64,000 bases of DNA from Halorussus marinus (lineage in GTDB: Archaea > Halobacteriota > Halobacteria > Halobacteriales > Haladaptataceae), in the NCBI RefSeq assembly GCF_004765795.1, contig NZ_SBIV01000002.1, forward strand, positions 434,001 through 498,000, in the 5' to 3' direction. The translations under genes were made by a program, and so were the position numbers. The notes beneath the pieces are model-generated. The model was not told where the DNA came from and ran no database searches. It was given only the letters and a program-made list of their open reading frames with translations. Positions 1 to 64,000 of this stretch are shown here, one piece after another. The first letter of the stretch is position 1; every line of letters begins with the position of its first letter.

Positions 1-2
1 GG

Positions 3-362
3 ACCGGCGAGGGGAAGATGTCGAGCAGTTCGGGGGTCACCATCTCGATGGAAGACAGCCCCGAGGACATAGCGGAGAAGGTCAACTCGGCGTTCTGTCC
101 GCCGACCCGCGACCCGGAGGGCGACCTCGAAAACCCCGTGCTGGAGATCTTCCGGTACCACGTCTTCCCGCGGTTCGAGACGGTCGTCGTCGAGCGCCCC
201 GACGAGTACGGCGGGGACTTAGAGTACGACGACTACGAGTCGCTCGCGGCGGACCTCGAGGGCGGCGAGCTCCACCCCGCGGACGCGAAAGGCGCGCTGG
301 CCGAGTACCTGAACGAACTCGTCGCGCCCGGCCGCGAGAAACTCCGGGAGCTCGAAGAGTAG
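3..362 (+). CDS. tyrS: Tyrosine--tRNA ligase, C-terminal part (5' end outside window)
   Basis: Frame is open from the window edge: TGEGKMSSS (class I KMSKS-like motif), then AFCPP...NPVLEIFRYHVFP...LHPADAK, typical of the archaeal TyrRS C-terminus. Confidence 0.9.
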   Translation, partial: TGEGKMSSSSGVTISMEDSPEDIAEKVNSAFCPPTRDPEGDLENPVLEIFRYHVFPRFETVVVERPDEYGGDLEYDDYESLAADLEGGELHPADAKGALAEYLNELVAPGREKLRELEE

Positions 363-511
363 CCGCCGCGTCCCGGTCCTAACAGCTCGCGTATAGAAGC
401 TCGCTTCACCAAGCACTCAAGTTTCCGTCAGTCGTTCGGTCCGATAGCCATGCACGCCGAGACGCGCGCGGGAGCTGGCGTTCGACGCCAGTTAGCTCCC
501 GTCGACGGGGG

Positions 512-1939
512 ATGAGTCGCATCGACCGCCGAGAGGTTCTGGCCGCCGCCGGATCGACGCTGGCCGCCGTGCTCGCCGGCTGTCAGGGCGGGGGCGCCGA
601 CCGGTCGACGACCGCGACGACCGCGGAGACGCCGACCGAGACCGCCGGAGACGCGGACGCGACGACCACCGCGGACGCGGCCGACCCGAAGCGCCGCGCC
701 CGGGAGTTCGTCGGCCTGATCGACGAGGGGGCCTACGAGCGCGCCCACGACCGATTCAACCAGACTGCCGCCGAGCAGATCAGCCCCGACCAGTTAGCAC
801 AGCTCTGGACCGGGCTCGAAGACCAACTCGGCGACTTTCTGTCGCTGTCGGAGCTCGAGACCGTCGACCAGGACGGCGTCGACGTGGTGACCGGGATCGC
901 GACGTTCGAGAACGGTCGCCGCGAGGTCGAAATCTCGTTCGGCCCGGAGGGGATCGCGGGGTTCTGGATCCGGCGAGTCACGGGCGAGTGGTCGGCGCCG
1001 TCGTACGCCGACGAGTCGGCGTTCACCGAGCGTGCGGTCTCGCTGGAAGCGACCGACGACTGCACGCTGGACGGGACCCTGACGGTGCCCGAAGGCGTCG
1101 AGGAGGCGCCGGGGGTCGTGCTCGTCCACGGGCAGGGCCCGAGCGACCGCGACGGCACCGTCGGGCCGAACAAGCCCTACAAGGACCTCGCGTGGGGGCT
1201 GGCCTCCCGAGGGGTGGCTGTCCTCCGATACGACAAGCGCACGCAGGCCTGCGACGTCGATTTCGCGGACGTGACTATCGACGAGGCGGTGACCGACGAC
1301 GCACTGACCGCGATCGAACGGCTCCGCGAGACCGACGCGGTCGCCGCCGACGACGTCGTCGTCGCGGGCCACAGCATCGGCGCGACGCTCGCGCCCCGGA
1401 TCGCGGCCCGGGACGGCGACCTCGCCGGCGTCGTCATGCTCGCGCCGCTGGCCCGGACCGTGACCGAGGCGATCACCGACCAGAGCGAGTACCTCGCCGA
1501 GCGCGACGGCACGGTGACCGACGCCGAGCGCGACCAACTCGACCAAGCCGAACGCATCGTCGAGCAGATTCGGTCGGGGAACATCACGGACGAGGAGGTC
1601 GTCTACCTCGGCGGCGACGAGTACTGGCGGAGCCTTCGGGAGTACGACGCCGTGGCGGCCGCCGCGGAGATAGACGCCCCCCGGCTGGTGTTGCAGGGCG
1701 AGCGCGACTATCAGGTCACCGTCGAGGAGGACCTCGCGGAGTGGCGCGAGGCGCTCGGCGAGGACCCGGGCGTCAGCTTCCGGACGTACCCCCGGCTCAA
1801 CCACCTGTTCATGCCGGGCGAGGGAAAGCCCGGACGGGGAGAGTACTTCCGGGAGAACCACGTCGCCAAAGCGGTCGTGACCGACGTCGCGTCGTTCGCG
1901 GCCGAAGTCACCGCCGAGGGGACGACGACCGTCGAGTAG
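512..1939 (+). CDS. Tat-exported lipoprotein, DUF3887-like domain plus alpha/beta hydrolase
   Basis: DRREVL twin-Arg and LAGC lipobox; Thr-rich linker; VLVHGQGPSDRDG, GHSIG nucleophile elbow, QGERDYQV and LNHLF triad motifs. Confidence 0.85.
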   Translation: MSRIDRREVLAAAGSTLAAVLAGCQGGGADRSTTATTAETPTETAGDADATTTADAADPKRRAREFVGLIDEGAYERAHDRFNQTAAEQISPDQLAQLWTGLEDQLGDFLSLSELETVDQDGVDVVTGIATFENGRREVEISFGPEGIAGFWIRRVTGEWSAPSYADESAFTERAVSLEATDDCTLDGTLTVPEGVEEAPGVVLVHGQGPSDRDGTVGPNKPYKDLAWGLASRGVAVLRYDKRTQACDVDFADVTIDEAVTDDALTAIERLRETDAVAADDVVVAGHSIGATLAPRIAARDGDLAGVVMLAPLARTVTEAITDQSEYLAERDGTVTDAERDQLDQAERIVEQIRSGNITDEEVVYLGGDEYWRSLREYDAVAAAAEIDAPRLVLQGERDYQVTVEEDLAEWREALGEDPGVSFRTYPRLNHLFMPGEGKPGRGEYFRENHVAKAVVTDVASFAAEVTAEGTTTVE

Positions 1940-1943
1940 CCGA

Positions 1944-2147
1944 CTACTCGAAGCCCCCGCCCATCATCCCGCCCATCCCGAAACTCGCCAGCAGTCCCGA
2001 AACGAGCCCCCACGCGGTCAACACGAAGCCGAGCACGACCAGCCCGATGCCGGCCGCGATGATCAGGTTCTGAAGGGCGATGACGCCGACCCCAGCGACC
2101 AACAGGAGCACCCCGACGATGCCTTTCGCGCCGAGTTTGTCCAACAT
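1944..2147 (-). CDS. Small membrane protein (67 aa, 2 TM, Gly/Met tail)
   Basis: MLDKLGAKGIVGVLLLV...FGMGGMMGGGFE; TATA-like TTTTAA about 25-30 nt upstream on the minus strand. Confidence 0.75.
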   Translation of the reverse strand: MLDKLGAKGIVGVLLLVAGVGVIALQNLIIAAGIGLVVLGFVLTAWGLVSGLLASFGMGGMMGGGFE

Positions 2148-2250
2148 ACCGTGGCCTGCGCCGGGCGGCGACTTAAAAGCCGTTGCTCCGGGACGATGGT
2201 CGTAGCCGCGCTGCGGCGGATTTAAACGTCCCCGCGACGAATGCGGGCAC

Positions 2251-2541
2251 ATGAGTGACAACGACGGCGGACGGCGGAAGAACCTCCGCATGCCCGAAGA
2301 CGACGAGGTGTTCGCCACCGTCACTAACATGCTGGGCGCGAACCGCGTGAAGGTGCGATGCGCCGACGGACAGGAACGAACCGCTCGGATCCCGGGCAAG
2401 ATGCAAAAGCGCATCTGGATCCGGGAAGACGACGTGGTACTGGTCGAGCCGTGGGACTGGCAAGACGAGAAAGCCGACATCACCTGGCGCTACGAGAAGC
2501 AGGAAGCCGACCAGCTTCGGGAAGAAGGCCACATCCAGTAG
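2251..2541 (+). CDS. eif1a: Translation initiation factor aIF-1A
   Basis: [14 protein letters not shown]...[23 protein letters not shown] signature; TTTAAA at 2221-2226. Confidence 0.97.
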
Positions 2542-2574
2542 AACCGTTTGCTGGGGGCGCGCCACAAGCGGCGC

Positions 2575-2705
2575 GCCCTTGCAAAACGTTCATGAAAACC
2601 ACGGGGTCACCCCCCTCGCGCCCTCGCTTCGCTCGGGCGCTCGCCCGAGGGTTCCTCGGTTCGCTCGCCCGGGCCTGCCCTCGCTCGCGGGGCGAGCGCT
2701 AGGTG
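2575..2705. repeat. Intergenic palindromic (REP/MITE-like) element
   Basis: Hairpin GCGCCC-tcgcttcgctc-GGGCGC at 2618-2640 plus further GC palindromes; the same 11-nt loop, reverse-complemented, occurs at 43383-43393. Confidence 0.55.
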
Positions 2706-2824
2706 CTCGCTGTGGACTGTCGGGACGAGCGATTCGGCGGACGGCTCGGCGGCGCGAATCTGGGTATTCGCCGTTCGGTACCGAAGCCCACCCTTTTATC
2801 GCTGGGCGCGCTAGGTCGGGGTAG

Positions 2825-3688
2825 ATGACCGAGGAGTACGGGCTACTCGAACCCGAGAACGCCGACGGCGTCGGCGACGAGTGGGAGGAGATCGACGTAT
2901 CCGACACCGAGGCCGACAAGGTCCAGCGCCAGCGCGACCGGGAGTTCAATCAGTTCCGCGAGCGGCTCAAGAACACCGAGCAGTTCAAAGTCGAGCAGTC
3001 GGTGTTCGACGACGCGACGCTCGGGGCCCTCTACAAGCTCGTTCAGGACGGCTACGTCGACGCGTTCGGCGGGCCCATCTCCTCGGGGAAAGAAGCGACC
3101 GTCTACCTCGCTCTCGGCGGGGAGGCGTACGGCGAGGTCGCGGTCAAGATCTACCGGATCAACGCCTCGGACTTTCGGGACATGCGCGAGTACCTCGTCG
3201 GCGACCCCCGGTTCGAGGAGTTGGGCGGGAACAAAAAGCGGGTCGTACTGGCGTGGACCCGCAAGGAGTTCGCTAACCTCAAGCGCGCCGCAAAGGCGGG
3301 CGTCCGGGTCCCGACCCCGATCGCGGTCGAGCGAAACGTCCTCGTGATGGAGTTTCTGGGCGACGACGGCGACCACGCCCCCACGCTCGACGACGCCCAC
3401 CTCGAAAACCCCGAGACCGCCTTCGAAGTGGTCCGAGAGTACATGCGCCGGCTCTACGACGTCGGGCTGGTCCACGGCGACCTCAGCGAGTACAACATCG
3501 TCGTCCACGACGGCGAACTCTGTTTCATCGACCTCGGACAGGCAGTGACGGTCCACCACCCGAACAGCGACGACTTTCTGACCCGCGACTGTGCGAACGT
3601 CGCGTCGTTCTTCCAGCGACAGGGGATGGACGTACACGGCGACGATCTGGAGGCGTGGATCCGCGAGAACGCCGACCCCGACCGGTAG
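2825..3688 (+). CDS. rio1: RIO-type Ser/Thr kinase Rio1
   Basis: ISSGKEATVY, VAVKIYR, LVHGDLSEYNI and IDLGQAV motifs; next to aIF-1A. Confidence 0.96.
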   Translation: MTEEYGLLEPENADGVGDEWEEIDVSDTEADKVQRQRDREFNQFRERLKNTEQFKVEQSVFDDATLGALYKLVQDGYVDAFGGPISSGKEATVYLALGGEAYGEVAVKIYRINASDFRDMREYLVGDPRFEELGGNKKRVVLAWTRKEFANLKRAAKAGVRVPTPIAVERNVLVMEFLGDDGDHAPTLDDAHLENPETAFEVVREYMRRLYDVGLVHGDLSEYNIVVHDGELCFIDLGQAVTVHHPNSDDFLTRDCANVASFFQRQGMDVHGDDLEAWIRENADPDR

Positions 3689-3689
3689 A

Positions 3690-3703
3690 CGAAAGGTTCA
3701 AAT
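3690..3703 (+). promoter_or_regulatory. BRE/TATA promoter for the leaderless trpS leader transcript
   Basis: CGAAA-GG-TTCAAAT lies 25-31 nt upstream of ATG 3728, the same spacing as the eif1a and dim2 promoters in this window. Confidence 0.65.
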
Positions 3704-3727
3704 TGCCGACGCGAGTAGTCGTTTCCG

Positions 3728-3787
3728 ATGAGTCTCGCTCTCCGCGCTTGGCGCTGGCGCTCGCCCGGAGAGCGGACAGTGTCGTGA
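3728..3787 (+). CDS. Putative Trp leader peptide uORF MSLALRAWRWRSPGERTVS (19 aa)
   Basis: ATG at the predicted transcription start, TGG codons at 3749 and 3755, TGA at 3785-3787; upstream of trpS; not in the ORF track. Confidence 0.7.
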   Translation: MSLALRAWRWRSPGERTVS

Positions 3788-3887
3788 CCGACGGCGCACC
3801 GGCCTCACCGGGCGCCGACGGCGGCGGCGCTCACTCGCTTTCTCGCGCACCGATCGCCGACCGACAGCGACCAGTCACGACACCATG
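3736..3887 (+). promoter_or_regulatory. Putative attenuator-like leader RNA of trpS
   Basis: Helices 3736-3744/3766-3774 (9 bp perfect), 3779-3788/3874-3883 (10 bp perfect), hairpin 3792-3817, and alternative helix 3767-3774/3836-3843. Confidence 0.6.
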
Positions 3888-5054
3888 CCAGCACACGACA
3901 CCGACGAGAGTACAGTCACGCCCGAGACGGTCGAAGGCGACGTCGACTACCGAGAACTCTGCGAGCGCTTCGGTGCCGAGCAGGTGACCGACGAACAGCG
4001 ATCGCGCTTTCCCGATCCGCACCCGATGGTCCGCCGAGGAGTGTTCTTCGCGGGGCGGGACGTAGACCGGTTTCTCGACGCGGTCGAGCGGGGCGACCGC
4101 GTCTCGGTCGTGACCGGCGTCGGCCCCTCCGGACCGATGCATCTGGGTCACGCCATGCAGTTCTACCACGCAAAGCACCTCCAAGAGCAGATCGGCGCGT
4201 CGGTCTACGTGCCGCTCTCGGACGACGAGAAATACTTCACGAAGGACCTCTCGCTCGGGGAGATCGGCGAGTACGCCCGCCAGAACCTCCGGGACCTCCT
4301 CGCGGTCGGCTTCGACCCCGAGCGGACCCGGATCGTGATCGACACCGCAGACGCCGACGTGATCTACCCGCTTGCGGTGCGGTTCGCCGAGCGGCTCACC
4401 CAGTCGACGGTCGAGGCGACCTACGGCAGTCCGGACAACGTCGGCCAGTCGTTCTACCCGGCGGTCCAGATCGCCCACCTCCTCGTGCCCCAGTTACTCC
4501 GCGGGCGACACGACACCCTCGTCCCCATCGCGGCCGATCAGGACCCCCACGTCCGACTCGCCCGCGATCTCGCCGCGAAGGAGGCCGTCGACGCCGACAA
4601 GCCCGCGGCCCTGCTGAGCAAGTTCCTGCCGACCCTCGACGGGCCGGGCAAGATGAGCAGTTCCGACGACGCGCCCGCGATCCACCTGACCGACGACCGC
4701 GAGACCGTCGAGCGGAAGGTGCGAGACCACGCCCACTCGGGCGGCCGATCGAGCCTCGCGGCCCACCGCGAACACGGCGGCGACCCCGACGCGGACGTGG
4801 CCTACCAGTATCTCGCGTTCTTCTTCGAGGACGACGACGAACGGCTGGAACGGCTCGCCGAGGCGTACCGGGCCGGCGAGTTGCTGAGCGGGGAGCTCAA
4901 GGCCCACGCGTCCGAGCGCATCGCTGACTTCCTCGAAGCCCACCGCGCGCGGCGGGCGGCGCTCGGCGACCTCGAAGCCGAACTGGAGCCGTATCGGCTC
5001 ACCGCCGACGAGCGCGCGCGAGCGCGACCGGCCGGGACGGACCTGTTCGGGTGA
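3885..5054 (+). CDS. trpS: Tryptophan--tRNA ligase (archaeal/eukaryotic type)
   Basis: TGVGPSGPMHLGH (HIGH), SDDEKY, IAADQDPH, GKMSSS, HSGG...DVAYQYL. Confidence 0.95.
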   Translation: MPAHDTDESTVTPETVEGDVDYRELCERFGAEQVTDEQRSRFPDPHPMVRRGVFFAGRDVDRFLDAVERGDRVSVVTGVGPSGPMHLGHAMQFYHAKHLQEQIGASVYVPLSDDEKYFTKDLSLGEIGEYARQNLRDLLAVGFDPERTRIVIDTADADVIYPLAVRFAERLTQSTVEATYGSPDNVGQSFYPAVQIAHLLVPQLLRGRHDTLVPIAADQDPHVRLARDLAAKEAVDADKPAALLSKFLPTLDGPGKMSSSDDAPAIHLTDDRETVERKVRDHAHSGGRSSLAAHREHGGDPDADVAYQYLAFFFEDDDERLERLAEAYRAGELLSGELKAHASERIADFLEAHRARRAALGDLEAELEPYRLTADERARARPAGTDLFG

Positions 5055-5156
5055 GTCGGCCGACGGGGCGGACCGGGCGGGTCGCGCGGCCGGGAGCCGC
5101 CCCGGCCCAGCGGCGCGGACAAAGGCTTAAAACGCTCCGAGCGACTAAAGCTACGC

Positions 5157-5705
5157 ATGCAACATGTGAAGATTCCGCAGGACCGAATCGGCGTTCTCAT
5201 CGGGGAGGGAGGCGAGACGATGCGCGAGATCGAGAGCCGCGCGGAGGTACGACTCGACATCGACTCCGAGAACGGGAAAGTCGAGGTCGAGAAGACCGGC
5301 GACCCCATCCGAGGGCTCAAAGGCCCCGAGATCGTGAAGGCCATCGGCCGCGGGTTCGCGCCCGAGGAGGCGCTGTCGCTGCTCGACGACGACATGATGA
5401 TGTTCGACCTCATCGACGTCGACGCCGCCGCCCGGAACAAGAACGACCTCGAACGCCAGAAGGGACGTCTCATCGGCGAGAACGGCCGGACGCGCGAGCT
5501 CATGGAGGAGCTGACCGGCGCGAGCGTCGTGATCTACGGCACCACGATGGGAATCATCGGCAACCCCACGCAGGTCGACGTGGTCCGGAGCGCCGCCGAG
5601 ATGATCCTGGACGGCGCGCCCCACGGCTCGGTGTACTCGTTCCTCGAACGCAAGCGCAACGAGATGAAACGCCAGGGGATGGAGTTCCACCAGTTCACCG
5701 GGTAG
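5157..5705 (+). CDS. KH-domain small-subunit biogenesis protein Dim2/Pno1
   Basis: RIGVLIGEGG, AIGRGFAPEEA, GRLIGENGRTR and GAPHGSVY motifs; rio1 neighbourhood. Confidence 0.93.
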   Translation: MQHVKIPQDRIGVLIGEGGETMREIESRAEVRLDIDSENGKVEVEKTGDPIRGLKGPEIVKAIGRGFAPEEALSLLDDDMMMFDLIDVDAAARNKNDLERQKGRLIGENGRTRELMEELTGASVVIYGTTMGIIGNPTQVDVVRSAAEMILDGAPHGSVYSFLERKRNEMKRQGMEFHQFTG

Positions 5706-5921
5706 TCGATCGGCGGGCCGCTCGTCCCGTCTGAGCCGCGTCGGATATTTTCGCCGTGCCGAGAAACCCGGAGCGTTCGCCGCCGAGCGGGCGGTCTCGG
5801 ATTAGTATATAAACATACCGTGATAACTGTTCCCACAATGCGTTTCCGTATCTGTGCGGTCGATTCTCACGACCCTTAGGAAAAGATTTATGTAGAATGG
5901 CAATCAATCGTTGAACCGAAC

Positions 5922-7622
5922 ATGGCACAGCGAATGGGCAACCAGCCGATGATCGTACTTTCCGAGGACAGCCAGCGTACCCAAGGAAAGGACGCACAGT
6001 CGATGAACATCACCGCCGGGACCGCGGTCGCGGAAGCCGTCCGGACCACACTCGGTCCCAAAGGGATGGACAAGATGCTCGTCGACTCGACGGGCGACGT
6101 GGTCGTCACGAACGACGGCGTCACCATCCTGAAGGAGATGGACATCGAGCACCCCGCGGCCAACATGGTCGTCGAGGTCTCCGAGACCCAGGAGAACGAG
6201 GTCGGCGACGGCACGACCTCCGCGGTCGTCGTCGCGGGCGAACTCCTCGAGAAGGCCGAGGAGCTCCTCGATCAGGACATCCACGCGACCACGCTCGCAC
6301 AGGGGTACCGTCAGGCCGCCGAGGAAGCCAAAGACATCCTCGAGGAGAAGGCCATCGACGTCGACGCCGACGACACCGAGACCCTCGAGAAGATCGCCTC
6401 GACGGCGATGACCGGCAAGGGCGCCGAGAACTCCAAAGACTACCTCGCCGAGCTCGTCGTCCGCGCGGTCCAGAGCGTGGCCGACGACGACGGCATCGAC
6501 ACCGACAACGTCAAAGTCGAGACGGTCGTCGGCGGCTCGATCGACCAGTCCGAACTGGTCGAGGGCGTCATCGTGGACAAAGAGCGCGTCCACGAGAACA
6601 TGCCCTACTTCGTCGAGGACGCGAACATCGCGCTGGTCGACAGCGCCCTCGAGATCAAAGAAACCGAGATCGACACCGAGGTCAACGTCACCGACCCCGA
6701 CCAGCTCCAGCAGTTCCTCGACCAGGAAGAAGAACAGCTCCGCGAGATGGTCGACCAGCTCGCCGACGTCGGCGCCGACGTCGTCTTCGTCGACGGCGGC
6801 ATCGACGACATGGCCCAGCACTTCCTCGCCGAGGAGGGCATCATCGCCGTCCGACGTGCGAAGTCTGACGACCTCGACAAGCTCGCTCGCTCGACCGGCG
6901 CGAACCTCGTGAGCAACGTCGACGACATCGAGGACGACGACCTCGGCTTCGCCGGGAGCGTCGCCCAGAAGGACGTCGGCGGCGACCAGCGCATCTTCGT
7001 CGAGGACGTCGAGGAGGCCAAGTCGGTCAGCCTCATCCTTCGGGGCGGCACCGAGCACGTCGTCGACGAGGTCGAGCGCGCCATCGAGGACAGTCTCGGC
7101 GTCGTGCGCGTGACCCTGGAGGACGGCAAGGTCGTCCCCGGCGGCGGCGCGCCCGAGACCGAGCTCGCCCTCCAGCTTCGCGACTACGCCGACTCGGTCG
7201 GCGGGCGCGAGCAGCTCGCGGTCGAGGCGTTCGCCGACACCCTCGAAGTCATCCCGCGCACCCTCGCAGAGAACGCCGGTCTCGACCCGATCGACTCGCT
7301 CGTGGACCTCCGTAGCCAGCACGACGGCGGCGAGTTCACGGCGGGGCTGGACGCCTACACCGGCGACATCGTCGACATGGAGTCCGACGGCGTCGTCGAG
7401 CCCCTCCGCGTGAAGACCCAGGCCATCGAGTCCGCCACCGAGGCGGCCGTGATGCTGCTGCGCATCGACGACGTCATCGCGGCGGGCGACCTCTCGGGCG
7501 GTCAGGTCGACCCCGACGACGGCGGCGACGACGCGGGCGGCCCCGGCGCCGGCGGCCCCGGCGGTATGGGCGGCGGCATGGGCGGCATGGGCGGTATGGG
7601 CGGCATGGGCGGCGCAATGTGA
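5922..7622 (+). CDS. thsA: Thermosome (group II chaperonin) subunit, probably alpha
   Basis: [32 protein letters not shown] and a C-terminal GGM repeat tail. Confidence 0.97.
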
Positions 7623-7709
7623 AACAGGCCCACAGCCAACTCACATAACCCCCACCGCACCCGCCGACCGCACCGCCTCGCCCGACGTTCGGGCCGAACC
7701 GTTCGCTGT

Positions 7710-7742
7710 CGACTGACTGCACTCGGAATCAGTCGTTTTTTC
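7710..7742 (+). terminator. Hairpin plus T7 tract after thsA
   Basis: CGACTGA (7710-7716) pairs with TCAGTCG (7729-7735), followed by TTTTTTT. Confidence 0.55.
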
Positions 7743-7797
7743 GACGCTCACGTCCCCAGCCGCGGCTCGAGCCGTCGGGAGAGACGCGGCCGGCGGT

Positions 7798-8454
7798 TCA
7801 GGAGAAGTCGCTCAACAGGGTGTTCGAGACCAGCTTCGAGACCCCGCGTCGGACGCGCTCGGAGGCCGACTGACCGCTGACGCCGAGCCGGTCGCCCAGT
7901 TCGTCGAGCGACACCTCTCGGGGCACGCCGAAGTAGCCCGCACGCTCGGCGGTCACCAGCGCCTCGCGCTGTTCGGCGCTGAGGCCGAACTCGTCTTCGA
8001 GCTCCGACTCACCGGGCGTGTAGAGCCGATCGAGGCTGAAAGAGACGTCGCGGTCGGCGCAAAACTCCCGCATTCGGACGACCGACTCCCGATCGGGGAA
8101 CCGAACCCGGCGTTGCCACCGCTCGTGGGTGCCGGTGGCGGCCAACGGCGCGGCGCCGAGCCGCTGGTACTCCGGGTAGATCGAGACGAGGTTCTCGACG
8201 GCGAGTCGGGTCCGATAGAGCCGCTTGCTCCCGAGTTCCTCGATGACGGTGCTGGTCCGGATGGTGTCGTCGCGGTCGAGGCCCGCCTCGAGGGCGTCGA
8301 AGTTGCCCCCCGACGCCCAGAAGACGAACACCGGGGTGCTCGACCGACTCGCCATCTGGTGTTCGAGTTCGACGGTCATCTCTCGGGCGGCCCCGAGCGC
8401 GGTCGACAGCAGGAGGTCCGGGGATCGGAGCGAGAACTCCGCGATGAGACTCAT
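7798..8454 (-). CDS. Bat-like (HTH_10) transcriptional regulator
   Basis: MSLIAEF start; C-terminal LSAEQREAL...AGYFGVPREVSLDELGDRLGVSGQSASERVRRG; start could be 8460. Confidence 0.88.
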   Translation of the reverse strand: MSLIAEFSLRSPDLLLSTALGAAREMTVELEHQMASRSSTPVFVFWASGGNFDALEAGLDRDDTIRTSTVIEELGSKRLYRTRLAVENLVSIYPEYQRLGAAPLAATGTHERWQRRVRFPDRESVVRMREFCADRDVSFSLDRLYTPGESELEDEFGLSAEQREALVTAERAGYFGVPREVSLDELGDRLGVSGQSASERVRRGVSKLVSNTLLSDFS

Positions 8455-8528
8455 TTGCATCACACTTCTCTCGCTTTGTTGAAAATTTACCGGTCAGTGG
8501 ACAACTTCGTGACGATTTCGAGATATCG

Positions 8529-8987
8529 TCAGTCTTTGATGTCGAGCTCGAACTGCTCGTGCTCGCTGGCGGCGTTCAACACGACGCTGGTGTTGCTCTC
8601 TTTGATGTCGGGGTCGTTGAGGAGCGTCTTGATCTGGGCGTTCATGCCGTCGGTGTCGGTGAACTTCCCGACCGCGATGATGTCGTAGTCGCCGGTGACC
8701 TCGTAGACGCTGATCATCTGGTCGTGTTCCCGGAGCCGGCCGGTCACGTCCGGGAGCGCGTCGCCCTCGACCTTGAGCTGGACGATCGCGGTCACGTCGT
8801 AGCCGAGCGCGTCGTAGTCGACTCTCGGGGTGTAGCCGTCGATGACGCCCTCGGATTCGAGATCCTGGAGGTGGTTCGACACCGTCGTCACCGACACGTC
8901 CAGATCCTCCGCGAGGCTCCGGAGGCTGGCTCGACCGTCGCCCAACAGCGCGTTCACTAACTTCGCATCGAGGTTTTCGTACGTCAT
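8529..8987 (-). CDS. lrp: Lrp/AsnC family regulator Lrp
   Basis: MTYENLD...[16 protein letters not shown] and [12 protein letters not shown] domain; divergent from glnA. Confidence 0.95.
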
Positions 8988-9031
8988 TACGTTCACAGAC
9001 GAACGCCACCCTTTAGAATTTTACGAACATC

Positions 9032-9058
9032 CAATTCTGGCCGCGAGTAACAGAATTG
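9032..9058. promoter_or_regulatory. Inverted repeat CAATTCTG-N11-CAGAATTG, candidate operator in the lrp/glnA intergenic region
   Basis: Perfect 8-bp arms inside an AT-rich divergent promoter. Confidence 0.5.
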
Positions 9059-9112
9059 CGCGGACCAGTAACGTTTTAATAGTAGAGATAGTGGTGTATA
9101 CCGACGACAAAG

Positions 9113-10483
9113 ATGACGGATGGACAAATGGAAGCCGGCGACGAATCGGGGCTGACAGAGGCCGAACGGGACGTACTCGACGAGATCGAAGCGGAGAACG
9201 TGGACTTCGTGCGCCTGCAGTTCACGGACATCACCGGGACGGTCAAGAACGTGAGCGTGCCCGCCTCGCAGGTCGAGAAGGCCTTCGACGAGGGCATCTG
9301 GTTCGACGGTTCCTCGATCGAGGGGTTCGTCCGGATCCAAGAGAGCGACATGCGTCTCGAACCCGACCCCGAGACGTTCCAGATCCTGCCGTGGCGTTCG
9401 AACGGCGAGACCGCGAGCGCTCGGCTGATCTGCGACGTGGTCAACACCGACGGGACGCCGTTCGAGGGCGGCCCGCGCCAGGTGCTAAAGAGCGTCCTCG
9501 CGGAGGCCGAGGAGATGGGCTACAGCGTCTCGATCGGCCCCGAGCCCGAGTTCTTCCTGTTCGAGAAGGACGAGGACGGGAACGCGACGACCGAGCCCCA
9601 CGACGCCGGCGGGTACTTCGACCTCGCGCCCAAGGACCTCGCGAGCGACGTCCGCCGCGAGATCATCTTCACCCTCGAACAGATGGGTTTCGAGATCGAG
9701 GCCAGCCACCACGAGGTCGCAGAGGGTCAACACGAGATCAACTTCAAGTACGACGACGCGCTCGGCACGGCCGACAACATCGCGACGTTCCGCGCGGTCG
9801 TCCGGGCGGTCGCCGAGCAGAACGACCTCCACGCGACGTTCATGCCCAAGCCGATCGGCGAGATCAACGGTTCGGGCATGCACAGCCACATCAGCCTCTT
9901 CGACGAGGACGGCAACGCCTTCGCCGACGAGGACGACGAGTTCAACCTCAGCGAGACCGCCTACAAGTTCATGGGCGGCGTGCTGAACCACGCCCAGGCG
10001 TTCACCGCGGTCACCAACCCGACGGTCAACTCCTACAAGCGCCTCGTCCCCGGCTACGAGGCGCCGGTGTACGTCGCGTGGAGCGACGTGAACCGCTCGG
10101 CGCTCATCCGGGTTCCCGACGCCGCGGGCGCCAGTTCGCGGTTCGAGATCCGGAGCCCCGACCCGTCGTGTAACCCCTACCTCGCGCTGGCGGCGGTCAT
10201 CAAGGCCGGACTCGCCGGCATCGAGAACGACGCCGACCCCGGCGAGCCGGTTCGGGAAGACATCTACGAGTTCGACGAGGCAAAACGCGACGAGTACGGC
10301 ATCACCACCCTGCCGGGGAGTCTCGGGCAGGCGCTCGACGAACTCGAAGACGATCCGGTCATCGAGGCGGCGCTGGGCGACCACGTCACCGAGAAGTTCC
10401 TCCAGGCCAAGCGGACGGACTTCGCCGACTACAAGGCCCACGTCTCCTCGTGGGAGAAAGAGAAGTACCTCGAGAAGTTCTAG
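9113..10483 (+). CDS. glnA: Glutamine synthetase type I
   Basis: [32 protein letters not shown]...[28 protein letters not shown]. Confidence 0.98.
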
Positions 10484-11307
10484 GTCGGCGTCTCGCCGCT
10501 CGCTCTTTTCACGCGCTCGACCGCCACCGGGAGCAACAGGATCACCGGCGGCACCACCAGATTCAACACGAACACCGCCGCCAGCGACGCCGACAGGGAG
10601 TTGCCGGCGTAGCCGAGCGCGCCCAGCCCCGCGAGCGTCGCGAGCGCGACGCCGGGGCCGACCCGGCCGCGCGAGGCCACGCCGAACGCCGACCACGCCG
10701 CGGTCGCGCCGAGGACGCCCGCGACGATGGCGACGGCGTCGGGGGTGAGCCCGTTGGTCGCCAGCGCCCCCGCGGCGACCGCCGACGCGACCGCGAACCC
10801 CCGTCCGGGCTCCCAGTCGGTCGCCCGGACGAGCAGGCCGAGGTACGCCAGTCCGACCGCGACGCCGACGACGACGTCGACCGTGTAGTGGACGCCGATG
10901 ACCACCCGAGAGGTCGCGACCACGGCGACCGCGGCCCCGGCGACGAGGAGCCGCTGGGCCCGGGTCCCGCGGTCGAGCACGAGCGCGAGTACCACCCACA
11001 GCACCGACGAGCCGACGGCGTGGCCGCTCGGGAAGCCGTAGCTGTCGGCGTGGCCGACGTGGAGTTCGGCCGGCGGGCGGGGCAGGCCGAACAGCCCCTT
11101 GAGCGCGACCGTCAACGCGAGCGCGCCCAGCACCGCCGCGAGCACGAACGCTCCGCGGTCGCGGTCCTCGTACCAGTAGACGAGCGCGGTCGCGACGAAG
11201 ATGAACCACGCGTCCCCGAGCTGGGTCAGGACGACGAACGCCTCCCGGATCACCTGCGGGAGCGCCTCCGCGAGCGCGTCGACGACTCCGAGTCCGCGTC
11301 CGTTCAT
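10480..11307 (-). CDS. PAP2 family membrane phosphatase
   Basis: [16 protein letters not shown] and SRVVIGVHY motifs; multiple TM segments. Confidence 0.92.
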
Positions 11308-11341
11308 TCGGACGAAGTTCGACGCCCCGGAGAGTTATACC

Positions 11342-12580
11342 CTACGACCGGATGTCCCCGATTCGGTCGGCGATGCGCTTGGGGAGCCCGAGCGCGCCGA
11401 TCCCGAACCCGAACAGCACCATCAGGACGTACAGTCCGAGCGTCGAGAGCCACACCACCAGCATCGCGGCGATGGCCCACCCGCCGGTCAGTTCGAGGAA
11501 CGCGGCGACGGTCATCGCGGTCCCGTACAGCAACACGAGGTACGGCCCCCAGCCCCGAGCGCGGCCCCGGCGGAGCTGGGACCGGACGTACTGTTTGAGT
11601 TCGGACTCGACCTCCGGCTTCTCGACCGTCCGGGCCTCGATGTCCTCTTCGAACGATTCGACGTCGGCGCGCAGCTCCCGGAGCTCCTCGCGGAGCTCGA
11701 CGATGTCGGGAGCGGACTCGTCGTCTGTCATGTATTGGGCGAGTAACTCCTGTTTGCGTTCGAGCCGGCTGTCCTCCTCGTCTTCGATGCGCTCGGCGTA
11801 GCTGCCCCGCTCGGCGAGCACGGTGTTGACCACCGCCCCGAGGAGCAAGACGATGCTCCCGAAGTACAGCCACGTCACCAGCAGGATGGCGGTGCCGAGA
11901 AACTGCGACGGGCTGGTCGAGCTGACCCCCGCGTAGACCCGAAACAGCACCTGCAGGACCGTCCAGCCGACGGTCGCGACCACCGCGCCGGGAAGCGCCT
12001 CCCGGACCGACACGCCGTCGTCCGGGAAGACGACGTACAGCGGAAGGAAGACTGGGACCAGCGCGACCAGTTGGATCAGCGTCGACAGGAGGTCGACGAA
12101 CGGAAACGCCGGGAACAGCGCGGTCGCGGCGCCGGTCAACACGACGACGACGACCGCGAGGCCGATGGCGACCAGCACGATCACGGCGTCTTTGAGTTGG
12201 TCGAGGAGACCGGACGAAGAGACCGTCGCGTAGATGTTCGAGAACGCCGTATCGAGCCCGCGAAACACCTTGAGAGTACTCCATCCCAGCACGAGCAGTC
12301 CGATGAGCGTCGTCCCGCTCCCGCCGGCGGGGTTGAGGACGAACTCCCGGAGCTGGGCCTGACCGGTCGCGGTCAACAGCCCGGAGGCCTGCGTGACGAC
12401 GCGCTCGGCGAACGCCTCGCCCGCCACGAACGACGTGACGACGAACGCGAGCAACAGCGCGGGGATGAGCGAGACGAACGCGTAGTAGGCGAGGCTCGCC
12501 GCCAGAAACGTGATCTCCTGCTCTCGGGCCTCCTCGACGACCGAGCGACCGACTGACACGACAGTTCCGAGACTGGGCAC
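11342..12580 (-). CDS. YihY/BrkB family membrane protein with C-terminal coiled-coil and 2-TM extension
   Basis: TFLAASLAYYAFVSLIP, FRGLDTAF and WLYFGSIVLLLGA motifs; GTG start chosen from TATA spacing (12598 is possible). Confidence 0.85.
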   Translation of the reverse strand: MPSLGTVVSVGRSVVEEAREQEITFLAASLAYYAFVSLIPALLLAFVVTSFVAGEAFAERVVTQASGLLTATGQAQLREFVLNPAGGSGTTLIGLLVLGWSTLKVFRGLDTAFSNIYATVSSSGLLDQLKDAVIVLVAIGLAVVVVVLTGAATALFPAFPFVDLLSTLIQLVALVPVFLPLYVVFPDDGVSVREALPGAVVATVGWTVLQVLFRVYAGVSSTSPSQFLGTAILLVTWLYFGSIVLLLGAVVNTVLAERGSYAERIEDEEDSRLERKQELLAQYMTDDESAPDIVELREELRELRADVESFEEDIEARTVEKPEVESELKQYVRSQLRRGRARGWGPYLVLLYGTAMTVAAFLELTGGWAIAAMLVVWLSTLGLYVLMVLFGFGIGALGLPKRIADRIGDIRS

Positions 12581-12650
12581 GCGACTTATTTCGCTCACCG
12601 GATACAAATATTCATTGGCACTTCCCGCGAGTCGGAGGCCGACCGTCGGA

Positions 12651-13760
12651 TCACTCCGGGCGGGTCGCCTCGCGGATCTCGGTGACCGTCGCGGGCGTCT
12701 TGAACGTCGTCCCGCCGTAGTGGGCGCCCGAGGCCACAAAGCCCGCCGCCCGGAGCCGGTCGAGGAACGTCTCCATCTTCGCGGCCGACCGAGTCCACTC
12801 CTTGCAGAGCCGGTGTTGGTCGTAGTGGGTCGGCTCGTGGAGTTCGGCTTCGAGGTCGTCGAGCAGTCGCCGCGCCCGGGTCGCGGTCCCCATGTCGTCG
12901 GTCACCGCCTCGCGGACCGCGGCCACGAAGTCGGCGTCGTGGGTGGGGCCGAGCCACACCGGCCCGGCGGTCAGGAGTCGCTCGCCGCCACACGCCGGAC
13001 AGACGTCGAGCGGGTCGGCGACGAGGCCCGTCTCGTGCTCGCGGTAGAGGCAGTCCTCGCAGTGGTAGACGTGACCCAGTTGGTCGATCGCCGCGTTGGC
13101 GTCGGTCGCGCTGTGGTCGAGTTCGAGGTACGTCCGAACGTAGTGGTTGGTGGCGTGGGTGAGGATGGGCGTCACGCCCGCGTCGTACCGGGCGGCGGTG
13201 CGGGCGAGCGCCGACAGCAGGATCCGGACGCCCATCTCGGCGTGGTAGTCGGTGTTCCGGGGGACCGCACTGTACTTGCGGACCCCGCTCTCGAAGTGGG
13301 CGCCACAGAGCGGCGCGGTGTCGGTCGCGGTCACGCAGACCAGATCGCGGGTGTTGGCGAACGCGGCGTCGGCGAACGGCATCGGCGTCCCGAACGGGTC
13401 GATGTCGACCACGTCGAACACCGAGTCGTGGAGCACGACGTTGGCGTCGCCGTGGACCACCTCGGCGTCGAGTCCGTTGCGCTCGAGATTCCGCCGACAG
13501 AGGTCGACCGCGTCGGCGTCGATGTCGGCGAGCGTGGCGGTCCAGCCCTCGGCGGCCGCCCGGACGCCCCGGACCCCGCTGGCCGCCATCGCGTCGAGGT
13601 ACGACTCGGCGCGCGGTTCCCGGTCGCGGTAGGCCCGCAGGGTCGCCACGGTCAGATCGCGGTTCAGCTCCTGGACGGGGTTGAAAAACACCTCGTCGCC
13701 GATCCCCTCCTCGCCCTGTTCGGGGACCTCGACCTCGACCCCGCCCTCGGTCACGTTCAT
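12651..13760 (-). CDS. trm1: tRNA (guanine-26,N2)-dimethyltransferase
   Basis: [37 protein letters not shown] and a Zn-finger insert. Confidence 0.97.
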
Positions 13761-13848
13761 GATGCGGACTCGGGGCTCCCGGGCGAAAAACGGTGCGGGT
13801 TCCGCAGGCGACAGAAGATTGATACGAGTCGCGGACGCACGTCCGCGT

Positions 13849-14064
13849 ATGGTCCCCGAATCAGACGACCGCGGCTGTCCGAAGTGCGACCACACCGAGA
13901 CGGAGGTCGGCACCATCTCGACGACCGGCGGCGGCCTCTCGAAGATGTTCGACATCCAGACGAACAGCTTCAAAGTGGTGTCGTGTACGAACTGCGGCTA
14001 CTCGGAGCTCTACCGGGACACGACGTCCGGGTCGAGCGACATCGTCGACGTGTTCCTCGGATGA
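13849..14064 (+). CDS. Small zinc-ribbon protein (71 aa)
   Basis: CPKC...SKMFDIQ...[10 protein letters not shown]...DVFLG. Confidence 0.88.
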
Positions 14065-14222
14065 CGGCCGTCGGAGCGTCGTTGCTCGTCGTCGTCGCGC
14101 TCGCGGTCGGCGCCCCGCTCGCGCTCTACGCGCTGGTTCGGGCCGAGCGCGGCGAGCGCGAACGCATGGACCGCGAGGACGCAGAGCGGGTCGCCCGCCG
14201 CGACACCCGCGACCGGAAGTGA
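14061..14222 (+). CDS. Small single-TM protein (53 aa)
   Basis: ATGA overlap with the upstream gene; hydrophobic N-terminus and charged tail. Confidence 0.7.
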   Translation: MTAVGASLLVVVALAVGAPLALYALVRAERGERERMDREDAERVARRDTRDRK

Positions 14223-14337
14223 CCCCGGGCGTCGCGACACCGGAATCTGTTTAGGCCCGCCGTTCGAACCCTGCAGGCGTGCTCCCGGCTCCCAGCGTCG
14301 AGCGCGACCGCTCGCCCCCGCTCGGGCGGTGGTCGCC

Positions 14338-14685
14338 GTGAACGCGGTCGAACGGTGGCAGACCGACCTCGCCGAGGCCGGGACGCTCGAACCCGGCGTC
14401 ACCGACCGCATCCTCTCGGTCCACGGCGACCGCGGCGCCCGAGCCATCGAGGCCGTCTCGGAGGGCCGGGTCAAAGAGTACCGGGACTTCACCGTCGTGG
14501 TCGGCCACGACGACGAGTACGTCGTCGAGGGACAGGGGTGTGGCTGTCGGGACAGCGAGTACAACCTCGACCCAGGGGACCCGACCGAACTCTGCTGGCA
14601 CGTCATCGCGGTCGCTATCGCCGAGCGGGTCGGCGAGGTCGACGCCCACGACATGTGGTACTCCGACGTGCGGGACTTCCTCTAG
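14338..14685 (+). CDS. SWIM zinc-finger protein
   Basis: CGCRD...CWH SWIM motif; GTG start approximate. Confidence 0.85.
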   Translation: MNAVERWQTDLAEAGTLEPGVTDRILSVHGDRGARAIEAVSEGRVKEYRDFTVVVGHDDEYVVEGQGCGCRDSEYNLDPGDPTELCWHVIAVAIAERVGEVDAHDMWYSDVRDFL

Positions 14686-15350
14686 TCGTCGGCGCAGATG
14701 TCGACGAAGTTCCGGAGGATCGTCAGCCCGGTCTCGCCGCTCTTCTCGGGGTGGAACTGCGTCCCGAAGACGGTGCCCGACTCGTCGGCGACGATCGCTG
14801 GGAACTGGATCTCGTAGTCGGTGGTCGCGACCACCGCGTTCTCGTCGTCGGGCTCGGCGTAGTACGAGTGGACGAAGTAGGCGTACTCGCCGTCGACGCC
14901 GTCGACCAGCGGGTGGTCGCGCCGGACCGAGAGCTGATTCCACCCCATGTGGGGGACCTTCTGGCCCTCGGCGAACCGGACGTTGGTTCCGGGGACGAAA
15001 TCGAGCCCTCGGACGTCGCCCTCGCCGGCGCGCTCGGCCTCCTCGCTGGTCGTGAGTAGCATCTGCATCCCGAGGCAGATGCCGAACACGGGCGTGCCGG
15101 TCTCGGCGACCTCGCGGAGCGGCTCGCGGTACGGGCCGGCGTTCTCGACGCCCTCCCGGAACGCGCCGACTCCCGGTAAGACGACGCCGTCGGCCGACTC
15201 GAACGCCGCGGGATCGTCGCTGATCTCGACGCTCGCGCCGGCCCGCTCGAGGCCGCGGGTGACGCTCCGGAGGTTCCCCAGTCCGTAGTCGACGACGACG
15301 ACCGACGCGAGGTCGCCGCGCTCTCGGTCGCGGGCGCGCTGCGTACTCAT
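14682..15350 (-). CDS. hisH: Imidazole glycerol phosphate synthase glutaminase subunit
   Basis: DYGLGNLRSV, LPGVGAF, GICLGMQ, PHMGWN, YFVHSY, QFHPEKS. Confidence 0.97.
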   Translation of the reverse strand: MSTQRARDRERGDLASVVVVDYGLGNLRSVTRGLERAGASVEISDDPAAFESADGVVLPGVGAFREGVENAGPYREPLREVAETGTPVFGICLGMQMLLTTSEEAERAGEGDVRGLDFVPGTNVRFAEGQKVPHMGWNQLSVRRDHPLVDGVDGEYAYFVHSYYAEPDDENAVVATTDYEIQFPAIVADESGTVFGTQFHPEKSGETGLTILRNFVDICADD

Positions 15351-15460
15351 GGTCGAACGTGGGCGCGGCGCGGCCAAGTTCCTTTCCCTTGGCCGGCCGT
15401 CGCCGTGCCGGTCGGCGCGCGGAGCCCCGGCCTCCTCGCGATCGAGCCCGGAATTCGACG

Positions 15461-15516
15461 ATAGATATATAGAAAAAATAGGAAGATTTAACCGACATCT
15501 GTCTGAGGATTCAGAC
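15461..15516 (+). promoter_or_regulatory. phnD promoter: AT-rich upstream box, TATA and palindrome GTCTGA-GGAT-TCAGAC
   Basis: ATAGATATATAGAAAAAATA at 15461-15480, TTTAA at 15487-15491, palindrome at 15501-15516. Confidence 0.45.
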
Positions 15517-15525
15517 GACTCACCC

Positions 15526-16482
15526 ATGGAACGGCGTACATTCCTCACGTCGACGGCTGCGGTCGGAACGCTCGGCCTCACGGCCGGTTGTATCGGAAAC
15601 CTCTCGGGCGGTGGCAACAGCGAGACAGTCAACTTCATCCTGTCGCCAGCCGAGTCCGACGTCGACGTCCAACAGCAGTACGAGCCGCTTTTCACCCACC
15701 TCGAAGAGGAGGCGGGCGTGACGATCGAGTCCAACGTAGCGAAAGACTACGCCGCGGTGCTTCAGGCGCTCGACAGCGGACAGGCCGATATCGCCGACGC
15801 CGCGCCCGCGGTCGCGATCGAGGGCGACAATCAGGGCTCGACCGACGTGATGGGCATCCGAGTCGCGTACGGCGCCGCCAAGTACTTCTCGTTCATCACC
15901 ACGCTCGCGGACAACGACATCGAGTCGCTCGAAGACCTCGAAGGCGAGACCATCGCGTTCGCGGACTCGCTGTCGACGAGCGGTTCGCTGTTCCCGCTGT
16001 ACATGCTCAGTCAGGCGGGCCTCGACGTGGGCGACGCCCCGCAGGGCGACCCCGTCGACTTCAAAGGCCAGTGGTCCGACCACTCGACCGCACGGGAGAC
16101 GCTCGTCAACCGCGATCCCGTGATGGCCGCCGGCACCGGCGCGTTCTCGACGATCACCCACGTCCCCAAGAGCCAGCTCCCCGACCGCGTGAAAAAGTAC
16201 AACCCCAGCGTCGAGGACGCCGGCAGCGAGGACCCCCAGCTGGACCTGCTGCAGGCGTCCGATCCGATCCCGCGCGCGCCGATTCTGGTCCGACGCGACT
16301 GGGAGGCAGACGCCCGCGACGGCGTTCGGGAGGCGCTGTTGAACGCCGAAGAGAGCGACCTCGTCGACGAGAACGCCGAGGAGGAACTCTGGTTCACCGG
16401 CGTCAACGAAGGCTCCGTGAGCGACTACGAGCCCGTTCAGAAAGTCATCGACGAACTGGGCCTCGAACTCGGTCAGGTCTAA
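15526..16482 (+). CDS. phnD: Phosphate/phosphite/phosphonate ABC substrate-binding Tat lipoprotein
   Basis: MERRTFL twin-Arg, TAGC lipobox, AFADSLSTSGSLFP (PhnD STSG motif). Confidence 0.88.
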   Translation: MERRTFLTSTAAVGTLGLTAGCIGNLSGGGNSETVNFILSPAESDVDVQQQYEPLFTHLEEEAGVTIESNVAKDYAAVLQALDSGQADIADAAPAVAIEGDNQGSTDVMGIRVAYGAAKYFSFITTLADNDIESLEDLEGETIAFADSLSTSGSLFPLYMLSQAGLDVGDAPQGDPVDFKGQWSDHSTARETLVNRDPVMAAGTGAFSTITHVPKSQLPDRVKKYNPSVEDAGSEDPQLDLLQASDPIPRAPILVRRDWEADARDGVREALLNAEESDLVDENAEEELWFTGVNEGSVSDYEPVQKVIDELGLELGQV

Positions 16483-16578
16483 ACTCACACTCGATCGCAT
16501 TGTTTTAGACCCAGTACTCTCCCATTAGAGATAGGCGGACTCGGACGGGACCGGCCCGTACCGAACAGAGACCTAAGC

Positions 16579-17334
16579 ATGAGCACGATCACAGTCGAGA
16601 ATCTCACCAAGACCTACGGCGACGTGGAAGCGCTCGTCGACATCTCCTTCGAGATCCCGGACGGCGAGTTCGTCGTCCTGCTCGGGGAGTCGGGAGCCGG
16701 TAAGTCGACGCTGCTTCGCTGTCTGAACGGCCTGACCTCGCCGACCGAGGGGACGATCAGCATCGGCGACGAAGAGATAACCGGGCCGCGAGACGACGTG
16801 GCGATGATCTTCCAGCAACACTACATCATCGGCCAGATGAGCGCGTACGGCAACGCGCTCACCGGGTCGCTCAACCGGACGCCGTTCCTCCGGAGCCTGC
16901 TCCAGCGCAACGACCGCGCGGACAAGATCGAGGCGCTGAACGCGCTCGACACCGTCGGCCTCCTCGACGAGGCCGGCCAGCGCGCCGAGCGGATGAGCGG
17001 CGGCCAGCAACAGCGGGTCGGCATCGCGCGGGCGCTCGTCCAACAGCCCAGCCTCCTGCTGGCCGACGAGCCCGTCGCGAGCCTCGACCCCGCGAGCGCC
17101 GAGACGGTGATGGGGTACATCCGGGACGCGGCCAAGAGCCGCAACCTGACGACCATCGCCAGCCTCCATCAGGTGAACCTCGCCCGGGAGTTCGGCGAGC
17201 GGTTCGTCGGCCTGAAGGACGGCGAACTCGTCTTCGACGGCTACCGCGAGGACCTCACCGTCGACGTCATCGACCGCATCTACGGCAACATCGAGACCAG
17301 TTCGATCCGAAACGAGCGGGAGGCGAACGCATGA
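16579..17334 (+). CDS. phnC: Phosphonate ABC transporter ATP-binding protein
   Basis: GESGAGKST, MSGGQQQRVGIARAL, LADEPVASLDP, SLHQV. Confidence 0.92.
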   Translation: MSTITVENLTKTYGDVEALVDISFEIPDGEFVVLLGESGAGKSTLLRCLNGLTSPTEGTISIGDEEITGPRDDVAMIFQQHYIIGQMSAYGNALTGSLNRTPFLRSLLQRNDRADKIEALNALDTVGLLDEAGQRAERMSGGQQQRVGIARALVQQPSLLLADEPVASLDPASAETVMGYIRDAAKSRNLTTIASLHQVNLAREFGERFVGLKDGELVFDGYREDLTVDVIDRIYGNIETSSIRNEREANA

Positions 17335-18284
17335 GCGTCGACACCGACGACGTCAGCGACCGGGTCACCGAGCGGCTCGGCGACCTCAAGCGGATGAAGC
17401 GCATCCGGCGGTTCGGGATGCTCCTCGTCGTGGCGCTGGTCGGCGTGCTGTTCAATCTGGCGCTCGATCAGGTCGGGTTCTCTATCGGCGAGATCATCTA
17501 CTACTGGCCCTCGTTCCGGGAGGCGCTCGGGCAGTTCTTCCCGACGACGACGTACGTCGGCGGGCTCGTCTTCCTCGATTTCGACGCCTACTGGGCGTTC
17601 ATCGTCGAGCGGGGGCTGTTCGGCAAGGCGATCATCACCCTCTCGATGGGCTTTGCGGGCACGCTACTCGGGCTCCCCGGAGCGTTGCTCCTGGGCGTGC
17701 TCGGTAGCGAGCGCGTGACGCCGTTCCCGTTCAACTTCATCTTCCGCGGGATGATGAGCACCATCCGCGCGATCCCGGCGCTGGTGTGGGCGCTCATCTA
17801 CATCCCGCTCGGGGGCGTCACCCCGTTCACCGCGACCCTCGCGATCGGCACCGACACGATGGGCAACCTCGGGCGCCTGTTCACCGACGCGCTCGAAGAG
17901 GTCGAGACCGGGCCGATCGAGGCGATCGAGTCCACCGGCGCCGACCGCCGACAGACGATCGTCTTCGGCATGCTGAGTCAGGTCGTGACGCCGTTCATCG
18001 CGTGGACGATGTACATCCTCGAGATCAACGTCCGGATCGCGGTCACGATGGGGCTGATCGGCGGCGGCGGTCTGGGGTACGTCCTCTCGACCGAACGCGG
18101 GCTGTTCCACTACACCAACATGATGGCGACCATCCTCGTCATCCTCGTGTTGGTCATCAGCGTCGAGATGATCAGCCAGCGCACCCGGTCGTACATCCGG
18201 GCCGACGACGACGCCGAGACCAAGGGACTGCTCCAGCTACTGACGGAGTTCCCCCAGCGGATGGCCGAGTCGATGTGGCGGTAG
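17331..18284 (+). CDS. phnE: Phosphonate ABC transporter permease
   Basis: RAIPALVWAL, EAIESTGA, LEINVR...GLIGGGGLG; ATGA overlap with phnC. Confidence 0.92.
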   Translation: MSVDTDDVSDRVTERLGDLKRMKRIRRFGMLLVVALVGVLFNLALDQVGFSIGEIIYYWPSFREALGQFFPTTTYVGGLVFLDFDAYWAFIVERGLFGKAIITLSMGFAGTLLGLPGALLLGVLGSERVTPFPFNFIFRGMMSTIRAIPALVWALIYIPLGGVTPFTATLAIGTDTMGNLGRLFTDALEEVETGPIEAIESTGADRRQTIVFGMLSQVVTPFIAWTMYILEINVRIAVTMGLIGGGGLGYVLSTERGLFHYTNMMATILVILVLVISVEMISQRTRSYIRADDDAETKGLLQLLTEFPQRMAESMWR

Positions 18285-18337
18285 AGTCGGCAACTCGCCC
18301 CGTCGGCGGCGCGGGTTCGACCCTCGTTTTCGGGCTC

Positions 18338-18931
18338 TCAGAAGTCGCCGAGTTGCGACTGGCCGCCGGCTCCCCCGTCGCCCGCCATCGCGGCGGCCTT
18401 CTCGAGTGCGGCGTCGAGGGTCTCCTCCTGACTCCGGTCGTACAGCGTCGCGGCGGGGTGGACGCAGATCAGCACGTCCCGATCGGCGCCCCCGAGCGTC
18501 GCCCGCTCGATCGTGCCGGCCTCGCTGGTGACCGCCACGTCCCGTTCGAGCAGGTGCTCGCTGGGCACCTTCCCGAGCGCGACCACCACGTCGGGGTCGA
18601 TCAGTTCGATCTCGGCTTCGAGGTACCCCCGACAGTTTTCGAGTTCCTCGCCGGTGGGGTCGCGGTTCTCGGGCGGGCGACACCGCACGCAGTTGGTGAT
18701 CCGGACGTCGGCCCGCGCTAGCCCCTTCTCGCGGAGCGTGTCGTCGAGGATCGTCCCGCTCCGGCCGACGAACGGCTCGCCATCTCTGTCTTCCTGCTCG
18801 CCCGGCCCCTCGCCGACGAACAGCACGTCGGCGTCCGCGGGGCCGGTCCCGTTGACGATGCGACTCCGGGACTCGACCAGCGCCGGACAGTTCGTACACG
18901 CGGTCACGTCGAGTCCGTCCATGTCTCCCAT
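18338..18931 (-). CDS. udg: Uracil-DNA glycosylase family 4 (Fe-S)
   Basis: CTNCPAL, VGEGPG, PFVGRSG, TNCVRCRPPENR, HPAA; start 18931 or 18922. Confidence 0.95.
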   Translation of the reverse strand: MGDMDGLDVTACTNCPALVESRSRIVNGTGPADADVLFVGEGPGEQEDRDGEPFVGRSGTILDDTLREKGLARADVRITNCVRCRPPENRDPTGEELENCRGYLEAEIELIDPDVVVALGKVPSEHLLERDVAVTSEAGTIERATLGGADRDVLICVHPAATLYDRSQEETLDAALEKAAAMAGDGGAGGQSQLGDF

Positions 18932-18983
18932 GAGCGGGGACACGGGCCGGGGATAGTAAGTGTCGGTGGCCTGCGGTCGGCCG

Positions 18984-19541
18984 TCACTCCGCCCGGCGGA
19001 GGTCGTCGCCGGCCCGGGCCGCGAGCCGGGCCACCCGGAGCGGTTCGGGTCGGCCGCCCTCGGGCGTGAACGCCCGGACGAGGTCGCGGGCGGCCCCGGC
19101 GTCGAGACCGACCGACCGGACGAACACGGTCTGGTCGTTGACCGCGAGGCGCTCGCGGGGCGGCTGAGCCTCTAAGATTGCGAGTCGGCGGTCGAGCGCC
19201 TCGCCGTCGAACTCGGCGGCCAGCGCCTCGCGGAGCCCCGGACTCGCCTCGAAGGTGACCGAGACGACCGGGCGGTCGACGGCGTCGGCGAGCCGCCGGA
19301 GGTCGACGACGTTGTACCACGCCAGCGCGATCCCCGCGACGAAGACGTATCTCGCGTCCTCGCGGTCGAGTCGGTCGAAAAGGTCGATAACTGCGTCGGT
19401 GGCGTCGAGACCGCCCACGGTGGCGGTGGCGTAGGCGAACCCGTCCGCGACGCGGTCGGCGCGGACGACCGCGCCCGCGAGTGTGGTCTGTTCCGCCCGA
19501 TAGGATTCCGCGACGCCCAGCGCTCGAACGCCGGGTTTCAC
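18984..19541 (-). CDS. DUF99 family protein (endonuclease V-like fold)
   Basis: RALGVAES, VGGLDATD, YNVVD and PEPLRVARL motifs. Confidence 0.85.
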   Translation of the reverse strand: MKPGVRALGVAESYRAEQTTLAGAVVRADRVADGFAYATATVGGLDATDAVIDLFDRLDREDARYVFVAGIALAWYNVVDLRRLADAVDRPVVSVTFEASPGLREALAAEFDGEALDRRLAILEAQPPRERLAVNDQTVFVRSVGLDAGAARDLVRAFTPEGGRPEPLRVARLAARAGDDLRRAE

Positions 19542-19544
19542 CGG

Positions 19545-19733
19545 TCAGGCCTCGTTTTCCTCGTCTTTGATGTCTTTGAGACGGTCGATGAGTTCGTCGT
19601 TCGACGCGCCAATTTCGAAGTCCACGCTGCCTTCGTGGGAGTTTTCTTCGGTGTTGACGCCGCTGTCGTCGTCGAAATCAGAGTCGTACTCCTGATTGTC
19701 CTGTTCGGACTCGTCGTAGCTCCCAAATCCCAT
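19545..19733 (-). CDS. Small acidic haloarchaeal protein (DUF5786-like)
   Basis: MGFGSYDESEQ...HEGSVDFE...LIDRLKDIK. Confidence 0.85.
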   Translation of the reverse strand: MGFGSYDESEQDNQEYDSDFDDDSGVNTEENSHEGSVDFEIGASNDELIDRLKDIKDEENEA

Positions 19734-19817
19734 GGCTGATTGATACTACACGCTTGGGTCACTAAAGTCTCCCGCCCGCCCGTCAGGCTTTTGAGAGGAG
19801 GGCGTAAACAGTCCGCT

Positions 19818-20429
19818 ATGGAGGTCTACAACGTCACCGACGACGCCGAGACGTTCACGTCGAACGCGTTTCTGGCGGTCGGCGACCGAACGGTGCTGGT
19901 CGACGTCGGGAGCATGCCGGGCGTCGTCGACGTCGTCCGCGAGCGCGTCGACGACGTCGACGCGGTAGTGCTCACCCATCAGCACGGCGACCACGTCGGG
20001 GAACTCGACGCGGTGCTCGACGCGTTCGAGCCCGAACTGCTGTGTTACGACGATCATCCGCGCCGGACCCGCGAGCTTCACGACGGCGACATCGTCGAGA
20101 TCGGCGACGAGACGTTCGAGGCGGTGTACTCGCCGGGTCACGCCGACGACCACCTCGCGTTCGTCTCCGAGCGGACGATCTTCACCGGCGACGTGGTGAC
20201 CTACAGCGACGGCGCGTTCGACGACGGGAGCTTCGGTCGGACCGACGCCACCGGCCAGTCGCGCGAGCGGGAGATCAAGAGCATTAGAGAGATCCTGACG
20301 CGACTCCCCGCCAGCGTCGAGCGCATGTACGCCGGGCACGGCGAGTCGTTCCACGGCGACGTGACCGCGGTCATCGAGCGCGCGCTGGAGCGGGCCGAGC
20401 GCCGCGAGCCAAAGTACCCCGACGAGTAG
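19818..20429 (+). CDS. MBL-fold metallo-hydrolase
   Basis: THQHGDHVG, SPGHADD, FTGD, GRTD, YAGHG. Confidence 0.92.
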   Translation: MEVYNVTDDAETFTSNAFLAVGDRTVLVDVGSMPGVVDVVRERVDDVDAVVLTHQHGDHVGELDAVLDAFEPELLCYDDHPRRTRELHDGDIVEIGDETFEAVYSPGHADDHLAFVSERTIFTGDVVTYSDGAFDDGSFGRTDATGQSREREIKSIREILTRLPASVERMYAGHGESFHGDVTAVIERALERAERREPKYPDE

Positions 20430-20484
20430 CCCGGCGTCGGCGCTGTTCGGACGCGAGAGACGGTCGAGAAGCGACAGTCCGCGA

Positions 20485-20634
20485 TCAGGCGTTGCGCGGC
20501 TCTTTGCTCTTGGGCCGGAGGTTGCCGTAGCCGCACTTCCGGCAGTTGTCGGCCTCTTTGGGGTTCCGGGCGTTACACCGCATGCAGATCATCTTGTCGA
20601 GGATTCGCGACTCCGCCTTCTCGAAGCTAGCCAT
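20485..20634 (-). CDS. rpl40e: 50S ribosomal protein L40e
   Basis: [12 protein letters not shown]...[12 protein letters not shown], 49 aa. Confidence 0.97.
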
Positions 20635-20702
20635 AGGGGTGGGTTGGCCGCCGCCGCGTTTAAACCTTACCGAGTGGGCTCGGCGGGGCGCCGTCTCGGC
20701 GA

Positions 20703-21212
20703 CTACGGCGAGTCCTCGCCGGCGTCGAGGTACTCCTGCTGGACCGCCACGACGTCCGCGGAGTCCTCGCAGTCGGCGTACCGCCGGAGGGGCTCGGCGT
20801 TGAGGTCCAGAAACGTCTCGCCCCACGTAAACTTCGAGAGGATCGCCTCGGCGTGCTCGCGCTCGCCGAGGATCGTCAGGGCGCCGGCGAACGCCTCGAC
20901 GGTGTTGAGTTCGAAGGGCGTCCCGTAGCTGACGGGATTGGCCGCGACCAGAAACGGGAGCGCGCGGTGGACCCCGGGCATCTCGAACAGCGCCCGCTCG
21001 GCGGTCTCCCACGAGCAGTCGAGCGCGACCAGCCGGTCGGTCTCGGCGCGGTCGGCCGGCGAGAGCGCCCGCTCGGCGTGGGGGTTCAGGACGATGCCGT
21101 AGGGCGTCTCGCGGTCGCTCCGGTGGAGCTCGGCGAGGTCGAAGCGCGCGAGCTTGCGCGCCGTGCACTTGTCTGGGTCGTCGTCGCCCTCGTACCGGAC
21201 GTGGAGGTTCAC
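20703..21212 (-). CDS. tsr3: 16S rRNA aminocarboxypropyltransferase Tsr3 (DUF367)
   Basis: [47 protein letters not shown]. Confidence 0.93.
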
Positions 21213-21330
21213 TGGCGGGAGGTAGGCACGTCCGAGTCAAAAGTCGCTCGGAGGGCGATACGCCCCGAGCGCGGCCGCTGTCGAGCCGAGAATCAGACCA
21301 GTTTTGTACCCCGAAACAGACAGCCCATCT

Positions 21331-21921
21331 GTGCCGCGGTTCGACTACCCGTGTCCCGACTGCCGGACCACCACCAACCTCCACGGCCCCGACTGCCGGT
21401 TCGAGGGCGAGGAGTGGGCCGACATCGAGAAGGCCTACACGGACGTCGTGGCGGTCCTCTCGGGCGGGCCGCGAGGAGCCGACGACCTCCGGGAGGCTGT
21501 CCACGGGGCGTGGGACAAGCTCCACCAGGCCGCCGTAGAGCGACTCCAGCACGAACAGCGCGTGCTGGAGACCGAGAGCGGCGACCTCCAGTTGCTGACC
21601 GCCGAGGAGTACAAAGAGCATGTCACCGACCCGACCATCGAGCCGATCAAGACCGTCGCCCAGAAGGGGTCGGTGCCGGGCGCCCACGACAACGCCGTGT
21701 TCGCGATGATCGCGTGGTACGAGATGGTCGGCCTCTCGTGGGACGAGACCCGCGAGCGGGTCGTCGACTGGCTCCGCGAGACCGGGACGTGGTCCCGGGG
21801 CGGGTTCGAGGAGTCCTCGCCCGAGGAGCTGGTGGCCCGCAAACGCCACGTCTACGAGTCGGGGTACGGCTGGAAGGAGAAGGCCGAGGCCGCGAAGGCT
21901 GTCATCGACCGAAGCCTGTAA
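21331..21921 (+). CDS. Hypothetical protein: N-terminal Zn-finger and helical C-domain, convergent with PCNA
   Basis: CPDC-x6-H-x3-C; acidic haloarchaeal codon pattern; GTG start. Confidence 0.8.
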
Positions 21922-21945
21922 TCGCCGGGAGCGTCGAGCGAGCGC

Positions 21946-22689
21946 TCAGTCGCTCTGGATCCGGGGCGCGAGCATGAAGGTGACGTTGCCCTGCCCTTCT
22001 GCGATCGCGAAGTGGAGCTTGACGGGGAACTCCTCGCCGAGTTCGACGGTGACCTCGGCGTCGCCCGGGACGGCCTTGTTCATGTCCTTGAGGTAGTCGA
22101 GACTGAACAGCGACCGGGCCGGCCCCGCGTCGAGGTCGATGAGGTCCTCGCGGTCGAGTTCGAGGCGCACGTCGTCGGTGTCGCCCTCGGCCTCCACGAC
22201 GAAGGTCTCGGCGTCGGGGTCGACCGCCAGCGCGATGTGGTCGCTCACCATGTCGGCGGCGGTGACCGACCGGTCGATGTCGGCGCCCTCGACGACGATC
22301 TCCGAGGAGAGGTCGAGGTCGGGGATGTCGGGCTCCTGTCGGATAGAGTCGGGATCGATGAGCGCGAGGGTGTACTCGAGGCCGTCGATCTGGATGTGGA
22401 GCTTGCGGGTCTCCTCGTCGAGTTCGAGGTGGATGGGCTGGTCGCCGCTCGCCATCCCCGCGATGTCGTCGAGTCGATCGAGGTTCACGCCGATGATACC
22501 GCCGTCGGCCTCGTAGGATTCGAACGCGGTCGCCGAGAGTTCGAGGTCCACCATCCCGACGTTCGCGGGGTCGACGGCCCGGATGGAGAGCCCGTCCTCT
22601 TCGAGGTGGATCTTGCACTCGTCCACCAGCACGCTCACGGAATCGATAGCATCCCGGAGCGTGTCAGCGCTCACGATAGCCTTAAACAT
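21946..22689 (-). CDS. pcn: DNA polymerase sliding clamp PCNA
   Basis: [25 protein letters not shown] and MLAPRI motifs; 247 aa. Confidence 0.97.
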
Positions 22690-22834
22690 CTTGCCGAGGG
22701 CTACGAACCCCCGCCATAAAAAACACCCGTTCGGGCGCGCACGCGCGAGGCCCCGACGGTCTCGGCGTCGGGCAGTCCCGGCCCGTCGGGGCGCCTCGGC
22801 GACGAGTGTCGAGCGCTCGCGGGACCGGAGCCGG

Positions 22835-23545
22835 TCAGGGGTCGGCGTCTCGGGCGGCCGGCGTCGCCCGGGTGGCGGTCGCTTTGAACGACGCGACGAC
22901 CGCGACCCCGGGTTCGAGCCCGAGCCGGTCGACGCTGTCGAGGGTGACGACCGCGACCAGCGGCTCGTCGAGGCCCACGTCGACCGCGACCCGGCCCACG
23001 GTCTCCCCGCCGGAGACGCCCGCGACCGCCCCGGCGAGCCGGTTCCGGGCGCTGGTGGCGGTCTCGCCCGGCGCATCGACCGGCTCGTGAAGCGTCACCG
23101 CGTCGGCCCGGACGGTCACCTGCACCGTCGAGGCGTCGGGGGGCGCGAGCGCGTGGACCCGCCCGGCGTCGGTCTCGACCGCGACGAGTTCGCCGTCGCG
23201 GTCGCGGACCTCGCCACGGAGGACGTTCTCGTCGGCGGTGGTCAGGCCGGTGAACTCCGCACAGAGCCGGTCGAAGCGGGCGAGCAACGCGCGGGCGTCG
23301 GCCGTGAGCGCGCTTCCGCCGCCGTCCGAGCCCCCGCGGGTGCGCTCGACGAGCGATCCGAACGCCGCCTCGAGCTCGCCGAGCCGTCGGTGGGCGTGGG
23401 CGTACGACCGGCCCAGCTCCCCGGCGGCGGCGTTCAGCGAGCCGGCGGCCCGGATCGCCCGGAGGAGGTCGGCGTCGCGCTCGTCGAACACCACGCCGTC
23501 GGCGGCGAGGCGGGCCTCGAACTCGCGGGTGGGCGAATCGCTCAT
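22835..23545 (-). CDS. ModE-like regulator (wHTH plus TOBE domains)
   Basis: [14 protein letters not shown]...[19 protein letters not shown]...ASFKA TOBE; last gene of the tup operon. Confidence 0.9.
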
Positions 23546-23547
23546 AC

Positions 23548-24423
23548 TCAGTACAGCAGCTCCCCGGTTACGAACTTTCGCGTTCTGGGGTCGTCGGGGT
23601 CGTCGAACACCTGTTCGGGCGGGCCGGTCTCGATGACGGTGCCGTCGAGCAGGACCGCCACCCGGTCGGAGATCCGCTCGGCCTGATGCATGTCGTGGGT
23701 GGCCACGACGACGCCCAGCCCCGCCTCGCGGGCCTCGGCGACGACCGCTTCCAGCACCGCGGTGTTTCGCGGGTCGAGGTTCGAAGTGGGCTCGTCGAGC
23801 AAGAGCACGTCGGGCTCGACCGCCAGCGCGCGCGCGAACGCGACCCGCTGGGCCTCCCCGCCCGACAGCGACAGCGCGTTCCGGTCGGCCTTCTCGGCGA
23901 GCCCGACGGTTTCTAGGGCCTCCCGGACGCGGTCGGACGGGTCGGTCCGTCCGATCGCGCGGGCCGCGGCGTCCCGGAGTCGGTCGCGCCACGACGATCT
24001 GACCCGGAGCCCGTAGCCGACGTTGCGCGCGACGCTCTCGTTGAACAGCGCCGGCTCCTGAAACACCGTCCCGATCCGGCGCCGGATCGCGAGGCGCTCC
24101 TCGTCGGACCGGCCCCAGACGTCCCGACCCTCCCACCGGACGGTGCCGGCGTCGGGCGGCCGAAACAGCCCGAGCAGGCCCAAAAGCGTGGTCTTGCCCG
24201 CGCCGGAGGGGCCGACCACCGTGAGCACCTCGCCAGGCGCGACCGACAGCGACGCCGCCGAGAACAGGGGTTCGTCGCCGTAGGCGTAGCGGATGTCGTC
24301 GGCGGTCAGGGTCGGGGCCCGCTCGTCAGTCGAGCGCGCCGGCGCGACGCGTCTCGAGTCGGCGGAATCTTCGCGGCGACGGGCGGCTTGCTCGACGCCG
24401 TCGTCCCGGTCGGGCGGGCTCAC
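23548..24423 (-). CDS. tupC: Tungstate ABC transporter ATPase
   Basis: [38 protein letters not shown] overlap with the permease. Confidence 0.85.
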
Positions 24424-25124
24424 TGAGACCCCCTCCCGCGGCCGCGACTCCGGACCCACGAGCCGAGCCAGTTCACGCCGAGCACGAGCGCGAGCAACGC
24501 CGCCCCGAGCACGAGCCCAGCCTCGTAACGCCCCTGACGGGCCTCGACCGTGATGGCGGTCGTCAGCGTCCGGGTGTAGGAGGTGCCGTCGCTGTAGACG
24601 ATGTTGCCCCCGACGATGAGGATCGAGCCCACCTCGCTGATCGCCCGGCCGAACCCCGCCAGCACCGCGGTGACGATGCCGTAGCGGGCCTCCTTGATCA
24701 CCGCGAGCGCCACGTCGGCGTCGGTGCCCCCGAGCGCGAACGCGGCGTCTCGAACGTCCTCGCCGACGCTCTCGACCGCCGAGAGGCTGATCGAGGTGAT
24801 GACCGGCGTCGCGAGCACGAACTGCGAGAGGATCATCGCCTTCGGCGTGAACACCAACCCGAGCTCCCCGAGCGGTCCCTGATTCGAGACGAGCAACAGG
24901 ACGAGCAGTCCCACCACCACGCTCGGGAACCCCATGCCGGTGTTGATGACCGCCGCCACCGCGCGCTTGCCGGGGAAGTCCCCGAACCCGACCGCGAGCG
25001 CGACCGGCAGGCTCGCGAGCGTGCTCAGCGCCACCGCGGTCCCGCTGACGTACAGCGAGACCGCGACGATGCTGAGAAAGTAGTTCCACCCGGCGTCCGG
25101 AAGCACGGCGGACTGGAGGAGCAT
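24420..25124 (-). CDS. tupB: Tungstate ABC transporter permease
   Basis: [28 protein letters not shown]...VGGNI...TRTLTTAI. Confidence 0.9.
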
Positions 25125-26144
25125 TCAGTAGTCGTTTGGCACCTGTGTGTCCACCCAGTAGAGGAACTGGCGGTCGCGCTTCGAGAGGGACTCGGCCTGC
25201 TCGGCGGAGTAGCCCTGCGGGACGTACTGGCCGAAGTTGGGCTCCTCCGACAGCGCGTTCGGGAAGAACAACTGCGAGCCGTTCGCGGTGTAGTTGTCGA
25301 TGATAGACTGGCCTCGCGGACTCGTCAGGTAGCCGGCGTAGGCCATCGCGGCCTCGTAGTTGACGTTGTCGTGTTTCGCGGGGTTGACCGGGATGACGCC
25401 GTAGGGGTTCTTGAGGATGGTCGGCCCGCCCTGAAGCGGCCCCTGGACGAGGATGGTGAGGTCGATCTCGTCGCGCATCGAGAGGTACGTCCCGCGGTCG
25501 GCGAGCGTGTAGCCGCCGATCTGGTTGGTCTGGACCAGCGTGTCGCCCATCCCCTTGCCTACCTGCTGGTACCACTGGCCGCTCGGCTCGGCGTCCGACT
25601 GCCCCCAGATGTTGAGTTCCTTCTTGTTCGTGCCCGAGTCGTCGCCCCGGGAGACGAACGTCTCCCCGGAGTCGGCGATGGTCGCGAACGCCTCGGTGGC
25701 GCTGTCCATCCCCTCGATGCCCGCGGGGTCGTCGCTCGGCCCGACGACGACGAAGTCGTTGAACATCACGTCGCGGCGGTTGACGCCGTGGCCGTCCTGA
25801 AGGAACTTGTCTTCGGCGCCGCGGGCGTGGACGAGGATCACGTCGGCGTCGCCGTCCCGGGCGGTCCGGATCGACGCGCCGGTCCCCTTCGAGAGCGTCT
25901 TGATCGTGACGCCGAACGCCTCCTCGAAGGGCGGGTGGAGCGCGTCGAGCAGTCCCGTGTCGTACGTGCTCGTGGTCGTCGCGAGGACCAGTTCGCCGTC
26001 GCCGATGTCCCCGCCGCCGGTGTCGGCGGACTGCCCTGTGGTCGTCGTCTCCTGTGCCGTCGAATCGCCCCCGGTACAGCCTGCGAGCCCGAGCGTCGCC
26101 GCGACGCCCGCGGTCTGCAGGAACCGCCGCCGTTGTATCGGCAT
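25125..26144 (-). CDS. tupA: Tungstate-binding Tat lipoprotein
   Basis: QRRRFL and LAGC; TTTSTYDTGLLD, FVSRGDDSGT, GYTLADRGTY (TupA signatures). Confidence 0.93.
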   Translation of the reverse strand: MPIQRRRFLQTAGVAATLGLAGCTGGDSTAQETTTTGQSADTGGGDIGDGELVLATTTSTYDTGLLDALHPPFEEAFGVTIKTLSKGTGASIRTARDGDADVILVHARGAEDKFLQDGHGVNRRDVMFNDFVVVGPSDDPAGIEGMDSATEAFATIADSGETFVSRGDDSGTNKKELNIWGQSDAEPSGQWYQQVGKGMGDTLVQTNQIGGYTLADRGTYLSMRDEIDLTILVQGPLQGGPTILKNPYGVIPVNPAKHDNVNYEAAMAYAGYLTSPRGQSIIDNYTANGSQLFFPNALSEEPNFGQYVPQGYSAEQAESLSKRDRQFLYWVDTQVPNDY

Positions 26145-26154
26145 GTGAATAACG
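26131..26154 (-). promoter_or_regulatory. ModE-type operator overlapping the tupA start codon
   Basis: Minus strand CGTTATTCA-CATGCC-GATACAACG against the ModE-type consensus CGTTATATA-N6-TATATAACG: 7/9 in each arm with the same spacing. Confidence 0.6.
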
Positions 26155-26363
26155 GTCGGGAAGGCAGATATTAAACCTTACTTTCGAATCGAAACCGATA
26201 GCGGTTGCCCGCTCGAGAGCGTGTCACCGACAGAGACGCGGCGGGATCGGTCGAGTTACCCATTCCGGTTACGAATCCGTCGAGATCGGGGGCCGGACGA
26301 GCGCCGGTCGATGCGGTCCGACAAGCGAAGCGCGTAAGGAGCGCGGCCGGCTACAAGCGGTAA

Positions 26364-27122
26364 ATGAGTCACAAGGACCACTACTACAACAAGTCGAAAC
26401 AGGAGGGATACCGATCGCGGGCGGCCTACAAGCTCGAGCAACTCGACCGCGAGGAGAACCTCCTCGGGTCCGATCGGACGGTCGTCGACCTCGGAGCCGC
26501 CCCGGGCGGCTGGCTCCAGATCGCGGCCGAGACGGTCGGGGAGGGCGGCACGGTCGTCGGCGTCGACCTCCAGCGCATCGACCCGATCGACGGGGTCGAG
26601 ACCGTCCGGGGGGACATGACCGACGAGGAGACCAAAGAGCGAGTCCGGGCGGTCGCCGGCGAGTCGGTCGACGTCGTCCTCTCGGACATGGCGCCGAACA
26701 TGACCGGCGAGTACTCGGTCGACCACGCCCGGTCGGTCCACCTCGCCCGTCAGGCGTTCGAGACCGCCCTCGACGTGCTCGATTCGGGCGGGGACTTCGC
26801 GGTGAAGGTGTTCGAAGGGCCGGACCTCGACGACCTCCGCGCGGAGATCGACGAGGAGTTCCAGTACGTCCGGACGATGAGCCCCGACGCCTCCAGAGAC
26901 TCCTCCTCGGAGGTGTATCTCGTCGCGAAGGGCCGGACGACCGCGCCCGTGAGCGAGGGCGAGGAGATCGAAGTCGAGATCGTCGACACCGGCTCGGAGG
27001 GCGACGGTATCGCGAAGGTCGAAGGGTTCACACTCTTCGTCTCGGGCGCCGACGAGGGCGAGACCGTCGAGGTGCGGATCACCGAGATCAAACCCCGGTT
27101 CGGGTTCGCCGAGCTCGCCTAA
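26364..27122 (+). CDS. rlmE: 23S rRNA Um2552 methyltransferase with C-terminal TRAM domain
   Basis: YRSRAAYKL, DLGAAPGGW, VLSDMAP, KVFEG, SSEVY; TRAM GDGIAKVEGFTLFV. Confidence 0.96.
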   Translation: MSHKDHYYNKSKQEGYRSRAAYKLEQLDREENLLGSDRTVVDLGAAPGGWLQIAAETVGEGGTVVGVDLQRIDPIDGVETVRGDMTDEETKERVRAVAGESVDVVLSDMAPNMTGEYSVDHARSVHLARQAFETALDVLDSGGDFAVKVFEGPDLDDLRAEIDEEFQYVRTMSPDASRDSSSEVYLVAKGRTTAPVSEGEEIEVEIVDTGSEGDGIAKVEGFTLFVSGADEGETVEVRITEIKPRFGFAELA

Positions 27123-27328
27123 CGGGAGATCCAACAGTACGTCTGGATCGCGCCGAACACCAGCGCCAGCACGCCGTTCTCCACGAGTAAGAACAGCTGG
27201 GCCTGCTGGGGATCGACCTGGCGGACAACCAACAGCACGACGCCGAACAGGGTCGCCAGCACGAGGTTGTACTTCGCCAGCGCCGACCAACACGACTGGT
27301 CGAGTTCGATCAGGCCGTCGCTACCCAT
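27119..27328 (-). CDS. Small membrane protein (69 aa, 2 TM)
   Basis: MGSDGLIELDQSCWS...; two hydrophobic stretches; convergent 4-nt overlap with rlmE. Confidence 0.7.
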   Translation of the reverse strand: MGSDGLIELDQSCWSALAKYNLVLATLFGVVLLVVRQVDPQQAQLFLLVENGVLALVFGAIQTYCWISR

Positions 27329-27375
27329 GCCCAAGCCACGCCGCGGGTCCTGAAAAGTCGGACGGCGAAACGCCC

Positions 27376-28152
27376 CTACGCGGTCGAACTGTTCTTGGCC
27401 TCGTCGAGCCACGACGGCTCGGCGACGGTCGTCTCGCCAACGTCCGAGACGTTCATCGAGACCGAGAGGGTGGCCGCGGAGTCGGCCTGCGCGGTGTCGA
27501 CCGAGACCTCGAAGCTGTGGACGATGCCGCGCTCGTCGACCAGCGCGGTCGCGTCGTAGGCGGTGACGTTCGTCCCGCCGGGGACCGAGACGTTGGCGCC
27601 GTCGGCTCGGAGCACGACGACCGTCGTGCCGTCGATCTCCCGGACGCCGTCGGGCGTGAGGTTCGCGTTCGTCGCCGCGGCGTACTGTTCGAGGTACACC
27701 GCGCCCGAGAGCGACGACGGGACCACCTGTGAGGCCTGAGACGTGCGGTTGGTGACGCGGTAGGCGGTCTCGTTGCCGGCCGAGAGCCGCTGGTAGCGCT
27801 TCTCGGCGGTCGCGTAGATTTCGGTGCGCTGGCCCGCGCCCGAGACGTTCGCGCGGACCCGCTCGCGGTCGGGGCCGACCGCGGCGTCGAGTTCGGCCGA
27901 CTGCTCGCCCGACGAGCCGTTCTGGGCCGTGGCGAGCGACAGCGAGAAGCCGGTGCCGTTGAGCGCCTCGGCGTGGCCGGCGGCCAGCGCGGAGACGTTG
28001 GTCCCGTTCGCGGAGACCGCGTCGGGGTAGTTCATCTCGGCCGCCGCGTCGGCGGTCGTCGGTTCGTCGGCTCCGCCCGGAAGCGCGCCCGAACAGCCCG
28101 CCAGGACGACGAGACAGCCGACCGCTAACAGGAGGAGGGCATTGCGTCGCAT
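27376..28152 (-). CDS. Surface lipoprotein rich in N-glycosylation sequons (DUF7537-like)
   Basis: LVVLAGCSG lipobox; about 12 N-x-S/T sequons; C-terminal VGETTVAEPSW. Confidence 0.85.
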   Translation of the reverse strand: MRRNALLLLAVGCLVVLAGCSGALPGGADEPTTADAAAEMNYPDAVSANGTNVSALAAGHAEALNGTGFSLSLATAQNGSSGEQSAELDAAVGPDRERVRANVSGAGQRTEIYATAEKRYQRLSAGNETAYRVTNRTSQASQVVPSSLSGAVYLEQYAAATNANLTPDGVREIDGTTVVVLRADGANVSVPGGTNVTAYDATALVDERGIVHSFEVSVDTAQADSAATLSVSMNVSDVGETTVAEPSWLDEAKNSSTA

Positions 28153-28255
28153 GTACCGCCCGAAGTCGCGGGAGCCAAAAAGAGGTGTCGGTGTCCGCAC
28201 GATCCCGGCCCATCGAGGGCGAGTGCGGAGCGCGACCGACGGCGGACGCCGAGGC

Positions 28256-28996
28256 TCAGTCGGCGGCGCTCGCCGGAGTCGGGACGTGGCCCCGCGAACG
28301 GAGGTAGCCCACGACCGCGTAGACGAACGGCGTGTCCGCGAGCGCGATCAACAGCTTCAGGACGTACTGGCCGACCGCCAGCGAGACGAGCGCGCCGAGC
28401 CCCTGCGGGTCGGCCCCGCGGAGTGCGGGCATGACCGCGAACCCGACGCCGACGAAGATGACGGTGTCGAGAAGCTGGCTCGACGCGGTCGAGACGAGGT
28501 TGCGCGCCCAGAGGTGGGCTCCGCCGGTGAGTTCGCGGACGCGGTGGAAGACCGCCACGTCCCAGTTCTGGCTCACGACGTACGCGAGCAGACTCGCGAC
28601 CACGATGTTCGTGCTCGCGCCGAGCACCCGCTCGAAGGTCGCGGGATCGACGTCGCTGAACGGTGCGGCAGGCGCGGCGATGGTCGACCACACCAGTCCG
28701 AGCAACACGAAGTTCATCGCGAAGCCCACGAGCACGACCTTCCGGGCCTCGGTTGGGCCGTAGAGCTCGGAGTAGCAGTCCGAGGCGAAAAACGTCAGCG
28801 CGTACGCCAGCGCCGCGCCGGGCATCACGAGCGACTCGCCGGCGAGCGGGAGCGCGACCGGCACCGAGAACGCGAGCAGTTTCGAGGCGGTGAGCTGGGC
28901 GGTCACCAGCGCGGTGACGAACAGCGCCACGAGGGCGATCCGGCCCGTCGCGAGCGCGTCGACCTCGCCGCGGTACGGGTTCGACCCGCTACTCAT
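28256..28996 (-). CDS. Queuosine/archaeosine precursor transporter (YhhQ/VUT family)
   Basis: YALTFFASDCYSELYG, ASLLAYVVSQNWDV, RNLVST..SQLLDT, DTPFVY. Confidence 0.92.
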   Translation of the reverse strand: MSSGSNPYRGEVDALATGRIALVALFVTALVTAQLTASKLLAFSVPVALPLAGESLVMPGAALAYALTFFASDCYSELYGPTEARKVVLVGFAMNFVLLGLVWSTIAAPAAPFSDVDPATFERVLGASTNIVVASLLAYVVSQNWDVAVFHRVRELTGGAHLWARNLVSTASSQLLDTVIFVGVGFAVMPALRGADPQGLGALVSLAVGQYVLKLLIALADTPFVYAVVGYLRSRGHVPTPASAAD

Positions 28997-29162
28997 CCTC
29001 CAGCCTCCCGTGGCGCTCGTCGATCTCGTCGAGCACGTCGAGCATCTTGCGAACCGACGCCCGCACCGCCTCGCTCCGATTGACGAACTTCCCCTCCTCC
29101 CCGACGTGGTCGTCGAGGTCGTCGAGTAGCTCGTCGGGCACTTCCACGCTTATCTTGGTCAT
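28989..29162 (-). CDS. Ribbon-helix-helix (CopG/Arc/MetJ) regulator, 57 aa
   Basis: MTKISVEVPDELLDDLD...KFVNRSEAVRASVRKML; overlaps the transporter start; not in the ORF track. Confidence 0.88.
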   Translation of the reverse strand: MTKISVEVPDELLDDLDDHVGEEGKFVNRSEAVRASVRKMLDVLDEIDERHGRLEDE

Positions 29163-29264
29163 ATCCGAGTATTATCGCTCGGTCGTATAAACTGTTCGAC
29201 GCCGGAGAGGTAGGGCCGGCGCCGACGAGTCACGGACCGACGGGCGGATCGAAAAGCGGAGCGG

Positions 29265-31493
29265 CTACCGACGCCCGCCCACGGTCACCAGCCAGAGCAC
29301 GCCGAGTCCGACGCCGTACGCCAGCGAGATCGGGATCGCGAGCAGGAACATCGTGTAGAGGCTGTCTGGAGTCACGAGGCCGGCGACCGCGAACACCGCG
29401 ATGGTGACCTCGCGCCACCGATCGAGCATCGCGTCGAACGGGACGATGTCCCCCCAGTGGAACAGCCACATCGTCAGGGGCACGTCGGCGAGCAGTCCGA
29501 TGCCGGCGGTGGTGAAGAACACGAGCCAGAAGAAGTTGCTGACCCGGTAAGAGATCACCATCTCGGCCCGAACCGCGTCGGCGACCAGCCACGAGATGAC
29601 GCTCGGCGCGACGAACAGGTAGCCAAGCGCGCTCCCCGCGAGCAGTCCGACCCCGATAGTGGCCGCCCAGACGCCGAACACCCGGCGGTCGCCCGACGCC
29701 AGCCCGCGCTCTTTCATCGCGGGCCACGCCCAGTACAGCAGGACGGGCACGACCGCGACCCCCGCCAACAGCGTCGATATCTTCACCTCGAAGATGAGCG
29801 CCTCGACCGGGTGGAGCACCACGATGTCGAGGATTTCGCCGCTCGACCCGGGCTCGGGGCGGACGTCCGCCGGGACCCGTTGGAGGAAGTCCTGGCGGAT
29901 GATACCGATCCCGCCCATGTAGAGGGCCGTGAACACCGCGGCGAGCACGGCCATGAAGATGCCGACGAGCCAGAACACCTTCGAGGTGAGGCTGTCGAGG
30001 ATGAACCGGATGTCGTAGTACCATCCGCCGATGTCCTCCTCGGTGGTCTCGTCTTCGGTGAACGCGTCGGCCATCCCCGCGGCGGTGCTCTGGACCGGAT
30101 TGGCCGAGTCCTCGGGGTCGTCAGGGGACGACTCCCCGGCGTCGCCGTCGGCGACCTCGGCGTCCCCGGTCGCGGCCGCCGCGGCTTCGTCGTCGGCCTC
30201 CTCGTCGTCGGGGTTGAGTTCGTCGTAGCGGTCGAGGATCGCCTGGGCCTTCTCGGCCTCGTCTTCGTCCATCGCCTGCCGTGCGTAGCCGACCGCGTCC
30301 TCCTCGCTCATCTCCTCGAACACCTCCGGCGGAGCGGCCCGGACCGCGCCCGCGTCGAGCGGGCCGAGGTCGATGTCGGCGGGCGAGCCGCCGCGAGCGG
30401 GCCTCGGACCCGTGTCGACTTCGTCGAGCGCCCGGAAGAAGTAGTAGAGCACCGCGAGCGCGAGCGTCACGACCGCGAGCGCGCCGGCGACCGCCAGCAC
30501 CGACTGGGTCCGCGGGAGCCCGACGACCGACTCGACCGGCGGGAGCTGGTAGTCGGCCGGGAGCGAGTCGTTGACCGTCTCGCGGCCGCCGCCGGTCAGC
30601 GCCATCCGGACGCCGAGGAAGACGAGGACGGGCGCGCCGAGGATCCGGATCCAGTCGTCGCGGATCACGCCGGCGAGGCTGAGCTGTTCGCTCCCGCGCT
30701 TGAGCGTCACCACGGCCTTGGTGAGATAGAGGCTAAAGACGTACAGCAGGATGAGCGGCGTCGCCCACATCAGCTGGGTGAACGGGTCCGGAGGCGAGGC
30801 GAGGGCGCCGAACAGGAAGATGCCGAGGATCGCGTAGCGCCACTTGTCCCGGAACGTCTCGTAGGGGACGATCCCCGTGTAGCCGAGCCCGCTCATCGCG
30901 AGCGGGAGCTCGGCGGCGAGGCCGAACGACAGCGAGAGAAAGAGGATGAACTCGGTCCACTTCACGATCGAGTAGTTGGTCTGGAACCCCGCGGACGTGG
31001 CGTTGTCCGCGAGAAACTGGAACATCAGCGGGAAGAAGACCAGATAGCCGTAGAGGATGCCGCCGAAAAAGAGCGCGAACGCGAGGACCGCGAGCGTCGC
31101 GATCTTCCACCGGGCGATCGGGGACTGGGGGTGCCACGACTTGTCCCGGAACTCGTCGCGGGCGTAGTACAGCAACATCGGCACCGAAAACAGGATCCCG
31201 ACGACGAGGCCGATCTTCGCCTGCAGGAGGATGACGTCGAACGGCGTCACCGCGACGACGTTGATGCTCTCGGCGAGGTCCGGCGACATCTGGGCGGTCG
31301 TGACCTCCTTGAGATAGGGCCAGCCGGCGCCCCGGATCGCGTAGAAGCTCGCCAGAAAGCCCAGCAGGAACACCACGAACACCTTCCGGAGGTGGTCCTG
31401 GGCGGTCGAGAGCATCGCACCGACGGTCTCGCGCCCGCTGTTGACCGCGCGGGCGGTGTCCTCGTCGACGATGCTACTTCCAGTTCCAGACAT
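29265..31493 (-). CDS. tatC: Twin-arginine translocase TatC, tandem-domain form (TatCt)
   Basis: Two TatC-like units (TPFDVILLQAKIG...PPDPFTQ and HPVEALIFEVK...TPDSLYTM) joined by an acidic linker. Confidence 0.93.
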   Translation of the reverse strand: MSGTGSSIVDEDTARAVNSGRETVGAMLSTAQDHLRKVFVVFLLGFLASFYAIRGAGWPYLKEVTTAQMSPDLAESINVVAVTPFDVILLQAKIGLVVGILFSVPMLLYYARDEFRDKSWHPQSPIARWKIATLAVLAFALFFGGILYGYLVFFPLMFQFLADNATSAGFQTNYSIVKWTEFILFLSLSFGLAAELPLAMSGLGYTGIVPYETFRDKWRYAILGIFLFGALASPPDPFTQLMWATPLILLYVFSLYLTKAVVTLKRGSEQLSLAGVIRDDWIRILGAPVLVFLGVRMALTGGGRETVNDSLPADYQLPPVESVVGLPRTQSVLAVAGALAVVTLALAVLYYFFRALDEVDTGPRPARGGSPADIDLGPLDAGAVRAAPPEVFEEMSEEDAVGYARQAMDEDEAEKAQAILDRYDELNPDDEEADDEAAAAATGDAEVADGDAGESSPDDPEDSANPVQSTAAGMADAFTEDETTEEDIGGWYYDIRFILDSLTSKVFWLVGIFMAVLAAVFTALYMGGIGIIRQDFLQRVPADVRPEPGSSGEILDIVVLHPVEALIFEVKISTLLAGVAVVPVLLYWAWPAMKERGLASGDRRVFGVWAATIGVGLLAGSALGYLFVAPSVISWLVADAVRAEMVISYRVSNFFWLVFFTTAGIGLLADVPLTMWLFHWGDIVPFDAMLDRWREVTIAVFAVAGLVTPDSLYTMFLLAIPISLAYGVGLGVLWLVTVGGRR

Positions 31494-31721
31494 TCCTTGG
31501 ACGTGGTAGCCGTGTCTCGGTTATCAATCTTCTTGTTAAACCGGAGAATCGACCGTCACGCGCCCGCGCTCGCCCGGCGACGAGGTCGGTTCGATCTCGT
31601 CGCGAAGGAGGTATCAATCCCGGTCGAGTCGCGCGGGGCCGGCGCTTGGACCCCTCGTGGCGCCCGGTTTTCGGGGCGCTCGCAAAAGGCCTATAATAGA
31701 GCCCGCGCTTAGACCGACTGA

Positions 31722-32561
31722 ATGGCTGACGAACCGGAGGCGACCGCGAGCAACATTTCCCCAGCGACGCCCGAGGACGGCTCGGAGTCGCTGGGGGACC
31801 GCGACCCTACCGGCCCGACAGCGCCCGAAGAGCCCCTCGAAGACGAGGAGATGCCGCTCGCCGACCACATCGAGGAGATGGTCAAGCGGCTCGCGGTCGT
31901 CGTCGTCGTCGCCGGCGGGATCACCGCCATCGCGCTTCCGTTCGCCGAGGAGGTCATCAACTTCCTCTGGAACGACATCATCTCGATCGCGGAGGTCGGC
32001 GATCAGGGCCGCCCCCGGATCTACCACCCGCTCGCGCTGGTGTTGACCGAACTCAAGGTCGCCAGCCTCGCGGGCATCATCGTGGCGCTCCCGATCTTCG
32101 TCTACCAGACGTACCTTTTCATGCGACCCGGCCTCTACCCCCACGAGCGGCGCTACTACCTCGCGGCGGTGCCGACGAGCCTCGTGTTGGCGTTCGTCGG
32201 CGTCAGCTTCGCCCACTTTGCCGTGTTGCCCGCGATCTTTACCTACTTCATCTACTACACCGAGGGCCCGACCGACCTGCTCGCGTTCGGGCTGACCAAG
32301 ACGTTCAACCTCATCCTGATGCTGATGGGGTATCTGGCGGTGGTGTTCCAGATCCCGCTGTTTATCATGCTCGCCATCATGATGGGGCTGACCACCCGAC
32401 GGTGGCTCGCCGACCGGCGGTTGCTGTTTTGGGGGGCGTTCCTCGGCGTCTCGTTCCTGTTCACCCCCGACCCGACCGGGATGGCGCCGATCCTCACCAC
32501 CGCGACGATGATCCTGCTGTTCGAGGGCACGCTGTTGCTCCTGAAGTGGACCGGTCGGTGA
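31722..32561 (+). CDS. tatC: Twin-arginine translocase TatC, single-domain form (TatCo)
   Basis: EMPLADHIEEM, FMRPGLYPHER, FQIP and TPDPTG motifs. Confidence 0.95.
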   Translation: MADEPEATASNISPATPEDGSESLGDRDPTGPTAPEEPLEDEEMPLADHIEEMVKRLAVVVVVAGGITAIALPFAEEVINFLWNDIISIAEVGDQGRPRIYHPLALVLTELKVASLAGIIVALPIFVYQTYLFMRPGLYPHERRYYLAAVPTSLVLAFVGVSFAHFAVLPAIFTYFIYYTEGPTDLLAFGLTKTFNLILMLMGYLAVVFQIPLFIMLAIMMGLTTRRWLADRRLLFWGAFLGVSFLFTPDPTGMAPILTTATMILLFEGTLLLLKWTGR

Positions 32562-32637
32562 GGAGTCCCGTCCGGTCAACGACAAATTTCACGAGCGTAA
32601 TCGGCATATAACTAAGGCGGGCGAATCCGTAGGTGTT

Positions 32638-32742
32638 CGTAGCGTTCGTGCCTGCCACTTAGCTCGCGTGCCAGCAGCTACAATACGCAGTTCGCGTGCC
32701 AGCAAACTGCCACCCTGGGTGCGAACGCCCATACAACTTTCT
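32638..32742 (+). ncRNA. Putative structured small RNA with twin identical-loop hairpins
   Basis: TATA (TATAAC 32607-32612); closing stem 32642-32653/32717-32728; hairpins 32660-32680 and 32687-32710 share the loop CGCGTGCCAGC; 3' CTTTCT; no ATG on the plus strand; ends approximate. Confidence 0.6.
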
Positions 32743-32775
32743 CGGGTCCCGAGCCGACAGCGACCGCGCCGGGCG

Positions 32776-33663
32776 CTACTCGCCGGTCGGGTACTCCGCC
32801 GCGAACACGTCCTCGACCACCGGCTCGTCCGCCCCGTCGGCGTCGGGGTCGGCCTCGCGTTCGGGGCTGACGCTCCCCGTCTGGTAGCCGTGGAGGTCGA
32901 GAGTGACGTGTTCGAAGCCGATCTCGGTCAGCCGGTCGCGGACCGCCGCCGCGAAGTCGGGGTCGAGCGCGACGTCGAGTTCGTCGCGACCGACCTCGAT
33001 GCGGGCGAGTCCGTCGTGGTCGCGCACTCGAAACTGGTCGAACCCCCAGTCCCGGAGCACCGCCTCGGCGCGCTCGACCCGGGTGAGTTTCTCCTCGGTG
33101 ACCTCGAGGCCGGTGGGGATCCGCGAGGAGAGACACGCCATCGAGGGCTTGTCCGCGACCGAGAGATCGTACTCGTCGGCGAGCTCGCGGACCTCGTCTT
33201 TGGTGACTCCGTGGGCGAGCAACGGCGAGTAGGCGTCGAGCTCCTCGACCGCCTGGAGTCCCGGGCGGTGGCCGCCGTCGGCGTCGCTGGCGTTGGTGCC
33301 GTCACAGACCACCGGGATGTCGAGTCGCTCGGCGGTCTCGAACATCTTGCCGAGCCGCATCGTCCGGCAGTGGTAACACCGGTCGCCGTCGTTCTCGACG
33401 AAGTCGGGGTCCTCGAGCTCCGAGAAGGAGACGATCTCGTGGCGGATGCCGATCTCCTCGGCGACCCGGGTGGCGTCGTCCAGTTCGGCGGCCGGCAGGG
33501 TCTCGCTCTTGGCGGTACACGCCACGGCGTCCTCGCCCAGCGCATCGCGGGCCAGCGCCGCGACCACGCTCGAATCGACGCCGCCCGAGAACGCGACCAC
33601 GACGCCCTCCCGGTCGGCGAGGTCGTCTCTGATCGCCTGCGCTTTCGCCTCGACTGAAGCCAT
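32776..33663 (-). CDS. larE: LarE ATP-dependent sulfur transferase (nickel-pincer cofactor synthesis)
   Basis: AFSGGVDSS PP-loop, RCYHC, DGTNASD, RPG, ACLSSRIP, RVRDH. Confidence 0.93.
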   Translation of the reverse strand: MASVEAKAQAIRDDLADREGVVVAFSGGVDSSVVAALARDALGEDAVACTAKSETLPAAELDDATRVAEEIGIRHEIVSFSELEDPDFVENDGDRCYHCRTMRLGKMFETAERLDIPVVCDGTNASDADGGHRPGLQAVEELDAYSPLLAHGVTKDEVRELADEYDLSVADKPSMACLSSRIPTGLEVTEEKLTRVERAEAVLRDWGFDQFRVRDHDGLARIEVGRDELDVALDPDFAAAVRDRLTEIGFEHVTLDLHGYQTGSVSPEREADPDADGADEPVVEDVFAAEYPTGE

Positions 33664-33801
33664 GTCCCGAGCTTTGGGACGGACGGGAGAAAAGCGCGTT
33701 GGACGCCACGTCGGCGGGGTCGGCGAACGCGGCCCGTCCCGGGCGTCGACGCCCCGCCGACCCGCGAACGTTTTTAAACCAGCGGTCGGAACTACGCCCC
33801 G

Positions 33802-35781
33802 ATGGAGCTGGAGGCCATATCCGGCGTCGGCTCGAAGACCGCCGCGGCGCTCGCGGAGCTCGACGACCCCGAGGGCGCGCTCGAATCGGGCGACGTGGCC
33901 GCGCTCGCGAGCGCGCCGGGCATCTCGGAGGGCCGGGCCGCCAGTATCGCGCGGGCGGCGATCCGAGAGCGCCACGACGACCCCGGCGGCTTCCTGGCGA
34001 CCGATCGAGCGACCGAGCTCTACCGGGCGGTGCTCGGCCTGCTTCGGGAGCGCACCGTCACGAGCTACGGCGAGAAGCGCCTCGAAACGCTCTACCCGAG
34101 CGGCGTGCGCTCGCGGATCGAGGAGGTCAGGGCGTTCGCCGAGCGGGCGCTCGACCGCGACCCCGACGAGGACGTACTGGGGGCGCTCGCCGACGTCGAA
34201 CCGCTCGCCGAGCCCCGCGACGTGGTGGTTCGAGACCGGTGTCTGGCGACCGCCGACGCCGAGCGCTACAGCGAGGCCCAGCAGGCGATCCCCGAGCTCA
34301 GCGTCGAGGTGGTCGAAGACGCCCGGGACCTCGCGGACCTCGCGCGGGGGTACTCGACGGTCGTCGCGCTCGACGAGGCGTTTGCGGGCGTGAGCGTCGA
34401 CGGCGACGTGCGAGTCGAGCCCGACGCCCTGGAGCGGCCGGCCGACGTGGTGCCCGAGCGCTCGCTCGCGTTCTTCGCGGCGAACCGCGACAGCCTCCGG
34501 GCCGCCGCCGCGGTCCACCGGGCGGCCGGCATCGACCCGCCGCTGGACCTCGACGCGCTGGAGGACGCCCTCGACCGGGTCGACGCCGACGGCACCGTCG
34601 TCGGCGACGACGAACTCGACCGGCTGAGTCGGGCGATCGACGATCTGGACGCCGCGGTCGCGACCGCCGAGAGCGTCGCCAACGACCACCTCCGGGACGC
34701 GATCGAGGAGCGGGACGTGACCGTCGAGGGGTCGGACCTGCTCTCGCTGGTCGAACAGGGCGCGGGCGTCGACTCGCTTCTGTCCCGGGAGCTCAGCGAC
34801 GAGTACGCCGCCGCGGTCGCGGCGGCCCGCGACCACCTCGCGGAGGCGCTCGACCTCGACAGCGGGGAAGCCGAACTCGCCCGCCGGGCGTTCCCCGAAG
34901 AACCCGCCTTCCCGGTCGAGCACGACGAGGAGACGGTCTCGCGGCTCCGCGAGGACCTCGTCGCCGCCAGAGACCGCCGAGCGGCCCGCCGCAAGCGCGA
35001 GCTCGCGGCCGACCTCGCCGACCGGCGCGAGGACGCCGCGGCGCTCGTCCGGACCGCGCTCGAACTCGACGTCGAGCTCGCGGTCGCGCGGTTCGCCGCC
35101 GACTTCGACTGTACGATGCCGGCGTTCGTCGGCGACGGCGAGTCCGGCTTCGACATCGAGGCCGGGCGCTCGCCGCTTTTGGACGTCGGGTTCGATGCCG
35201 TCGAGCCGGTCGACTACGCGGTCTCGGACGTGGCGTTGCTCTCGGGGGTCAACAGCGGCGGGAAGACCTCGACGCTCGATCTGGTCGCGCTCGTGGCGAT
35301 TCTGGCCCACATGGGGCTCCCGGTGCCCGCCGAGTCGGTCCGGATCGAGCGCGTCTCGGAGCTCCACTACCACGCCAAGACCCAGGGGACGCTCGACGCG
35401 GGCGCGTTCGAGTCGACGCTCCGGGAGTTCGCGGGGCTGACCGACGGGAGCGCCGACCGGCTGGTGCTGGTCGACGAGTTAGAGAGCATCACCGAGCCGG
35501 GCGCGTCCGCCAAGATCATCGCGGGCATCCTCGAAGCGCTCCGCGGCGAGGACGTGACCGGCGTGTTCGTCTCGCACCTCGCGGCCGAGATCCGCGAGAT
35601 GGCCGACTACGACGTGCCGGTCGACGGCATCGAGGCCGAGGGGCTCGAAGACGGCGAACTGGTGGTGAACCGCTCGCCGGTGAAAAATCACCTCGCGCGC
35701 TCGACGCCCGAACTCATCGTCGAGAAGCTCTCGGACGGCGACGACGGCGGGTTCTACGACCGACTGCTAGAGAAGTTCTGA
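33802..35781 (+). CDS. Archaeal MutS-related (MutS5-type) ATPase with N-terminal HhH
   Basis: ISGVGSKTA HhH; SGVNSGGKTS Walker A; LDAGAFES; LVDELESITE; FVSH. Confidence 0.88.
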   Translation: MELEAISGVGSKTAAALAELDDPEGALESGDVAALASAPGISEGRAASIARAAIRERHDDPGGFLATDRATELYRAVLGLLRERTVTSYGEKRLETLYPSGVRSRIEEVRAFAERALDRDPDEDVLGALADVEPLAEPRDVVVRDRCLATADAERYSEAQQAIPELSVEVVEDARDLADLARGYSTVVALDEAFAGVSVDGDVRVEPDALERPADVVPERSLAFFAANRDSLRAAAAVHRAAGIDPPLDLDALEDALDRVDADGTVVGDDELDRLSRAIDDLDAAVATAESVANDHLRDAIEERDVTVEGSDLLSLVEQGAGVDSLLSRELSDEYAAAVAAARDHLAEALDLDSGEAELARRAFPEEPAFPVEHDEETVSRLREDLVAARDRRAARRKRELAADLADRREDAAALVRTALELDVELAVARFAADFDCTMPAFVGDGESGFDIEAGRSPLLDVGFDAVEPVDYAVSDVALLSGVNSGGKTSTLDLVALVAILAHMGLPVPAESVRIERVSELHYHAKTQGTLDAGAFESTLREFAGLTDGSADRLVLVDELESITEPGASAKIIAGILEALRGEDVTGVFVSHLAAEIREMADYDVPVDGIEAEGLEDGELVVNRSPVKNHLARSTPELIVEKLSDGDDGGFYDRLLEKF

Positions 35782-36057
35782 GAGCCGTTTCCGGTCGCGT
35801 CTGGGCGCCGAGCGTGGGTTCGTTGGACCGACGGGACGGCGACGGCCGGGTCGGCGCCGCGGGTGGGGCCCGACTCGCGCGGAGATCCGAGTCGGCCCGG
35901 AAGGTAGATCTAGTGACAGATGATACATCCTACATCGTTCGAGCGCAACGGCCACCAGTCCCGATCCCGACCCCCGAATCGGTCGGGAGGACGCCTCTAC
36001 GCGCCGGAATTTCCGGGCGCCGAAAGATTAAGTAGTTGGAAGAGCGTGGTGAAAGTG

Positions 36058-37188
36058 ATGGCAGAGGACCCCGACGAGGGGATGCTCTCGTGGGACGAGA
36101 CCGTGTTCCGGGACGAACACGTCTTCGAGATCGACTACGTGCCCGAGACCTTCGCTCACCGGGAGAGCCAGATGGAGAGTCTCAAGTACGCGCTCCGTCC
36201 CGCCGCACGCGGGTCGCGGCCGCTGAACGTCATCTCCCGCGGGCCGCCGGGCACGGGCAAGACCACGGCGGTCCAGAAGCTGTTCGGCGAGCTGTCGTCC
36301 CAGACCGACGTCCGCACGGTGCGGGTGAACTGTCAGGTCGACTCGACGCGCTACTCGGTGTTCTCCCGCATCTTCGAGGGGATCTTCGAGTACGAGCCCC
36401 CGTCGTCGGGCATCTCGTTCAAGAAGCTGTTCCGCCAGATCACCGAGAAGCTGGTCGAGGACGACGAGGTGCTGGTGGTCGCGCTCGACGACGTGAACTA
36501 TCTCTTCTACGAGGGCGAGGCCTCGGATACGCTCTACTCGCTGTTGCGAGCCCACGAGGCACACTCGGGCGCGAAGATCGGGGTCGTGGTGGTCTCGTCG
36601 GACCTCAACCTCGACGTGATCGAGGAGCTCGACGGCCGGGTCCAGAGCGTCTTCCGGCCCGAGGAGGTGTACTTTCCGGTGTACGACCCCGAGGAGATCG
36701 TCGACATCCTCGGCGCACGCATCGACCGGGGGTTCCACGACGACGTCGTCCCGCCGGCGGTCCTCGACGAGGTGGCCAAACTCACCGCCGAGAGCGGCGA
36801 CCTCCGGGTCGGGATCGACCTCCTGCGGCGGGCGGGGCTGAACGCCGAGATGCGCGCGAGCAAGACCGTCAGCGTCGACGACGTCGAGGAGGCCTACGAG
36901 AAGTCCAAGTACGTCCATCTCAGTCACAGCCTCCGGGCGCTCAACGAGAGCGAGCTCGAACTGCTAGAGGTCATCGCCGAGCACGACGGCGAGCAGGCCG
37001 GTGACGTGTACGACGCCTTCCACGACCGGACCGATCTGGGCTACACCCGCTACTCCGAGATCATCAACAAGCTCGATCAACTCGACATCATCGACGCGAC
37101 CTACACCAACGTCGAGGGCCGGGGCCGGTCCCGACAGCTCTCGCTTCGCTACGACCCCGAAGCGGTGTTGAACCGACTGGAAGAGTAG
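36058..37188 (+). CDS. cdc6: Orc1/Cdc6 family replication initiator paralogue
   Basis: YVPETFAHRE, GPPGTGKT, VALDD, GDLRVGIDLL and a C-terminal wHTH ending GRGRSR. Confidence 0.95.
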   Translation: MAEDPDEGMLSWDETVFRDEHVFEIDYVPETFAHRESQMESLKYALRPAARGSRPLNVISRGPPGTGKTTAVQKLFGELSSQTDVRTVRVNCQVDSTRYSVFSRIFEGIFEYEPPSSGISFKKLFRQITEKLVEDDEVLVVALDDVNYLFYEGEASDTLYSLLRAHEAHSGAKIGVVVVSSDLNLDVIEELDGRVQSVFRPEEVYFPVYDPEEIVDILGARIDRGFHDDVVPPAVLDEVAKLTAESGDLRVGIDLLRRAGLNAEMRASKTVSVDDVEEAYEKSKYVHLSHSLRALNESELELLEVIAEHDGEQAGDVYDAFHDRTDLGYTRYSEIINKLDQLDIIDATYTNVEGRGRSRQLSLRYDPEAVLNRLEE

Positions 37189-37203
37189 CGGTCCGTCGAC
37201 CGG

Positions 37204-38445
37204 TCACTCGTAACGGAGCGCGTCGATGGGGTCGGTCCGGGCGGCGTTCCACGCCGGATACAGCCCCGCGACGACGCCGACGAGCAGGCCGACCCCGACC
37301 GCGATGGCGAACCACTCGAGGGGAAACACCAGCGACAGCCCGACGTACTCGGCGGCGGCGTACGCGCCCAGGATTCCGACCGGAACGCCCGCGACCGCGC
37401 CGAACACGCCGAGCATCACCGCCTCCAGCAAGAACAGCTGGAGCACGTCGCGCTTCTGGGCGCCGACCGCCTTCATGATCCCGATCTCGCGGGTCCGTTC
37501 GGTCACGCTCACGAGCATCATGTTGGCGATCCCGATCGAGCCGACGATCAGCGAGATGACCGCGATCCCGGTCACGAAGTCGGTGAGCGTGCTCAACAGC
37601 TCCTCGATCTGGTCGACGAGGTCCTGATCGGTCCGGACCGAGAAGGCGTAGTCGTCGGGCACGAGCGCCGCGGCGTCCGAGCGGTCGTCGAGGTACGCCC
37701 GGACGTCGGTCTTGGCGCCGGCGACCGCGCCGAAGTCCTCGGCGATCACCGTCACCGTCGGATAGACGCGCTGGGTCTCGCCGGTCTCGGGGCTCTCGAT
37801 GGTCGTCCCGTAGAAGGGGTCGGTCGGCACGAACACCAGCGGCTGGGAGTCCAGCCCCGCGAAGGGGCCCCCGCCCGCCGAGGCGTTGAGCAGTCCGACC
37901 ACCTCGGCGCCGACCGACTCGCCCGACGCGAGCCGCAGGGTCACCTCGTCGCCGACGACCGCCTGCGTCTCGAACAGCCGGGCGGCCCGCTCGTTCAACA
38001 CGACCTCGCGCTCGCCCTGCCGGAAGGGCCGGCCGGCGGCAAACGACGCCGAGTCGAACGACGCCGGCGAGGTGGCGATCACCTGCCGCTGGGCGACCGT
38101 GTCCCCGCCCGACGAGACCGCCGCCGTCGGGACGATCCCGCGCGGAACGACCGCCGAGACGCCCGAGAGCGCCCGGAGTTCGTCGAGGTCGCGCTCGGTG
38201 AACACCGGCTGGGCGCCCGCGCCCGGCCCGCCGTTCTGACCCTCCGGGCCGGCCCAGACGTAGACGTTCGGGGTGCGCTCGCCGCCGACCTGCCCGAGGA
38301 TGTCGGCCTGCAGGCTCGCCCCGAGGGTGACGAAGGTGATGACCGCGCCCACGCCGATCACGACCCCGAGGACGGTCAGCGCCGACCGGAGCTTGTGGCT
38401 CCGGATCGCCCGCCAGCTGAGCCGGAAGCTCTCGGCGGCGTCCAT
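37204..38445 (-). CDS. MacB/FtsX-type ABC permease
   Basis: KLRSALTVLGVVIGV, GIANMMLVSVTERTREIGIMKAVGA, GLYPAWNAARTDPIDALRYE. Confidence 0.93.
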   Translation of the reverse strand: MDAAESFRLSWRAIRSHKLRSALTVLGVVIGVGAVITFVTLGASLQADILGQVGGERTPNVYVWAGPEGQNGGPGAGAQPVFTERDLDELRALSGVSAVVPRGIVPTAAVSSGGDTVAQRQVIATSPASFDSASFAAGRPFRQGEREVVLNERAARLFETQAVVGDEVTLRLASGESVGAEVVGLLNASAGGGPFAGLDSQPLVFVPTDPFYGTTIESPETGETQRVYPTVTVIAEDFGAVAGAKTDVRAYLDDRSDAAALVPDDYAFSVRTDQDLVDQIEELLSTLTDFVTGIAVISLIVGSIGIANMMLVSVTERTREIGIMKAVGAQKRDVLQLFLLEAVMLGVFGAVAGVPVGILGAYAAAEYVGLSLVFPLEWFAIAVGVGLLVGVVAGLYPAWNAARTDPIDALRYE

Positions 38446-39200
38446 CAGACGTCGGTCTCGACGCGGCGGGGCGATTCGATCTCCTCGACGCGCTCGATCG
38501 TGCCGTCAAGGACGTGGATCACGCGCTCGGCGTGCTCGGCGATGGGCCGCTCGTGGGTCACCATCAGGACGGTGTGGCCCTCGTCGTGGAGCCGCTGGAA
38601 CAGGCCCATGATCTGCTCGCCGGTCTCCTGATCGAGGTTGCCGGTCGGCTCGTCGGCGAGGATGATGGCGGGGTCGGTCACGAGCGCCCGCGCGATCGCG
38701 ACCCGCTGGCGCTGACCGCCCGACAGCTCGTTGGGCCGGTGGTCGGTCCGGTCGCCGAGCCCGACCTCCGCAAGCACCGCCTCGGCGCGGTCGCGCCGAT
38801 CGCTCCGCGAGACGCCCTGAAACACAAGCGGGAGCGCGACGTTCTCGGCCGCGGTGAGCTTCGGCATGAGGTTGAACGTCTGGAACACGAACCCGATCTC
38901 GTCGCCCCGGACCCGCGTGCGGTCCCGATCGGAGAGCTCCGAGACCTCGGTGCCGTTGACGAACACCTCGCCCTCGCTCGCGGTGTCGAGACAGCCGATG
39001 AGGTTGAGGAGCGTGCTCTTGCCCGACCCGCTCGGTCCCATGACCGCGGTGTACGAACCGCGGGGTATCGAGAGGGTCACCCCGTCGAGCGCGTGGACCG
39101 GTTCGCCGAGGTAGTAGGTCTTTCGCACGTCGCGAAGCGACACCGCGTCCTCGCGGTCGGGCCCCACGTCGGGCGCGGAGTCCGAGTGACTGGCGGCCAT
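38445..39200 (-). CDS. LolD/MacB-type ABC ATP-binding protein
   Basis: [47 protein letters not shown]. Confidence 0.93.
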
Positions 39201-39310
39201 TTCACACGAGGTACGGGGCCGACTGGCAAAACGGTGGCGCCCGTTGGGCACCCAAACGGATCGTTGCGAGGTCGGCCACACTTTTGGGGGCGGAAACCGG
39301 AGGTGGCGCC

Positions 39311-39997
39311 ATGAAGGCGACCGGCGGTAGCGACGAGGAGAAGCGCGCGGCGGGCGAGAGCGCCGCCGAGGCGGTCGAAGACGGGATGGTGGTCGGGCTC
39401 GGAACCGGCTCGACCGCGGCCCACGCGATCCGGGCGATCGGGCGAGCGGTCGACAGCGGACTCGACGTGCGGGGAGTCCCGACGTCGTTCCAGTCGCGCG
39501 AACTGGCCCGGGAGGTCGGGATCCCGCTGGCGTCGCTCGACGCGGTCGACGGCGTGGACCTCGCGATCGACGGCGCCGACCAGTTCTCGGGGCCCCACCT
39601 CGTGAAGGGCGGGGGCGCCGCCCACGCTCGCGAGAAGATCGTCGACGCGGCGGCCGACCGTCTGGTGGTGGTCGCGGACCCGAGCAAGGCCGCCGATCGA
39701 CTCGATCACCCGATCCCGCTCGAAGTGCTCCCGGACGCTCGCACGACCGCGACCGCGGCGGTGCGGGCGCTCGGGGGTGCGCCCGCGCTCCGGCGCGCCG
39801 AGCGCAAGGACGGGCCGGTCGTGACCGACAACGGCAACCTCGTGCTCGACTGCGAGTTCGGCGGCGTGGCGCGGCCGGCGGAGCTCGCGGCCGACCTCGC
39901 GGCGATCCCCGGCGCGGTCGAACACGGCCTGTTCGTGGGGATGGCCGACGAGGTCCACGTCGGTCGCGAGGACGGCGTCGACGTCAGACGCTTCTGA
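39311..39997 (+). CDS. rpiA: Ribose-5-phosphate isomerase A
   Basis: GLGTGST, DGAD, KGGGAAH.REK, TDNGN, VEHGLF. Confidence 0.97.
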
Positions 39998-40087
39998 GCC
40001 GTGGTTTCGGTCGGCAGTCGCGTTCGAGACGAGAAGCCGGCGGCTCAGAAGTCGAGCGTTCGATAAAAGGGAACGGAATCGCCCGAG

Positions 40088-40255
40088 TTACAGGTCGCGC
40101 GGCTGGACGGTCTTTCGGTCGTTCGCCTCGGCGCGACGGGCCGACTCGTCGAGGAGTTCCTCGACGCGCTCGTCGAGCGCGTCGTAGAAGTCCGACGCCA
40201 CGTTCTTGTCGTCCAGTGCGTCCTTGACAGCGGCTTTGACGATGAGGTCTGCCAT
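40088..40255 (-). CDS. Small histone-fold protein (DUF1931 type, 55 aa)
   Basis: MADLIVKAAVKDAL...ARRAEANDRKTVQPRDL (histone RKTV motif). Confidence 0.92.
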   Translation of the reverse strand: MADLIVKAAVKDALDDKNVASDFYDALDERVEELLDESARRAEANDRKTVQPRDL

Positions 40256-40434
40256 ACGACCTTGGTTTTCCGCCCGCCAGTAATAAAGCTTCCCAAATAT
40301 TCGCATGAACGCCGCCAAGTGGCTCGGTTCGCGGATATCTCCGGCGATAGCCAAAACTTATAAATAGTATACGGTTGTTTTGCGCCGACCGCGAAGTCGC
40401 AGGGTAAGAGTACGTGGAGCCCCCAGCGTGGGGT

Positions 40435-41190
40435 ATGCGCGAACTCCTGGAGGCGGTGGCGGCCGGCGAGGTCAGCCCGGCGGACGCCGAGGCCCGACTC
40501 GCCGGCTACGCGACCGACGAAGCCGGGCGCTTCGACGCGGCCCGCGAGCGCCGCCGCGGCGTGCCCGAGGCCATCTTGGGCGACGGCAAGACCCCCGCCG
40601 AGGCGGCGTCGCTGGCCGCGACGGCGGTCGAAACCGCCGGGCGAGCGATCGTGACTCGGACCGACCCCGACCAGCGACGGGCGATCCGCGACCGACTCGG
40701 CGAGGCCCACCCCGACGCCGACGTGACGGTCCGCGACCGATCGGGCGTGGTGGTCGCCCACGGCCCGACCTTCGAGCCGCCGTCGCTGGACGCGACGGTC
40801 GGGATCGTCACCGCGGGGACGAGCGACGCGGTACCGGCGGGCGAGGCGGCGGCGATCGCCGCCGAGATGGGCGCGACCGTCGAGCGGATCGACGACGTGG
40901 GCGTGGCGGCGCTCACCCGGATCGTCGACCAGCTCGAAGCCCTCCGGGCGACCGACGCGCTCGTGGTCGCGGCGGGCCGCGAGGGCGCGCTCCCGACCGT
41001 GGTCGCCGGGCTGGTCGACACCCCGGTGATCGGCCTGCCGGTCTCGACGGGCTACGGCCACGGCGGCGAGGGGGAGGCCGCGCTCTCGGGGATGTTGCAG
41101 TCCTGCACCGTCCTATCGACCGTGAACGTCGACGCGGGGTTCGTCGCCGGCGCGCAGGCCGGTCTGATCGCTCGCGCCGTCGACAGGTAG
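40435..41190 (+). CDS. larB: Nickel-pincer cofactor biosynthesis protein LarB
   Basis: RRGVPEAILGDGK, TAGTSD, DVGVA, AGREGALP, PVSTGYG, MLQSC, VNVD. Confidence 0.93.
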   Translation: MRELLEAVAAGEVSPADAEARLAGYATDEAGRFDAARERRRGVPEAILGDGKTPAEAASLAATAVETAGRAIVTRTDPDQRRAIRDRLGEAHPDADVTVRDRSGVVVAHGPTFEPPSLDATVGIVTAGTSDAVPAGEAAAIAAEMGATVERIDDVGVAALTRIVDQLEALRATDALVVAAGREGALPTVVAGLVDTPVIGLPVSTGYGHGGEGEAALSGMLQSCTVLSTVNVDAGFVAGAQAGLIARAVDR

Positions 41191-41314
41191 GGCGACTCCG
41201 AGTATACGGAAAATATTCTTGCGGTTCGGGAAATTTGGGACAGATATTGGGAAGCACTTTTTACGATGGGGGACAAACGATCGAACGCTGGCAGTTACCC
41301 TGTCAGCTGTGAAC

Positions 41315-41470
41315 ATGCCTAAGTGTGACCACTGCAGTGCGCACGTCTCCGAGCGATTCGTTCGTGTGTTCGCCGACGCCGACGGTCAGGTCAGAGCCTG
41401 CCCCGACTGCTCGGCGAACGCCGGAATCGCGGAGGTCGCGCGCGAACGCGCCAGAGAGGCTCGAGTATAG
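41315..41470 (+). CDS. Small CPxCG-related zinc-finger protein (51 aa)
   Basis: MPKCDHC..HVSERFVRVF...ACPDC. Confidence 0.85.
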   Translation: MPKCDHCSAHVSERFVRVFADADGQVRACPDCSANAGIAEVARERAREARV

Positions 41471-41529
41471 CCCATCAAATCGGGCGGGAACCGAAGGGCA
41501 AAAGAACCACCACGCGAAGCCTGTCGGGC

Positions 41530-41784
41530 GTGACGGTCCACTGGGTCTACGTTATCGAGTGCGACGACGGGAGTTTCTATACTGGCTACACCACCGACGT
41601 CGAGCGTCGAGTCCGCGAACACGACCGGGGCGAGGGCGCGAAGTACACCCGCGGGCGCACGCCCGTCGAACTCGTCCACACCGAGGCGTTCGAGACGAAG
41701 TCGGCGGCGATGTCCCGCGAGTACGAGATCAAACAGCTCTCGCGACCCCGAAAAGAACGGCTGGTCGAGGGGCCGAGCGAGTGA
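41530..41784 (+). CDS. GIY-YIG nuclease family protein (UPF0213)
   Basis: VYVIECDDGSFYTGYTTDVERR..EH..G.GAKYTRGR. Confidence 0.93.
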   Translation: MTVHWVYVIECDDGSFYTGYTTDVERRVREHDRGEGAKYTRGRTPVELVHTEAFETKSAAMSREYEIKQLSRPRKERLVEGPSE

Positions 41785-41794
41785 GCGGGGCCCG

Positions 41795-42379
41795 TCAGTC
41801 GTCGCCGGCCGCGCCCTCGGCGTCGGCCTGTTCGGCGGTCACGACGGGGTCGATGAAGGCGTACTCGACCGCCTGCTCGCCGAGCGTCCGGACCCGGTCG
41901 GCGATGTCCTCGTCGACGATCTCGCCGTCCCGAATCTTGTCGCCGGCGTTCCGGATCCCGACCTGATGGGGCAAGACCCACGCGTGGACGCCGCGGGCGG
42001 TCACCCGCATGTGATCGAGCGTGCTCCCGAACGAGCCGCCGCCGGCCGCCACCAGCAGGCCGACGGTGGTGTCCTCGTACTCGTCCCACCCGCAGTAGTC
42101 GTGGACGTTCCTGAACGCCGCCGAGTACGAGCCGTGGTACACCGGGCTCCCCCACAGGACCGTGTCGGCGCCTCGGATGGCGCGCTTGAGGTCGGTCGCC
42201 GCGGACGGTTCGTCGGCGTCGGGATCGAACACCGGCAGGTCGTACTCCCGGACGTCGAGGAGTTCGGTCTCGGCCCCTCGGTCGGCGGCGACCGCGAGCG
42301 CGTGACGGAGGGCGACGCGGGTGTAACTGCCGTCGCGCATGCTTCCGGCGAGCGTGACGACGGTCGGCGTGGCGGTCAT
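41795..42379 (-). CDS. NADPH-dependent FMN reductase
   Basis: GSMRDGSYT and SPVYHGSYS flavodoxin-like motifs. Confidence 0.9.
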   Translation of the reverse strand: MTATPTVVTLAGSMRDGSYTRVALRHALAVAADRGAETELLDVREYDLPVFDPDADEPSAATDLKRAIRGADTVLWGSPVYHGSYSAAFRNVHDYCGWDEYEDTTVGLLVAAGGGSFGSTLDHMRVTARGVHAWVLPHQVGIRNAGDKIRDGEIVDEDIADRVRTLGEQAVEYAFIDPVVTAEQADAEGAAGDD

Positions 42380-42536
42380 ACTGGTCGGAATTACGGGAGC
42401 GATCGGTAAAGCGCTTTCCGGAACTCGGTTTTTGTACGGTCCGTGAGACGTTTCGGCGGGGCGGGGACCCCCGGCCGGACGGTGTGCGATCGACCCTCGC
42501 GGTGGTTTTTTCGGCGCGCGCACAGAGAGTCGGGGT

Positions 42537-43967
42537 ATGGAGACGCCGATTTCGTTCGGAACCGACGGCTGGCGAGCCACGCTGGACGAGTTCACCGCGC
42601 CCCGCGTCCGGATGGTCGGGCAGGCGGTCGCCGACTACCTCCGGGAGGTCGAGGACCGGGAGGGCGGGACGGTCGCGGTCGGCTACGACGCCCGCGAGAC
42701 CTCCCGAGGGTTCGCCGAGGAGCTGTGTCGGGTGCTGGCGGCCAACGGCTTCGACGCGCTGGTGCCCGAACGCGACTGCCCGACGCCGCTTGCGGTCTGG
42801 GCGATCGCCGACCGGGATCTGGCGGGCGCGCTGGTGGTCTCGGCGAGCCACAACCCCCCGAACTACAACGGCGTGAAGTTCTTCCCCCACGACGCGGCGC
42901 CAGCCCTCCCCGAGGTCACCGACGAGATCATGGCCCGGATCGGCGAGCCCCGCGCGCTCGAGGAGGCCGACCACGGCTCGGTCGAGGAGGTCGACTTCCT
43001 CGAACCGTACGCCGAACACGTCTTCGACCTCGTCGACCCCGACCTCGACGGGCTCACCGTAGTCTACGACGCGATGCACGGCTCGGGGCGAGGCTACACC
43101 GACGAACTCCTCGAACGCGCCGGCGCCGACGTCGAGCGCCTGCGGTGCGACCGGGACCCCGAGTTCGGCGACACCAACCCCGAGCCAAGCGCGGAGAACC
43201 TCCGGGGGCTCGTCGAGGCCGTCGAGGAGGGCGACGCCGATCTGGGCATCGCCAACGACGGCGACGCCGACCGCATCGCGCTCGTGACCCCCGAGCGGGG
43301 GTTTCTGGACGAGAACCTCTTTTTCGCGGCGACGTACGACTACCTGCTCGAAGACGCTTCCGCGAGCGAAAGCTCGTCGGGCGAGCGAAGCGAGTCCGAC
43401 GGTGACTCGGGGCCGGCCGTCCGGACGGTATCGACCACCTTCCTGATCGACCGGATCGCCGAGGCCCACGGCGAGGACGTGATCGAGACCGCGGTCGGCT
43501 ACAAGTGGGTCGCCGAGGCGATGGGCGACCACGACGCGCTGATCGGCGGCGAGGAGTCGGGCGGGTTCTCGATCCGGGGCCACAACCGCGAGAAAGACGG
43601 CGTGTTGATGGCGGTGCTCGCCGCGCAGGTCGAGTCCGAGCGCTCGTACGACGACCGGGTCGACGCCCTGCTCGATCAGTTCGGCGAGGTCCACCAGCAC
43701 AAGGTGAGCGTCGACTGCCCGGACGACCGGAAGGCCGACGTGCTCGTCGATCTCGAAGCCGCCCTCCCCGAGGAGGTCGCGGGCGAGCGCGTCGACGACG
43801 TCAACGCCACCGACGGCTTCAAGATCCTGCTCGAAGACGGCTCGTGGCTACTCGTCCGGCCGAGCGGCACCGAGCCCAAGATGCGGGTGTACGCCGAGGC
43901 CACAAGCGAGGCCCGGGTCGACGCCCTGCTGGAGGCCGGCCGGGAACTGGTCGAACCGCTGGTGTAG
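42537..43967 (+). CDS. Phosphoglucomutase/phosphomannomutase family phosphohexomutase
   Basis: FGTDGWR, ASHNP, DGDADR, GGEESG, RPSGTEP; carries a short Ser/Glu-rich insertion. Confidence 0.95.
   Translation: METPISFGTDGWRATLDEFTAPRVRMVGQAVADYLREVEDREGGTVAVGYDARETSRGFAEELCRVLAANGFDALVPERDCPTPLAVWAIADRDLAGALVVSASHNPPNYNGVKFFPHDAAPALPEVTDEIMARIGEPRALEEADHGSVEEVDFLEPYAEHVFDLVDPDLDGLTVVYDAMHGSGRGYTDELLERAGADVERLRCDRDPEFGDTNPEPSAENLRGLVEAVEEGDADLGIANDGDADRIALVTPERGFLDENLFFAATYDYLLEDASASESSSGERSESDGDSGPAVRTVSTTFLIDRIAEAHGEDVIETAVGYKWVAEAMGDHDALIGGEESGGFSIRGHNREKDGVLMAVLAAQVESERSYDDRVDALLDQFGEVHQHKVSVDCPDDRKADVLVDLEAALPEEVAGERVDDVNATDGFKILLEDGSWLLVRPSGTEPKMRVYAEATSEARVDALLEAGRELVEPLV
43356..43404. 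repeat. In-frame palindromic element inside the phosphohexomutase gene
   Basis: CGAGC-GAAA-GCTCG (43363-43376) and CGTCGGGC-gagcgaagcga-GTCCGACG (43375-43401); loop is the reverse complement of 2624-2634; boundaries approximate. Confidence 0.6.
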
Positions 43968-44012
43968 GGCGACCCGGCCCGGCCGGGATCTCGAAAGGCG
44001 CCGATCACGGAC

Positions 44013-45245
44013 TCACTCGGAGGTCTCGTACGTGACCGGGAGCGACTCGACGCCGTAGACCAGCGAGCTCCGGGTCGGCTGGAGTTCGGTGTCGGCGACC
44101 TCGACGGTCGACGTGCGGTCGAGGAGTTCTTCGATCGCGACCTTCGCCTCGAGGCGGGCGAGCGGCGCGCCCAGACAGTAGTGGGTCCCGTGGCCGAAGC
44201 CGAGGTGCTGGTTCGGCGTCCGGTCCGGGACGAACGCGTCGGCGTCGTCGAACTGGCGTTCGTCGCGGTTCGCCGACCCGAGCCACACGATGAGGCGATC
44301 GCCCGCCTCGATGGTCGAGCCCCGGATCGTCGCGTCCTCGGTCGCGACCCGGCTCATCGCCTGCACCGGCGATCGGTACCGCAACACCTCCTCGATCGCG
44401 GTCTGGACGCTCGCCTCGCCCCGGAGTTCCTCGAACAGGTCGTGGTCGCTGAAACACCGGACGGCGTTCGTGATGAGGTTCGTCGTGGTGATGTTGCCGG
44501 CGACGAGCAACAGGATACACGTCCCGAGCGCCTCCTCCTCGGAGAGCCGGGAGCCGTCCTCGAGCTCTCGGGTGACGATCTGGGTCATGAGGTCGTCGCG
44601 CGGCGACTCGCGGCGGTCCTCGATCATCTCGAAGAAGTAGCTCGCCATCTCCATCTGGGCGGCCCGCTGGCGCTCGTTGTACTCCTCGGTGTCCTCGTCG
44701 GCGCTCGTGGCCTCGACGAGGGTGTCCGACCAGCGCTTGAACCGATCGCGGTCCTCGGCCGGCACCCCGAGGAGTTCGGCGATGACGGTGACCGGGAGCG
44801 GGTACGCGAACGCGTCGACCAACTCCGTCGTCCCGTCCTCGCCCGCGAACGCCTCCCCGAGGAGGTCGATCGCGAACTCGCGGATCTTCGGTTCGAGGTC
44901 CGTGAGGGCTCGCGGTTCGAACGCGTCATCGACGATGCCCCGGAGTTCGTCGTGGCGCGGCGGGTCCTGAAACAGCATCGTCTCGAATATCAGCCCCTCC
45001 TCGGGGCGGTCGGGCTCTCGGAACCCGTCGGCCATCCTCGGGTTGACCGAGAACGTCTCGTCGTCGTCGAGGATCCGCTTGACGTCCTCGTACCGAAAGA
45101 CGTCCCAAGTGCGACGGTCGGAGTCGTACCGGACCGGCGCGTCCTCGCGCATCGTTCGGTACCAGTCGAACGGCTCGAGCCACGCCTCGCGTGATTCGAG
45201 CTCCTCGGGCAGTACCTGCAGGCCGCCGGGGTCGGCAGAACTCAT
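44013..45245 (-). CDS. Cytochrome P450
   Basis: DPPRH, LLVAGNITT, EEVLR (ExxR), SANRDE, FGHGTHYCLG heme Cys. Confidence 0.97.
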   Translation of the reverse strand: MSSADPGGLQVLPEELESREAWLEPFDWYRTMREDAPVRYDSDRRTWDVFRYEDVKRILDDDETFSVNPRMADGFREPDRPEEGLIFETMLFQDPPRHDELRGIVDDAFEPRALTDLEPKIREFAIDLLGEAFAGEDGTTELVDAFAYPLPVTVIAELLGVPAEDRDRFKRWSDTLVEATSADEDTEEYNERQRAAQMEMASYFFEMIEDRRESPRDDLMTQIVTRELEDGSRLSEEEALGTCILLLVAGNITTTNLITNAVRCFSDHDLFEELRGEASVQTAIEEVLRYRSPVQAMSRVATEDATIRGSTIEAGDRLIVWLGSANRDERQFDDADAFVPDRTPNQHLGFGHGTHYCLGAPLARLEAKVAIEELLDRTSTVEVADTELQPTRSSLVYGVESLPVTYETSE

Positions 45246-45364
45246 GGTCGGTGGACGCCAGAGAGAGCCAAAAGCGTTCGGGTGGCGGCGTCGAATCGCC
45301 AGACTGCGGTGTGGTCGCGCCCGTCCTCACGGTCGGCCCGCGCGTTCGCGGACAGTCGACGCCC

Positions 45365-46189
45365 TCAGAACCGCGCCGCGACTCGATCGAACGTCTCGAA
45401 CTCGACGCTCGGCGTCGCTCGTAGTTCGGCGACCAGCGATTCGAGGTATCGGAGCCGCGGAGGCTGGCCGACGACCTGCGGGTGGAACGTGAGCGAGAAC
45501 ACCCCGTCGTCGACGCGCTCGCACATCCACTCGAACTGCTCGCGCCACGCATCGAACACGCCGGGCTCGTCGGGCGCCGTCCGCCCGGAGGCGTCGGGGA
45601 CGTACTGGAGGGCGGGCCAGTCGTCGCGGTGCCACGACACCGGGAGTTCGAGGATCTCGGTCTCGGTGCCGGGATCGTACGCGCCGTCGGTCGGGGCCTC
45701 CCGGCCCGTCCGGAGGTAGTACGGCCGGAAGTCGTGGCCCATCTGGCTCGAATCCCACTCGAAGCCCAGTTCCCGGAGCACGTCGAGAGTGTGGGCCGAG
45801 AAGTCCCACGCGGGCGAGCGGTAGCCGGTCGGGGTCTCGCCGATCGCGTCCTCGATGCTCTCGATGCCCCGGACGACGTCGGCGCGCTCGGCCGCCCGGC
45901 TCTCGAACGAGCCGGGGTGCCTGTGGCTCCAGCCGTGGTGCTGGACGTCGTGGCCGCGCTCGTGGACCTCTTTGACGCGCTCGGGGAAGCTGTCGACCGT
46001 GTGGCCGGGGGTAAAGAACGTCGCCGGGACCCCGAGCCGGTCGAGACAGTCGAGGAGTCGAGGGACCGCGACCTCCGCGCCGTACTCGCCCCGAGAGAGC
46101 GTCGTCGGGCTGTCGGCCGCGCCGTAGGCGTGGATCCAGATCGAGACCGCGTCGAAGTCGAACCCGAGACAGACGGTCGGACCGCTCAT
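45365..46189 (-). CDS. Polysaccharide deacetylase family protein (PuuE/PgdA-like)
   Basis: FDFD, SRGEYG, ATFFTPG, HGWSH, GYRSP, WDSS, TFHPQV.G. Confidence 0.9.
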   Translation of the reverse strand: MSGPTVCLGFDFDAVSIWIHAYGAADSPTTLSRGEYGAEVAVPRLLDCLDRLGVPATFFTPGHTVDSFPERVKEVHERGHDVQHHGWSHRHPGSFESRAAERADVVRGIESIEDAIGETPTGYRSPAWDFSAHTLDVLRELGFEWDSSQMGHDFRPYYLRTGREAPTDGAYDPGTETEILELPVSWHRDDWPALQYVPDASGRTAPDEPGVFDAWREQFEWMCERVDDGVFSLTFHPQVVGQPPRLRYLESLVAELRATPSVEFETFDRVAARF

Positions 46190-46213
46190 GGGTCGAACTC
46201 TCCTCGCCGAACG

Positions 46214-46663
46214 TTAACGTTTGGGATGGCTCCCGCAGTCGGGCGGCCACACTCCCCGGAGCCGCCCGTCTCCGGCGGGCGAGACGTCGAATCCGAGCGA
46301 CTCGTAGAAGGGGCGCACGTCGGGATCGAACGCCGCGACGAGCCGCGAGCGGTCCGCGGCCGCCGCCCGAACGAGCGCGGTGCCGACGCCCCGCGCCCGA
46401 CGAGCGCGCCGGACCGCGACCGCGTCGATGCGCGCGCCCGACTCGATCGGAACCGCGACCAGCGCCCCGACCACGGGGCCGTCGGCGTCTCGCGAGTCGG
46501 CCGACGAGTCGCCGGGGTCGGGGCCCGACCCGACCGCGACCAGCACGTCGCCCGCCTCGATCCGCTCGGGGAGATCCGCCCGAACGTCGAGCATCGCGGC
46601 GTCGAGGACCCGACGCACCCCGAGTCCGTCGTCGGGCGTCGCCGCCCGGACCGCGACGCTCAT
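46214..46663 (-). CDS. GNAT family N-acetyltransferase
   Basis: AVAVRRARRARGVGTALV and FYESLGF; overlaps the SAMP2 gene stop. Confidence 0.88.
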   Translation of the reverse strand: MSVAVRAATPDDGLGVRRVLDAAMLDVRADLPERIEAGDVLVAVGSGPDPGDSSADSRDADGPVVGALVAVPIESGARIDAVAVRRARRARGVGTALVRAAAADRSRLVAAFDPDVRPFYESLGFDVSPAGDGRLRGVWPPDCGSHPKR

Positions 46664-47514
46664 TCGGCGTCGGCGAGCAGGCGGTCGACCATCGCCAGCA
46701 CGTCCTCGACGGCGGGACGGTCGCTCGGCCCGTCACCCCGGTGGATCGCGTACAGCTCCGGGTCGGCGCGCGTGTCCAGAATCACGACCTGCGGGAGCCG
46801 ACCGAGGAGGTCGTGGAGCCCGCCGAGCCGGCCGAACCGGGTCGGCTGGCCGTACTGCTCGGCCACCCGCTTGTCGGCGTCGGCGACGAGCGCGAACGGG
46901 AGGTGGAGCCGGCGTTGCCACGTCTCGGCGCGGGCTTTCGGCTCGGGGACCACCGCCACCGCCGCGGCCCGACGAGCCCGGAACTCGCCGTAGCGGTCCG
47001 CGACCGCCCGGAGCTGTTCGCGACACGTTCGGCTGTGGTAGTCCCGCTGGAAGAACAGGACGACGGCGTCGTTGTGCGGCGTCGTCGGGCGCCGGGGGAT
47101 CGGCCGGCCGACGCCGTTGGTCGGGTCGGCCGCCAGCGTCGAGAGCGCGAGCGGGTCGGGGCCGACCCCGGCGTTCGGGAGTTCGAAGTCGAGGGCCGAG
47201 ACCCCGAACGCCGAGAGTCCGTCCGGGCCTTCGCGCGCGTCGAGGCCGGTCCGGTTCGGGGCGCCGTCGGGGGCCGAGCCGTCAACCTCGGCGTCGACGG
47301 TCCCGACTCCGTCGGCGCTCCCGCCCTTGATGAGTCGCAGGACTCTGACGTGGTCGGTCTCGACCGGCTGGTCTTCGGGCACCGGGCGGCCGTCGACCAT
47401 CACCGACACCTCGTGGGGGCTCAGGCCCACCGCGTCGAGCAGGTCGGCGTAGGTCGCGTCCTGAACTTCGAGGTCGTGGCTGTCCTCGCCGACGACCTCG
47501 ACGGTGACGTGCAT
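46660..47514 (-). CDS. samp2: Ubiquitin-like SAMP2 fused to an AhpC/TSA (redoxin)-like domain
   Basis: Residues 1-65 are SAMP2-like (TYADLL...DGRPVPED...LRLIKGG); reading continues through a linker to DFELPN...QRDYHSRTCREQ...PFALVAD. Confidence 0.85.
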   Translation of the reverse strand: MHVTVEVVGEDSHDLEVQDATYADLLDAVGLSPHEVSVMVDGRPVPEDQPVETDHVRVLRLIKGGSADGVGTVDAEVDGSAPDGAPNRTGLDAREGPDGLSAFGVSALDFELPNAGVGPDPLALSTLAADPTNGVGRPIPRRPTTPHNDAVVLFFQRDYHSRTCREQLRAVADRYGEFRARRAAAVAVVPEPKARAETWQRRLHLPFALVADADKRVAEQYGQPTRFGRLGGLHDLLGRLPQVVILDTRADPELYAIHRGDGPSDRPAVEDVLAMVDRLLADAE

Positions 47515-47579
47515 GCCACAGGATTGCTCGCGGCGGGTGGTAAGCGTGTCGGGCTACGCGCTCGCGGGAGGGCGTCGGA

Positions 47580-48641
47580 CTACGAGGCGCCCGTCCCGAC
47601 GGCCGAGCCGCGACCGGCCGGCCGGTTCCGATTCTGGTACCGGTCCCAGATCGCGAGCGCGAGCGCCCCGAGTCCGAGCAGGACGACGACGAACTGCACC
47701 AGCCCGCTGACGACCGGCACGAAGTCCGCGATCGAGACGACGAGCACCCCGACCGCGAGCGCGAGCCATCGGTTGTCGACGTCGGCGATCGCGAGTAGCC
47801 ACGTCCCGATCGAGAACGAGCCGTACACCAGCCCGGTCCAGATCGCGAGGCCGTAGACGACCGCGCCGAACAGCGACAGCGGGATCCCGACCAGCGTGAT
47901 CGCGAACACCACCAGCAAGACCGGCACCCCGACGAACAGCGCGAGCCCGACCCCGGCCGACCGGAGCGGGCGCTCGATCGCCCGGCCGGCGACCGCGCCC
48001 GAGAACCGCGGGAACACCAACAGCAACACCGCCCCGAGCAGGAGGTTGACCAGCAGGCCGTACGCCCAGCCGAGCCAGCCGGGGAAGCTCGGACCGGTGA
48101 TGCCGACGTCGAGGTCGTCGGTCTGGCGGACCTGCCCGTCGACGGTCGCACCGTCGGCGAGATCGAGCTGGCCGCTGTACTCTAGGTCGCCGCCGATCGC
48201 CGCGCTCGGCCGGACGGTCACGGTCCCGCCGCCGAGTCGGGCGTCCGAGCCGACCTCGCCTTCGAGCACGACGTTGCCCGCCCCGGCGTCGAGCTGGCCC
48301 CCGACCCGGCCGCTCTGGGCGAGAAAGACGTTGCCGCCGGCCGCGCTGGCGTCGCCCTCGACGGTGCCGTTGATCCGGACGTTGCCGGCGAACGCCTCCA
48401 GATCGCCGGTCACGGTGCCGTCGACGAACACGTTGCCCGCGAACGCCGTGAGGTCGCCGTCGACCGTCCCCCGGACCACGACCGTGCCGGCGAACGCCGT
48501 CAGATCCTCGTCGACCGTCTCGTCGGCGTCGACGACGACGGTGCCCCCCGACCGCGTCTCCTCGGCCGCGACCGGCGCGGGCACGGCCGCCAGCGTCACC
48601 ACCACCGCGAGCGCGATCGCGAGCGCGAACCGTCGTTCCAT
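47580..48641 (-). CDS. Bactofilin-like (polymer-forming beta-helix) membrane protein
   Basis: Signal peptide, repeated GTVDGDLTAFAGNV units, C-terminal multi-TM domain. Confidence 0.88.
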   Translation of the reverse strand: MERRFALAIALAVVVTLAAVPAPVAAEETRSGGTVVVDADETVDEDLTAFAGTVVVRGTVDGDLTAFAGNVFVDGTVTGDLEAFAGNVRINGTVEGDASAAGGNVFLAQSGRVGGQLDAGAGNVVLEGEVGSDARLGGGTVTVRPSAAIGGDLEYSGQLDLADGATVDGQVRQTDDLDVGITGPSFPGWLGWAYGLLVNLLLGAVLLLVFPRFSGAVAGRAIERPLRSAGVGLALFVGVPVLLVVFAITLVGIPLSLFGAVVYGLAIWTGLVYGSFSIGTWLLAIADVDNRWLALAVGVLVVSIADFVPVVSGLVQFVVVLLGLGALALAIWDRYQNRNRPAGRGSAVGTGAS

Positions 48642-48842
48642 GTCGGAGCACTCACCCGTCAGGTAAATAGTAATTTCCCCGTTGTGAACGAGCCACACGG
48701 TTAAGCCCGACTTACGCCGCGCCGGCCCGTCCCGCCCCGGGGCGTAACCGTCGTTTCGGCGCCCGACGGCGCCGAGCCGCCGTCGGGGCCGCGTGCGGGG
48801 CACCTCGCGGGCTTTAAGACCGGCAAGCCCCTCGGGACACAC

Positions 48843-49835
48843 ATGAGCGAGGCCGAGAGCGAGGGCGACGGCGAGCAGAGGCCGGGTCGCCAGGAGATCT
48901 GGATCGAGAAGTACCGACCCCAGACGCTCGACGAGGTGGCGGGCCACGAGGATATCACCGCGCGCCTCCGGAGCTACATCGAGCGCAACGACCTGCCGAA
49001 CCTCCTGTTCTCCGGGCCGGCCGGCGTCGGGAAGACCACGTCGGCGACCGCGATCGCCAAGGAGCTGTACGGCGACGACTGGGAGCAGAACTTCCTCGAA
49101 CTCAACGCCTCCGACCAGCGGGGCATCGACGTGGTCCGAGACCGGATCAAGAACTTCGCGCGGTCGTCGTTCGGCGGCTACGACTACCGCATCATCTTCC
49201 TCGACGAGGCCGACTCCCTCACGTCCGACGCCCAGTCGGCGCTCCGGCGGACGATGGAGCAGTTCTCCTCGAACACCCGATTCATCCTGTCGTGTAACTA
49301 CTCCAGTAAGATCATCGACCCGATCCAGTCGCGGTGTGCGACGTTCCGGTTCGGGCCGCTGGACGAGGCGGCGATCGCCGAGCAGGTCCGGATCGTGGCC
49401 GAGGCCGAGGGGATCGAGACGACCGAGGAGGGCGTCGACGCGCTGGTCTACGCCGCCGACGGCGACATGCGCAAGGCGATCAACGCGTTGCAGGCCGCCG
49501 CCGTGATGGGCGAGACCGTCGACGAGGACGCGGTGTTTTCGATCACCAGCACCGCCCGCCCCGAGGAGATCGAGGAGATGGTCCGGCGAGCGCTCGACGG
49601 CGACTTCGCGAAGGCCCGCTCGATCCTCGACGACCTGCTGTCGAACAAGGGGATGGCGGGCGGGGACATCATCGACCAGCTCCACCGCTCGGTGTGGGAG
49701 TTCGACCTCGACGACGAGGCCGCCGTCCGACTCATGGACCGGGTGGGCGAGGTCGACTACCGCATCACCGAGGGCGCCAACGAGCGCGTCCAGTTGGAGG
49801 CGCTGTTGGCGTCGCTGTCGCTCGAAGACGAGTAG
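48843..49835 (+). CDS. rfcS: Replication factor C small subunit
   Basis: [38 protein letters not shown]; no intein. Confidence 0.97.
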
Positions 49836-49987
49836 CCCGGGACTGACCGACGCCCAATCGCGCGTTTTCGGCGCGAGATCGCGACGGGGGGTCGCGCCCG
49901 ACGCGGAAATCGCGCGTTTCGGAGCCGAACGATCCCGAACGGCCGGCCCGCTTATGCCGGGGTCCGGCGTATCGGGGAGCGGACATC

Positions 49988-50155
49988 ATGGGACGCTATC
50001 CGAGACAAGTACGGGACGCGCGCCTGAAGTGTATCGAGTGTAACGCGCCCGTCGTCGAGACGGTCGAGGGCAACTACGCCTGCGTCGACTGCGGGGCCGA
50101 GCCGGTTCGAACGCGGACCGGCGAGGCGGGACCGCGCCCGGCCGCCGACGACTGA
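49988..50155 (+). CDS. Small zinc-finger protein (55 aa)
   Basis: [36 protein letters not shown]...; two CxxC motifs; not in the ORF track. Confidence 0.75.
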
Positions 50156-50295
50156 TCGGTCGGCTCTCCGGCCGACTGGGTGCGGGCCGGGTGCGCGACC
50201 GTGTGAGGACGCGTCGGCGAGGCGTCCGCTCGGCGACGCGCGCCGGTGGGCTTGCGGAACTGTTTTACCCGTTCGTTGGCGAAATACGCACAATA

Positions 50296-53073
50296 ATGAG
50301 CGAACTCGAAGCGGAGTATCGCCTCGAGTATTTCGAGGACGAGGGCTTCGTTCGAAAGGAGTGTTCGGAGTGTGGCGCCCACTTCTGGACGCGCGACGCC
50401 GACCGCACCACCTGCGGGGAGCCCCCGTGCGAGGAGTACGGCTTCATCGACAACCCGGGATTCGACGACGAGCACAGCCTCGAGGAGATGCGCGAGGCGT
50501 TCCTCTCGTTCTTCGAGGACCACGACCACGAGCGCATCGACCCCTACCCGGTCGCGGCCAACCGGTGGCGCGACGACGTGTTGCTCACCCAAGCGTCGAT
50601 CTACGACTTCCAGCCGCTGGTCACGTCGGGCGAGACGCCGCCGCCGGCCAACCCGCTGACGATCAGCCAGCCCTGCATCCGGATGCAAGACATCGACAAC
50701 GTGGGCAAGACCGGACGCCACACGATGGCGTTCGAGATGATGGCCCACCACGCGTTCAACGCCCGCGAGGACCTCGAAGACCCCGACAAGTACGCCTATC
50801 AGGGCGAGGTGTACTGGAAAGACGAGACCGTCGAGTACTGCGACGAGTTCTTCGAGTCGATGGGCGCGAACCTCGACGAGATCACCTACATCGAGGACCC
50901 GTGGGTCGGCGGGGGCAACGCCGGCCCCGCGATCGAGGTCATCTACCGGGGCGCCGAACTCGCCACCCTCGTCTTCATGTCGATGGAGCAGGACGCCGAC
51001 GGCGACTACGAGATGAAAGACGGCAACCGCTACTCGAAGATGGACACGTACATCGTCGACACCGGCTACGGGCTGGAGCGGTGGACGTGGGTCTCGCAGG
51101 GCACGCCGACGGTGTACGAGGCGGTCTACCCCGAGATGATCTCGTTCCTCAAGGAGAACGCGGGCATCGACCACTCCGAGGCGGAGGCCGAGCTGGTCCA
51201 CCGCGCCTCGAAACTCGCGGGCCACATGGACATCGACGAGGCCGAGGACATGGAGGCCGCCCGGGACAACATCGCCGACCAGCTCGGCGTCGCCACGAGC
51301 GAACTCGAGGCGCTACTCGAACCCCTCGAAGACATCTACGCCGTCGCCGACCACTGCCGGACGCTGGCGTACATGCTCGGGGACGGCATCGTCCCGAGCA
51401 ACGTCGGGACGGGGTATCTCGTCCGGATGGTGCTCCGGCGGACCAAGCGGCTCTGTGACAACGTCGGCGTCGACGCGCCCCTCGACGAGCTCGTCGACAT
51501 GCAGGCCGACCGGCTGGGCTACCAGAACCGCGACACGGTCCGGGACATCGTCCGGACCGAGGTCGAGAAGTACCGCGAGACCCTCGAACAGGGCGGGCGC
51601 CGGGTCGAGCGCCTCGCCAAGCGCTACGCCGAGGAGGGCGAGCCGATCCCGACCGACGAGCTGGTCGAGCTGTACGATTCGCACGGCATCCAGCCCGACA
51701 TGGTCGAGGAGATCGCGGCCGAGTTCGGCACCGAGGTCTCGGTGCCCGACGACTTCTACAGCCTCGTCGCCTCGCGCCACGACGGCGAGCAGGCGTTCGA
51801 CGAGGAGGAGGGAGACGACGACACGCTGGCCGAACTCCCCAAGACCGAACGCCAGTACTACGAGGACCAGTACGGCACCAACTTCGAGGCGGTCGTCCTC
51901 GACGTGTTCGATCGCGAGGACGGCTTCGACGTGGTGCTCGACCAGACGATGTTCTACCCCGAGGGCGGCGGCCAGCCCGCCGACCGCGGGACCCTCTCGA
52001 CCGACGACGCCAGCGTGCAGGTCACCGACGTCCAGATCGAGGACGGGGTCGTCCTCCACCGGACCGACGAGGCGGTCTCGAAGGGCGACATCGTCCGCGG
52101 GCAGATCGACGCCGAGCGCCGCCGCCGGCTGATGCGCCACCACACCGCGACCCACATCGTGGTCCACGCCGCCCGCGAGGTGCTTGGCGAGCACGTCCGG
52201 CAGGCCGGCGCCCAGAAGGGCGTCGACAGCTCGCGCATCGACGTGCGCCACTACGAGCGCATCGACCGCGAGACCCGCGAGGAGATCGAACGGGTCGCCA
52301 ACGAGCTGGTGATGGAGAACACCTCGGTCCAGCAGGAGTGGCCAAACCGCCACGAGGCCGAAGAGGAGTACGGCTTCGACCTCTATCAGGGCGGCATCCC
52401 GGCGGGGATGAACATCCGGCTCATCCACGTCGCCGAGGACGTTCAGGCCTGTGGCGGGACCCACGTCCAGCGCACCGGCGACGTGGGGACGATCAAGATC
52501 CTGAACACCGAGCGCGTTCAGGACGGCGTCGAGCGCCTCACGTTCGCGGCCGGCGAGGCCGCCGTCGAGGCGACCCAGCGCACCGACGCCGCGCTCGCCG
52601 ACGCCGCCGAGATCCTCGACGTGACCCCCGAGGAGGTCCCCGAGACCGCCGAGCGGTTCTTCGAGGAGTGGAAGGCGCGGGGCAAGCAGATCGAGGACCT
52701 CAAAGAGGAGCTCGCGGCCGCCCGCGCGAGCGGTTCGGGCGGCGGCGAGGAGGTCGACGTCGGCGACGCGACCGCGGTGGTCCAGCGCATCGACGCCGAC
52801 ATGGACGAGCTCCGGGCGACCGCGAACGCGCTCGCAGACGAGGGGAAGATCGCGGTCATCGCCAGCGGCGCCGACGGCGCGACGTTCGTGGTCGCGGTCC
52901 CCGACGGCGTCGGCGTCAACGCCGGCGAGGTCGTCGGCGAACTCGCCGCCAAGGTCGGCGGGGGCGGCGGCGGTCCCGCGGACTTCGCGCAGGGCGGGGG
53001 CCCCGACGCCGAGAAGCTCGACGAGGCGCTCGAAGACGCGCCGGACGTGCTCAAGACGGTCCGGAACGCGTAG
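50296..53073 (+). CDS. alaS: Alanine--tRNA ligase
   Basis: [28 protein letters not shown] and QACGGTHV editing motifs, GGGGG..FAQGGG C-terminus. Confidence 0.98.
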
Positions 53074-53125
53074 CGAGTTGGTCCCTCGCGAGGAGGCCCG
53101 TCGGGCGAGAGCCCGCAATCGACGG

Positions 53126-54163
53126 TCAGCGCTCGGATTCTCGGAGGATCAGCGGGCCGATAGCGAGGGTGCGCTTTGCCACCGTGGCGATGCGCAGGAT
53201 GTACGAGACGAGTAACAAGAACGGGACGACCGTCGCGGTGAACCCCACCGAAACGGCCCAGAGGAGGTTGCTGACCCCGAGCGTCGCGCCGGGGAACGAG
53301 TCGGGGCCGACGAACGTGATCCCGACCCCCGCGACGACGATGGCGGGGATGGCGGTGTACATGATCAGCCGCGAGAGGTCCACGAGCGCCCACTGGAAGT
53401 ACAGCGTCTTGACGTGCTCGCGGGCCGGCGCGAACATCACCAGCGCGGTCCGAAGCTCGTCCAGCACCGCCCGCTGGTCGTCGGTGAGGTCGTACTCCTC
53501 GTCGATCCGCTCGGCGTGAAACACCTTCCACGAGTAGTTGAAGCTGAGCGCCGCCGACAGTACGTCGAACGTGCCGAACTGCGCGCCGTCGAGGCGGGCG
53601 TCGACGACCGCGGCGTTCTCGATGACGTCGCCGGTGAGCACCGCGGTCTCCTCGCGGAGGTCCTCGGAGGTGGCGTCGGCGACCGCGTCCCGGAACGCCT
53701 CGGCGCGGTCCCGACTCTGGCGGACCAGCGCGGCGAGAAACGACGACGGGTCCGCCGGCGGCGTCCCGCCGATCAGGTCCGCGACGTACTTGCGGACGTC
53801 CATCGCGTTGCTCATCCGCTGGTGCTGGTCGCCGAGCGGGCCGGTCTCCTGAGAGAGCACCAACTGATTGATCGTCACGACGAGCGTCACGCCGGTGATG
53901 AGCGCCCCGAGCATCGACGAGAACAGGTAATCGAGGACGCTGGTGTTCGCGGCGACGGTTCGAAACGAGGCGGTGAGGACCGCGCCCGCGCCGGCGAACG
54001 CGGCGAAGACGACGCCGGCCAGCCCCGCGGTCACCACGAGGCGGTTCGTCTGGAGCAACAGTCGGAGTTTGAGACTGCTCTCGTCGGCGCGGGCGCGGAC
54101 GGTGTCGCCCGTCTCGACGTCGTCTCCGGTCAGGGGGTGGTCGTCGCCGTCGCCCTCACGCAT
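53126..54163 (-). CDS. Haloarchaeal membrane protein of unknown function
   Basis: About 4 TM segments; TLVVTINQLVLSQE, REHVKTLYFQW, KRTLAIGP. Confidence 0.8.
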   Translation of the reverse strand: MREGDGDDHPLTGDDVETGDTVRARADESSLKLRLLLQTNRLVVTAGLAGVVFAAFAGAGAVLTASFRTVAANTSVLDYLFSSMLGALITGVTLVVTINQLVLSQETGPLGDQHQRMSNAMDVRKYVADLIGGTPPADPSSFLAALVRQSRDRAEAFRDAVADATSEDLREETAVLTGDVIENAAVVDARLDGAQFGTFDVLSAALSFNYSWKVFHAERIDEEYDLTDDQRAVLDELRTALVMFAPAREHVKTLYFQWALVDLSRLIMYTAIPAIVVAGVGITFVGPDSFPGATLGVSNLLWAVSVGFTATVVPFLLLVSYILRIATVAKRTLAIGPLILRESER

Positions 54164-54353
54164 GCGCGTCCTCGCTCCCCGACGCCGGCCGTTTGAGGAT
54201 CAGGTACTTGGTTCCGCCCCCGATGTAGTCGACCGTCTCGACGAGTTCCCATCCCTCGGCGCCCAGTTCGTTCAGTTCGGCTTCCGGATCGATCGCCTCG
54301 TCCATCGTCTTCGAGCGAGGCGGTCGAAGCGTCCGATACTCCCACGTCGGCAT
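54156..54353 (-). CDS. DUF4177 domain protein (65 aa)
   Basis: WEYRT...LNELGAEGWELV...LILKRP. Confidence 0.88.
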   Translation of the reverse strand: MPTWEYRTLRPPRSKTMDEAIDPEAELNELGAEGWELVETVDYIGGGTKYLILKRPASGSEDAHA

Positions 54354-54397
54354 ATGTGCGATAGTCGAGACATAGCCGTATATGTTGTGGGGCCGCG

Positions 54398-55504
54398 CTA
54401 CTCGCCGAACAGTCGTCGTCTGGCCCGTTCCCACACCGACTCCGAGTCGCGCTGGCGCTCCAGATGCCGGGTGAGTGCCTCGTTGCGCCGCTTGAGGCGC
54501 TCGTTTTCGGCCGCGAGTCGCGCGACCTCCGCGCCGAGGTCGGCGTCCTCGGCTTCGACGGTCGGTTCGAGGTCGGCTCCCCGGCCGTCGCGGGCGACGA
54601 CGCGCGGCCGGTCGTCGGTGCCGTCGATCGACCGGACGCCGGCGTCGGGGCCGCGCTCTTCGATCGGTCCCGCGGCGCTCGCTTCGTCGGTGATCCCGAG
54701 CGCGTGCTCGTCGCGCGTCCGGCCCGCCAACACCGCGTTGAGCACCGCGCCGAACAGGAGGATCACCCCGCCGAAGTAGAGCCAGACGAGCACCAGAAAG
54801 ACGCTCCCGAGGGTCCCGTAGGCCGCCTCGTACCGGCCGGCGACCGTCACGTACGCGTGAAAGATCCCCTCCAGGGTCGCCCATCCGATCGCCGCCAGCA
54901 CCACGCCCGGGAGGACTTCGCGGGCGGTGACGGGCACGTCCGGGAACACGTAGTAGATCGGGAAGAACGCGACCGAGAGCCCGACCACCAGCAGTAGCGG
55001 ATTGAGAACCGTCCGGTAGGGGAGGTCGGGCGTCAGCGAGCCGATCGCGCCGGCGAGAGCCAGGAGCCCGACCGCGAACCCGAGCGCGAGGAAGACGACG
55101 GCGGCGTTCTCGAACTGCTCGAGTAGCGACTTGCGCTCGCGGATCCCGTAGATCTGAGAGAACGCCACGTCGAGCCCGCGGAAGATCTTCGACATCCCCC
55201 ACAGGAGGGTGAGCGCACCGAGAACCGAGATGCCGGCCAGCGCCGACCCGGCGTCGAGCGAGTCGAACAGCAGTCGCCGGGCGTACGGCGTGAGAAACGT
55301 CCCCGCGATCGACGTGAGCCGGCGCGTGAGCGCCGCGTTACCGACCGTCGAGAGCGCGAACAGCAAGAACAGCAACAGCGGGAGCAACGAGACGAACGCG
55401 TGGTACGCGATGCTCCCCGCCATGAACGTGACGTGCCGGTCGCGAGCCTCGCGCCACGTCTCGACGGCGACGCGGCCCACCTCTTCCGGAACCCCCACGG
55501 ACAC
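54398..55504 (-). CDS. YihY/BrkB family membrane protein (second copy)
   Basis: TFMAGSIAYHAFVSLLP, FRGLDVAF, WLYFGGVILLFGA; start approximate. Confidence 0.87.
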   Translation of the reverse strand: MSVGVPEEVGRVAVETWREARDRHVTFMAGSIAYHAFVSLLPLLLFLLFALSTVGNAALTRRLTSIAGTFLTPYARRLLFDSLDAGSALAGISVLGALTLLWGMSKIFRGLDVAFSQIYGIRERKSLLEQFENAAVVFLALGFAVGLLALAGAIGSLTPDLPYRTVLNPLLLVVGLSVAFFPIYYVFPDVPVTAREVLPGVVLAAIGWATLEGIFHAYVTVAGRYEAAYGTLGSVFLVLVWLYFGGVILLFGAVLNAVLAGRTRDEHALGITDEASAAGPIEERGPDAGVRSIDGTDDRPRVVARDGRGADLEPTVEAEDADLGAEVARLAAENERLKRRNEALTRHLERQRDSESVWERARRRLFGE

Positions 55505-55558
55505 ACACACGGGCGCGCGGACCAAAACGCCTCTGCCCGTGGCGGCCGGCCGCCGGAT

Positions 55559-56722
55559 TCAGGTCTCGATCCCGAGCGCGCGCTCGGCCGCCGCGCCGAC
55601 CTCGGGGACCGACTCGGCGGGCGCGTAGACGCCGAACCGCCACTGGGCCCGGCCCGCGGCCCGCAGTCCCTCGACCAGCGGCGACTCCTCGCTCAGCCGA
55701 CGGATCTCGCCGTCGACGACCACCCGGGTGGACGACTCGGGCACCCCGGGCTCGCCGGGGGTGTCGACCAGCACCGACTCGGGATCGACTCCGGCGGTCG
55801 AGGCGATCTCGCGCTCGAACGCCCGGACGGTCTCGTGGTCGGCGGTGACAACCGACTCGGGAACGTCGTCGAGTTCTGCCCACACCGCCCGCTTGTAGAG
55901 GTCCCGCTCTTCGAGCCGGCGGGCGGCGTCTTCGGTCGCCGGACAGTCCCGGAGCGCCCCCAGCAGTCGGTCGTCGGTCATCCGGGCGAACGCCTCGGTC
56001 CGGAGGTCGGTCGAGTCGAGCAGGCGCTCGCCCGCGCGTTCGAGCATCGCGCCCGCGATGCGCGAGACGTGGTGGCGATACACCGTCGCGTTCATCAGCG
56101 TGCGGGCGACAAGCGTGCTCTCGGCGGCGTGGACGTTGCCCTCGGCGAGGACGAGGTCCTCGCCGCGCAACCGCAACGCCGCCAGTAGCCGCGAGTGGTC
56201 GATGGTGCCGTAGGGGACGCCGGTGTGGTGGGCGTCCCGGACGAGGTAGTCCATCCGGTCGACGTCGAGCTCCCCGGCGACCAGCTGGCCGAGCGCCCCC
56301 TCGCCGGCGACGAGCGCGGCGACCTCGCCGGGGTCGAGCCCGTGGGCTTCGAGCACCGCCGCGAGGTCGCCGTCCGCGAGCAGGTCGGCGACCTCGTCGT
56401 GGTGGCGCCCGAGCCGGCGTTCGAGTATCCCCTCGGTCTGGTGGCCGTACGGACCGTGGCCGACGTCGTGGAGGAGCGCGGCGGCCCGGACCGCCAGCGC
56501 GGATCGGTCCTCGACCCCGAGCAGGTCGAGCGCCTCGCTGGCGAGGTGATAGACCCCGAGGCTGTGCTCGAACCGGGTGTGGTTCGCGGAGGGGTAGACC
56601 AGCCGGACCGTGCTGAGCTGCTTGATGTGGCGGAGCCGCTGGAGCTCGGGGGTGTCGAGCAGGTCGGCCGCGAGGTCGCAGACGGGGATGTGGTCGTGGA
56701 CGCTGTCCTTGATCGCTTCCAT
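55559..56722 (-). CDS. HD-domain phosphohydrolase (dNTPase-like)
   Basis: IKDSVH, QRLRHIKQL, HTRFEHSLG, LLHDVGHGPYGH, DVDRMDYL.RD, VYRH. Confidence 0.93.
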   Translation of the reverse strand: MEAIKDSVHDHIPVCDLAADLLDTPELQRLRHIKQLSTVRLVYPSANHTRFEHSLGVYHLASEALDLLGVEDRSALAVRAAALLHDVGHGPYGHQTEGILERRLGRHHDEVADLLADGDLAAVLEAHGLDPGEVAALVAGEGALGQLVAGELDVDRMDYLVRDAHHTGVPYGTIDHSRLLAALRLRGEDLVLAEGNVHAAESTLVARTLMNATVYRHHVSRIAGAMLERAGERLLDSTDLRTEAFARMTDDRLLGALRDCPATEDAARRLEERDLYKRAVWAELDDVPESVVTADHETVRAFEREIASTAGVDPESVLVDTPGEPGVPESSTRVVVDGEIRRLSEESPLVEGLRAAGRAQWRFGVYAPAESVPEVGAAAERALGIET

Positions 56723-56830
56723 GGTCCGGGAGTTGCCCCACGCGGGACAAAAAGCGTCCGTCTCCCGGCGGGGAGCCGAAAGCGGCCGGAGAGCGAACCA
56801 CTCAAGCGCCGGCGCGCCGAACCGCCGGCC

Positions 56831-57625
56831 ATGCCATACGCGGACAACGGCGGCGTCTCGCTCTACTACGAGGTCGACGGCGACGGCGACCAGACCGTCG
56901 TACTGCTCGCCGACGCGGGGTACGGCGCCTGGCAGTGGAGCTGGCAGTACCCCGGGCTCGCCGGCGGTCGCGAGATCGTGGTCCCGAACGCGCGCGGGAC
57001 GGGGCGCTCGGACGATCCGGGCGAGTACTCGGTCGCGGCGATGGCGGCGGACCTCGACGCCGTGCTCGCCGACCACGGCGCGCGCAAGGCCCACCTCGTC
57101 GGCGCGGGACTGGGCGGGATGGTCGCGCTCCAGTACGCCCTCGAGTACTCGCGGGGCCGGAGCCTGAGCCTGCTCGGGACCTCGGCCGGCGGCCCGCGCA
57201 CAGAAATGTTCCCGGACGGCGTGCGCGACCGACTGCTCGCGGACGCCGACGACCCCGCGGCGCTCCGACGGTCGCTCGACCCGGTGGCCGGCGAGGAACT
57301 GCTGGACACCGACGAACTGGTCGAAGACGTCGTGGCGTGGCGCCGCGAGGAGGACGCCGACCGCGACGCCGCGCGCGGCCACCTCGACGCGATGGCGGCG
57401 TTCGACGCGAGCGACCGGCTCTACGAGATCACCCTGCCGGCGCTCGTCCTGCACGGCGAGGGCGACCGGGTGGTCCCGATCGAGGACGGCCGGCGGCTGG
57501 CCGACGGCCTGCCGAACGGGGAGTTCCGGGGGTTCCCCGGCGAGCGATTCTTCTTCGTCGAGCGCTCGAAGGCGGTCAACGACGCGCTGGTCGGCTTTCT
57601 GGACGAGCGTCGCGAAGACGAGTAG
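56831..57625 (+). CDS. Alpha/beta hydrolase-fold protein, catalytic Ser and His apparently absent
   Basis: RGTGRSD and LHGEGDRVVP are present; the elbow reads GAGLGG and the His position reads GERFFF. Confidence 0.85.
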   Translation: MPYADNGGVSLYYEVDGDGDQTVVLLADAGYGAWQWSWQYPGLAGGREIVVPNARGTGRSDDPGEYSVAAMAADLDAVLADHGARKAHLVGAGLGGMVALQYALEYSRGRSLSLLGTSAGGPRTEMFPDGVRDRLLADADDPAALRRSLDPVAGEELLDTDELVEDVVAWRREEDADRDAARGHLDAMAAFDASDRLYEITLPALVLHGEGDRVVPIEDGRRLADGLPNGEFRGFPGERFFFVERSKAVNDALVGFLDERREDE

Positions 57626-57710
57626 CTCGGGCGGTAGAGCGACCGGGCGCCGCCCGAATCGCGCCCGTTCCGCAACAACGCCTACGGTGGCCGGCGTCGA
57701 ACCCGCGTGC

Positions 57711-59222
57711 ATGACGCTCTCGCTCGAACGCCGGGCGGCGCTGTGGGGGGACCGAACCGCCGTCGCCGACGCGACTGACGGCCGGGACGCGAGCTACGCC
57801 GACCTCGACTCGCGGGCCGACGCGCTCGCGAGGGGGCTCGCCGCCCGCGGGATCGGCGCCGGCGACGCGGTCGCGGTCGTCTCGCGCAACCGGATCGAGA
57901 CGATCGCGTTAGTGTTCGCGGCCCGGCGGCTCGGTGCGGTGCTCGCGCCGATCTCCCACCGGCTCACGCCCGCGACGGTCCGGGCGCCCCTCGACGCGAT
58001 CGACCCGGCGGTCGTGGTCCACGAACCGGCCCAGCGCGACCTCGTCCGGGAGGTGGCCGACGATCGGAGCCGGTCGTTCGACGACCTGCGCGGCGGCGAG
58101 GGGGCCGACTACGAGGCCGCCGACCCCGACCCGGACCGGTCGTTGCTCTACCTCCACACCCGCGAGGAGGCCGACCGGTCGGCGGTCGGCGAGACCGATT
58201 CCGAACCGGATCGGCCGGGCGAGTCGCTGAACGCCGACCCGCCGGCCGCCGGGCGCGTCGTCGACCTGCCCGCGCGCGCCGTCGAGTGGAACTGCATCAC
58301 CGCCGCGGCGGCGTGGGGGCTCGGTCGGAGCGACCGCGCGCCGACCCTGTTGCCGGTGTCGGACACCGACGGCCTCCACCGGCTGGTGTTGCCGCTGTTG
58401 TACGTCGGCGGCCGGGTCGACCTCCTCCGGGCGTTCGCTCCCGAGCGCGCGCTGGCGGCGATCGAGCGGGGCGCGACCGCGCTGTTCGCGGGCGCGACCG
58501 AGTACCGCGAACTGATCGCCGACGACGCGTTCGAATCGACGGACTTCGGGAGCGTCGAGTGGATCGGCGCGCGGTCGGCGCTCCCGACCGACGCTCGCGC
58601 GGCGCTGGCCGAGCGGGCCCCCGTCGTGCGAGCCTACGGCCGGGGCGAGACCGGGCCCAACGACCTCTACCGGCCGGTCGACCGCGGGGACGCCGACCCG
58701 CCCGACCCCGACTGCGTGGGTCGGCCGTTCCCCGATTGCGAGGCCCGGATCGTCTGGGAGGGCGAGCCGGTCGCCGAGAGCGAGGTCGGCGAGCTACAGA
58801 TCCGGGGCCCCGTCACCGCCCGAGGGTACGTCGGCGACGCCGAGACGTTCCCCGAGTGGGTCCCGAGCGGCGACCACGCCTACCGAGAGGGCGGCGACTA
58901 CTTCGTGCTCGGGCGGGCCGCCGAGGCCGCGGTCGGCGACGAGCGCCGGGTCCACCCGCGGGAGGTCGAGCGCGAGCTGGAGGCTCACGAGGAGGTCCGA
59001 GAGGCCGGCGCGGTCGTCGGGGGCGGCGAGTCGCTGGCGGCGGTGGTCGGCGACGCCGAGCCCGGCGAGCTCCGGGCGTTCGTCGCCGACCGGCTCCCCG
59101 ACGCGGCGGTGCCCCGCGAGGTCACCGTCGTCGAGTCGCTCGCGCGCCGATCGACCGGCGAGCCCGACCGCGCGAAGCTCCGGCGCGAACTCGGCGGCGA
59201 GGAGCGTTTCGACACCGAGTAG
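57711..59222 (+). CDS. Degenerate AMP-binding (acyl-CoA synthetase-like) protein
   Basis: SYADLD, GIGAGDAVAV, YGRGE, GELQIRGP, SGD; P-loop not recognisable and terminal Lys replaced (STGEPDR). Confidence 0.8.
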   Translation: MTLSLERRAALWGDRTAVADATDGRDASYADLDSRADALARGLAARGIGAGDAVAVVSRNRIETIALVFAARRLGAVLAPISHRLTPATVRAPLDAIDPAVVVHEPAQRDLVREVADDRSRSFDDLRGGEGADYEAADPDPDRSLLYLHTREEADRSAVGETDSEPDRPGESLNADPPAAGRVVDLPARAVEWNCITAAAAWGLGRSDRAPTLLPVSDTDGLHRLVLPLLYVGGRVDLLRAFAPERALAAIERGATALFAGATEYRELIADDAFESTDFGSVEWIGARSALPTDARAALAERAPVVRAYGRGETGPNDLYRPVDRGDADPPDPDCVGRPFPDCEARIVWEGEPVAESEVGELQIRGPVTARGYVGDAETFPEWVPSGDHAYREGGDYFVLGRAAEAAVGDERRVHPREVERELEAHEEVREAGAVVGGGESLAAVVGDAEPGELRAFVADRLPDAAVPREVTVVESLARRSTGEPDRAKLRRELGGEERFDTE

Positions 59223-59298
59223 CGGTCCCGATCCGGAATACCGGCAGAACTGCCCGTAGGGGAACCTCTTTTGTCCGAGAGGTGTTTGGAACAACACG

Positions 59299-60009
59299 AT
59301 GAGTCGACTTCGCATCGCATTCGTAAACGCCGCCCACGAGGGCGACGCGACCCGGCGGAACTTCCGGCGGGAACTCGACGCCGACCTCGTGGAGTTCGAC
59401 GCGACGGGCGGCGAGCTACCCGAGAGCCTCGACTTCGACGGGGTCGTCATCTCGGGGTCTCGCTCGTCGGTCTACTGGGACGAGGAGTGGATCGAGCCGA
59501 CCCGCGAGTGGGTCGGCGAGGCGGTCGAGGCGGGTCTGCCGTGTCTGGGCGTCTGTTGGGGCCACCAGCTTCTGGCCGACGTGCTCGGCGGCGAGGTCCG
59601 GGACATGGGCGAGTACGAGATCGGCTATCGGGAGGTCGAGCGGACGAGCGAGTCGGTCCTGTTCGAGGGCGTCGACGACCGCTTTACCGCCTTTACCACC
59701 CACTCGGACGCGGTCGCCGAGCTCCCGCCCGGCGCCGAGGAGCTCGCGGTCAACGACTACTCGAACCACGGCTTCCGGAAGGGCCACGCCTTCGGCGTCC
59801 AGTTCCACCCGGAGTACGACATGGCGACCGCCGAGGAGGTCACCAAGGGCAAGGACCTCCCGGACGAGCGGCTCCAGCGGGTCCTCGACGGCATCCACGA
59901 GGAGAACTACGACGCCGCCTGCGAGGCGAAGATCGTCTTCGAGAACTTCTGCGAGTACGCCCGCGAGGTCCGGGACGCGGACGCCGAGACCGACGCGGCC
60001 GCGGCCTGA
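59299..60009 (+). CDS. Class I glutamine amidotransferase (GuaA-like)
   Basis: ISGSRSSVY, GVCWGHQ, HSDAV, QFHPE. Confidence 0.93.
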   Translation: MSRLRIAFVNAAHEGDATRRNFRRELDADLVEFDATGGELPESLDFDGVVISGSRSSVYWDEEWIEPTREWVGEAVEAGLPCLGVCWGHQLLADVLGGEVRDMGEYEIGYREVERTSESVLFEGVDDRFTAFTTHSDAVAELPPGAEELAVNDYSNHGFRKGHAFGVQFHPEYDMATAEEVTKGKDLPDERLQRVLDGIHEENYDAACEAKIVFENFCEYAREVRDADAETDAAAA

Positions 60010-60166
60010 CGCCGGCTCGTCCGGCACGGGACCGACGGCGACTCCGCGCCCGCCGCGAGCCGACGTCGTCGAGGATCGCAGTCGGGCGATTCTCGACGAG
60101 ACGCTTTTAAACACCGTTATCAGTGAACCACCAGACACACGCCCGTCGAGATCGTATCAGTGGGGA

Positions 60167-60586
60167 ATGAGAGACAAATTAGCCGGCGGTAGCCCGATCG
60201 CGGACGGCGACCCGACGGCGACGACCCGACGGCCGGACGCCGACACGCCCCCGGTGTCACAGGACAACGTCTTCGACGCGCTGGCGTCTCGCCGGGGGAG
60301 GTACGTACTCGCCTGCGTGCGCGAGGCCGACGCGGCCGTCGACATCGAAGACGTCGTCGAGTGCGTCGCGACCTGGGAGACCGGCAAGCCGATCGATCTG
60401 GTCTCCGAGGAGCACCGCGAGCGCGTGGCCACCTCGCTGACACACACCCAACTGCCGAAGCTGTCGATGATGGGGATGGTGGAGTACGACGAGCGCGAAG
60501 GCGTGGTTCGGCGGGGGCCACACGCCGAGCAGGCCGACGCGTACCTCGACGTCGCTATCGAGCGCGACGGCAACGTCGATCTGTAA
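60167..60586 (+). CDS. Haloarchaeal winged-helix protein (DUF7344-like)
   Basis: FDALASRRGRYVL...SLTHTQLPKL...VEYD. Confidence 0.8.
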   Translation: MRDKLAGGSPIADGDPTATTRRPDADTPPVSQDNVFDALASRRGRYVLACVREADAAVDIEDVVECVATWETGKPIDLVSEEHRERVATSLTHTQLPKLSMMGMVEYDEREGVVRRGPHAEQADAYLDVAIERDGNVDL

Positions 60587-60652
60587 GCGACCTACCGGCA
60601 ACCCGCCCGTGGAGTAGGAGCGTTTTTCACGGTCGGGGCCACACCCTCTTGT

Positions 60653-61816
60653 ATGCTCGATTACGTCTCGCTGGAGGAGGACCTCGGCGAAGAAGAGCGA
60701 ATGATCCGGGACACCGCCCGACGCTTCGTCGACGAACAGGTCAAGCCCGACATCGCCGACCACTTCGAGAACGGCACCTTCCCGACCGAGCTCATCCCCG
60801 AGATGGGCGAGCTCGGGTTCTACGCGCCCAATCTGGAGGGGTACGGCTCGCCGAACGTCAGCGAGAAGGCCTACGGCCTGCTGATGCAAGAGCTCGAGGC
60901 CGGCGACTCCGGCATCCGGTCGATGGCGAGCGTGCAGGGCGCGCTCGTGATGTACCCGATCCACGCCTTCGGGAGCGAAGAACAGAAAGAGCGGTGGCTC
61001 CCCGGCCTCGGGGAGGGCGAGCTCGTGGGCTGTTTCGGGCTGACCGAGCCCGAGCACGGCTCGAACCCCTCCGGGATGGAGACCGACGCCGAGAAGGAAG
61101 GCGACGAGTACGTCCTCAACGGCTCGAAGACGTGGATCACCAACTCCCCGATCGCCGACGTGGCGATCGTGTGGGCCCGCGACCGGTCGGCCGACGACGA
61201 CCCGGTCCGGGGCTTCCTCGTGGAGACCGACCGCGACGGCGTCTCGACCAACAAGATCGACGACAAGCTCTCGATGCGGGCCTCCGTCACCGGCGAGATC
61301 GGACTCAGCAACGTCTACGTCCCCGAGGACGCCGTCCTGCCCGGCGTCGAGGGGATGAAGGGCCCGCTGTCGTGTCTGACCCAGGCGCGGTACGGCATCG
61401 CCTGGGGCGCGGTCGGCGCGGCCCGCGATAGCTTCGAGACCGCCCGCGAGTACGCCACCGAGCGCGACCAGTTCGGCGGTCCGATCGCCCGTTTCCAGAT
61501 GCAACAACAGAAGCTCGCCGAGATGGCGACCCAGATCACGACGAGCCAACTGCTCGCCCACCGGCTGGCCGACCTCAAAGAGCGGGGCGATTTGCGCCCC
61601 CAGCACGTCTCGATGGCCAAGCGCAACAACGTCCGGATGGCCCGCGACCAGTCGCGGGTCGCCCGCGAGATGCTCGGGGGCAACGGCATCACCGGCGACT
61701 ACTCGCCGATGCGCCACATGGCGAACTTGGAGACGGTGTACACCTACGAGGGCACCCACGACATCCACACCCTGATCCTCGGCGAGGACCTCACCGGCAT
61801 CGCCGCCTACGAGTAG
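60653..61816 (+). CDS. Acyl-CoA dehydrogenase, glutaryl-CoA dehydrogenase type
   Basis: SVQGALVMYPI, GCFGLTEPEHGSNP, KTWITNSP, LGGNGI, TYEGTHDIH. Confidence 0.93.
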   Translation: MLDYVSLEEDLGEEERMIRDTARRFVDEQVKPDIADHFENGTFPTELIPEMGELGFYAPNLEGYGSPNVSEKAYGLLMQELEAGDSGIRSMASVQGALVMYPIHAFGSEEQKERWLPGLGEGELVGCFGLTEPEHGSNPSGMETDAEKEGDEYVLNGSKTWITNSPIADVAIVWARDRSADDDPVRGFLVETDRDGVSTNKIDDKLSMRASVTGEIGLSNVYVPEDAVLPGVEGMKGPLSCLTQARYGIAWGAVGAARDSFETAREYATERDQFGGPIARFQMQQQKLAEMATQITTSQLLAHRLADLKERGDLRPQHVSMAKRNNVRMARDQSRVAREMLGGNGITGDYSPMRHMANLETVYTYEGTHDIHTLILGEDLTGIAAYE

Positions 61817-61922
61817 TCTCGCCGCGCCCTCCGTCGTCCGGACGCCGCGGTCGGCCCGACCGCGGAGGGGGCCCGCGGACGCGACCCAAACCGTTATTTC
61901 GCTCGGCCCGCTTCGGCCCGAC

Positions 61923-62015
61923 ATGGACGATGACACGCGTCAGAAGCTCATCTCGCTGTTCCTCGTGTTGCTGATGATCACCTCGGGCGTGGCCTACGCG
62001 GCGTCGTTCTTCTGA
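61923..62015 (+). CDS. 30-aa single-TM microprotein MDDDTRQKLISLFLVLLMITSGVAYAASFF
   Basis: AT-rich box (GTTATTT, 61893-61899) at leaderless spacing; high-GC3 codons; one TM helix. Confidence 0.65.
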   Translation: MDDDTRQKLISLFLVLLMITSGVAYAASFF

Positions 62016-62067
62016 GACCGCGACGCGCTCGCGGCGGTCGTCGCCTCGTCGGCGCTTCCTCCGGCGG

Positions 62068-63897
62068 CTACACGCTGTCGTCCCACACGTCGGCCATCGG
62101 GCTCTTTCGGTCCGAGCCGCCCGCCGAGCGCGACCGGGACCGGCCGCCGGATTCGGACTCGTCGGCCGCCCCGGCGTTCCGTGAGGACCCGGCGTCCCGC
62201 GACGGCGTGCCGGCCGACGACGACCGGCCGCCCGACCGGCGTCCCGACCCCGCGACCGACCGGCTCGCGCTCGCCGGATCGAAGGCGGGCAGGTCGGGCG
62301 CCGTCATCCGGTCGATCTGGTCGGCGAACCACGGCGGCGTGTCGCTCTCGGCCCGATCGAACACCTGCAGGAGACTCGAATCCGCGAGGTAGGTCGCGCC
62401 GTAGTCGTCGGGCGACCGGACCACCCGCCCGCAGGCCTGGATCACCGTCCGGAGCGCGGCGCGGTAGTACCACGCCCACTGGCCGGCTTCGAGCCGGTGG
62501 GCGACCCGGGAGTCGCTGGTGTTGAGAAACGGCGCCTTGCAGATGACCTGCCACCGCGCGAGGTCGCCTTTCAGGTCGAGGGCCTCCTCCATCTTGACCG
62601 AGAGGAACACCTCCTCGCCGTCGGTCGCCTTCCACGCCTCCAGTTGGGCGTCGCGGTCGTCCTTGTCGTGGAGCCGTAGCCGGTCGTCGACGCCGAACTC
62701 CCCGAGCAGGTCGGCGAGTCGCTCCTGAATCGCGTACGAGTGGGCGTGGACGATCCCCTTCTCGCCGCGGTGGGCCTGCATGATTCGGACGAGCGCGCGG
62801 GCGATATCCGGTAACGTGTCGTCGCGGTGGTCGTAGGTCATCTTCCCCTGGGTCACGTCGTACAGCGGGCGGTTCTCGACCGGGAAAGTGTGGTCCACGT
62901 CGACCAGCGCGACGTCGTCGGGGGCCAGCCCCACCTGCCGGCAGAAGGCGTCTTTGTTGAGCATCGTGGCCGACAGGAGGGCGAACTTGTTCCCGCGCTC
63001 CCAGACGGTGTGGGTGAGGTATCGCTCGGGGTTCATCGGCTTGATCGTGATTGCCGTGCCCGCGCCGTCGGGCTGGTCGACGACCCAAGTCGTCGCGCTC
63101 TCGGCGTCGCGGTAGTCCTCGACGAACCAGTCGAGTTCGCCGATCAGCTCTTGCAAGCGGTCGCGCTCGGCGGCCTCGCTCGGCTCGAGCGCCTGCTGGG
63201 CGAGAAGTTCGTCCTTGCGCCGCCGACAGACGTTGGCGAGCCGGTCGGCGTACGCTACCGCGCGGTCGAGCCCGGTGATCTCGGGCACCTTCAGGTCCTC
63301 CCAGATCGGCACGGTCCGGGGGTTCAGGTCGATGGTCGCGTACATCTCGGCCCACTCGGCGAGCCCGTGGGCCTCGTCGACGACGACCACGTCGCGTTTG
63401 CGAAACACCTCCGAGCCCGCGGTCCGCATGAAGTACGCGAGGGTCATCGCCGCGATGTCCCGGTTGCTGGCGATGGCCCGGTCCGAGAAGTACGGACACC
63501 GGTGTTTGACCGAGCAATCGTACCCCGTCTCGCGGGCGCAGGGGGCCCGATCGACGGGTGTGTCGGTCTCGTCGGGCAGGATACAGGAGTAGTTGCGCTT
63601 GCCCCGGATGATCTTGAGGTCGGTCAGGAGGTCGTCTTCGGCGACGTCGTCGAGCTGGGACACCTGCGGGGTGGTGTAGTACGCGCCGGTCGCGTCGCTC
63701 GGCGCGGCGTCGTCGGGCCGGCGGGCACAGCCCGCGATTGCCCGGGCGAGCAGGGATTTGCCGCTGCCGGTCGGCGCCCGGACCAGCACCACGTCGTTGC
63801 CGTCGGCGAACGCGTCCCGGATGTCTTCGAGCGCGGCGCGCTGCGTGCCGCGATAGGAGGGCGCCGGAAAGGCTTCGAAAATCCGCTCGGGGTTCAC
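62068..63897 (-). CDS. XPD/Rad3/DinG-family DEAH helicase
   Basis: APTGSGKS, four Cys (likely Fe-S), VVDEAH, LLSAT, QACGRVVR; GTG start. Confidence 0.92.
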   Translation of the reverse strand: MNPERIFEAFPAPSYRGTQRAALEDIRDAFADGNDVVLVRAPTGSGKSLLARAIAGCARRPDDAAPSDATGAYYTTPQVSQLDDVAEDDLLTDLKIIRGKRNYSCILPDETDTPVDRAPCARETGYDCSVKHRCPYFSDRAIASNRDIAAMTLAYFMRTAGSEVFRKRDVVVVDEAHGLAEWAEMYATIDLNPRTVPIWEDLKVPEITGLDRAVAYADRLANVCRRRKDELLAQQALEPSEAAERDRLQELIGELDWFVEDYRDAESATTWVVDQPDGAGTAITIKPMNPERYLTHTVWERGNKFALLSATMLNKDAFCRQVGLAPDDVALVDVDHTFPVENRPLYDVTQGKMTYDHRDDTLPDIARALVRIMQAHRGEKGIVHAHSYAIQERLADLLGEFGVDDRLRLHDKDDRDAQLEAWKATDGEEVFLSVKMEEALDLKGDLARWQVICKAPFLNTSDSRVAHRLEAGQWAWYYRAALRTVIQACGRVVRSPDDYGATYLADSSLLQVFDRAESDTPPWFADQIDRMTAPDLPAFDPASASRSVAGSGRRSGGRSSSAGTPSRDAGSSRNAGAADESESGGRSRSRSAGGSDRKSPMADVWDDSV

Positions 63898-64000
63898 TGT
63901 CGGAGGGGACGGGAGCCGGGAGCCTAAAGCCACCGGAACCGCCGGTCGGCCGCCCCGGCTCGCCCCGGGCCGGCCGTCACGCCCGATCGAGCGCGGCCAC

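Follow-up and report, generated by a model that had tools for sequence, protein, structure and literature searches.

A putative structured RNA gene of Halorussus marinus with hairpin loops antisense to mRNA starts in haloarchaea

In the 64,000-nt stretch of the Halorussus marinus genome analysed here (the window), the gap between the convergent genes tatC and larE raises the question of what a dedicated TATA-like element followed by a short foldable sequence might serve for. A sequence-only reading had proposed an RNA of about 100 nt, which either sequesters a protein in a CsrB-like manner or mimics rRNA. We refer to this small RNA as RNA-A and list its parts and neighbours in Table 1. In the following, f1 is the family of H. 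marinus, presumably the Haladaptataceae, f13 the Natrialbaceae and f6 a third family; g-numbers denote genera and G000 is the H. marinus genome.

Table 1. Parts of the RNA-A locus and neighbouring genes (window positions)
Feature	Position	Strand	Remark
Promoter region	32577..32616	+	Conserved columns in 30 f1 loci
CAAY...TTTC block, conserved	32577-32590	+	Part of the RNA-A promoter region
CGTAATCGG	32596	+	Element of the RNA-A promoter region
TATA-like TATAACTAAG	32607-32616	+	Precedes a spacer that is fixed in length and poorly conserved
RNA-A, approximately 100-105 nt	32640..32743	+	Both ends predicted
Closing stem, 5' strand	32642..32653	+	Predicted fold; degenerate copy of the loop unit
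Hairpin 1	32660..32680	+	Predicted fold
Hairpin 1 seed UCGCGUGCCAGC	32664-32675	+	Antisense to GC(A)UGGCACGCGA
Hairpin 2	32687..32710	+	Predicted fold; the part common to the forms of other families
Hairpin 2 seed UUCGCGUGCCAGCAA	32691-32705	+	Antisense to UUGC(A)UGGCACGCGA(A)
Closing stem, 3' strand	32717..32728	+	Predicted fold
Pyrimidine tract (CTTTCT)	32737..32742	+	Likely terminator; TTTC(T) kept across f1 loci
tatC	31722..32561	+	PF00902; 5' neighbour of RNA-A in f1 only
larE	32776..33663	-	TIGR00268 above cut-off; convergent 3' neighbour

RNA-A and its conservation within its own family

The elements described before are all in place. The TATA-like element stands between the two convergent genes and is conserved in 33/33 f1 loci, and the two hairpins carry an identical 12-nt loop and are followed by the CTTTCT tract. 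The core (32642-32730) folds as a three-way junction with a z score of -2.71, one of 200 shuffles being equally good, and the closing stem comprises 12 bp with three G-U pairs, as had been read from the sequence. The whole stretch 32600-32745 (146 nt) folds no better than its shuffles on either strand (z approximately 0). The 12-nt loop sequence has exactly two copies in the window, both within RNA-A, which is single-copy in the H. marinus genome.

A DNA search recovered RNA-A in 33 of 34 other f1 genomes and in none of 26 genomes outside f1. The two-loop form was also sought by a pattern scan of genome contigs, in which the matches listed were mostly chance and bacterial; the haloarchaea among them were Halorussus, Haladaptatus, Halomicrococcus and one further haloarchaeon. 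Viral contigs contained no exact match to the 21-mer of hairpin 2. In 33/33 f1 loci, ATAACTAA is found 31-33 nt upstream of the TAGCG of RNA-A, across a variable spacer. The earlier reading had made its case depend on conserved loops, and both are retained in all 33 loci together with the last CTGCCAC, at a loop-to-loop spacing of 25-29 nt. Its four TGCCA motifs (starting at 32653, 32669, 32697 and 32708) are all present, but the fourth overlaps the hairpin-2 stem and the first is retained in just 18 of the 33 loci. Judged from these sequences, the conserved unit is the loop of 10-12 nt and not the fourfold UGCCA.

There is no two-sided stem change within the f1 RNA or within the f13 RNA; three stem pairs are variable in f1, with one-sided changes that all pass through G-U on the plus strand, in agreement with the claim that the G-U pairs favour a plus-strand RNA. 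A single two-sided change in alignment A4 was set aside because A4 includes L299 and L300, which, like the other weak model matches L173, L174, L175 and L176, look like chance. Indels of 1-3 nt separate the conserved blocks of RNA-A in the f1 loci, so that no ORF is conserved. Furthermore, the Rfam 15 covariance models gave no match at the gathering threshold over RNA-A (window 31500-33800), nor did Rfam 15 match the RNA copies at four f13 and three g44 loci. The locus thus combines the marks of a stand-alone gene, namely a conserved TATA at fixed distance and a U-tract without a conserved ORF. These features support the reading of RNA-A as a structured non-coding RNA gene without an Rfam family. 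Transcription would run on the plus strand under a promoter of its own, with a 5' end predicted near 32636-32641 from the TATA position and a 3' end predicted at the U-tract.

Regarding the neighbours, larE is no part of the RNA-A system. Upstream, tatC is found in 30/30 f1 loci, and the Natrialbaceae form is located elsewhere; this adjacency is confined to f1 and may be incidental, though many targets are Tat substrates. The window contains two divergent tatC genes (29265-31493, minus strand; 31722-32561, plus strand), one of them with two TatC domains, and such a divergent pair is an ordinary arrangement in haloarchaea. Promoter-like stretches resembling the unusual TATAACWA box of RNA-A, with the same upstream GTA, occur in G000 at C1:251260, C1:348293 and C9:50263, possibly pointing to a shared TBP/TFB or activator. 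Outside the window, the genome also carries two tRNA gene arrays of similar gene order (C7 29732-35885 with 14 calls; C11 from 67665 with at least 16).

Predicted target sites at mRNA starts

The invariant loop sequence UCGCGUGCCA-GC is antisense to mRNA starts of the type GC-AUG-GCA-CGC-GA, encoding Met-Ala-Arg-Asp/Glu (MAR), and H. marinus has gene starts, reading (UGC)AUG GCA CGC GA, of which the loop motif is the reverse complement. Among 3267 crudely called H. marinus starts, the best seed duplex is formed with a MAR-type target (-24.3 versus a mean of -11.5 kcal/mol); two more expected targets rank 7th and 13th, and ranks 2-6 are occupied by unrelated genes. Co-folding of RNA-A with seven candidate H. 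marinus starts gains 12.7-19.8 kcal/mol, a figure given without a control set.

The 14-mer TGCATGGCACGCGA occurs in 27/30 f1 genomes, 21/33 f13 genomes and 2/137 other genomes, both of the latter belonging to g44, an RNA-bearing genus, compared to matches of the reversed 14-mer in 6/201 genomes. A small number of the f1 matches correspond to the antisense strand of RNA-B, a second paralogue described below. From 101 listed sites, 41 were fetched and read; 39 are ORF starts and the remaining two are RNA-B antisense. The 39 starts comprise 29 with a twin-arginine (RR) Tat motif, three of a 90-aa membrane protein and seven short ORFs. Large targets are beta-helix/lyase-like, with PF13229 above the cut-off in 2 of 17 scanned and weaker matches in others (also in the Atlas), and targets are often situated in glycosyltransferase-rich clusters. 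At 30 of the 41 sites a TATA-like box lies 29-34 nt 5' of the ATG. Given the usual archaeal spacing between TATA and transcription start, the leader should therefore be a few nt long and the target mRNAs would be nearly leaderless. A second GCACGCG site follows 15-21 nt downstream in 12/19 f1 targets and in 0/19 f13 targets, which matches the two RNA loops versus one in these families.

The H. marinus targets are located on other contigs or 24 kb off, and the f13 targets approximately 2 kb or more away from the RNA. A cis-encoded antisense RNA is ruled out, since there is no overlap with a target on the opposite strand; likewise, a general Tat regulator is ruled out by the presence of the site in only 2 of 70 RR-motif ORFs.

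Some further observations were made on target promoters and starts. Three H. marinus target promoters (C9 ~104044, C9 ~105792 and C1 ~393078) show an AT-rich box plus CATTGA unit, twice in tandem, and Natrialbaceae targets have TTACC in the corresponding place; these units are possibly the site of a regulator. Short ORFs of 34-79 aa whose promoters and start sites are of the target type (L320, L323, L317, L319, L325 and G000 C9:105792) possibly represent small proteins, decayed duplicates or sponges. At L384 (G474), a gene has two UGGCACGCGAA sites, one just 5' of the ATG and one in codons 7-11, and is possibly a target of another layout.

Related RNA forms and their covariation with the targets

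A weak model match led to a one-loop form in f13, with a predicted length of about 75 nt. This form shares the loop with RNA-A and differs in its closing stem; it has a TATA of its own and a U-tract. Of 63 pattern sites read, 38 are not the RNA. In 25/25 loci the f13 RNA is situated directly 3' of a DUF7344 gene, and a search with the f13 model yields a single copy in each of 120 genomes out of 140 in f13. Natrialbaceae plasmid records carry it unannotated, for example H. turkmenica NC_013747, between a DUF7344 gene and a glycosyltransferase gene. In f6, forms with the same loop on other stems follow a DUF7344 gene in the genera g108 and g105 as well as on a plasmid of g44; in addition, 5/5 g44 genomes carry three copies in tandem, each with a separate promoter. 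The remaining f6 sites read are chance matches inside genes, or unexplained. The triplet copies (L348-L352) measure approximately 110 nt, each with a seed hairpin, a GCCAUGCA segment and a terminator hairpin, and the triplet adjoins two genes that we take to be rhodanese-like.

The second paralogue, RNA-B, was found in G000 on the minus strand of C10 (~32660-32728) and has relatives in all five f1 genomes asked, from three genera (L315, L327, L496-L500). It forms one long hairpin with a loop fully complementary across the AUG and has a conserved GTCAGACMTAAC-type promoter. RNA-B rules out the rule that the A of AUG is never paired, and a 21-aa ORF starting with MARDEVG is now read as its antisense. 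In most forms the base opposite the A of ATG is absent or mismatched. The invariant columns over ten hand-picked representatives read AG.UCGCGUGCCA, with GUGCCAAC, GUGCCAAG or GUGCCAUG in related forms.

No copy of the RNA turned up near eight H. marinus homologues of DUF7344, nor behind the G423 orthologue. G000 has a strongly expanded set of DUF7344-like winged-helix genes (28 matches, including one at window ~60233-60580), and a pair of predicted targets on C9 has one such gene at a distance of ~2-4 kb. Apparently intergenic stretches with the seed also occur in family f2 (L241, L252), one able to form a hairpin; they could be further RNA forms or chance.

Presence of the RNA and of its target site go together. 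Within the 140 f13 genomes, a 13-mer target site was detected in 104 of the 120 RNA-positive and in none of the 20 RNA-negative genomes (six genera, 16 of the 20 falling into two of them); the genomes are kin and not independent, therefore these counts, and likewise the p value given below, overstate the case. The exact 13-mer is lacking in 16 of the 120 RNA-positive genomes, ATGGCACGCGA is absent from G180, which has three RNA copies in a triplet, and genus g25 has the ATGGCACGCGAACTG start, with no RNA among the 30 of 50 seed matches read.

Homologues of the targets were compared in 60 regions from protein-search matches, with starts chosen by a protein-level rule and not by the motif. The MAR starts in f1/f13 homologues have GCA as second codon in 37/37 cases, compared to 97/380 genome-wide in H. 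marinus; the third codon is CGC in 35 and CGU in two, and the CGU variant still pairs with the seed, as G-U. Nucleotide conservation of these starts ends at +11, i.e. at the end of the seed. In genomes without detected RNA the site is present in 0/17 assignable homologue starts. Three RNA-less f13 genomes keep homologues, with the site in 0/10 starts, and the start of one such orthologue with 70% identity reads ATG ACA CGC; two genomes asked from RNA-less f13 genera have no target homologues. However, a sister clade of the target homologues is equally invariant at codon 2 (GCG in 14/14), therefore inheritance alone could fix this codon.

Complementarity is not restricted to the seed. After removal of the seed-pairing bases, the RNA segment 5' of the seed was paired with the targets, and pairing was strongest with the targets of the own lineage. 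The values compared to shuffled sequences (in brackets) were -23.3 (-16.5) for f13, -29.3 (-18.5) for g108, -19.1 (-14.9) for g105 and -22.6 (-17.2) for RNA-B; pairing of RNA-A was weak, -16.7 (-13.3). Little or no such extension was seen for the g44 forms, and it is absent for the g44 triplet. In 17 f13 genomes, same-genome pairs of RNA and target averaged -26.6 versus -22.8 kcal/mol for swapped pairs (permutation p 5e-5, to be read with the kinship of the genomes in mind). Taken together, a conserved seed complementary to distant mRNAs, and co-occurrence and covariation of RNA and target among genomes that are kin and not independent, are the features of a trans-acting sRNA.

Proposed mechanism, alternatives and known systems

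On these grounds the RNA is probably a trans-acting antisense sRNA that covers the start codon of nearly leaderless mRNAs. Its own promoter would drive plus-strand transcription, and the seed UCGCGUGCCA-GC would be displayed in the predicted hairpin loops. The seed is complementary to nt +2 to +11 of mRNAs starting with AUG GCA CGC GA and would pair there in vivo, as well as with 2-4 nt 5' of the AUG, leaving the A of AUG bulged. In f1, the second loop could take the second GCACGCG site downstream; in the other families, a single loop would be extended by the lineage-specific 5' segment. The duplex over the 5'-terminal AUG and the first codons would block translation initiation, possibly followed by decay. 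Because RNA and targets change together across lineages, the RNA most likely switches its target proteins off via this start-codon cover.

The same pairing could have another outcome, in which the RNA caps the 5' ends of its targets, shielding them against 5' decay or storing the mRNAs. It would cover what is probably the very 5' end of nearly leaderless mRNAs, and the f13 RNA sits in the target cluster behind the DUF7344 gene; moreover, sRNA154 of Methanosarcina mazei is described as stabilising some targets through two loops (PMC5867862). But a duplex of 10-35 bp over the AUG should keep the ribosome off, and coverage of start regions by M. mazei sRNA162 and sRNA41 is reported to cause repression (PMC6560208). 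We consider stabilisation a rather improbable outcome, and blocked initiation most likely, because the duplex covers the AUG as in these two sRNAs.

Very improbable is a purely DNA-level explanation, in which the motif would be bound by a transcription factor (the winged-helix protein DUF7344, for instance) or the RNA locus would be an inverted piece left over from a target 5' end and kept alike by gene conversion. The DUF7344 gene directly 5' of the RNA in all f13 loci read and also in g105, g108 and on the g44 plasmid would fit such a site, and copying could yield long similarity between RNA and target. However, the motif is sense in the targets, whereas five forms have it in antisense behind a promoter of their own; it invariably occupies a hairpin loop, on differing stems, the stem variation is of the G-U type on the strand of the promoter, in most forms no matching base faces the A of ATG, and RNA-A of f1 is not adjacent to DUF7344.

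The CsrB-like sponge with multiple UGCCA sites, suggested by the earlier reading and in line with the two identical loops of RNA-A and the three tandem copies in g44, appears even less credible: a sponge would copy the mRNA motif, whereas the loops are its reverse complement, most families have a single loop, the first UGCCA is gone in 15/33 f1 loci, and the covariation of RNA and target complementarity would be left unexplained. Its other proposal, a mimic of 16S helix 18 (530 loop), is barely conceivable: GTGCCAGC is common to the loop and 16S, presumably as a likeness to the bacterial 515 sequence, but the 16S of H. marinus itself reads GTGCCAGCC and not GTGCCAGCA, therefore just 8 nt are shared, and the related RNA forms deviate as given above. 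Mimicry of a tRNA anticodon loop (UGCCA of tRNA-Gly GCC) was dropped, the loop having 6 nt and the seed being longer.

Start-codon cover by an antisense seed has parallels in known systems. Bacterial sRNAs such as RybB, MicA, RsaE and RNAIII use a short conserved seed, partly in a loop, and those of the RybB/MicA type repress mRNAs of exported proteins, partly inside the first codons; they are Hfq-dependent or anti-SD, their targets are leadered and the seed site does not fix the N-termini of the targets. The RNA described here likewise has a short conserved seed for a set of exported-protein mRNAs, but its targets are probably nearly leaderless and the seed site coincides with fixed N-terminal residues.

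Among archaea, M. mazei sRNA162 and sRNA41 are reported to act in trans, to repress translation and to occlude both the start codon and the ribosome binding site; several targets are described for sRNA41 (PMC6560208, PMC5867862, PMC4152357). Our RNA resembles them as an archaeal trans-acting sRNA, although start-codon occlusion, described for theirs, is here a prediction, and the targets differ, with long leaders and SD motifs there and the AUG plus first codons of nearly leaderless mRNAs here; no sequence relation to the two was found (no Rfam match). With sRNA154 it shares two loops as pairing regions for several mRNAs, but the loops of sRNA154 reportedly differ from each other and mainly stabilise, whereas those of RNA-A are identical and mirror tandem target sites (PMC5867862). 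Haloferax volcanii sRNA132 and SHOxi are also intergenic base-pairing sRNAs of haloarchaea, SHOxi with its seed in a stem-loop (PMC8583180); both are reported to be confined to Haloferax (PMC6560208, PMC8583180), whereas the present RNA occurs in three families and would pair at the start codon, and the sites predicted for sRNA132 lie in ORFs or 3'-UTRs and not at 5' ends (PMC6560208). These sources state that 72% of H. volcanii transcripts are leaderless (PMC6560208) and that the majority of archaeal sRNAs are not common even to one genus (PMC4152357). None of the papers listed in a literature search describes the RNA, and none came up with the seed strings; an entry without function may exist in the sRNA catalogues of subscription journals or supplements. 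Hence the RNA, as judged from sequence and predicted targets, would act like known trans-acting sRNAs, belongs to no catalogued family and is apparently undescribed.

A wider picture has, in our view, about an even chance of being right. It sees an archaeal start-codon-seed system with several families and paralogues, in which the RNA has fixed the first codons, and with them the Met-Ala-Arg-Asp/Glu N-terminus, of secreted surface-glycan proteins that form a regulon; the RNA would co-evolve base by base with these targets and be the repressing arm of a circuit with the DUF7344 winged-helix regulator. The finding bears on the question of how leaderless archaeal mRNAs can be acted upon by sRNAs, and the span of three families, the named targets and a nucleotide-exact pairing model backed by gain, loss and covariation make this question directly testable. 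Protein N-termini would here be shaped by an RNA regulator, which points to a coordinated, uncharacterised regulon of secreted beta-helix proteins.
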